Positions 1 to 33,628 of a DNA stretch of 33,628 nt are shown here, piece after piece. How positions within the stretch are numbered: position 1 is the stretch's first letter; every line of letters starts with the position of its first letter. This stretch comes from a virus (taxonomy: Duplodnaviria > Caudoviricetes): IMG/VR virus record IMGVR_UViG_3300017913_000012, positions 1 to 33,628 of that record; one strand, given 5' to 3'. Below the pieces are notes generated by a model. It was given only the letters and a program-made list of their open reading frames with translations. It did no database searches and was not told the DNA's origin. Position numbers and translations under genes: made by a program.

Positions 1-132
1 CGTGAGGTGGACTTCAAGCGTTACAACGCAAACCTAGATGACATCAACGCATCATCAGGTGACGCATTCTTGGACAAGTGCTATTCTTGGGTAATGGCTC
101 AGGACGACATGGCGGGAAGCACGGCGGTATAA
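1..132 (+). CDS. 3' end of a truncated hypothetical protein in the tail region
   Basis: Frame 1 is open from base 1 (REVDFKRYNANLDD...AGSTAV) to TAA at 130-132, 3 nt before the next ATG. Confidence 0.75.
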   Translation, partial: REVDFKRYNANLDDINASSGDAFLDKCYSWVMAQDDMAGSTAV

Positions 133-135
133 ACT

Positions 136-369
136 ATGGCATTAACCATCAATCATCAAACAAACGACATCTCTGCAACTAGCGGGTCTATGACGATTGA
201 CGGTAGTTCTGTGGGTGCGGCTGACGGTATTTTCTATGAAAACGGTCAGAATGTTACTAGTAATTACACCATCACAAACGGCAAGAACGCTATGTCTGCT
301 GGCCCAATCACAATCAACAACGGTGTCACTGTAACGGTTGGCGATGGCGAAACATGGACGGTGGTATAA
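136..369 (+). CDS. Small tail-fibre-associated beta-rich protein (77 aa)
   Basis: FYENGQNVTSNYTIT...NAMSAGPITINNGVTVTV...WTVV resembles a common C-terminal module of marine phage fibre proteins; tightly packed with neighbours. Confidence 0.7.
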   Translation: MALTINHQTNDISATSGSMTIDGSSVGAADGIFYENGQNVTSNYTITNGKNAMSAGPITINNGVTVTVGDGETWTVV

Positions 370-753
370 ATGAGTACACTTAAAGTAAATACACTAGAAG
401 AAGCCACATCAGGTGGTGCGACCTATTTCACTGCTAAGGCGTGGATCGCTTGGAATATGAAAAACACACCTTCAATTCATGACGATGGAAATGTTTCTAG
501 TATTACAGACCAAGCCACAGGAAAGCAGCAGATAAATTTTTCAAATAATTTGAGCCATGCAAATTATGCTGTTGGGGGTAGTGTTGCTAAAAATGACAAT
601 AATGACGATTTCAATGCAAGCTGCCACTTTAATGGATATAATGATGGCAACAGTGATGGAAACACAACAAGCAAGACGCACATACGATCTTCGTTTAACA
701 CAAGTAATTCAGCAATGGATACAGCTCGGGCAACTTGTATGGTGTTACTATAA
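370..753 (+). CDS. Putative tail-fibre tip protein, paralog A (127 aa)
   Basis: MSTLKVNTL N-terminus and AKAW...DDGNVSSITD...F...ANYAV motif; clearly paralogous to 1142..1498. Confidence 0.7.
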   Translation: MSTLKVNTLEEATSGGATYFTAKAWIAWNMKNTPSIHDDGNVSSITDQATGKQQINFSNNLSHANYAVGGSVAKNDNNDDFNASCHFNGYNDGNSDGNTTSKTHIRSSFNTSNSAMDTARATCMVLL

Positions 754-1145
754 TGACCCAGTACCGTGTAATATTTGATGATCCAGACCACCTAGATGAA
801 CCCACGAAAGTGTTAGTACCTAGTGACCGTTGGATGAAAGAGGCGATGGAGGGCAACTTGCCTCCTATCAGTGTATATTGGGAGCTACAGGACGACGAAC
901 AGAAAGCGATTGCAGAAGGTCGTCACGACAAGTTTGAGCATGACAAAGCTAAATGGGAACGCCAATTCACAGCCCCTCGCATTGGTCCTCTGACTGAGGA
1001 AGAAGCGATTGAATATCTCTGTATGAAAGACTTGCCCCGCAAATGTTGGGCAGAAGAACACAACCGTCCAATGTTTAAAATAGTAACAGTCGATCAGGTG
1101 CCATCTGACAGGACGTTTAGAAATGCATGGGAGATGGCAGCATGA
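753..1145 (+). CDS. Putative tail-fibre assembly protein (130 aa, MTQYRVIF...)
   Basis: ATG at 753 overlaps the upstream TAA (TAATG), so the track start at 735 is probably too early; ends with a PSDRTFRNAW motif. Confidence 0.65.
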   Translation: MTQYRVIFDDPDHLDEPTKVLVPSDRWMKEAMEGNLPPISVYWELQDDEQKAIAEGRHDKFEHDKAKWERQFTAPRIGPLTEEEAIEYLCMKDLPRKCWAEEHNRPMFKIVTVDQVPSDRTFRNAWEMAA

Positions 1146-1498
1146 GTACGATAAAAGTAGATGCGCTACAGGACACAAGTGGTAATGGGTTTTACCCTGC
1201 TAGAGCTTGGATAAACTTTAATGGTACAGGCACTGTCGCTATTCGTGATGATGGGAATGTTAGTAGTATCACAGACAATGGCACAGCACACTACACTGTT
1301 ACCTTTTCAAACAGTCTTTCAAGTGCAAACTATAGCGTAGGTCAGGCAGCGGGTTATAACACCACTGGTATACCTGATGTTGGTCATATGGGTATTGCAG
1401 GAACACCTGTGACGAGTAGCGTAGCATTACATTGTGTTGACACGACAAGTAATAGTGCATTTGATTACCCAATTTGCCATGCGCAGGTAACGATTTAG
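1142..1498 (+). CDS. Putative tail-fibre tip protein, paralog B (118 aa)
   Basis: ATGA overlap at 1142-1145; MSTIKVDAL...ARAWINFNGTGTVAIRDDGNVSSITDNGT. Confidence 0.7.
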   Translation: MSTIKVDALQDTSGNGFYPARAWINFNGTGTVAIRDDGNVSSITDNGTAHYTVTFSNSLSSANYSVGQAAGYNTTGIPDVGHMGIAGTPVTSSVALHCVDTTSNSAFDYPICHAQVTI

Positions 1499-1508
1499 GA
1501 GAACCGCT

Positions 1509-1865
1509 ATGACAACATACATCAAAATAGGGGCGACATCCTATAATGCCGCAGACTACGAAACCCCAGCAGAACGCACGTTTCGTGAAGGTTGGGAAGC
1601 AAACGCAGACACAGGCGTTATTTCTGTCAACATGACAAAGGCCAAAGACATCTGGCGTGACAAGATACGTCAAGCACGTGAACCTGAACTAGCCAAGCTA
1701 GACACTGCGTTTATGAAAGCCTTAGAAGCAGGTGCAGACACCACAGCAATTGTAGCGCAGAAACAGGCACTACGTGACGCACCAGCACATTCAGACATTG
1801 ATGCGGCAACAACTCCTGATGAACTAACAGCGGTGCAGCCCATCCCTAACGTAACGGTGGAATGA
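1509..1865 (+). CDS. Tail-fibre assembly chaperone-like protein (118 aa)
   Basis: AGGAG RBS upstream; DKIRQAREPELAKLD...KQALRDAP resembles phage tail assembly chaperones. Confidence 0.7.
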   Translation: MTTYIKIGATSYNAADYETPAERTFREGWEANADTGVISVNMTKAKDIWRDKIRQAREPELAKLDTAFMKALEAGADTTAIVAQKQALRDAPAHSDIDAATTPDELTAVQPIPNVTVE

Positions 1866-1866
1866 T

Positions 1867-2832
1867 ATGGCTAATATCGTTCTTGGTAATAGTGCAAGTT
1901 ATGGATCTGCTACTAACAATGCAGCAGGAATTGCTGCAGGATTAGGATCACGATTTGCAAGCGCATCTTCTGGAGCGCTCACAATCAAGAACGGTGTTAA
2001 AGTAGATAACTCAAACGCAAGTGATGCTAAGTTTATACTAGGCGATGGGACATCCCTTGGAATGACTGGTGGAGAAACTGTTTCATCTAACACACAAGGT
2101 CCACTTACTATAGATAGCGGAGGCATTTTTGGCGTAACTGTGACGATAAACTCTGGTGTTTATCTTTGGTCAGACAGTACTAGCAGCCCCGCATTGCAAA
2201 TTAGTGTACCCTGCACTGTGGTTAATAGTGGTTATATTATTGGTAAGGGCGGAAACGGCGGTTCAAACACTGGAAGCGGATCTGCAGGTGGCCCTGCCAT
2301 TGAAATAACTTCTAGCACAAGCGGTGTTACTATCCAAAATCAAAGCGGCGGTTATATTGCAGGCGGTGGTGGCGGCGGAGGTGGTCAAGGTGACCCTACT
2401 GACAGTGATAGAGTTCCAGGGGGCGGCGGTGCTGGCGGCGGTAACAGCGGATCAGGTTACAATAGTGGCGTATATACAGGCGGCAGTATTGGTAATATAG
2501 GCAACGGCGGCGGTGGATTTGGTTCAGGTTCTGTACCTGCCTCTCCAGGACATCACCAAGGTTATGGCGGGACTATAGATGCACAAGATGGTGGTGCGGG
2601 TAGATTTTCACGTCCAACTTCTGGCGGCAGAAAGCCAGATGGTACTACGACAGGCAATGCGGGTAATGGTAATGTAAAAGGTGGTGCTGGTGGTTTCTGG
2701 GGTGCTGCAGGACAAGACGGTCAAGGGTGGTCTGGAGAAAGGGGTTCAGGAGGCTCAGCTGGTGCGGCTATCAATGATAATGGAAACACCTATACACTTA
2801 GTAATAGTGGTACGATTTACGGAGCAACATAA
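1867..2832 (+). CDS. Glycine-rich receptor-binding adhesin, T-even gp38-like (321 aa)
   Basis: N.G.I.GKGGNGG...GGPAI...N..GYIAGGGGGGG...GG.AGAA...G.IYG pattern resembles the polyglycine domain of T2/S16 gp38. Confidence 0.65.
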   Translation: MANIVLGNSASYGSATNNAAGIAAGLGSRFASASSGALTIKNGVKVDNSNASDAKFILGDGTSLGMTGGETVSSNTQGPLTIDSGGIFGVTVTINSGVYLWSDSTSSPALQISVPCTVVNSGYIIGKGGNGGSNTGSGSAGGPAIEITSSTSGVTIQNQSGGYIAGGGGGGGGQGDPTDSDRVPGGGGAGGGNSGSGYNSGVYTGGSIGNIGNGGGGFGSGSVPASPGHHQGYGGTIDAQDGGAGRFSRPTSGGRKPDGTTTGNAGNGNVKGGAGGFWGAAGQDGQGWSGERGSGGSAGAAINDNGNTYTLSNSGTIYGAT

Positions 2833-3212
2833 TGGCAACAAAATGGTATTATAATAGTGTAGCTTATAACACAGAAGCAGAAGCCAACGTAGCAGTTACT
2901 AATATAAAAGCCCGTCTGGACAACAATCCTACAGACTGGGTTATTGTTAAACAAGTTACTTATAATAGTGAAGAAGGGGGCTGGGTTGTTCCTTCAGAAA
3001 CATTAACGGATGAAGAAATTAATAATCTTTCAGAAGATAATAATTACAATGTAAACTCAATATATTCAGGTACTACTTATACAGGCATTACTGGAGCAAA
3101 TGCTATTTTAAAAATTACAGAACTTCGTACAGAATATGCAAGACGAATTAATGCTAATACTATTATGAAGCACTATGCGCCTACTAATGAAGATATGAGC
3201 ATTTATGTATAA
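2832..3212 (+). CDS. Hypothetical protein (126 aa), likely partner of the adhesin
   Basis: TAATG overlap with the upstream gene; AT-rich coding sequence. Confidence 0.75.
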   Translation: MATKWYYNSVAYNTEAEANVAVTNIKARLDNNPTDWVIVKQVTYNSEEGGWVVPSETLTDEEINNLSEDNNYNVNSIYSGTTYTGITGANAILKITELRTEYARRINANTIMKHYAPTNEDMSIYV

Positions 3213-3238
3213 TTTAAAACAAGGACAATAGGTAACAC

Positions 3239-5596
3239 ATGCTAGGATTTTCACCATTAGCCTCTGCACCGTTAGCGGATAGTGGTGTTACGTCCGTAGC
3301 CTACACAATGGAGGCTGCACAGGGCAGCTTCACGCTTACTGGTCAGGTAGTTACTCTTGATGTAGACCGTGTTTACACACTTACAGCTAACAACGGTAGC
3401 TTTAGTCTAACTGGTCAAACCTCTGACCTAGACAAAGCCTTAAACATTACCGCAGGGCAGGGGTCGTTTAGTGTAAGTGGTCAGGCAGCTACACTTACAG
3501 CAGACTTTAACATTACTGCTGGCAATGGCAGCTTTACTCTTACAGGTCAAACAGCAGACTTTACAAAGTCACTAAACATTACTGCTGGGAACGGTAGCTT
3601 TGAGCTAACGGGTCAAAGTGCAGAGTTAGACCCAGCGTATGTTATAGCTGCAAATAATGGCTCATTCAGTCTAACAGGCCAAGCAGCTAACTTCACTAAA
3701 GCCTTCTCTGTATCTGCGGCTAATGGCAGCTTTACGTTTACAGGACAAGATGCTCTTAAAGGTATCTCTGAAACTGCAGGGCTTGTATCCTTTAGTATTA
3801 CTGGTCAAACAGTAGACTTTACTAAGTCTCTTACTTTCTCTGGTAATCAAGGCTCGTTTACATTATCAGGGCAAACCTCTACATTTAATAAAGACTTAAA
3901 CTTAAATCTTAACAGTGGTAGTTTCACTTTTGCAGGACAGGATGCATTTAAAGGTATATCAGAAACTGCAGGGTTAGTGTCGTTTAGTATCGCAGGTCAG
4001 GCTGTAGATTTTACAAAAGACCTGAAGATTAGTTTAGACAATGCAAGCTATTCCTTGGCAGGATATGACGTTGCGTTTATTGAAGGTAAGGCTTTAATAG
4101 CCCAAAGTGGAAGCTTTACTGTAACGCCACAAGATAGTTCCTTAACTAAAGAGCTTATACTTGTTAGTGATGCCGCAAACTTTGACTTAACTGGGCAAGC
4201 ATCAAGCGTAAATAAATCTGTAAACTTAGACCTAGAGTTAGGTTCTTATGTATATACAGGTCAAAACGCAAGTGTAACTACCTCGTTTAACATCTCAGCA
4301 GATCAAGGTAACCTTACACTATCTGGGCAGGATACAAACTTTGTTAAAGACCTTAATCTTGATCTGAATAGTCAAGCTTACAGCTTAACAGGTCAACAAG
4401 CTTCAATAGGCTTTAACTATAACGTTGCCTTAGATCAAGGTAGCTTTAGTTTTGCAGGACAGGATGCACTTAAAGGCATCTCAGAGGTTGGTGAACTTGT
4501 ATCCTTTAGTGTTACAGGACAGCCTGTAGGTTTGACCAAAACACTGAATGTAGAATTAGGTCAGGCGTCTTACACTCTAACAGGACAAGACACATTAAAG
4601 GGTATAACCCTATCTACAGACTCTAGTTCTTATACCCTAAGCGGACAGGATGCTGGTTCTCTTAAAGTTCTAAGTATTATATCTTCAGTAGGCTCTTTTA
4701 GCTTATCAGGTCAAGAAGTTACATTAATAAAAGGTAAGGCCTTAGCTGTTGATAGTGGATCGTATGATGTAAACGGACAGCTTGCGAACTTTGACACCTC
4801 TGTTAAATTAGAGGTAGGCTCATACACAACCGCAGGGCAAGACCTTGTACTAACCAAGAGCCTTAACCTATCGGCTGAACAAGTCTCTTTTGCCTTTAGT
4901 GGTCAAGATGCTCTCAAAGCTATCTCCGAAGTTGCTGGCTTAGTATCATTCAGTGTAGATGGGCAAGACACTACACTAACCTCTATAAGGTCTTTTGGTG
5001 CAGACGCAGGTAGCTTCACTCTTACTGGTAAAGATGCTACTACACTAAGAGAAGTTAAACTTTCTGCTGAATCAGGTAGCTATGCAGTAACAGAACAAGA
5101 TATAGCATTTGGTGTAGAGCTATCTATTGTATCTGATAATGCAGCGTATGTACTTACAGGTCAAGACGCAGTACCTAACATTAACAGAGTGATGTCTGCT
5201 GGACATGAAACATTTACTGTTACAGGACAAAATATAACAGTACGTGTTGGCAAAAATGTTGATGCTAATGCAGGTGTGTTTGTATTAACAGGGCAAGACC
5301 TTAATATTATTGCAATCGCAAGTCTAGTAGCTGCTAATGCAAACTATTCACTAACTGGTCAAGATATTGGTATAGGAACAGCTACACTTATAGCCACAAC
5401 AGGGTTGACTGCTAACACAAATACTGTTACACTAGATGAAAACATTATTAGTTACAGCCCAGAGGACTACTCTCCTAACAGGGTACTATACCTAACAAAA
5501 CAAGATACTAATAATACAGTACATATTCAACCTGAATCACGTACCGTGTACATAGCACCTCAAGACAATAGAACATCTGTTTATATAGCAGCGTAA
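3239..5596 (+). CDS. Tandem-repeat virion fibre-like protein (785 aa)
   Basis: About 32 repeats of 20-22 aa, consensus x-G-S-(F/Y)-x-L-(T/S)-G-Q, counted by eye; MLGFSPLASAPLA N-terminus; lies in the structural arm. Confidence 0.75.
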   Translation: MLGFSPLASAPLADSGVTSVAYTMEAAQGSFTLTGQVVTLDVDRVYTLTANNGSFSLTGQTSDLDKALNITAGQGSFSVSGQAATLTADFNITAGNGSFTLTGQTADFTKSLNITAGNGSFELTGQSAELDPAYVIAANNGSFSLTGQAANFTKAFSVSAANGSFTFTGQDALKGISETAGLVSFSITGQTVDFTKSLTFSGNQGSFTLSGQTSTFNKDLNLNLNSGSFTFAGQDAFKGISETAGLVSFSIAGQAVDFTKDLKISLDNASYSLAGYDVAFIEGKALIAQSGSFTVTPQDSSLTKELILVSDAANFDLTGQASSVNKSVNLDLELGSYVYTGQNASVTTSFNISADQGNLTLSGQDTNFVKDLNLDLNSQAYSLTGQQASIGFNYNVALDQGSFSFAGQDALKGISEVGELVSFSVTGQPVGLTKTLNVELGQASYTLTGQDTLKGITLSTDSSSYTLSGQDAGSLKVLSIISSVGSFSLSGQEVTLIKGKALAVDSGSYDVNGQLANFDTSVKLEVGSYTTAGQDLVLTKSLNLSAEQVSFAFSGQDALKAISEVAGLVSFSVDGQDTTLTSIRSFGADAGSFTLTGKDATTLREVKLSAESGSYAVTEQDIAFGVELSIVSDNAAYVLTGQDAVPNINRVMSAGHETFTVTGQNITVRVGKNVDANAGVFVLTGQDLNIIAIASLVAANANYSLTGQDIGIGTATLIATTGLTANTNTVTLDENIISYSPEDYSPNRVLYLTKQDTNNTVHIQPESRTVYIAPQDNRTSVYIAA

Positions 5597-5605
5597 GGAA
5601 TACTC

Positions 5606-5923
5606 ATGTCATACAAGTGGCCCGATAAAGATAAAGATGAAGTGGTAGACTACAGCGTAGACTGGTCACGCTTCTTAGGTACAGACACTATCTCTGCTGC
5701 TGTATGGTTTATCTATGATTCAGATGGTACTAAAGAAGAAGTATCAGATGCTGAGACAGTGAATGGCTTACAGTTTGTACAAGGCACTATCTCAGGTCAA
5801 GTAGCTACAGCTAGGTTTGGTTTAGGTACTAATAACATCCGTTATACTATTGGCTGTAAGATTACTACTGCTGACGGTCTTACGTATGAACGTTCTATCT
5901 TCCTACGTATTAAGGAGAAGTAA
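5606..5923 (+). CDS. Virion structural protein, putative fibre-tail adaptor (105 aa)
   Basis: AAGGA RBS; KDxDExxDYxxDW N-terminal motif recalled from fibre-adaptor proteins. Confidence 0.6.
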   Translation: MSYKWPDKDKDEVVDYSVDWSRFLGTDTISAAVWFIYDSDGTKEEVSDAETVNGLQFVQGTISGQVATARFGLGTNNIRYTIGCKITTADGLTYERSIFLRIKEK

Positions 5924-5926
5924 GAC

Positions 5927-6616
5927 ATGGCATATGATTATATTGGCTTAGTAAATGACGTTAACCGTAGGTTAAACGAAGTAGAACTAACTAGCTCTAA
6001 CTTTGCTACCTCCACTGGTTATTATAGCTTTGCTAAGGATGCAGTAAACTCTGCCATTCGTCATATCAATCAGGAAGAATATGAGTGGCCTTGGAATCAT
6101 GTGGAAGAGACTGAGGTTCTTGTAGCAGGTGAAGTAAGATACAGTTTACCTTACGATGCTAAGACAGTTAATATGAATACCTTTCGTATTAAACGTAATG
6201 ATACGTTAGGTGTTGAAACTGTTAAACTAAAAATTATGTCTTACGAAGAATACCTTGACAAATATGCAGATTCCGAGTATAACTCTAGTACTGGTATTAG
6301 AACAGTTCCAACTCATGTTGTTAAGACTCCAAGTCGTGAACTTGTCTTTTATCCCTCGCCAGATCAAGCCTATGAAGTAGTGTATGAATACTTTTCTCTA
6401 GCCTATGATCTAGAAAATTCTACAGACGTTCCTAATCTACCCGAACAGTATCGTTATGTGATCACAGATGGTGCTATGTATTATGTTTATCAATTCCGTG
6501 GGGATCTACAAGCAGCTCAACTATCTTTAGCTAAGTTTGAACAAGGTATTAAACAGTTACGTAGTCTACATATTAATCGTACTGAATACCTTCGTGACAC
6601 AAGAGTACATTACTAA
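5927..6616 (+). CDS. Tail adaptor / tail tubular protein A-like (229 aa)
   Basis: LVNDVNRRLNE...VNSAIRHI...WPW...YPSPD..Y...YEY pattern; position immediately before the nozzle gene; TAAGGAG RBS. Confidence 0.7.
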   Translation: MAYDYIGLVNDVNRRLNEVELTSSNFATSTGYYSFAKDAVNSAIRHINQEEYEWPWNHVEETEVLVAGEVRYSLPYDAKTVNMNTFRIKRNDTLGVETVKLKIMSYEEYLDKYADSEYNSSTGIRTVPTHVVKTPSRELVFYPSPDQAYEVVYEYFSLAYDLENSTDVPNLPEQYRYVITDGAMYYVYQFRGDLQAAQLSLAKFEQGIKQLRSLHINRTEYLRDTRVHY

Positions 6617-8163
6617 TGGCTACACAGTGGCAGACATTTCCTATTGAGTTTCGTGGCGGGTTGATCTCTAACTTGTCACCCCTACAGCATGGTACTAATG
6701 CTGTTGGCTCTGCTACAATCCTACAAAACTTTGAGCCTAACAAAGAAGGTGGTTACTCTAAGATCAAGGGTTATGAGAAGTTTAGCACTACTGCTGTAAC
6801 AGGCTCTGGCCCTATTCTTGCACTAAAGGTGATTTCTTCTGGTCGTATGGTAGTGGCACGTAAGAATGCTTCTAACTTTACACAGTATTACTACGGTACA
6901 GGTACGACATGGACTAGCATGGCTACCAGTGCAGGTACTAATGGTGGTAAGGTTAGACACGCAGAGTTTAACTTAGATGGAAATGACAAGGTAGTATTTG
7001 TAGATGGTACTAACTACCCTGTAGTCTATAACACATCAGGTAACACTGCTACATTTATGACATCAGCTAATAGCACAGACGTGTTAGGTGCAGAGCATGT
7101 AGCAGTATTTAAGGGTACAGCCTTTTATGCCAAGGGTAATAACGTTTACTTTACTGCACCGTTTACTGTAGATGACTTTAGTGTAGCTAACGGTGCAGGT
7201 AGCATTAACGTAGGTAACGATGTTACAGGTCTTGTAGTATTTCGTGATCAGCTAATCATCTTTACTACCAGCACTATTAAACGATTGACGGGTAACACAT
7301 CTGCTGACTTCCAAGTTTCACCTATTACAGATCGTATCGGCTGTATCAATGGTGATACTATTCAGGAAGTTGGTGGTGACATCATGTATCTAGCACCTGA
7401 TGGTATTCGACTACTAAGTGCTACAGATCGTATTGGTGACTTTGGACTAGACATTGCATCGGATAGTATCTTTAAGGATGCTAATACTTTTATTAATAAC
7501 TCTTCTATCTTTTCATCTGTACTACTACGTGAGAAAGCCCAGTATCGTATCTTTTCATATGTAGCATCAGAGCAGGATAGCACAGCTAAAGGTCTTATTG
7601 CTACTAAGTTTGTATCACAAGGTGCTGCAGGTATTTCTTGGGCCACAACAAAAGGCATCAAAGCCTATGTAGCTGATGGTCGTTACTCTGGGTCACAAGA
7701 GACAATAGCTTTCGCTAACGAGGATGGCTACATCTATGTGTTAGACACAGGTAGCGACTTTGATGGTGCAGACATTGAGGCTATATACGAATCACCCTTT
7801 ATGCCTCTAACAGACCCACAGCTACGTAAAACATTCTATAAGATGACATTGTATGCTGAACCTACAGGTAGCATGAGCCTAGATGTTAACTTAAAGTTTG
7901 ACTTTGCATCAGGCACAAGTACTGCTGTAGTACAACCTCAGACTATTACAGTTAGTAGTACGGGTAGCTCAGTATTCTTATATGGTGGTACAGGTTCTGT
8001 ATTTGGGACAGCAACATTTGGTGGTGAGCTAGATGCTGTATATAATACAAATGTAATTGGATCAGGTAAAACAATAGCATTACGTATTGAGGATAAATCA
8101 ACTAATCCGACATTCACACTCGACACAGCATTGTTAGAGTTTAGACAAAACGATAGGCAGTAA
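6616..8163 (+). CDS. Tail nozzle / tail tubular protein B-like (515 aa)
   Basis: Beta-rich (propeller-like) sequence with FRGGL N-terminus and IGCI...IQEVGGDIMYLAPDGIR; TAATG coupling to the adaptor gene. Confidence 0.7.
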   Translation: MATQWQTFPIEFRGGLISNLSPLQHGTNAVGSATILQNFEPNKEGGYSKIKGYEKFSTTAVTGSGPILALKVISSGRMVVARKNASNFTQYYYGTGTTWTSMATSAGTNGGKVRHAEFNLDGNDKVVFVDGTNYPVVYNTSGNTATFMTSANSTDVLGAEHVAVFKGTAFYAKGNNVYFTAPFTVDDFSVANGAGSINVGNDVTGLVVFRDQLIIFTTSTIKRLTGNTSADFQVSPITDRIGCINGDTIQEVGGDIMYLAPDGIRLLSATDRIGDFGLDIASDSIFKDANTFINNSSIFSSVLLREKAQYRIFSYVASEQDSTAKGLIATKFVSQGAAGISWATTKGIKAYVADGRYSGSQETIAFANEDGYIYVLDTGSDFDGADIEAIYESPFMPLTDPQLRKTFYKMTLYAEPTGSMSLDVNLKFDFASGTSTAVVQPQTITVSSTGSSVFLYGGTGSVFGTATFGGELDAVYNTNVIGSGKTIALRIEDKSTNPTFTLDTALLEFRQNDRQ

Positions 8164-8164
8164 T

Positions 8165-9952
8165 ATGGCAGGATACACACGTCAGGACACAGCAAACAAT
8201 ATTGCTAACGGTAACGTTATTGATGCGGATGACTTTGATGCTGAGTACAACCAGCTAGAGTCAGCCTTTAACGCATCTAGTGGTCACTCACACGATGGTA
8301 CATCAGGTGAAGGTGCACCTATTACAAAGGTAGGCCCAAGCCAAGACCTTGTAGTATCAGCTACACAGGTTCTACCTAAGACAACTAACACACTTGATCT
8401 AGGCTCTGCCAGTGTTCAGTTCAAAGATGCACACTTTGATGGTACAGTAGATGCTGATGCATTTACAGGGCCACTTACTGGTAATGTAACTGGTGACTTA
8501 ACAGGTGATGTAACAGGTAATGTTACAGGAGATGTAACTGGTACCGTGTCAAACATCAGTAATCACGATACTGACGATCTATCTGAAGGTTCAACCAACC
8601 AGTATTATACTGATACACGAGCACGTAGCTCTATATCAGCTACAGGTAGTTTGAGTTATAATAGTGGTACAGGAGTTATATCTTTTACTCAAGGTGACAC
8701 AGATACTGTATCGGAAGGCTCTACTAACCTATACTACACAGACGCAAGATCACGTAACGCTATATCGGTAACTGACAGTGGTGGTGATGGTGGTTTAGCT
8801 TATAGTAGTTCAACTGGTGTAATTACGTACACTGGCCCTAGTGCTTCAGAAGTAAGAGCACACATTAGCGGCGGTACAGGTGTAACAATTACAGACGGCT
8901 CTATTGCTATTGGTCAGGCTGTAGGTACGTCATCAAACGTTACATTCAATGATGTTGTAGTATCAGGCGATCTTACTGTATCAGGTACTACTACATATAT
9001 AGATACAACACACCTAAACGTGTCTGACAATCAGATCATCCTTAACTACGATGTAACAGGTACACCTACACAAAATGCAGGTATTGAAGTAGAACGTGGT
9101 ACGCTAACTAACAAAACGCTTATCTGGAATGAGACAGATGACAAGTGGACTGTAGGCAGTGAGACATTTGTAGCAGGTACTTTTGAGGGTGCGCTTACTG
9201 GTAACGTAACGGGTAACGTAACAGGTAACGTAACTGGTGATGTCACAGGCAATGCTGATACAGCAACAACACTAATTACAGCACGTACTATTGCAGGTCA
9301 GAGCTTTGATGGCTCTGCTGATATTAGTATTGCCCCTACAGACCTTACTGGTGTTACGGCTACAGCCACAGAATTAAATATAGTTGATGGTAGTACAAGT
9401 GCAACTGCTACAACGTTAGCGGATGCTGACCGTGCAGTTGTAAATGACGACGGCACGATGGTGCAGGTCGCCATGACGGACTTCACCACATACTTTGAAT
9501 CTAACATTGATGCTCTTTCAGGGGTAACGATTACGGATAGTGAGTTAGCAGGTGCCACTGTTGAAAAGTTTACAAACAACACTTCATCCGCTTCAGGAGC
9601 GTTTAACTTTGATTGTAAAACACAATCGGTATACTTAAACTCTGCTACCGCCTCTGGAAACATACAATTAAATTTTAGAGGTGACGCCTCTACCACTTTT
9701 GCTGATATCGTTCCTGTAGGTAAATCGTTGACTGCAGTTTATGCATTGAACAATGGAACTACACCCTACTATGTTTCTGATGTCAAAATAGACGGCGTTT
9801 CGCAACTGAGCGGTCAGGAATTCTTTTGGCAAGGTGGGACGCAACCCTCCTCTGGGAACGCAAGTGGTATGGATGTATACACATTTACTTTCTTTAGACG
9901 AAGCTCTAGTGGATGGACTATCTTTGCAAACAGAACTTTCTACGGTACATAG
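8165..9952 (+). CDS. Tail fibre protein (595 aa)
   Basis: N-terminal anchor-like segment (GNVIDADDFDAEYNQL...GHSHDG), TG(N/D)V tetrapeptide runs, two DTD.(L/V)SEGSTN.YYTD.R repeats; T/S/G-rich. Confidence 0.85.
   Translation: MAGYTRQDTANNIANGNVIDADDFDAEYNQLESAFNASSGHSHDGTSGEGAPITKVGPSQDLVVSATQVLPKTTNTLDLGSASVQFKDAHFDGTVDADAFTGPLTGNVTGDLTGDVTGNVTGDVTGTVSNISNHDTDDLSEGSTNQYYTDTRARSSISATGSLSYNSGTGVISFTQGDTDTVSEGSTNLYYTDARSRNAISVTDSGGDGGLAYSSSTGVITYTGPSASEVRAHISGGTGVTITDGSIAIGQAVGTSSNVTFNDVVVSGDLTVSGTTTYIDTTHLNVSDNQIILNYDVTGTPTQNAGIEVERGTLTNKTLIWNETDDKWTVGSETFVAGTFEGALTGNVTGNVTGNVTGDVTGNADTATTLITARTIAGQSFDGSADISIAPTDLTGVTATATELNIVDGSTSATATTLADADRAVVNDDGTMVQVAMTDFTTYFESNIDALSGVTITDSELAGATVEKFTNNTSSASGAFNFDCKTQSVYLNSATASGNIQLNFRGDASTTFADIVPVGKSLTAVYALNNGTTPYYVSDVKIDGVSQLSGQEFFWQGGTQPSSGNASGMDVYTFTFFRRSSSGWTIFANRTFYGT
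8473..8544 (+). repeat. Coding 12-bp degenerate tandem repeat (TG[N/D]V)n, block 1
   Basis: actggtaatgta/actggtgactta/acaggtgatgta/acaggtaatgtt/acaggagatgta. Confidence 0.85.
9194..9253 (+). repeat. Coding 12-bp degenerate tandem repeat (TG[N/D]V)n, block 2
   Basis: actggtaacgta/acgggtaacgta/acaggtaacgta/actggtgatgtc. Confidence 0.85.
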
Positions 9953-9961
9953 GATTAGCAC

Positions 9962-10582
9962 ATGCCATTACTAAGTACATTAGGATCAGCATCAAGTCAT
10001 TCATTTAAACGCTCTTACAGTGATGTTATCTACCATGTTGTTGGTAGTGGAGGCGGCGGTGGTGGCGCAGGGAACGGTACGGCAGGTACAGCGGGTGCCA
10101 CAACTAGTATATCTGGGTCAGGCTTCACTACAGTAACATCAACAGGTGGCGGTGGTGGCCTTGGAGGTCAAGGTGTTGTAGATGGTGCGGGAACATCTCC
10201 TGGTGCAGCGGGTGGTGCGGGGACTATCATAGGCGGTGTTGAGCGTGGCGCAGGTGGCAATGGTGGATCAGGTCGTAGCTCATCAGGTAGTGGCGCTGAT
10301 TACGATCTAGGTGGCGCAGGCGGCGGCGGCTCAGGCGGTCAGGGTGGCGCACAACCTGGTGGCGGTGGCTCTCCTGGTGGTGCAGCAGGTCAATACAAAA
10401 CAGGCACTCTATCAAACATTGCTGTAGGTACAACTATAACAGTTACTATAGGTTCTGGGGGTACAGGAGGCACAAACTCACATGGTGGTACAAACGGTCA
10501 GAATGGTGGTAATGGTTTTGTACGCCTAACTATTAACGGCACAAATTACGACTTTACTTCATCTGGAACTTATACGGTGTAA
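9962..10582 (+). CDS. Glycine-rich fibre-tip/adhesin-like protein (206 aa)
   Basis: VVGSGGGGGG...GGAAG...ITVTIGSGG...GGNGFVR glycine-rich domain directly after the tail fibre. Confidence 0.75.
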   Translation: MPLLSTLGSASSHSFKRSYSDVIYHVVGSGGGGGGAGNGTAGTAGATTSISGSGFTTVTSTGGGGGLGGQGVVDGAGTSPGAAGGAGTIIGGVERGAGGNGGSGRSSSGSGADYDLGGAGGGGSGGQGGAQPGGGGSPGGAAGQYKTGTLSNIAVGTTITVTIGSGGTGGTNSHGGTNGQNGGNGFVRLTINGTNYDFTSSGTYTV

Positions 10583-10634
10583 TTATGAGCAACATCAACT
10601 TGACACCAGATATTTTATATAGGTAACCTGTAAA

Positions 10635-10817
10635 ATGAAGTTTGAACAAGTAATAGGCGTCTTAAGTGTATCTATTTTAGGTTGGGGTGCAATGCAGCTT
10701 TATCAAATGAAAGCTGATATGGCTGTTGTAACATATAAAGTAGAAGAAAACTACAAGATGATCAAACCTATGTGGCAAGATTTTTTAGTTCGTAGTAATC
10801 GACTGGCAGAAAAATGA
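10635..10817 (+). CDS. Small membrane protein (60 aa), possible lysis accessory
   Basis: N-terminal hydrophobic segment VIGVLSVSILGWGAM followed by an amphipathic helix. Confidence 0.6.
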   Translation: MKFEQVIGVLSVSILGWGAMQLYQMKADMAVVTYKVEENYKMIKPMWQDFLVRSNRLAEK

Positions 10818-10966
10818 CTTGTCTTATATTCCTTGTAGGATTTGGTCACAGCTTCTACGATGGATTTTACAAGTCTTGTTTGTATAAATGTTCTGATAAT
10901 ACCAGAAAGTACTACAGAGTAACACCAGAATATATTTGCCCCAAAGAGATACGAGTTAATGATTGA
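10814..10966 (+). CDS. Small 4-Cys protein (50 aa), not in the ORF track
   Basis: ATGA overlap at 10814-10817; MTCLIFLVGFGHSFYDGFYKSCLYKCSDNTRKYYRVTPEYICPKEIRVND; fills the gap and overlaps the next gene by 8 nt. Confidence 0.65.
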   Translation: MTCLIFLVGFGHSFYDGFYKSCLYKCSDNTRKYYRVTPEYICPKEIRVND

Positions 10967-11435
10967 CCCTATTACAGCAGTTAGTGTAGCAACCAGTGCT
11001 TTTACAGCTATACAAAAAGCCGTAGCTGCGGGTAAAGAACTAGAAGACATTGGCAATACATTGGGTCGTTGGGCTGGTGCTATGTCAGACATTAACTGGC
11101 TAGAACAAAAGGCTAAGAACCCACCGTGGTACAAATCATTTACAGGTAGCCCTGAATCAGAAGCCATTCAAATATTTGCTGCTAAAGAAAAAGTTGAAAA
11201 GCAGAGAAAAGAAATATTACAAATGGTTACTTATATGTATGGTAGTAAGGGTAAGGAACGGTATCTTGAAACACTTAGAAAAGTTAAAGAGCAACGTAAG
11301 AAACATGCTTACCGAAAAGAAGAAATTAAACAGGCGATTGTTGAATGGGTTGTTGGCATACTGGTCATGGTATCAGGGATTGCTATCCTCGGCGTGGCAT
11401 TTTATTTCGTCGGTAAAAAGCAAGGAAAATGGTAG
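10959..11435 (+). CDS. Coiled-coil protein with C-terminal membrane anchor (158 aa)
   Basis: MIDPITAVSVATSAF N-terminus, K/E-rich helix, C-terminal hydrophobic stretch WVVGILVMVSGIAILGVAFYFVG. Confidence 0.75.
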   Translation: MIDPITAVSVATSAFTAIQKAVAAGKELEDIGNTLGRWAGAMSDINWLEQKAKNPPWYKSFTGSPESEAIQIFAAKEKVEKQRKEILQMVTYMYGSKGKERYLETLRKVKEQRKKHAYRKEEIKQAIVEWVVGILVMVSGIAILGVAFYFVGKKQGKW

Positions 11436-11444
11436 GACAGATAA

Positions 11445-13259
11445 ATGATGCAGTTTGCAGGATTTACCCCTAGACAAAAATTCACCATCCTAAGTAAGAT
11501 GGGGTATGGCGGTCCAGCTCAAGATGATGAGATGGAAGCATTCATGATGTCTAGACCAGAGTCACGTTCGTTAGTACAGAAGCTAGAACGTAAAGCTCGT
11601 CAGATGCAGGGCATCAGAAACATGAACGAGGGTGGTGATACAGGTGAGATAGAGTTAACGGAAGATCAAAAGAAACTTCGTGAAGCGGCTGGTAATGTGG
11701 CCTTAAAAGCTTACTCTGATCCAGCATCACTAGCAAAAAAACCTGATGTTACTGAGATAACTGAGCAACCAGGTACTATTATAGATGGTACTACAGTCGG
11801 ACAGGTTGGAGATCCAACTAAAGTAACGACCACTACTACTGCAGCCCCAACAGATATCACTGCTGAAACTTATGCAGCTTCTCAAACAAAACCTGCTATA
11901 ACTACAGCTTTAGAAGATGTTAGTGCAGCACAAGGCACTGTATCTGATGAAGCGCAAGTAACTGCGGCAACTAAAGAACCTACAGAAACTGCAGTCGGTG
12001 ATCTTGAAGCTGCTCAAGGTACTGGTATTCTTATGGAGAACCCAGTTCAAAGAGAGATTCAAGAAGGTGAACTTATCTCTGGAGTTGCAGATGCACAAAA
12101 AGCTGCAAAGTTTACTGAGCAGGTTCAGGCAGCTCAAGCAACACCTACAGAAAAAGCCACTGTACAAGGTCAACTAGATGGTCTTATGCAGCAGTTTGAA
12201 GGTGGTAATACACCAGCATGGGCAGCAGGAGCAATGCGAGCAGCTACTGCAACTATGGCAGCACGTGGTCTAAGTGCTTCTAGTATTGCAGGTCAGGCTG
12301 TAATCCAAGCTGCAATGGAATCTGCACTACCTATTGCACAAGCAGATGCATCAACTCAAGCATCTTTTGAAATGCAGAACTTGACTAACCGTCAACAACG
12401 TGCTATGCTTGCTGCACAACAACGTGCAGAATTTATGGGGCAAGAGTTTGACCAAGCATTCCAAGCTCGTGTTCAAAATGCAGCTAAGATTGCTGACGTT
12501 GCCAACATGAACTTTACTGCTGAACAACAGATTGCTTTGGAGAATAGTCGTATTGTTAATACGATGAACTTGCAGAACCTTTCCAACAAGCAAGCTATGG
12601 TAATGGCAGAAGCTGCTGCTGTATCTCAACTAGAGCAACAAAACCTGTCGAACGAACAGCAAGCTGCTGTACAAAATGCTCAGTCTTTCTTGCAAATGGA
12701 TATGCAGAATCTATCTAATGAGCAACAGACACAAATGTTTAAAGCTCAGACAGTTGCTTCAGCTATCTTAACAGATACCGCAGCTGACAATGCGGCTAAA
12801 CAATTCAATGCTTCTTCTGAAAACCAAACAAAACAGTTCATGAAAAACTTAGCTACTCAAGTGGCTATGCAAAACACTGCACAGTTGAATGCAGGTGAGC
12901 AGTTCAATGCTCAAGTTCAAAATAATAGAGATCAGTTTAATGCTACGAATGGTCTTGTTGTCGCACAATCTAATGCACAGTGGAGACAAAACATTACAAC
13001 ACTTAACACTGCTGCACAAAATGAAGCTAACATGGTAGTTGCGCAATTAGCAAACAACATTACCACTGCAGCAATGGAACAGCTTTGGCAACGTGAACGT
13101 GATATGATGGACTACGCTTTCAAAGGCACAGAGTCTAGTAAAGAAAGATCACTTGAACTTATCTTAGCTGATAAAAAATATGATGAGTATGCTAAGGCTA
13201 GAGCTGATGCGGAAGATACAGCTAAGTGGGAATTTTGGACAGATATTTTGTTAGGATAA
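11445..13259 (+). CDS. Internal virion (ejection) protein, Q/A/N-rich (604 aa)
   Basis: Long Q/A/N-rich helical region with NLSNxQQ and QFNA repeats, typical of DNA-delivery proteins; position after the tail genes. Confidence 0.7.
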   Translation: MMQFAGFTPRQKFTILSKMGYGGPAQDDEMEAFMMSRPESRSLVQKLERKARQMQGIRNMNEGGDTGEIELTEDQKKLREAAGNVALKAYSDPASLAKKPDVTEITEQPGTIIDGTTVGQVGDPTKVTTTTTAAPTDITAETYAASQTKPAITTALEDVSAAQGTVSDEAQVTAATKEPTETAVGDLEAAQGTGILMENPVQREIQEGELISGVADAQKAAKFTEQVQAAQATPTEKATVQGQLDGLMQQFEGGNTPAWAAGAMRAATATMAARGLSASSIAGQAVIQAAMESALPIAQADASTQASFEMQNLTNRQQRAMLAAQQRAEFMGQEFDQAFQARVQNAAKIADVANMNFTAEQQIALENSRIVNTMNLQNLSNKQAMVMAEAAAVSQLEQQNLSNEQQAAVQNAQSFLQMDMQNLSNEQQTQMFKAQTVASAILTDTAADNAAKQFNASSENQTKQFMKNLATQVAMQNTAQLNAGEQFNAQVQNNRDQFNATNGLVVAQSNAQWRQNITTLNTAAQNEANMVVAQLANNITTAAMEQLWQRERDMMDYAFKGTESSKERSLELILADKKYDEYAKARADAEDTAKWEFWTDILLG

Positions 13260-13262
13260 ATC

Positions 13263-14021
13263 ATGTCATCATATAAAAAACTTTTACTCACAGCTAGGGA
13301 ACAAGCTGACTTAAGATTTAGAGAAAAGGGTCTTGGCAAACGTACACGTAAGTTTGTAGATAACGAAGAAAACTCTGACCTCTTATCTGGTCAAAGCCTT
13401 GTACCTCAAAGAGTAAGGCAAGATGTGTCACAAGAAGAAGACTTCATGACCTCTTACTACAATAAGTTGTATGAACAAAACCAAGAGTTGAAAGAACAAC
13501 TTAGAGATACATCACCAGTACCTAAAACTTATGAGCAAGTTATTGCCAGACTACAACACCCAGAAAAAGCAGAGAGTTTAAAATCTGATACAGCATTCAT
13601 GGCTAAACTTGCAGAGATGCAAGAGAGCTTTCCTGGTTTAAAAGAACAAGAAGTTTTTAAGGTTATTGAAGGTGAATCTCGTTATAACCCTCAAGCTAAA
13701 AGTAAAGCTGGGGCAGTAGGTCTATTTCAGATGATGCCTGAAACACTTGCTGAACTAGGGTTTACACCTGAAGATATATTAGCAATGGAACCTACAGAGC
13801 AACTTTCTGTTTATGAGGGCTATCTAAAACGTTGGAACTATGATGGTTCCTTTGGGCTTGGTATTGTTCAAGCTGCACCTGCTTACCGTAAGTCGTCACC
13901 CGACACTGTCATATATAAAAAAGGTAGTAAAGAGTGGAAGATGAACCGTGGTTGGCGTGGCCCTAACAACGGTGACATCACTAAAAGAAGTATCGAAGCA
14001 TATTACGGAAGGGCTGAATAA
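13263..14021 (+). CDS. Virion-associated lytic transglycosylase (SLT domain, 252 aa)
   Basis: Catalytic motif ES.YNP.A.S.AGA.GLFQ.MP.T. Confidence 0.85.
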   Translation: MSSYKKLLLTAREQADLRFREKGLGKRTRKFVDNEENSDLLSGQSLVPQRVRQDVSQEEDFMTSYYNKLYEQNQELKEQLRDTSPVPKTYEQVIARLQHPEKAESLKSDTAFMAKLAEMQESFPGLKEQEVFKVIEGESRYNPQAKSKAGAVGLFQMMPETLAELGFTPEDILAMEPTEQLSVYEGYLKRWNYDGSFGLGIVQAAPAYRKSSPDTVIYKKGSKEWKMNRGWRGPNNGDITKRSIEAYYGRAE

Positions 14022-14539
14022 TGTTTAGTGCTCCAATTCCAGGACAATCTCTCACATCAGAACCAAGAAACTATCCTTGGGAAAACCCACCAGAGTATGC
14101 TGCTCCAGAGGATGCTTTGATGTGGCACATGGACAGATTGAAAGACCCTAAGAAAGTAGAGGCTATGGCCAGCCTACTTACAATGGGTCTTGATGTTGTC
14201 ACGATGACTGAAGGTATCCTTCGTGGTGCTGTAGCAGAGGGTCGTCATAGTATTGACGTATCACTTATCATCGGTCCAGTTATCCATGAGTATATTGTAG
14301 GCATTGCAGAAGCTGCTGACCTTGACTACAACGAGGGGCTAGAAGATAAAGATGAGCTTGGTATAGAAGATGTTGAGTATTCTGTTCGTTCTAAACAGGC
14401 TGAAGAAATACTCAAGTCACTTGAGGAAGGTGAGGATGTTGATCTGTCTGAAATGCAGGAACCTTCACCAGAAGTTATGGAAGAGCCAGAGGAAGAAGTG
14501 ACTGAAAAACCTATGGGCCTAATGGCACGGAGAACTTAA
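14021..14539 (+). CDS. Conserved phage protein, probable virion component (172 aa)
   Basis: TAATG coupling; APIPGQSLT...PWENPP N-terminus; acidic C-terminus. Confidence 0.75.
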   Translation: MFSAPIPGQSLTSEPRNYPWENPPEYAAPEDALMWHMDRLKDPKKVEAMASLLTMGLDVVTMTEGILRGAVAEGRHSIDVSLIIGPVIHEYIVGIAEAADLDYNEGLEDKDELGIEDVEYSVRSKQAEEILKSLEEGEDVDLSEMQEPSPEVMEEPEEEVTEKPMGLMARRT

Positions 14540-14540
14540 G

Positions 14541-15554
14541 ATGGGTATGTGGCAAGGTATAGCAAAAGGTTATCAGTCTGCTCAACAAAGAAGAGCTGCT
14601 GAAGAAGATCGTGAACTAACTCGTCGTAGAATAGAGTTAGCTGAAAAAGAGTTTGATCAAAACTCTATGCTTAAACGATTGGAACTTATTAAGAATATTA
14701 AGAGTAAGTTCGGTGGTGTGACAAACACTAAAAGATCTAACGGCACATCTGGTGACACTAACGTCAACCGACTGATGAACGTACTTACTAAACGTTTTAA
14801 TGTACCTAAAGAAACACTCTCTGAGTTGTATGCAAGTGGTGGTGTTGAAGCTATTAAGTCAGCCCATGACCTTGCCACACAGTACGATGAGCAATTTAGA
14901 ACTGGGCAGTTTACTGGAGCTTCTCCAGAATCTGTTATCGGAGAAATGCTAAACACAGCTATTGTAACTGCTCCAGAAACCAGAACTATTGATTGGGAGT
15001 CGATTGAAGAAGAGCTTGGTATGGAGATTGATGAAGCCACTAGAGAAATGGTTGGGTCTGAGATCACAGTACCAGGTGCAGTAGACTACACTTCTCCAGC
15101 TCTTATTGAGAAGCCAAGTTTATCAGAGTTAGACCAAGCAAATAAGATGGGTATCTCTAATGCTGAATCTCTAGCTCGTGATGAAACAAACCGTATTACT
15201 AATAGAATCAATCAGCTTCGCAATAAAGAAACTTTAGATTCTAACGAACAAGCAGAGCTTGACTGGTTGACTGAACGTGGTGTAGCTATCGACAATGCTA
15301 TGGAAGCTTATAAGAACGACAGCTTTACACCGCTTATCGAACTGTATGGTTCTGAGTTTATGAGTACCATAAAAGAATTTTATCCTAACCTTGAAGATGC
15401 ACCACTAAATCCTGCATTCAGCTCTGCTGCAGAAAGAGAAATTTCAGTTCCTAATAGGGCAGTGGCTACACAGCTATTGGCTGCAGGTATCTTGAGACCT
15501 GGTATGACTGTAAGGAATATGGAAACAGGTAAAATAATTCCTATTGGGGGTTAA
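14541..15554 (+). CDS. Putative internal virion protein (337 aa)
   Basis: GGAG RBS; MGMWQGIAKGY start followed by a coiled coil; lies among ejection genes. Confidence 0.7.
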   Translation: MGMWQGIAKGYQSAQQRRAAEEDRELTRRRIELAEKEFDQNSMLKRLELIKNIKSKFGGVTNTKRSNGTSGDTNVNRLMNVLTKRFNVPKETLSELYASGGVEAIKSAHDLATQYDEQFRTGQFTGASPESVIGEMLNTAIVTAPETRTIDWESIEEELGMEIDEATREMVGSEITVPGAVDYTSPALIEKPSLSELDQANKMGISNAESLARDETNRITNRINQLRNKETLDSNEQAELDWLTERGVAIDNAMEAYKNDSFTPLIELYGSEFMSTIKEFYPNLEDAPLNPAFSSAAEREISVPNRAVATQLLAAGILRPGMTVRNMETGKIIPIGG

Positions 15555-15555
15555 T

Positions 15556-18500
15556 ATGGAAGAGTACGAAGATGTACTAACTTTAGAGGAAGTTGGAATT
15601 GAACCCCCACTTACTTCTGATGAAATACTTGGGGAGTATGAAGCTCCCCTTTTAAATACACCACCCAGTTTAAAAGCTGAAAGCGTTCCTGTATCAGCCA
15701 ACGCTTTGGTAGATTTAGACTCCATCTTAAAAAGATACGGCAGACAATTAACCAAAGAAGATATCATTAACGATGATGATCTGATGGAAGTTGTACGGTC
15801 TAGCCTTGAAGCTAGATTTAAACCTGTTGGTACAGTTGGTGGTGTGTATCGTGGAGTTTCTGGTTTATCTGGTGCTGCTGTTGGTGGTACTGGCCCCCGT
15901 AATTATAGGGACATGGATGCAGAGGAAGCTTTTGAAACTTGGCAGAATTATCAGAGGTCTTTTGCTGGTGGACAATCTGTCACCACTGCTAATGAAGTAG
16001 TGTACGGGTTAAATGCTGATGATGAAATCAGACACAGACTAGGTGCTGGATACTACTTGTTTGATAACATGACTAATGCCTTTACTGGGGAAGGTTCTTG
16101 GTCAGAGATGGGTGATGCTATCTGGGATTACGGTAAAGCTGCTGTGTATGATCCCACCACTTTACTGTCGTTTGGTCTTGGTAAAGCTGTAAGCTATGCA
16201 GGTACTAAGGCTTCCACTGCTGCAGCTAGATCCATGATGATCAAGGGCTTTCAGGAGTATGTTAAACAAGGTATGAGTAAGACTGCTGCTAGAAAGGCAG
16301 TAGGACAAGTTGTAGCCAAAGCTGCCCCAGCCGCTACAGCAGATGCTATCATCAACATGGGACTTGATGTAGCTTACCAATCCCAACTTATTAGAACAGA
16401 TGTACAAGAAGAATACAGTGCTGCACAGACTGCTTTATCTGCTGCAGGTGCTCTTGTTATACCTGCACTTGTGGCTGGTACAACTGGTATCGGTGCTCTT
16501 AGAAAGAGTGACCTACTCAAGGATACCTTTATAGGTTACAAAGAGATTGATGTACCTAACATCTCTGCTGCTCAAGCTGTCGAACTTAACCGTAGAAGAA
16601 CAAAGGGTGATGTGCTTGTAGATTACCTGAGTGCTAACTTCGGTAAACTAGAGGGTAGCTCTGGAGACTTCCTTGATTGGGAAAGACTTAAGGCTCAAGC
16701 AGATGGTAACATTGCTTGGAACAAAGAGAACATGACTGATACAGAAGTTCTCAACGCATTCTTTAAAAGATTCTGGTTAGGTTCTGTTGATGGGGAAGTT
16801 GCAGGATACTACCAAGCATTAAGAGAAGCTGGGTTTGTTGTGCACAAATCTATGGTAGATGAGTACGGTCTAACAGGATCGTTTGCTCAAGCTATTAAGT
16901 TTATTAAGCCAGAAAAAATTACTGAGATTACAGATGCTTTTGAGCAAGGCACTGGGTTGAAACTTAATATTACAAAGACACCTCAAGGTTTAGCAGATCA
17001 CTTTGCTAAGTCGTCTTCACTTGCTGGTCAAACATTGTGGCTACCTTCACAACTATCTCGTCTAGAGAAGATGGGTAGGGCCGATGCTATTACAGCACTA
17101 AAGAATATGGGTGCGACAAGTAAACCTGCTGATGATCCAAAGACTTTTCAATTTGGTTTATCAATTTATAAGAGACTGCTAACATCACACTTGTCCACAA
17201 CTGGTGCAAACATTAAAGGTTTTACACAGCTTGTATCTCTAAATACTGCTGCTGACTTTGCTACTGCTGCAATTAATATGACTAGAGCTGGTGTGTTTAA
17301 AGCTTTTGGTGATGCTGACTCTGCTGCAAAGTATTACAACCGTGCATATGGTTCTGCTCTAGGTGCCGTAAGGCGTGGTGTTTCTGTACTATCTCCAGAG
17401 CTTGAGTATGAGTATGCTGAAAAGATTCTAAACCTAAACCCAAAGACTCAAGAAAAATTATTTAGAGATATCTCTGGTGATAGTGGTGTCAATCAAGCGC
17501 TTAAAACTTTCAACTTAGATCCAAACAACAAAATTGCTGCAGGTATGGACTCTGTAACCAAAGGTGTACAGACAGCAACGATGGTAAGACTTCAAGATGA
17601 GATCACAAAAACTTGGGCGTTTGGTAGTAACGTTAACCAGGCTATCATGCGAGAGTATGGAGTAACTCCAGAAAAATTCTTTAGTCGTTCTGATGTTGCT
17701 ATTGAAATGGCATCTGAAAGATTTCAGACAAACGTCCTAGAGAAAGCAACTTACAGAACTCTTCGTGAGACTGCATCTGTAAACTGGTCTACACTTCCTG
17801 GTAACAGAGGGTTCAGAGCTGCTGCTAAGTTCGTTGAAAAGATGACGAACCAAACTTTAGTAGGTTTTCTTGTCCCATTTGGTAGTTTCTTTAACACTAC
17901 TGTAGCTACAATGGCTGACCTATCTGGTGCTAATGCTATGCGATTTGCATATAAAAGAATGACTGGGCAGGAGTTAGACTTTGTTACTCAAGAAGGTGCC
18001 GAAGCTTTTGGTCGTATGGCTGCGGGTTGGAGTGCTGTAGGACTAGGAATTTATGGTACAGGTGGTTCTATAGATCGTATCCAACAAGGCTTGGGTTGGA
18101 GCCAAGATAGAAATGATGATGGTTCAATAGAAGATAGAACCTTTGACTGGCCTGCCTCTACTATGCGACTTGTAAGTCAAATAATAGGACACGCTTCAGG
18201 TGGTAGCAAGAATCCACAAGATTGGAAATTTTCAGAGATTCCTTCTGACCTTTGGACAGAACTAGGTATCCAATTAGGTGGTCAGTCCATTCGTGATCTA
18301 ACAGATTTTGAAAGAAGTTTTTACGAATATGTATCAGCACTTGGAGAAATTAAAGAGTCTCAACTTGTAACTGGTGAATTTGCAGGTGAAACTGTAAGTA
18401 AGTTTGTTGAGTTTACTGAGGACTTACTGCTCCCACCTTTAGGCAAAGCTTTTCAAGGTGCGACAAGACCTCTTGATCCAGTAAACCAAGTGGTTGGTTT

Positions 18501-19149
18501 GGTTACTGATGCTAACATGACACCTGACCTAAGACAAGGGCCAGAGAGATACAACCAAGCTTTTAAGTATATCAATAACTTGTTCTCTGGACTAGGCTCA
18601 TCTTCTGACTTACCACGTAGGGCAACTCCAACAAGAGGCACAGACCTTGAGACTGATGTTGGTAAACAGATTATGGGTGTTCGTGGTTCTCGTGAACCAA
18701 ACCTGATTGAAACAATGTTGAATGCTGCAGGTAAACCTTACTGGAAATCCATACGGTTTGAAGGTCCAGCTGAAGTAAAGAACTACATGGATGGTCTTGT
18801 GGCTCCCTACCTAAACACTGCAGCCAGAAAGTACCTTAAGCAAAACCCAGAGTTTTTTAAACTACCTCAAGCTGATAAGGAAAGAATACTTAATAGTGTT
18901 CTTGAGGAAGCAAGAACAAATGTAACTTCTGTTATGCAAACTGGACCTATCCCTAGAAACCTAGAGATGGTCAGGGTTTTGTCTGGTAAAGATAAAGATA
19001 AAGTCAGTAATGTAATGAAGTTCTTAGGTATTCAAGGTGACTTGGAAGACATACTAAAAGAAGAGGATGCACTAAGCACCCTCCAAAAAATTGATTACTT
19101 TGTAAAGTATTACGACCGTATCTTCCACGGTGATCTAAAGCTAGACTAA
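15556..19149 (+). CDS. Large internal virion (ejection) protein (about 1197 aa)
   Basis: Longest ORF, last gene of the structural arm, A/G-rich helical; ATG at 15556 preferred over the TTG at 15544. Confidence 0.75.
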   Translation: MEEYEDVLTLEEVGIEPPLTSDEILGEYEAPLLNTPPSLKAESVPVSANALVDLDSILKRYGRQLTKEDIINDDDLMEVVRSSLEARFKPVGTVGGVYRGVSGLSGAAVGGTGPRNYRDMDAEEAFETWQNYQRSFAGGQSVTTANEVVYGLNADDEIRHRLGAGYYLFDNMTNAFTGEGSWSEMGDAIWDYGKAAVYDPTTLLSFGLGKAVSYAGTKASTAAARSMMIKGFQEYVKQGMSKTAARKAVGQVVAKAAPAATADAIINMGLDVAYQSQLIRTDVQEEYSAAQTALSAAGALVIPALVAGTTGIGALRKSDLLKDTFIGYKEIDVPNISAAQAVELNRRRTKGDVLVDYLSANFGKLEGSSGDFLDWERLKAQADGNIAWNKENMTDTEVLNAFFKRFWLGSVDGEVAGYYQALREAGFVVHKSMVDEYGLTGSFAQAIKFIKPEKITEITDAFEQGTGLKLNITKTPQGLADHFAKSSSLAGQTLWLPSQLSRLEKMGRADAITALKNMGATSKPADDPKTFQFGLSIYKRLLTSHLSTTGANIKGFTQLVSLNTAADFATAAINMTRAGVFKAFGDADSAAKYYNRAYGSALGAVRRGVSVLSPELEYEYAEKILNLNPKTQEKLFRDISGDSGVNQALKTFNLDPNNKIAAGMDSVTKGVQTATMVRLQDEITKTWAFGSNVNQAIMREYGVTPEKFFSRSDVAIEMASERFQTNVLEKATYRTLRETASVNWSTLPGNRGFRAAAKFVEKMTNQTLVGFLVPFGSFFNTTVATMADLSGANAMRFAYKRMTGQELDFVTQEGAEAFGRMAAGWSAVGLGIYGTGGSIDRIQQGLGWSQDRNDDGSIEDRTFDWPASTMRLVSQIIGHASGGSKNPQDWKFSEIPSDLWTELGIQLGGQSIRDLTDFERSFYEYVSALGEIKESQLVTGEFAGETVSKFVEFTEDLLLPPLGKAFQGATRPLDPVNQVVGLVTDANMTPDLRQGPERYNQAFKYINNLFSGLGSSSDLPRRATPTRGTDLETDVGKQIMGVRGSREPNLIETMLNAAGKPYWKSIRFEGPAEVKNYMDGLVAPYLNTAARKYLKQNPEFFKLPQADKERILNSVLEEARTNVTSVMQTGPIPRNLEMVRVLSGKDKDKVSNVMKFLGIQGDLEDILKEEDALSTLQKIDYFVKYYDRIFHGDLKLD

Positions 19150-19373
19150 TCCTCTAACATCTTATCTGCCCACTCATAAGCCTCTCGTCTTATCTCTTCA
19201 AATCTAAGGTAGCCACCCCTGTGTGCAGCAAGTAACCCCGCAAGTGCTTGACCTGCAAGGTATACTCTAGCTGTCATGGGAGGTTCCTTTATAGCTTTCA
19301 CTTCACGAAACTCTTGGGCTTCTTGCTCAAGGGTTTTCTTTTTTGGTCTGCCCCTAGGTTTCTTTTGCTCCAT
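19146..19373 (-). CDS. Small phage protein with an AT-hook-like motif (75 aa)
   Basis: KKPRGRPKKK N-terminus; GGAG RBS; C-terminal YLAGQALAGLLA...AYEWADKML helical module. Confidence 0.8.
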   Translation of the reverse strand: MEQKKPRGRPKKKTLEQEAQEFREVKAIKEPPMTARVYLAGQALAGLLAAHRGGYLRFEEIRREAYEWADKMLED

Positions 19374-19374
19374 A

Positions 19375-19626
19375 CTATCTCCGTGATTGTTGTTGGATCA
19401 AAGCTTCAAGATACCACCGTGCTTTCTTCAAGTCTTCTAAACCATTCTTGTATCGCCATCGGTGTAAATATTTGGCAACGTTACCACGATAGTAACCAAT
19501 CAATTCTTCATCTGTTAAGATGTCTTTGATATAGTCAATACATTCAATGTCACCTTGACCATAATGCTTAGGACTGTTTACATTGTCTGTAGGAACAACA
19601 TTGTGAAACTCAATCTGCTTTTTCAT
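19375..19626 (-). CDS. DUF3310 protein (T7 gp1.7 nucleotide kinase / SaV-like)
   Basis: VNSPKHY...IECID...GNVAKY..R...KNGLEDLKKARWYL signature. Confidence 0.85.
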   Translation of the reverse strand: MKKQIEFHNVVPTDNVNSPKHYGQGDIECIDYIKDILTDEELIGYYRGNVAKYLHRWRYKNGLEDLKKARWYLEALIQQQSRR

Positions 19627-20333
19627 AACCCCTCCTTCAAGAATATTTTAACCCACTCAGCACAGATATCTGATCTAATAATGTCGTCAATACCGAACTC
19701 AATGATCGGTATCGGTAACATATGTTTTTTAGCAAGGTGAATAATCTTTGATAGACCATCCGCTTCCTTCAGATCAGACTGCTGAACATCACCATTGAGA
19801 ACGATCTTACTGTTTTCACCTACACGAGTCAACAACATTTTTAATTCGTGAGTAGTAATGTTTTGTGTTTCGTCTACGATAATAAACGAGTCATCAAAAC
19901 TACGACCACGCATCAGTGCAAGTGGTGCCATTTCAATGTTACCATTCTTGATAGCTGTATCAACAGTACCCTTACCCAGATGCTTTGTGAGAACGTCTAG
20001 GACAGGCAATGCCCAAGGGTAAGTCTTTTCTTCTAGGGTACCTGGCAAGAAACCTAAGTCCTTACCTACGGCTACGTGAGGGCGTGTGATAACAATCTTA
20101 TCAATCTGTTTTGTAACATACATATCAGCAGCATAGGTAGCTGTAACATACGTCTTACCTGTACCAGCAGGACCAAGGATAAGGACTTGACTGGAGCTAC
20201 GTAAAGCTTCTATTAAATCCCTTTGACGATCTGTACGTGGTACTAACCCAGATACCTGCTTATTGTCTGCATTTTTATAGGTAGTCTTTCGTCTAGTTCT
20301 TTTTGGTTTAGACGGAAAGTCTTGTATATTCAT
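19623..20333 (-). CDS. phoH: PhoH-family ATPase
   Basis: GPAGTGKT, LGFLPGTLEEK, MRGRSF, DETQN and GDVQQSD motifs. Confidence 0.95.
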   Translation of the reverse strand: MNIQDFPSKPKRTRRKTTYKNADNKQVSGLVPRTDRQRDLIEALRSSSQVLILGPAGTGKTYVTATYAADMYVTKQIDKIVITRPHVAVGKDLGFLPGTLEEKTYPWALPVLDVLTKHLGKGTVDTAIKNGNIEMAPLALMRGRSFDDSFIIVDETQNITTHELKMLLTRVGENSKIVLNGDVQQSDLKEADGLSKIIHLAKKHMLPIPIIEFGIDDIIRSDICAEWVKIFLKEGL

Positions 20334-20779
20334 AGCTGAACCAACTCTGCTTTTGCATAAGGAATGTGAAAGAATAACTCACCTGGTTTGATGTACCTGC
20401 CTTTAGCTTCCCCAAGGCTCTCACGTGTAAGTAGTGTATCCTTAATACGCCAAGCTTGTTTCAAGTCCTCACGAAAGACATAGAAGTTTAGCACCCCATC
20501 GTCACCCTCATACTTATCAAGGAGTCTTTGCTTACGTTCAGGTATACGTATCTCCTTCCAGTTAGTAGGCCAGTCTCCTGTCCAAGCAACCTTAACCTCA
20601 GCTTCATTAAGAAATGTAAGGCCATGCTTTTGTGAAACAACATCTACAAAGTAGTTTTCCTTTATGTTTACAATCACATGATCTTTAGACTTAAGATATC
20701 CTACTAAAGCATCCTTTGCTTTCTTGTCATAGGCTTCATACAAAGCTCTATTAAAAGCTTTACGAATGGGCTTTTGCAT
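20330..20779 (-). CDS. Hypothetical protein, possible PD-(D/E)XK-fold nuclease (149 aa)
   Basis: VDVV...EAEVK motif; overlaps both neighbours. Confidence 0.55.
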   Translation of the reverse strand: MQKPIRKAFNRALYEAYDKKAKDALVGYLKSKDHVIVNIKENYFVDVVSQKHGLTFLNEAEVKVAWTGDWPTNWKEIRIPERKQRLLDKYEGDDGVLNFYVFREDLKQAWRIKDTLLTRESLGEAKGRYIKPGELFFHIPYAKAELVQL

Positions 20780-21002
20780 GTTCCAGATACTCCTTTAGTT
20801 CTGTGTAACCGCCGATGTGTGTACCTTTTTCATTAAAGATTTGAGGTACTGTAGTGATACTAGATCTTTTTAATAGATAAAGCAACCAACTACTAGATTT
20901 AGATTGGATATTATATTCTACATAACTGATGTTACTACTCTTCATAAGTTCTTTGGCTGTGTCACAAAAGTTACACTGGTCACGTGTGATTATCACGTAC
21001 AT
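20760..21002 (-). CDS. Glutaredoxin
   Basis: CNFC active site, TVPQIF and IGGY motifs; near the RNR gene. Confidence 0.93.
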   Translation of the reverse strand: MYVIITRDQCNFCDTAKELMKSSNISYVEYNIQSKSSSWLLYLLKRSSITTVPQIFNEKGTHIGGYTELKEYLEHAKAHS

Positions 21003-21177
21003 CTTTTCTCCATTTTAACTCAGCTAAGAGTTTTCTCTGTTCGTAATCAGACATTATAATCCAATCACGTATTTCATCTACGGTTCGGTTACACCCCACG
21101 CACTCACCGTTTTCTATGCGGCATACGAGTACGCAGGGTGACTGTTGGCTACCTACACTAGGTCTACGATTTCGCAT
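20980..21177 (-). CDS. DUF1289-family small Cys-rich (predicted Fe-S) protein
   Basis: SPCVLVC...CVGCNRT.DEI.DW signature. Confidence 0.8.
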   Translation of the reverse strand: MRNRRPSVGSQQSPCVLVCRIENGECVGCNRTVDEIRDWIIMSDYEQRKLLAELKWRKDVRDNHT

Positions 21178-23069
21178 GAGTCACCAGAGCAAGCCATTGT
21201 CTGCATTGCTACAGTGTTATCTTCTTCTTCATACTCTGATAGCTTTGTCCAGTCAATTGATTTAGGCATAAGTTCTAACAATTGATGATAGTCACTTGCT
21301 CCACAATCTTGATAGGGTGCTTGTTGATAAGTGTGATCAGAGTGTGGTAAGAATGACACACCGTACATCTCATCAAAATGTTTGTACACAAATGCACCTA
21401 CATCTAACCACTCATCATCACGTACTGAGATAGTCACCGATGGTTTATGCTCACACCACTCACGTTGGTAGACAAGCCAAGTCTCTAGCTGTTCAATAGC
21501 CGTCATATCATTACGTGTCACAGCATTGTCTGGCGACTTCTGAGGAAAACTAAACACTGTGGTCGTGTCACCTTTAAATACACATGGCTCATGAGGAATA
21601 CCTTGGTCTTTCATGAACTGAGTAAGAGGATCTTTATTGTCCCCTCGTACAGTCCTAATGTAAAACCGTGAGTGGCGAGCATGGATTCCAGATGCTGAAT
21701 CAACAAGCTGAGAGACAGTGCCGCTTGGCTTAACGCACGTGATACTAGCAGATACAGGGATACCGAGACGATCAGCCCACTCAGCATTAGTATCAACAGC
21801 AACTTCACGGAGATAACTAAGAGTTTTTTTAAGAGCAGCATTCTTTGTAGTCAGTAATGGGTTATCCATTATCCCTGTGAGAGACACACCGAGCAGTCGT
21901 TCTTCTTCTGTATTTCGTTGCCACACCTTTCGCAAGTATGGGAACTTGGTGTAGGTGGATTGTATTGTCCCAAGGATTGTAGCCAATCGTACCTTGCGAG
22001 CAAGATCGTCGATAGTATCCGTAGCACGGACAACACACTCTGTAAGATTACAGAACTGATACGGACGAAGGATAATTTCAGAACAAGGATTAGTTCCAAA
22101 GTCATGCCCTGCATCACGTCTGCCATATCTTGCAGCTTGCTTCTTAGATGCTTCACGGTTAAATACTCCTCTTTCACCTGACTTAGATTCTACCAGTGCA
22201 GTCCACTCACGCATAAATGTTTCTACATCTGGTTTTTCTGTGTACGACACAGAGTTGTTTGCCAAAGCACGGTGAGCTGCAGTCTCCCACCACTGCCCTG
22301 ACTTAGCATGGCGCATACGATCATCACTTAGGTTGGACAAGGAGATCATAGCACTGCGGCGTACACCACCTACAACAACGATCTGTCCAATAAAACACAT
22401 AAGGTCATGACATTCGATAGAACTTAGCTTACGCCCTTGAGCATTCTTAAATGTAGACACAGCAAAGTTAAACAGTTCAACCAATGGAGCTGGGCCTGAT
22501 GCTCTACCGCCAAACGTTTTAAGTCTTGCACCTGCAGGACGTACTCTGCTAACATCCCACTTAGGAATCTCACCAGCCCAAAGGAGTGCTAACACTTGAC
22601 GGAAAGCTTTCGCCCAACCTTCCTTACTATCCTTCACGACGACTGTGGTATCACTCTCAAACAGATGTGGTACTTCTGGGAGCTTAGTGATGTACTGCCG
22701 TTCTACAGAGAAACCAACCCCCGTGCCACAGAGGAGGATGTACATCGCTTCGTCGAAGCTTTTCGGATCATCTACTGGGAGATATGAACAGTTGTACCCT
22801 GCTGTGTTGTCACGATCTAGTGCAGGACCAGCAGTCATCATAGCTCTCATGGATGGCATGATCTCTAAGCCAAGAATAGCCTGTTCAATATCATGAGCTA
22901 CATTCAAATTATCTTCATTAGCACCACTATCAATCACAGGTTCGACAACGTTATCTATATATCGGGATACAGTTTCATCCCAGTTCTCACGCCCCTTACC
23001 ATCAAAGTACTTAGCATAGCGAGACTTGTGAATGAATGACTGGTAGTCTGTTGGTAAATAGTTGCTCAT
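21153..23069 (-). CDS. nrdJ: Class II (adenosylcobalamin-dependent) ribonucleotide reductase
   Basis: YNCSY, GTGVGFS, GGVRRSA, TNPCSEI, VKPSGTVSQL and C-terminal CSGDSC motifs; no beta-subunit gene nearby. Confidence 0.92.
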   Translation of the reverse strand: MSNYLPTDYQSFIHKSRYAKYFDGKGRENWDETVSRYIDNVVEPVIDSGANEDNLNVAHDIEQAILGLEIMPSMRAMMTAGPALDRDNTAGYNCSYLPVDDPKSFDEAMYILLCGTGVGFSVERQYITKLPEVPHLFESDTTVVVKDSKEGWAKAFRQVLALLWAGEIPKWDVSRVRPAGARLKTFGGRASGPAPLVELFNFAVSTFKNAQGRKLSSIECHDLMCFIGQIVVVGGVRRSAMISLSNLSDDRMRHAKSGQWWETAAHRALANNSVSYTEKPDVETFMREWTALVESKSGERGVFNREASKKQAARYGRRDAGHDFGTNPCSEIILRPYQFCNLTECVVRATDTIDDLARKVRLATILGTIQSTYTKFPYLRKVWQRNTEEERLLGVSLTGIMDNPLLTTKNAALKKTLSYLREVAVDTNAEWADRLGIPVSASITCVKPSGTVSQLVDSASGIHARHSRFYIRTVRGDNKDPLTQFMKDQGIPHEPCVFKGDTTTVFSFPQKSPDNAVTRNDMTAIEQLETWLVYQREWCEHKPSVTISVRDDEWLDVGAFVYKHFDEMYGVSFLPHSDHTYQQAPYQDCGASDYHQLLELMPKSIDWTKLSEYEEEDNTVAMQTMACSGDSCEIVDLV

Positions 23070-23158
23070 TTCTTTTTAGTCTCCCCAATTGCAATAAACA
23101 TAAACCCTAGTATGATAATGAGTAGTATAGATATAGCTGTAATTATTGAACCTATCAT
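23066..23158 (-). CDS. 30-aa single-pass membrane peptide, not in the ORF track
   Basis: MIGSIITAISILLIIILGFMFIAIGETKKK; ATGA overlaps at both ends (with mazG and nrdJ); AGGAG upstream. Confidence 0.7.
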   Translation of the reverse strand: MIGSIITAISILLIIILGFMFIAIGETKKK

Positions 23159-23511
23159 CGTTTATCTCCTGACCCTGACAGTGTTCCACGTTCTTTTCTT
23201 CCATACAGTTTTTTAAGGTTAGCGTCAGCTAAGTCTTTTAAGTCTACGTTTAGATCACGACATAGAGCTGCGATATACCACAGACAATCCCCCACTTCAT
23301 CCGCAATAGCCTGACGATCAAAGGTACCGTCACGCATAATCTTCTTAACCTTATTAGCTACCTCACCTGCTTCTGCAGCAAGTCCCAATGCAGGGTAAAT
23401 TACAGCATGTTCCTGCTTATAGATAGCAGTGTGTGCTGCTGCACGTTGATAATCATTTAGTTGACCTGAGTCATAGTAGTCCCAGGCTTCAAGATCAGTT
23501 TCATTGATCAT
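23155..23511 (-). CDS. mazG: MazG-like NTP pyrophosphohydrolase
   Basis: LGLAAEAGEVANKVKK...DEVGDCLWY...N..KL..R..RG...GSGD.R signature. Confidence 0.9.
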   Translation of the reverse strand: MINETDLEAWDYYDSGQLNDYQRAAAHTAIYKQEHAVIYPALGLAAEAGEVANKVKKIMRDGTFDRQAIADEVGDCLWYIAALCRDLNVDLKDLADANLKKLYGRKERGTLSGSGDKR

Positions 23512-23662
23512 TCTTTACCTCACATTCTAGTATTTTAATATCGTCTATATCGTATATGGAGTCTTGAATTAACTCAGATAAAACCTCTGTGTTATCTCCA
23601 AACGTCTCCAAAAAGTTTGCATCTGGGTCAACCTCAAGGATCATATGAATTTCAAACTTCAT
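23501..23662 (-). CDS. Small acidic hypothetical protein (53 aa), not in the ORF track
   Basis: MKFEIHMILEVDPDANFLETFGDNTEVLSELIQDSIYDIDDIKILECEVKNDQ; AGGGG upstream; fills the gap between genes. Confidence 0.75.
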   Translation of the reverse strand: MKFEIHMILEVDPDANFLETFGDNTEVLSELIQDSIYDIDDIKILECEVKNDQ

Positions 23663-23671
23663 GGCGAACCC

Positions 23672-23908
23672 CTAGTTATATCCAGCAGTGTTGTCCATGT
23701 CAATGACAATAGGATCTATGCTAGATTTAAAATGAGACTCCCATTCGTAAGCATCATCAAAGTCTTCAAACCAAAAGTTATCTTCGCCTAACACACCATC
23801 TACCTCTGCCTGACAAACCATAAACCATTTAGCCCCTTCGGGAGCATCTTCACCTGACTCTTCTACACTGATTGGCCCTTGTAACACACGCCAAATTTTA
23901 ACTTCCAT
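23672..23908 (-). CDS. Acidic hypothetical protein (about 78 aa)
   Basis: ORF fills the gap; ATG at 23908, alternative GTG at 23917. Confidence 0.7.
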   Translation of the reverse strand: MEVKIWRVLQGPISVEESGEDAPEGAKWFMVCQAEVDGVLGEDNFWFEDFDDAYEWESHFKSSIDPIVIDMDNTAGYN

Positions 23909-24254
23909 TCTTTTCACCCCATACTTTTAACAACTCTATGTAGTGTTCAATGTCTATCATAACAACCCAAGGTTTACGGTCAGCCCTAAAGAACACAACA
24001 GGTTCACCTTTACCATGGTTAGCTGCTTGATCCAAGAAGTCATAGACAGTTTTAAGTGCGGCCTTACGCCGCTTCACTTCAATAGTGATTGGAAGTTTTT
24101 TTCGTACAGCAGGAGATAGCTGTATGTCTTCCCCAGTATCTCCCATAGTAGTAGACTTGATATCGTCAGGTTCAAACTCTGGAAAGGCTTCCAGTAACTT
24201 GTCTCTGATTTCATTCTGTCCAAGCCTACCCTTATTCTTTGCGGTCCTAGCCAT
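23898..24254 (-). CDS. Holliday junction resolvase-like PD-(D/E)XK endonuclease (118 aa)
   Basis: AKNKGR..Q...GEDI...IEVKRR...PVVFFRADR; ATG at 24254 with GAGG upstream. Confidence 0.8.
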   Translation of the reverse strand: MARTAKNKGRLGQNEIRDKLLEAFPEFEPDDIKSTTMGDTGEDIQLSPAVRKKLPITIEVKRRKAALKTVYDFLDQAANHGKGEPVVFFRADRKPWVVMIDIEHYIELLKVWGEKNGS

Positions 24255-25101
24255 CAGTAACCTCTGGAACTTTCGGTGGCTTCTCCACATGTACTAAGTA
24301 TTCTATACCATAAGAGTACTGATACATCTTTAGGTTGGGCCAACAAGCTTTCTTGTATTCACAGAACTGACAAGACTTATCTAGCTTGGTGTTAGGGCTA
24401 GACTTGCTGGCAGGTACGGGTGATATACGTTCAGTAGGTATGTCACCTGACACCAGTTCTTTTGCAGCAAGCATCTCCTGCTCTTTAGTTTTAAGCTCTT
24501 CTGTAAAGTCATAAACATCTAAGCAAATCTCCCCATTAACTTTATCAATTGCTAAGAATGCACCACGTGTTTTGTCTGTTACAAGCGGATCATCTTTAGC
24601 TGCATAAACATAAGAAGATAGTTGGCTGATGTAACCAAAGGGATCGTTACCACGTAGATCACCTTCCTTAAACTTCTTAAATGCATATGGGCTGCAAGAC
24701 TTAACGTCAATGGTCATACCATCAATGACTGCATCACGGTGTCCACGAATACCATGAACATTAAGTCTGTCTTGAGAACCTTTAAGCTCATGGCCTGATG
24801 CAATGACCATCGAAAGAATTAGTTCTTCGATCATGTCACCATAGAAAAACTTAAGTAACATGTTAGCGTCAAGAGGCTCGCCAAAACCTGGCTTGTTTAT
24901 TTTATACCAAAGCTTTCGCTTACATGGTGTGCCGATAGACGAAAGAGATAGATACCCACGAGGTTCTTGCGGCTTACTAAATCTTTTGTTGGCAGACATT
25001 GCTATGTTATTACCTAACATCGAACCTATCGTACCATTCCACCCGCCACGGCCATAGATAACTGACTCAATGTCCTCGACTAGAGTATCAATCGTTTTCA
25101 T
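24247..25101 (-). CDS. Cas4/AddB-like PD-(D/E)XK exonuclease with predicted 4Fe-4S cluster (284 aa)
   Basis: LSSIGTPCKRKLWY, GHRDAV...IDVKS, QLSSY and C-terminal CQFC-x5-C. Confidence 0.85.
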   Translation of the reverse strand: MKTIDTLVEDIESVIYGRGGWNGTIGSMLGNNIAMSANKRFSKPQEPRGYLSLSSIGTPCKRKLWYKINKPGFGEPLDANMLLKFFYGDMIEELILSMVIASGHELKGSQDRLNVHGIRGHRDAVIDGMTIDVKSCSPYAFKKFKEGDLRGNDPFGYISQLSSYVYAAKDDPLVTDKTRGAFLAIDKVNGEICLDVYDFTEELKTKEQEMLAAKELVSGDIPTERISPVPASKSSPNTKLDKSCQFCEYKKACWPNLKMYQYSYGIEYLVHVEKPPKVPEVTDG

Positions 25102-25112
25102 ACTGTGTCCTT

Positions 25113-25137
25113 AAAAAGTAGCCCCCCGAAGGGGGCC
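25113..25137 (-). terminator. Intrinsic terminator downstream of the SSB gene
   Basis: Minus strand GCCCCC-TTCG-GGGGGC followed by TACTTTTT (cUUCGg tetraloop). Confidence 0.85.
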
Positions 25138-25143
25138 GTTAGT

Positions 25144-25653
25144 TTAGAATAGAACTTCGTCATTTACTTTTTTAACTGGTGCCTCTGACGAACTTGCAGA
25201 CACAGTATTAGCTGTGATGATTTCCTCATCACTTACAAGCTCGATTACCTTAATCGAATCGAGGCGTGTTCCAGCTCGGTTCTTGTAAGAGGTGTCGTAT
25301 ACAGACAGCATTACCTCTACACTAGAGCCGTTACCAATGGGACCATCACTATCAAAATCCCAAGGAGTCCCATCAGCATGAGTAACATTAGGCGCACCAC
25401 TATCCCAGTCACGGCCCGTGTTAAACTTACGGATGAACTTTGCCTTGAACATACCATTACCTACATCCTTTGGCTGCTTAATAGAACGTGATGCTTTTAA
25501 TGCAGCAACGTTAGCTTCATCCATAATCAGATCAATAGTACAAGCACCATCATGTACTTCATAAGCACCCTCATAACCTTTGAGGTCACGGTTTTGTTCA
25601 AAGACTTTTGCCCATTCGGCAGTTCCAGTTAGTTTTACTTTTCTTGTAGCCAT
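25144..25653 (-). CDS. Single-stranded DNA-binding protein, T7 gp2.5-like (169 aa)
   Basis: G...WAKV...IGNGS.V.V...RL..IKV motif; acidic tail ending in F; GGAGG RBS before ATG 25653. Confidence 0.8.
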   Translation of the reverse strand: MATRKVKLTGTAEWAKVFEQNRDLKGYEGAYEVHDGACTIDLIMDEANVAALKASRSIKQPKDVGNGMFKAKFIRKFNTGRDWDSGAPNVTHADGTPWDFDSDGPIGNGSSVEVMLSVYDTSYKNRAGTRLDSIKVIELVSDEEIITANTVSASSSEAPVKKVNDEVLF

Positions 25654-25666
25654 TCGGCCCTCCATA

Positions 25667-27517
25667 TTAGTGAACGTCACTATAGCGTTGACCATATTGA
25701 ATATCAATACCTAAGTCAACATTTAATTTAAGGTCTTCATTAAGTTTTTCAATAGCCCAATTCAATGCATCACTGTGCTCATTCTGTTCTCCTTCTTTGA
25801 CTAAGTTAATTGATTCGTCATGGAACTGACCGATGATGTTGGATCTACGTGTACGATAATACGCAACCCACTTATCAAAACAGTAAGCTCCTGTTGATTG
25901 GTTCAGTGTAGAGAAGATATCTTTCTCATACCTAAGTGAATGCCAAAACTTACTGACTGGATTCTGCACCCACATCTCACCATTTATCTTTCGTACCTTT
26001 TGATCTTCAGCAAACTTTTTAACAGACCAGTTACGTTTCCAGTACGCATCAAGAAGTTTCTGTGCTTCTTTAATAGACAAGCCTGTAGTGCGTGATAATT
26101 TAGGTGAGCCTACACCATAGGTTGCAGAATAGTTTACAACCTTATAGTTCTTACGCATAGCTTTTAGCTCAGGCTTTTCACCACGATTATAAGCATCAAT
26201 GTCAGATTGCTTTACAGCACCAGCATGTTTAGCCAAGTCAAGGTGTGGATCAAAGCCAGCCTGTGACATCTCCTCTACATACTCTGGATCGTAGGGCTTC
26301 ATGTAATGCCGCTTAGTTGTATCTTCAAGTGATGTCATGTCAGCACCACAAAGAACATAACCCTCTGGTGCAATCAGACAACCACGTATCTCTTTACCCC
26401 AAGGTCTATCAACTCCAGGTAGATTTACCAAAGGCTTTCTGTGTTTGAAGCGTAGTGTGTTAGTGAGGCCATCAATCTCTGCCTTCACATAACCATTACG
26501 TTCTGTCTCAAGGAAACCTTTGAAGATACCTTGTCTGTGTTGAAGCATAGAGAAATCAGCAAGAACTTTAATAGCAGGGTTAGTCTCTGCTAACAACTCA
26601 ACAGACCTAGTAAGTTCATTGTCCCAACGGACTTGAGGTATCTTACGTACTGACCCATCATCCTCTTTTACTTCTTTAAACCTACAAGGTTCCCAACCAA
26701 GAGAGAACAACCACTCTTTGATTTGAGGGTTTGACTTAGGGTTAGGTTCATCCCAACGTTTGATAACCTCAACGTCACCGTCATGATGGGGTGGTAGATT
26801 GTGCTCTGCCAATAAAGCAAACCACTTATCACCAAGTGAAGATAGTGACCCGTCCTTCTTGAAGCAAGCTTTTGGTTTACGTTTGATAGCTACAACTTTT
26901 CTCTTTGGCATAACCTGTTTAAGTTCAGACTCTTTATCTGTGATGAGTTTGTCAAGATCATCGTAGCATTTCTGTGCTAACTCCCTATCTAGCTTCCAAC
27001 CAACTTGCTCTGCAGTAGCAGCACAGTTCATCTTAAATTCTAGATAACGGAAGAACTTGTCTAACTCTTTTTTATCTTGATAAAGAAACATAAACCGTTT
27101 CAGTAAGTCTTTCCAAAGCATCCAGTTAATCTTGACATCCTCTGTACAACGGTGTGCATACTCTTCCAAAGAAAGGTTTTGCCAGTCATCAATCTTAGGT
27201 TTAGGGATACCGAAGTCTTCACCAAAAGATTCAAGCCCATGCTTGTTACCTGCCCGTGTGTAATTTAATACCCACGACATAGGTAAGGTGTCAAACAGAC
27301 GTGCTTTGATGTTGATGCCAAGTATCTTTTCAAGAAGAGGTACATCGTAACGCACAATGTTGTGGCCGATCAAACCATTCTGAGACAAGATGAGATTACG
27401 CATGTCGTTATAGTCAAACAAAGTGTCGTAGTTAATACCATCGTAGGTATAAGATAAGCAGTGTATCTTCGTAGCATCATCCAAAAGGTTGTCAGCTTCT
27501 ACGTCAAATACAATCAT
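25667..27517 (-). CDS. polA: Family A DNA polymerase with 3'-5' exonuclease domain (616 aa)
   Basis: ExoI FDVEA, ExoII HN..YD; motif A GADMTSLE, motif B KVVNYSATYG, motif C FHDE. Confidence 0.95.
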   Translation of the reverse strand: MIVFDVEADNLLDDATKIHCLSYTYDGINYDTLFDYNDMRNLILSQNGLIGHNIVRYDVPLLEKILGINIKARLFDTLPMSWVLNYTRAGNKHGLESFGEDFGIPKPKIDDWQNLSLEEYAHRCTEDVKINWMLWKDLLKRFMFLYQDKKELDKFFRYLEFKMNCAATAEQVGWKLDRELAQKCYDDLDKLITDKESELKQVMPKRKVVAIKRKPKACFKKDGSLSSLGDKWFALLAEHNLPPHHDGDVEVIKRWDEPNPKSNPQIKEWLFSLGWEPCRFKEVKEDDGSVRKIPQVRWDNELTRSVELLAETNPAIKVLADFSMLQHRQGIFKGFLETERNGYVKAEIDGLTNTLRFKHRKPLVNLPGVDRPWGKEIRGCLIAPEGYVLCGADMTSLEDTTKRHYMKPYDPEYVEEMSQAGFDPHLDLAKHAGAVKQSDIDAYNRGEKPELKAMRKNYKVVNYSATYGVGSPKLSRTTGLSIKEAQKLLDAYWKRNWSVKKFAEDQKVRKINGEMWVQNPVSKFWHSLRYEKDIFSTLNQSTGAYCFDKWVAYYRTRRSNIIGQFHDESINLVKEGEQNEHSDALNWAIEKLNEDLKLNVDLGIDIQYGQRYSDVH

Positions 27518-29118
27518 GCTGCTATATCACTCCTTTCATACGGTGGTTCTTCACTAAGCAGTGTAGTTTCTGGATCATAGTAGACTGACCCTGCCTTACC
27601 TAACTTAGAGAATGGTCGGTTCTTGTCAACAATAAACTCAGTAGTATTCTGAAGAATCTCGTCTTCAGATTCTACATCACGTTCTATCTTTACACAAATG
27701 ATAGCCTCCTCTTCAAGAGAAGCTGCATACTTTGTACGCCCATCATCATTGACCTGTGATATAAAGATCACACCTATGTTCAACTCTTTGGCGAGCTGTG
27801 CCATACGTGAACCTAGTGTAGTCAGTGTGCTTGTAGCCCCATCAACTCCTGACTGTGATAGGTAAGCCAGTCGTTGTACGTGGTCAACAAAGATGAAGTC
27901 AGCACCGTATACCGATGCCGACAGTCTTACATAATCAAGCAGCTTAAGAGGATCATCATGGCTACGCATTTCAAAGATGATAGTACGTTCACCCTGTGTT
28001 ATATCCTGAGCTGCTTTGATTACCTCTGGTTCACTAAAGCCATTATCCCTAGCATCATCTTTGGTTCTTACATTGACACCAAGTTGATAGGTGGCCATAG
28101 CCCGATACGTTGTAGACTTCATCTCCTCCATGTGCAAGAGGGCAATGCGTGTAGCTCCATCACGCAACAAGCCAGTCTCAAAGTATCGGATAACTTCGGT
28201 CTTACCAGTACCACGAGGAGCTTTGATAAAGGTAAGACCGCCCTTAACCATACCCCTGATCTTATCATCAAGGCCAGAGTGACCAGTAGGTACATACTCG
28301 TAAGGGTTTTCGTTTAGGATAGCTGCTTCCACATCTGCATCAGAACAGAAGAAGTTTTCTGGTGAATAACGTTGTGGCTTCTTAGCAGCCCACATCAATT
28401 CGTTACCATCACCTGCAGTTAGAAAGTCATTAGCATCCTTATGCTTTGTCATCGGAACAAACCAAAACTTATCTGGAAAAGCTTGATATAGTTTGTCCGC
28501 TGCTCTGCGACCTGCGTCATCAAGCTCACCTGCATACACAATCTCTTTGAAAGACGAAAGGTATGGGTGATTGTGCTTGATGAACTTCTCACCGATAGAT
28601 GCGCTGGGTAAAGACTTTACAGGAAACGTCTTGCCTAAGATCTGATATAAAGATGCAGCATCGAACTCACCTTCGGTAAGATAGATACGTTGACTGGTAC
28701 CCGCATTAAACTCTGGGCCAAAGAGAAAGTGCATACCAAGTCCACGGTCTTTGACCCAAGACCTAGACTTATCGTCAACCATTCTATACTTAACTGTGTG
28801 CGGGTACTTGTACGCATAACGTACTGGCTTACCCTCATTAGTTTGTATTTGTATTCCGTATAGTTCACAGACTTCAGGGTCAATACCTCTGATGCCTTCG
28901 AACGTCATACCATTTACAGGTATATCCATAGGGTTTCTCCTCTCCTTTAGGGGATACTCTGATCTTACCCAATCGAAAGTCTCTGGCATATCTTTCATTG
29001 GATAAGAGTTGCCGCAGGAATGACAATGACCGAAGCCATCATCGTTCCAATTAAAAGCGTCGCTTGATCCGCAATCTACGTACGGACAGGCTAAGTGTGG
29101 GTTATCGTTGTCTGCCAT
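27514..29118 (-). CDS. Fused DNA primase/helicase, T7 gp4-like (534 aa)
   Basis: N-terminal Cys4 zinc finger, TOPRIM TEGEFDA and KDAND, Walker A APRGTGKT, FVDH, ISQVN and KNR motifs. Confidence 0.93.
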   Translation of the reverse strand: MADNDNPHLACPYVDCGSSDAFNWNDDGFGHCHSCGNSYPMKDMPETFDWVRSEYPLKERRNPMDIPVNGMTFEGIRGIDPEVCELYGIQIQTNEGKPVRYAYKYPHTVKYRMVDDKSRSWVKDRGLGMHFLFGPEFNAGTSQRIYLTEGEFDAASLYQILGKTFPVKSLPSASIGEKFIKHNHPYLSSFKEIVYAGELDDAGRRAADKLYQAFPDKFWFVPMTKHKDANDFLTAGDGNELMWAAKKPQRYSPENFFCSDADVEAAILNENPYEYVPTGHSGLDDKIRGMVKGGLTFIKAPRGTGKTEVIRYFETGLLRDGATRIALLHMEEMKSTTYRAMATYQLGVNVRTKDDARDNGFSEPEVIKAAQDITQGERTIIFEMRSHDDPLKLLDYVRLSASVYGADFIFVDHVQRLAYLSQSGVDGATSTLTTLGSRMAQLAKELNIGVIFISQVNDDGRTKYAASLEEEAIICVKIERDVESEDEILQNTTEFIVDKNRPFSKLGKAGSVYYDPETTLLSEEPPYERSDIAA

Positions 29119-29290
29119 TGAGTAGCTCCACTAACATTTCCAGCATCATTAATACTGAAACCACAGGCCAAGTCAAGGCTAATCTTATAGGTGCATTTGG
29201 ATTGTCTTCATCCGCAGCTTCAGTAATACCTAATACAAAGATAGCTCCAAGCAGGTACATACAAGCTGCACCTGATAAAAAATCCATCAT
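29102..29290 (-). CDS. Small two-TM hypothetical protein (62 aa)
   Basis: GAGGAG RBS, ATGA overlap, two hydrophobic segments. Confidence 0.7.
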   Translation of the reverse strand: MMDFLSGAACMYLLGAIFVLGITEAADEDNPNAPIRLALTWPVVSVLMMLEMLVELLNGRQR

Positions 29291-29526
29291 CTTTTTCTCC
29301 TCAGTTGTAATTTAAATACACCCTCTGGACTATTCAGAGCTGCATAAATATCAAGAAACTGTTGGTAAGTTAGAATTACCATCTCGTATGCATTAGCATC
29401 GTAATCAAACTGTCGAATGTAAACTAGAGCATCATCGCCCAAGATTACTTCTACATCATCACATTCAGCACTCTCGTCAATAGTGGTGATGATAGATGCA
29501 TCGGGTTCAAACTCAACGGTAAACAT
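29287..29526 (-). CDS. Acidic hypothetical protein (79 aa)
   Basis: AGGA RBS; overlaps both neighbours. Confidence 0.75.
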   Translation of the reverse strand: MFTVEFEPDASIITTIDESAECDDVEVILGDDALVYIRQFDYDANAYEMVILTYQQFLDIYAALNSPEGVFKLQLRRKR

Positions 29527-29722
29527 TGTCAGTCTTTCCTATGTGATCCTCTATAAAATCGTACACTATCTGCATGTCTAACTCAGCAGCAGCACAGTAG
29601 AGTACAAGCTTCAGCCCCTCACTAGCCAACATCTCACGTACATCATCGTCTAGTTGTACTGTGAATGTAGCTGAACCATCTTCATGTTCCTCTACATTTT
29701 CTACACCAATCATCCCAGTCAT
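29513..29722 (-). CDS. Acidic hypothetical protein (69 aa, MTGMIGVE...)
   Basis: ATGA overlap with the thyX stop and AAGGAG RBS support ATG 29722 rather than 29749. Confidence 0.75.
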   Translation of the reverse strand: MTGMIGVENVEEHEDGSATFTVQLDDDVREMLASEGLKLVLYCAAAELDMQIVYDFIEDHIGKTDNVYR

Positions 29723-30390
29723 TCTGCATACTCCTTCAGTGCTTCCCAAGATATTGGGTACAGGTTTTCCATCTCCTCGTCAATAGCATCTGCTACCACA
29801 CGAGTCTCTGCCTGTGTATCATCTTTACATCGTAGGCTACACATCTTGGCAAAGGCAAAGAGTGAGCCAGACCAGTACCACTCAGTCATCATAGACTGTG
29901 GCAATACCATACGTGCTTGCTCCTCACATGTACCTAGCTCTAGCATACGTCTGTATGTTCTTGCTGCACCCTTGGTAAGCTGATCATACTTGTTTTGTAC
30001 AGCTTTCTTTGCACCACTATCAAGTGGTCCACCACTTCCTTGTTTCTTATCTCCTGATGCTTCACGCCAGTGTGGATCAAAGAACTCTGGTTCAGAATTG
30101 ACATACCTACGGCTGATCTCGTTCCAAGGCATGTACTCATGCTTGACTAGCTGTCGGGCCACAAAGATCGGTGCCTTGACATGGAAGGTAGCAAAGGCAT
30201 GGTTGAATGGTGACTTGTGCTTGTGCTTGGCTAGGTACATGATAAGTCTGCAATCCTTAGTAGACAGTACCTTAGCTTCACCGTTGTGTACCCTCGGTAA
30301 CCAGTCAGATTTCTTACCAAAGCTAACACGTGCTGCATTTACCACTGATAGGTCACTGCCCATGTGGTCAATGTAAGTTACTTCAATCAT
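29719..30390 (-). CDS. thyX: Flavin-dependent thymidylate synthase
   Basis: VNAARVSF, H.SPF.H, APIFVARQL.KH...NEISRRY, EQARMVLP and LR....Q.E motifs. Confidence 0.93.
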   Translation of the reverse strand: MIEVTYIDHMGSDLSVVNAARVSFGKKSDWLPRVHNGEAKVLSTKDCRLIMYLAKHKHKSPFNHAFATFHVKAPIFVARQLVKHEYMPWNEISRRYVNSEPEFFDPHWREASGDKKQGSGGPLDSGAKKAVQNKYDQLTKGAARTYRRMLELGTCEEQARMVLPQSMMTEWYWSGSLFAFAKMCSLRCKDDTQAETRVVADAIDEEMENLYPISWEALKEYAE

Positions 30391-31271
30391 TCTTTTTGTC
30401 TCCTCGCTAGTGCGTTAGTTGCAGTTTTAAAACTGAACTTATTGTATGGGTTCAAACTTGCTACACTCTTATGCCCTGAAACAGATTGAATTGCAAGGTG
30501 GTCAATACCACTCTCAATCATCTGGACAATAGCAGTCTTACGCAAGTCACCCACCTGTAAATCTTCGGGTAATCCAGCCTCATCTTTAACCTCACGTAGC
30601 ATGGCAGTCATCTGCTGAATAGACATAGGTCTATAGGCATTGTCTTGTGGCCTGTGATGAGGTACTACATATTCTTGGAAGTCTAGATCTTCCTTCTGCT
30701 CAGAAAGCATATCATAAAGATTGTCTGGGATTGGTAACTCTACTGTAGATCCACGCTTACTTTGCGTTATCGTAACCTTGCGTTCCTCTAGGTCTATGTT
30801 GTCCCACTCAAGGTTACGGATATCTACTGGACGTTGACCCCACTCATAGCACATCAATACTATCAGTCCGATACTACGCCATTCAAATTTAGTAAAGGCA
30901 GTGTCAAGAAACTTCATCACCTGATCGTGTGTCCATGTGACAGAACGGGGTGTAGCTTTACGCTTCTTAACTCTAGCCATTGGGTTGTGAGTTATGAACT
31001 CAAGCATACACATATGGTTCATGAGAACAGAGAACACCCTCGCACAATGGTTTGCGTTGGAGGTGGATGTCTCTGCTTCCCAAGTGTCGTACAACTCAAC
31101 ACACATAGGAACGTTAATTTTATCAAGCATAACATTACCTAGTGTCTTGCCCATTACAGACATACGACAGAAAGAATTGAGGTTGTACTCGTAGTTTAAC
31201 TGGGAGGAACGTGACAGTGAGTTAAACTGTCGGGAATGTAGGTAGTTAAACACAGCACCTTTAAATCTCAT
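30387..31271 (-). CDS. Tyrosine recombinase/integrase (294 aa)
   Basis: GQRPVDI (Arg), QSKRG (Lys), GDLRKT, SGH and PY catalytic pattern; ATG 31271 with AGGA upstream, where the track uses TTG 31286. Confidence 0.9.
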   Translation of the reverse strand: MRFKGAVFNYLHSRQFNSLSRSSQLNYEYNLNSFCRMSVMGKTLGNVMLDKINVPMCVELYDTWEAETSTSNANHCARVFSVLMNHMCMLEFITHNPMARVKKRKATPRSVTWTHDQVMKFLDTAFTKFEWRSIGLIVLMCYEWGQRPVDIRNLEWDNIDLEERKVTITQSKRGSTVELPIPDNLYDMLSEQKEDLDFQEYVVPHHRPQDNAYRPMSIQQMTAMLREVKDEAGLPEDLQVGDLRKTAIVQMIESGIDHLAIQSVSGHKSVASLNPYNKFSFKTATNALARRQKE

Positions 31272-31315
31272 ATCTTTCCTATCCAATGTGTACAGTCATC
31301 ATGCGGGTCATCCAT
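31268..31315 (-). CDS. 15-aa micro-ORF MDDPHDDCTHWIGKI, not in the ORF track
   Basis: AGGAG 6 nt before the ATG; its TGA overlaps the recombinase ATG (ATGA). Confidence 0.6.
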   Translation of the reverse strand: MDDPHDDCTHWIGKI

Positions 31316-31325
31316 ATTGGACTCC

Positions 31326-31402
31326 TGGCCCACCCCGCAGGACTCGAACCTGCAACCCCCTGATTAGAAGTCAGGTGCTCTATCCAGTTGAGCTAGGGGT
31401 GG
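31326..31402 (-). tRNA. tRNA-Arg (anticodon TCT), 77 nt with encoded CCA
   Basis: Acceptor CCACCCC/GGGGTGG + G + CCA; D arm TAGCTCAACTGGATAGAGC; anticodon arm CCTGA-CTTCTAA-TCAGG; T arm GCAGG-TTCGAGT-CCTGC. Confidence 0.97.
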
Positions 31403-31415
31403 TACATTAAGTATT

Positions 31416-31467
31416 ACTTAAAGTATCTCTACTACTTTAATTATTTTAGTAGTAAAGAACTTTAAGT
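31416..31467. repeat. AT-rich imperfect inverted repeat (21/20-bp arms, 11-nt loop)
   Basis: acttaaagtatctctactact (31416-31436) pairs with agtagtaaagaactttaagt (31448-31467) with one bulge and one mismatch. Confidence 0.85.
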
Positions 31468-31510
31468 TATACTTTAAGTATTATATACGTCAACTTAAAT
31501 CTTCTGTCAA
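31466..31510 (-). promoter_or_regulatory. Putative sigma70-type promoter(s) for the tRNA/replication operon
   Basis: Minus strand TTGACA (31510-31505) with TATATA at 17 nt or TATAAT at 19 nt; nested TTGACG-16-TATAAC. Confidence 0.6.
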
Positions 31511-31523
31511 GTGCGACATTTTG

Positions 31524-32480
31524 TCATGAGTATCTACGACTAGCATAATTATCCATGTAGTTGTAAAAATGTGACATGTCGTCTATCTGACACTCTTCCA
31601 TTAAGCTGTAAGGTGTAAAGCCATAGGAGGATAGTAACTCTGCTACAGCTTGAGGGTAGTCAATCACTAGATCCATCAGTGCATCAACGTCACTATTTTC
31701 TTTAGTGTTATCAATAACATAAGAGCCTTTGTCATAGTACAGTGACTCTACTACAGAGGGGTCACGTTTGAATACTAGCTTAGACCAATCAGCAGTCTCA
31801 AGTGCAGCGATCAGTTGATCAAGATACTCAAGGTCTTGTGTCTCATTGACACCATGTTGTCCATAGTAACCGACACTGATGTTGGTACACTCAGGGATGA
31901 GCATGGAGTATTCATTACTGTCAGTGTAGGAACCACCATCATCAGGTTTCAGTTGAGGCATCTTCAAAGCATCAGAGAATGATCGAGCAAACTCATCCGA
32001 TGCAGTACGCATACCCATCTGGTGTGTGATCACAGACTTGTCACCGTAACGGTCAAAGGATATTACAGCTTTGGTGTACATCATCCAGTCAGGCATGTCA
32101 TCTACCAGTGCAGCACTACCCTTACAACCAACCTCTTCAGCTGCATGAACAACATAGGTACCTTCAACACCTGCCTCAATCATGTGAAGCATGATGTATA
32201 TACCAGTGGTACAGTCAGCACCAAGGCAGTTGGATGTCTTGCTGTCAGCCACAGACACAACATCATTGGTAACAACAATCTTTTGCATACCCTCAGTCTT
32301 GTGTACTGTGTCATGGTGTGCAGTAAAGCACAGGTGTGGCTCATATCCCACTTGTGTGACATAATTACCATGCTCATCAGGTTCACCGAACACAGGTTCG
32401 AGAAACCTTTTACAAAATTCTTTCTGGGTAAAGCTACCCTCTGGCCGCTTGTACCGCAGCATCTCTACTAAACTATGCAT
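31524..32480 (-). CDS. M20/M28-clan zinc metallopeptidase (318 aa)
   Basis: Metal-ligand motifs AHHDTV, GADC..G, AAEEVG, FDR and C-terminal VGYYGQH...E. Confidence 0.85.
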   Translation of the reverse strand: MHSLVEMLRYKRPEGSFTQKEFCKRFLEPVFGEPDEHGNYVTQVGYEPHLCFTAHHDTVHKTEGMQKIVVTNDVVSVADSKTSNCLGADCTTGIYIMLHMIEAGVEGTYVVHAAEEVGCKGSAALVDDMPDWMMYTKAVISFDRYGDKSVITHQMGMRTASDEFARSFSDALKMPQLKPDDGGSYTDSNEYSMLIPECTNISVGYYGQHGVNETQDLEYLDQLIAALETADWSKLVFKRDPSVVESLYYDKGSYVIDNTKENSDVDALMDLVIDYPQAVAELLSSYGFTPYSLMEECQIDDMSHFYNYMDNYASRRYS

Positions 32481-33628
32481 CTAATTCTAACTCCTCTTGC
32501 ACCTGTTCCCACAGGCCATCATCATTTATTTTCCAGAATGAGTTTGGATCTTCATCTAACTCATCCTTGGATACAGTCTCACCATTATCAAGATTACACT
32601 TCTGATCATTAGGGTACAGCTCATTGTCCCAATCAGATGTAAAGTAGTCATTGATATCATCGGGAGATATGAATTGGTTTTCATACTCACAGTACACAGC
32701 ATCATCAATGTGCCAGTACTCATTGTCACTACACTCAACGAACACATCACCATCATATACGATACGTTCATACACTTGGACTGACTCGTGTTGACCACCG
32801 TAGGCTACACGGTAGCATGTAATCATCTGATCATTGTGGACAGTTTCCTGCCAGTAGTCACAGAAACTGTGCTCATCGTAGTAACATGACTCGCAGTAGT
32901 GTTGATCATTATACTCTGAATAGAAGTAGTCATCCTCAGACAAGTGCTCACCACACTCACGACAGCTAGTGTAGTGTCCTCCAAGGATACCGTTGTACTG
33001 ACTGGCGTCAATCTCACCACGGCGGTGAACTTCCAAGTAATTACCAGTATCAGTTAATGATTGTGGTGTCAAGTCAAGATATGGTGCAAGAAATCCACCA
33101 TCTTCTTCAATACGTTGTAACCTAGCACCAACCCAACAGGCACCATTGTCATACAGGGTAGCCTTGAGCTTGTGTAGGTACTCCTCGATCATGTCTATAG
33201 ACTGCTCAGATACACCGTACACTGGCCCTGCCTGTCTAGGTTGGCCTTGCTTGTAGTACACGACACACCGACTAGCCACCATGTTGTTTTGGTCAGTGGT
33301 GTAGATGATGGTGAAGTCACCACTTGCGTATGCCGTAGCAGGGTGAGCACTAAGGTGGTCGAACTCGTGGCGCATACAACTACAGGCCATTGACTTACGT
33401 CCTGGTGTAGTCTGAATATTCTCTGACGGCGACTGCTCACCTGCATAGGCGAAGGCAAAGTCATCTGCATCTTTGGATGTGTGTAAGGTAAGCTCACGTG
33501 GGGCAAACTCCTGTAAGAATGCATCGGTAATCGTGATGATAGACTTGTGGTCAAGCTCAGGGAACATCATCTTGATTGCACGTGCAGGTTTCATTGCAGT
33601 GAGACGATCCTCGTCACGGTTCTTCTGC
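32473..33628 (-). CDS. Phage protein with SCM motif and acidic Cys-rich repeats; 5'-truncated
   Basis: The frame stays open upstream of ATG 33594 to the window end (QKNRDEDRLTA-MKP); CRECG, YCESC and degenerate Cys repeats; 8-nt overlap with the peptidase gene. Confidence 0.8.
   Translation of the reverse strand, partial: QKNRDEDRLTAMKPARAIKMMFPELDHKSIITITDAFLQEFAPRELTLHTSKDADDFAFAYAGEQSPSENIQTTPGRKSMACSCMRHEFDHLSAHPATAYASGDFTIIYTTDQNNMVASRCVVYYKQGQPRQAGPVYGVSEQSIDMIEEYLHKLKATLYDNGACWVGARLQRIEEDGGFLAPYLDLTPQSLTDTGNYLEVHRRGEIDASQYNGILGGHYTSCRECGEHLSEDDYFYSEYNDQHYCESCYYDEHSFCDYWQETVHNDQMITCYRVAYGGQHESVQVYERIVYDGDVFVECSDNEYWHIDDAVYCEYENQFISPDDINDYFTSDWDNELYPNDQKCNLDNGETVSKDELDEDPNSFWKINDDGLWEQVQEELELDA

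Follow-up and report, generated by a model that had tools for sequence, protein, structure and literature searches.

The stretch of DNA analyzed here (hereafter, the window) is a whole IMG/VR virus record of 33,628 nucleotides with a completeness estimate of 60%, and its closest cultured DNA matches are the Roseobacter phages CRP-9, CRP-13 and CRP-2. Its gene content includes thyX, a primase/helicase, a family A polymerase, a Cas4-like exonuclease, a class II RNR and PhoH. The features of the locus under study are listed in Table 1. The junctions between them are as follows: the GGAG of the micro-ORF Shine-Dalgarno sequence (SD) occupies positions 31325-31322, the AGGAG ends 6 nt before the micro-ORF ATG at 31315, and the micro-ORF TGA (31270-31268) overlaps the recombinase ATG, which begins at 31271, in an ATGA. 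The encoded peptide contains 4 Asp, 2 His and 1 Cys. Every detail of this layout, from the terminal A of the tRNA CCA as the first base of AGGAG to the overlaps and the peptide composition, had been read correctly in the original prediction; the recombinase's own AGGA (31280-31277) was missed there.

Table 1. Features of the tRNA, micro-ORF and recombinase locus of the window.
Feature	Position	Strand	Basis or remark
Likely sigma-70 promoter, TTGACA, 17 nt, TATATAAT	31480..31510	minus	inferred by reading the sequence
AT-rich 26-pair inverted repeat	31409..31474	minus	computed fold
tRNA-Arg(UCU) gene, CCA encoded	31326..31402	minus	ARAGORN tRNA-Arg(TCT); Rfam tRNA, 66.9 bits
CCA of tRNA-Arg(UCU)	31328-31326	minus	sequence
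Micro-ORF Shine-Dalgarno, AGGAG	31322..31326	minus	first A is the terminal A of the tRNA
15-codon micro-gene, MDDPHDDCTHWIGKI	31268..31315	minus	belongs to a family of phage peptides whose core has 14 residues
Weak SD of the recombinase itself, AGGA	31277..31280	minus	inside the Ile-Gly codons of the micro-gene
Tyrosine recombinase/integrase, 294 aa	30387..31271	minus	phrog_1, PF00589, tblastn
thyX	29719..30390	minus	PF02511, phrog_85; ATG overlaps the recombinase stop by 4 nt

The promoter of Table 1, whose layout is repeated in loci L003-L006, was not among the output of a strict consensus scan; it would likely drive a transcript comprising the tRNA, the micro-ORF, the recombinase gene and thyX. 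The inverted repeat lies directly after the promoter and is a candidate target or binding site of the recombinase, or a candidate operator. Similar arms, with ACTTAAAGT-type units in both, are found upstream of the recombinase gene in relatives (L123-L191), whether the tRNA and micro-ORF are present or absent. Stems of at least 20 pairs occur upstream of the recombinase gene in 44 of 64 loci, and the stem is longer than in all 20 shuffles in only 16 of the 64, with no clear excess over shuffled sequences. Two genes precede the promoter (31524-33594, minus strand), one for an M28-type peptidase (phrog_4191) and the other for an acidic protein of 373 aa that contains Cys pairs and had no family match.

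The recombinase is 38-42% identical to the integrases of HMO-2011, CRP-1, CRP-2, CRP-207, CRP-345 and CRP-603, and it scores 85.4 bits against PF00589 (cut-off, 27.1 bits). The catalytic residues of a tyrosine recombinase, R152, K172, R244, H267 and Y276, are invariant in 12 relatives.

The peptide family and its start signals

The peptide of the micro-gene belongs to a family with a 14-residue core of the pattern DDP[H/C/T]DD[C/V][T/S]HW[I/L/V]Gx[I/L/M], which over the 268 distinct cores collected can be summarized as D-D-P-[H/C]-D-D-[C/V]-[T/S]-H-W-[I/L/V]-G-x-[I/L/M]. The micro-ORF is far beyond chance. A back-translated HDDCTHW pattern matched 108 viral stretches, 102 of which belong to the family and six to one unrelated repeated sequence, against about 3 chance matches expected by a rough estimate; the DDP codons, which were unconstrained in that search, vary almost only at third positions. 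When positions 7-9 were freed, at least 119 loci were obtained (about 180 stretches estimated), and 84 of the 91 distinct copies of this set were judged by eye to be family members. The exclusion of His at position 4 yielded at least 120 loci (about 290 estimated), and here 82 of the 83 distinct copies belong to the family, with 72 Cys, 9 Thr and 1 Ser at this position; the nine Thr-4 copies carry Val at position 7. A metagenome scan gave at least 118 loci, with about 820 estimated when chance matches are included.

The peptide core is under strong purifying selection in one frame. For 26 distinct cores from 49 loci fetched by their recombinase genes, pN/pS was 0.087 and dN/dS 0.045, whereas the other two frames over the same 49 loci gave 0.93 and 1.21, and the recombinase gene gave 0.078; these values are pairwise counts uncorrected for relatedness, with synonymous sites near saturation. 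The 49 loci were drawn from 53 that bear the ORF, after three shorter variants and one with another spacing had been set aside. An antisense reading frame was also considered and was excluded by codon-degeneracy reasoning.

The signals for initiation are likewise commonest in this frame. Of 300 copies, 289 have an in-frame ATG, GTG or TTG within 25 codons, as against 135 and 100 for the other frames, and 167 have an SD of -4 kcal/mol or stronger (29 and 23 for the other frames). No such start codon lies within 25 codons in the remaining 11 copies, and in L067 the open frame has none at all. The near-identical loci L025 and L049 differ in having ATA and ATG, respectively, behind the same SD. 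Of the 305 copies, 199 end precisely four residues past the Trp, 105 have another tail length and one is cut. A following ATG is overlapped by 105 of the 305 copies, in 95 cases as ATGA and in 10 as TAATG or TGATG. Since the N-terminal arms of family members are unrelated to each other and the tails of 105 of the 305 copies differ, only the core appears to matter. Conservation of the ORF, its SD and its frame, which the original prediction had set as a check, is thus borne out by the start codons, the SDs and the dN/dS value, and these features support the view that the micro-ORF acts like a real standalone gene.

Stops of upstream genes often fall in the Asp-Asp codons of the motif. A +1 frameshift from the upstream genes was considered for such copies and set aside, because most of them have their own start; the CRP-9-like loci, for instance, have a TTG or ATG start behind an SD of the AGGA or GGAG type. 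In L563 (P0040), P0001 and P0004, an in-frame fusion or read-through places the core at the C-terminus of proteins of 68-222 aa. In L020, L021, L060, L087 and CRP-2 gp18, an 80-aa phrog_3342 gene starts in the Asp codons of the motif in another frame, and both frames cover the whole core.

The micro-gene appears to be phage-only in range, with no true host copy found. A search for the His/Cys form in the genomes of 185,579 species gave a sole match, which lies out of frame inside another gene and is attributable to chance. No full-length match to a 14-position profile was found in 401 genomes sampled from the class of the Alsobacter genome G011, and the best match among them (L574), located in a GC-rich leader, was rejected as chance. 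A match in cyanophage S-ShM2 was not counted, as it lies inside an annotated gene of 253 aa, at 44%.

Occurrence of the micro-gene and its possible role

The 305 copies fall into 48 clusters of flank similarity, the largest of which contain 116, 65, 30 and 19 copies. The carriers range from cultured Roseobacter podoviruses to T4-like phages of 120-300 kb; the five cultured carriers, CRP-2, CRP-4, CRP-6, CRP-9 and CRP-603, all infect RCA Roseobacter hosts, and no host could be assigned to the large T4-like carriers, for which only distant relatives turned up. The motif is nearly always located at a gene junction. In CRP-4 it fills the gap separating the primase and DNA polymerase genes, in CRP-6 it precedes a cell wall hydrolase and in KZY1 an exonuclease; other copies, in contigs of up to 300 kb, follow portal, tail sheath stabiliser or clamp loader genes. 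A promoter-like TTGAC follows the stop in 17 copies, the L019 copy ends at a terminator-like hairpin, and the next gene covers the entire length of some copies.

All 10 of the 10 large contigs, all five cultured carriers and the window contain a single copy each, as would fit a diffusible product. The motif is absent from CRP-1, CRP-7, CRP-13, CRP-207 and HMO-2011 (a positive control was run), and the complete 56 kb relative G414, which has the recombinase, lacks the micro-ORF. As this patchy presence shows, the micro-gene is accessory and dispensable.

In several large phage contigs (L058, 1308-1490; L067, L080, L086, L089, L324 and L424), the micro-gene adjoins a gene for a protein of roughly 61 aa ending in GRDPDLH. 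Together these genes make up a small unit, which often lies on the strand opposite to the flanking genes, and the GRDPDLH protein had no Pfam or PHROGs family at E <0.01.

We assign a probability of roughly one half to the explanation that the micro-gene encodes an accessory peptide which acts in trans, docking on a conserved alphaproteobacterial host protein. The 14-residue core would work as a short linear motif, in which the acidic DDPxDD patch would bind a basic surface and the W-hydrophobic-G-x-hydrophobic anchor would sit in a pocket, and the docking would serve counter-defence or host takeover. We infer the translation of the peptide, its action in trans and its host target from the comparisons described here: action in trans from the changing neighbours and from those copies at which a transcription unit ends, and a host-protein partner from the fact that the carriers have hosts, rather than genes, in common. 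The link to the host consists in the RCA Roseobacter hosts common to the cultured carriers and in the presence of the motif in the alphaproteobacterial-type tmRNA of one contig. In the clade of the window, the gene heads the recombinase operon, and terminating ribosomes probably help to start the recombinase; this help would be a local side effect and not the reason for the conservation of the peptide. Against action in trans, it should be mentioned that the siting at gene junctions, the fixed stops after the Trp and the overlaps with a following ATG also fit a role in cis, and that the near-exclusive exchange of His and Cys at position 4 hints at a metal ligand. The weaker recombinase SD in loci that have the ORF and the copies lacking a canonical start codon also count against this explanation.

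A more specific proposal, which we put forward tentatively and consider doubtful, is that this plug-in gene, exchanged among podoviruses, further tailed phages and the jumbo T4-like phages that infect marine alphaproteobacteria, encodes a tiny linear motif for counter-defence, which would inhibit a conserved enzyme of host defence or RNA cutting. If this were true, it would be among the smallest counter-defence factors, at 14 codons, and the sites beside tRNA-Arg(UCU), tRNA arrays and tmRNA would mark tRNA-directed defence as the target. ORFs this short are skipped by gene callers, yet the core is strongly selected in unrelated phages that are common in ocean datasets, which points to a conserved host vulnerability or defence.

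The best surviving alternative, although an unlikely one, is a cis-acting leader, in which the peptide, while still being made, would delay or arrest the ribosome close to the stop codon. Re-initiation, mRNA stability or read-through of whatever lies downstream would be adjusted in this way, perhaps under the influence of a metabolite or a metal. Sequence-conserved leader peptides are often arrest peptides, and the 199 copies with a stop four residues after the Trp, the 95 ATGA overlaps, and a recombinase SD that is weak with the ORF and strong without it are all consistent with such a role. However, the downstream genes are unrelated over the 48 contexts, with no fixed downstream family. The 105 copies with other tail lengths, some of them fully overlapped by the next gene, the new promoter-like site after 17 copies and the terminator-like hairpin at L019 also argue against a leader, as do the single copy per genome and the ORF deletions in L129 and L157, which leave the recombinase gene intact.

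A free metal-binding peptide is also rather improbable. On this view, the peptide would use [H/C]-D-D-C-x-H to hold Zn, Cu, Fe or an Fe-S cluster and would buffer or deliver the metal during infection. Position 4 is His in 134 and Cys in 124 cores (258 of 268), Cys occupies position 7 in 194 and His occupies position 9 in 248, although such residue counts are biased because the search patterns fixed several positions; in some copies from larger phage contigs, the arrangement is C-x3-C-x2-C. On the other hand, 74 of the 268 cores have Val, Ala, Ser, Ile or Thr at position 7, so that no set of Cys/His ligands is invariant, and Thr-4 is combined with Val-7 in 9 of 83 copies, while the Asp, Pro, Trp, Gly and the hydrophobic end are the best-kept residues of the core. 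The metal-binding leader suggested in the original prediction is weakened by these replacements. Additionally, the carriers use either class II RNR (the window) or class I RNR, and this difference leaves no shared cofactor link. A connection with cobalamin, suggested by a loose likeness of the core to the DxHxxG loop, was rejected, as two large carriers use class I RNR.

The tRNA junction and the recombinase

Relatives of the recombinase were collected by an alignment-based scan, and the best 80 of 335 were examined. Five with too little upstream DNA and ten distant ones with an N-terminal extension were left out, and the remaining 65 close loci include many that are near-identical. Both the tRNA and the micro-ORF are present in 27 of them, the micro-ORF only in 26, neither in 11, and one carries a deletion. 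On a quick maximum-likelihood tree (63 rows), the state with neither element requires 6 changes and the state with tRNA plus ORF for 4; at least three of the four tRNA-state changes are forced, and the junction between ORF and recombinase stays the same. L129 and L157 show apparent clean deletions of the ORF, in which the recombinase gene is intact and keeps an SD; the L129 recombinase has zero branch length on the tree. The nearest relative (87%; L001, 2930-3000, the same contig as L122) has lost the 3' half of its tRNA together with the SD and codons 1-5. This deletion, seen in one contig, fuses the tRNA variable loop to micro-ORF codon 6, with the recombinase intact and its SD weak.

The original prediction held that 3' maturation of the tRNA would clip the ribosome-binding site of the micro-ORF and thereby switch the translation of the recombinase and of replication genes, a mechanism that we now regard as quite improbable. 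It is in keeping with this mechanism that none of the 65 close loci has a tRNA without the micro-ORF and that the recombinase has a weak SD. The 20 distinct tRNA-Arg junctions, moreover, are all short: the SD overlaps the CCA in one, abuts it in 11 and lies 2-6 nt off in 8, and a cut near the CCA would leave a very short leader. In other phages, the motif also follows tRNA arrays (4 loci) or a tmRNA CCA. However, a tRNA within 60 nt upstream was found for only 25 of the 305 distinct motif copies, which give 23 distinct junctions, and was not found for the other 280 (10 of all copies had less than 200 nt upstream). The SD shares a base with the CCA in one of the 23 junctions, that of the window alone, and there GGAG survives removal of the CCA, the computed duplex energy changing by about 1 kcal/mol, from -6.9 kcal/mol with the CCA to -5.9 without it. 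The 26 close loci that have the ORF and recombinase and no tRNA, the four changes of tRNA state across an unchanged junction, and the loss of half the tRNA, the SD and the ATG in the nearest relative also speak against a switch. In CRP-7, CRP-9 and CRP-13, tRNA-Arg(TCT) precedes the SDs of other genes by about 6-13 nt, and in L025, L035 and L049 the tRNA and ORF have no recombinase behind them. Finally, tRNA maturation is constitutive, so the trigger for a switch is missing.

The overlap of the SD with the CCA is real but does not go beyond ordinary packing. Of the 21 junctions that separate larger genes on the minus strand of the window, 5 have a four-base overlap, and the base shared by the micro-ORF SD and the tRNA is likely an incidental result of tight gene packing. 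It does not look like a designed switch, which corrects the original idea. In four RNA runs from one study, available as contigs only, contigs of a relative span the tRNA and the ORF, although transcription, ends and level are not readable from them; seven RNA runs contained 5-14% of the searched words.

Other copies of the motif also lie near tRNA genes. Four (L524, L471, L407 and L366) are downstream of tRNA arrays, each of which includes tRNA-Arg(UCU), and in L018, L463 and CRP-9 the copies are located about 135-230 nt upstream of tRNA-Arg(UCU). This repeated nearness may reflect only the abundance of that tRNA in these phages. In L082 (1382-1726), the peptide core is held in the enlarged intervening segment of a viral permuted tmRNA of the alphaproteobacterial type, where the frame stays open across the acceptor piece and lacks a start codon downstream of the CCA.

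Local translational coupling between the micro-ORF and the recombinase, another part of the original prediction, remains plausible, because the recombinase's own SD is weak when the ORF is present: its median is -4.2 kcal/mol in 49 ORF-bearing loci, compared with -5.5 to -10.8 in 11 loci without the ORF. The weak SD fits either coupling or simply the constraint of coding for Ile-Gly-Lys. The supposed dependence of coupling on the tRNA did not hold up, since coupling, if real, would be the same with or without a tRNA.

That the peptide is a cofactor or directionality factor of the adjacent recombinase, as had also been suggested, or of another phage protein, is highly improbable. In many podovirus loci, the motif adjoins a related integrase or lies no more than about 450 nt from one, but peptide and integrase do not co-occur consistently. 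The carriers CRP-9, CRP-6 and CRP-4 gave no integrase match, no tyrosine integrase match was found in any of five large carriers (34-86% complete), and the integrase-bearing G414, CRP-1, CRP-207 and HMO-2011 are without the motif. As for another phage protein, podoviruses and T4-like phages presumably share few protein partners. The least probable explanation, with a negligible chance of being correct, is an attachment-site copy of a host gene end that would restore the gene on integration: the micro-gene adjoins an integrase gene, and the related CRP-3 integrates at the 3' end of a host tRNA-Met (PMC6918029, in excerpt), but no in-frame host match was found in the 185,579 species and no full-length profile match in the 401 class genomes, and the ORF has its own SD and start and occurs also in phages without an integrase match.

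Comparison with known systems

A family search with long-armed members against Pfam, PHROGs and NCBIfam found none (best, phrog_12455, E 0.18), and a PDB search with both alignments gave no match. In the ESM Atlas, the best matches (0.87) were to unnamed clusters below the lead threshold, and a second search gave no match. When 1.84 billion representatives were searched with a profile, just 3 family members came back, owing to the long first row in that profile, and a search for longer proteins returned 4, all with the motif on an extended frame. The core strings were absent from the open-access full texts searched; small-gene catalogues, for instance that of Fremin and colleagues for phages, may list members in their supplementary tables. 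No such peptide family and no CCA-SD switch appeared among the papers listed by topic searches.

Among six named phage records, the only annotated CDS in the motif frame is CRP603_gp17 (UAW59184.1), a hypothetical protein of 58 aa with no assigned function or family; no annotation exists for the short forms of CRP-4, CRP-6, CRP-9 and KZY1, whereas CRP-2 is annotated in another frame. Other long-armed members are listed as hypothetical proteins by metagenome gene callers. A resemblance to the C-terminal His-Trp motif of DUF551 (PF04448) is a lead only: the DUF551-type phage proteins of L221 and L283, picked up with the relaxed pattern, carry DDPHDD upstream of their own THW, but no family member scores with the PF04448 profile and the motif spacing differs.

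As in HMO-2011-type phages, the integrase gene of the window precedes thyX and the replication genes, and its tRNA-Arg(TCT) corresponds to that of CRP-7, of CRP-9 and of CRP-13. The integrases, the tRNA-Arg genes of these three phages and the integration of CRP-3 at tRNA-Met have been described (PMC8528129, PMC6918029, PMC9038755); in the excerpts of these papers the micro-ORF is unmentioned, and the term "small ORF" is absent from PMC8528129 and PMC9038755. The DNA polymerase of the HMO-2011 type has a partial DnaJ domain (PMC6918029, in excerpt). Unlike it, the 616-aa polymerase of the window matches DNA_pol_A only, apart from a weak unrelated match, and has no DnaJ-type Pfam match.

TnaC, SecM and CruR are arrest or leader peptides tied to one downstream gene family. 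The micro-gene resembles them in encoding a conserved peptide that is often upstream of, and overlapping with, the next gene, and differs from them in its 48 flank contexts and variable tails. T4 Stp is an anti-restriction peptide of 26 residues, and lambda CIII and T7 gp4.5 are small inhibitors of host enzymes. Like these, the micro-gene is tiny and can be dispensed with by the phage, and its product would bind a host enzyme; unlike them, it encodes a 14-residue acidic core which is common to podoviruses and large T4-like phages and has no sequence match in Pfam, PHROGs, NCBIfam or PDB. The peptide family thus appears to be undescribed, and to belong with a known kind, the small accessory peptides of phages.
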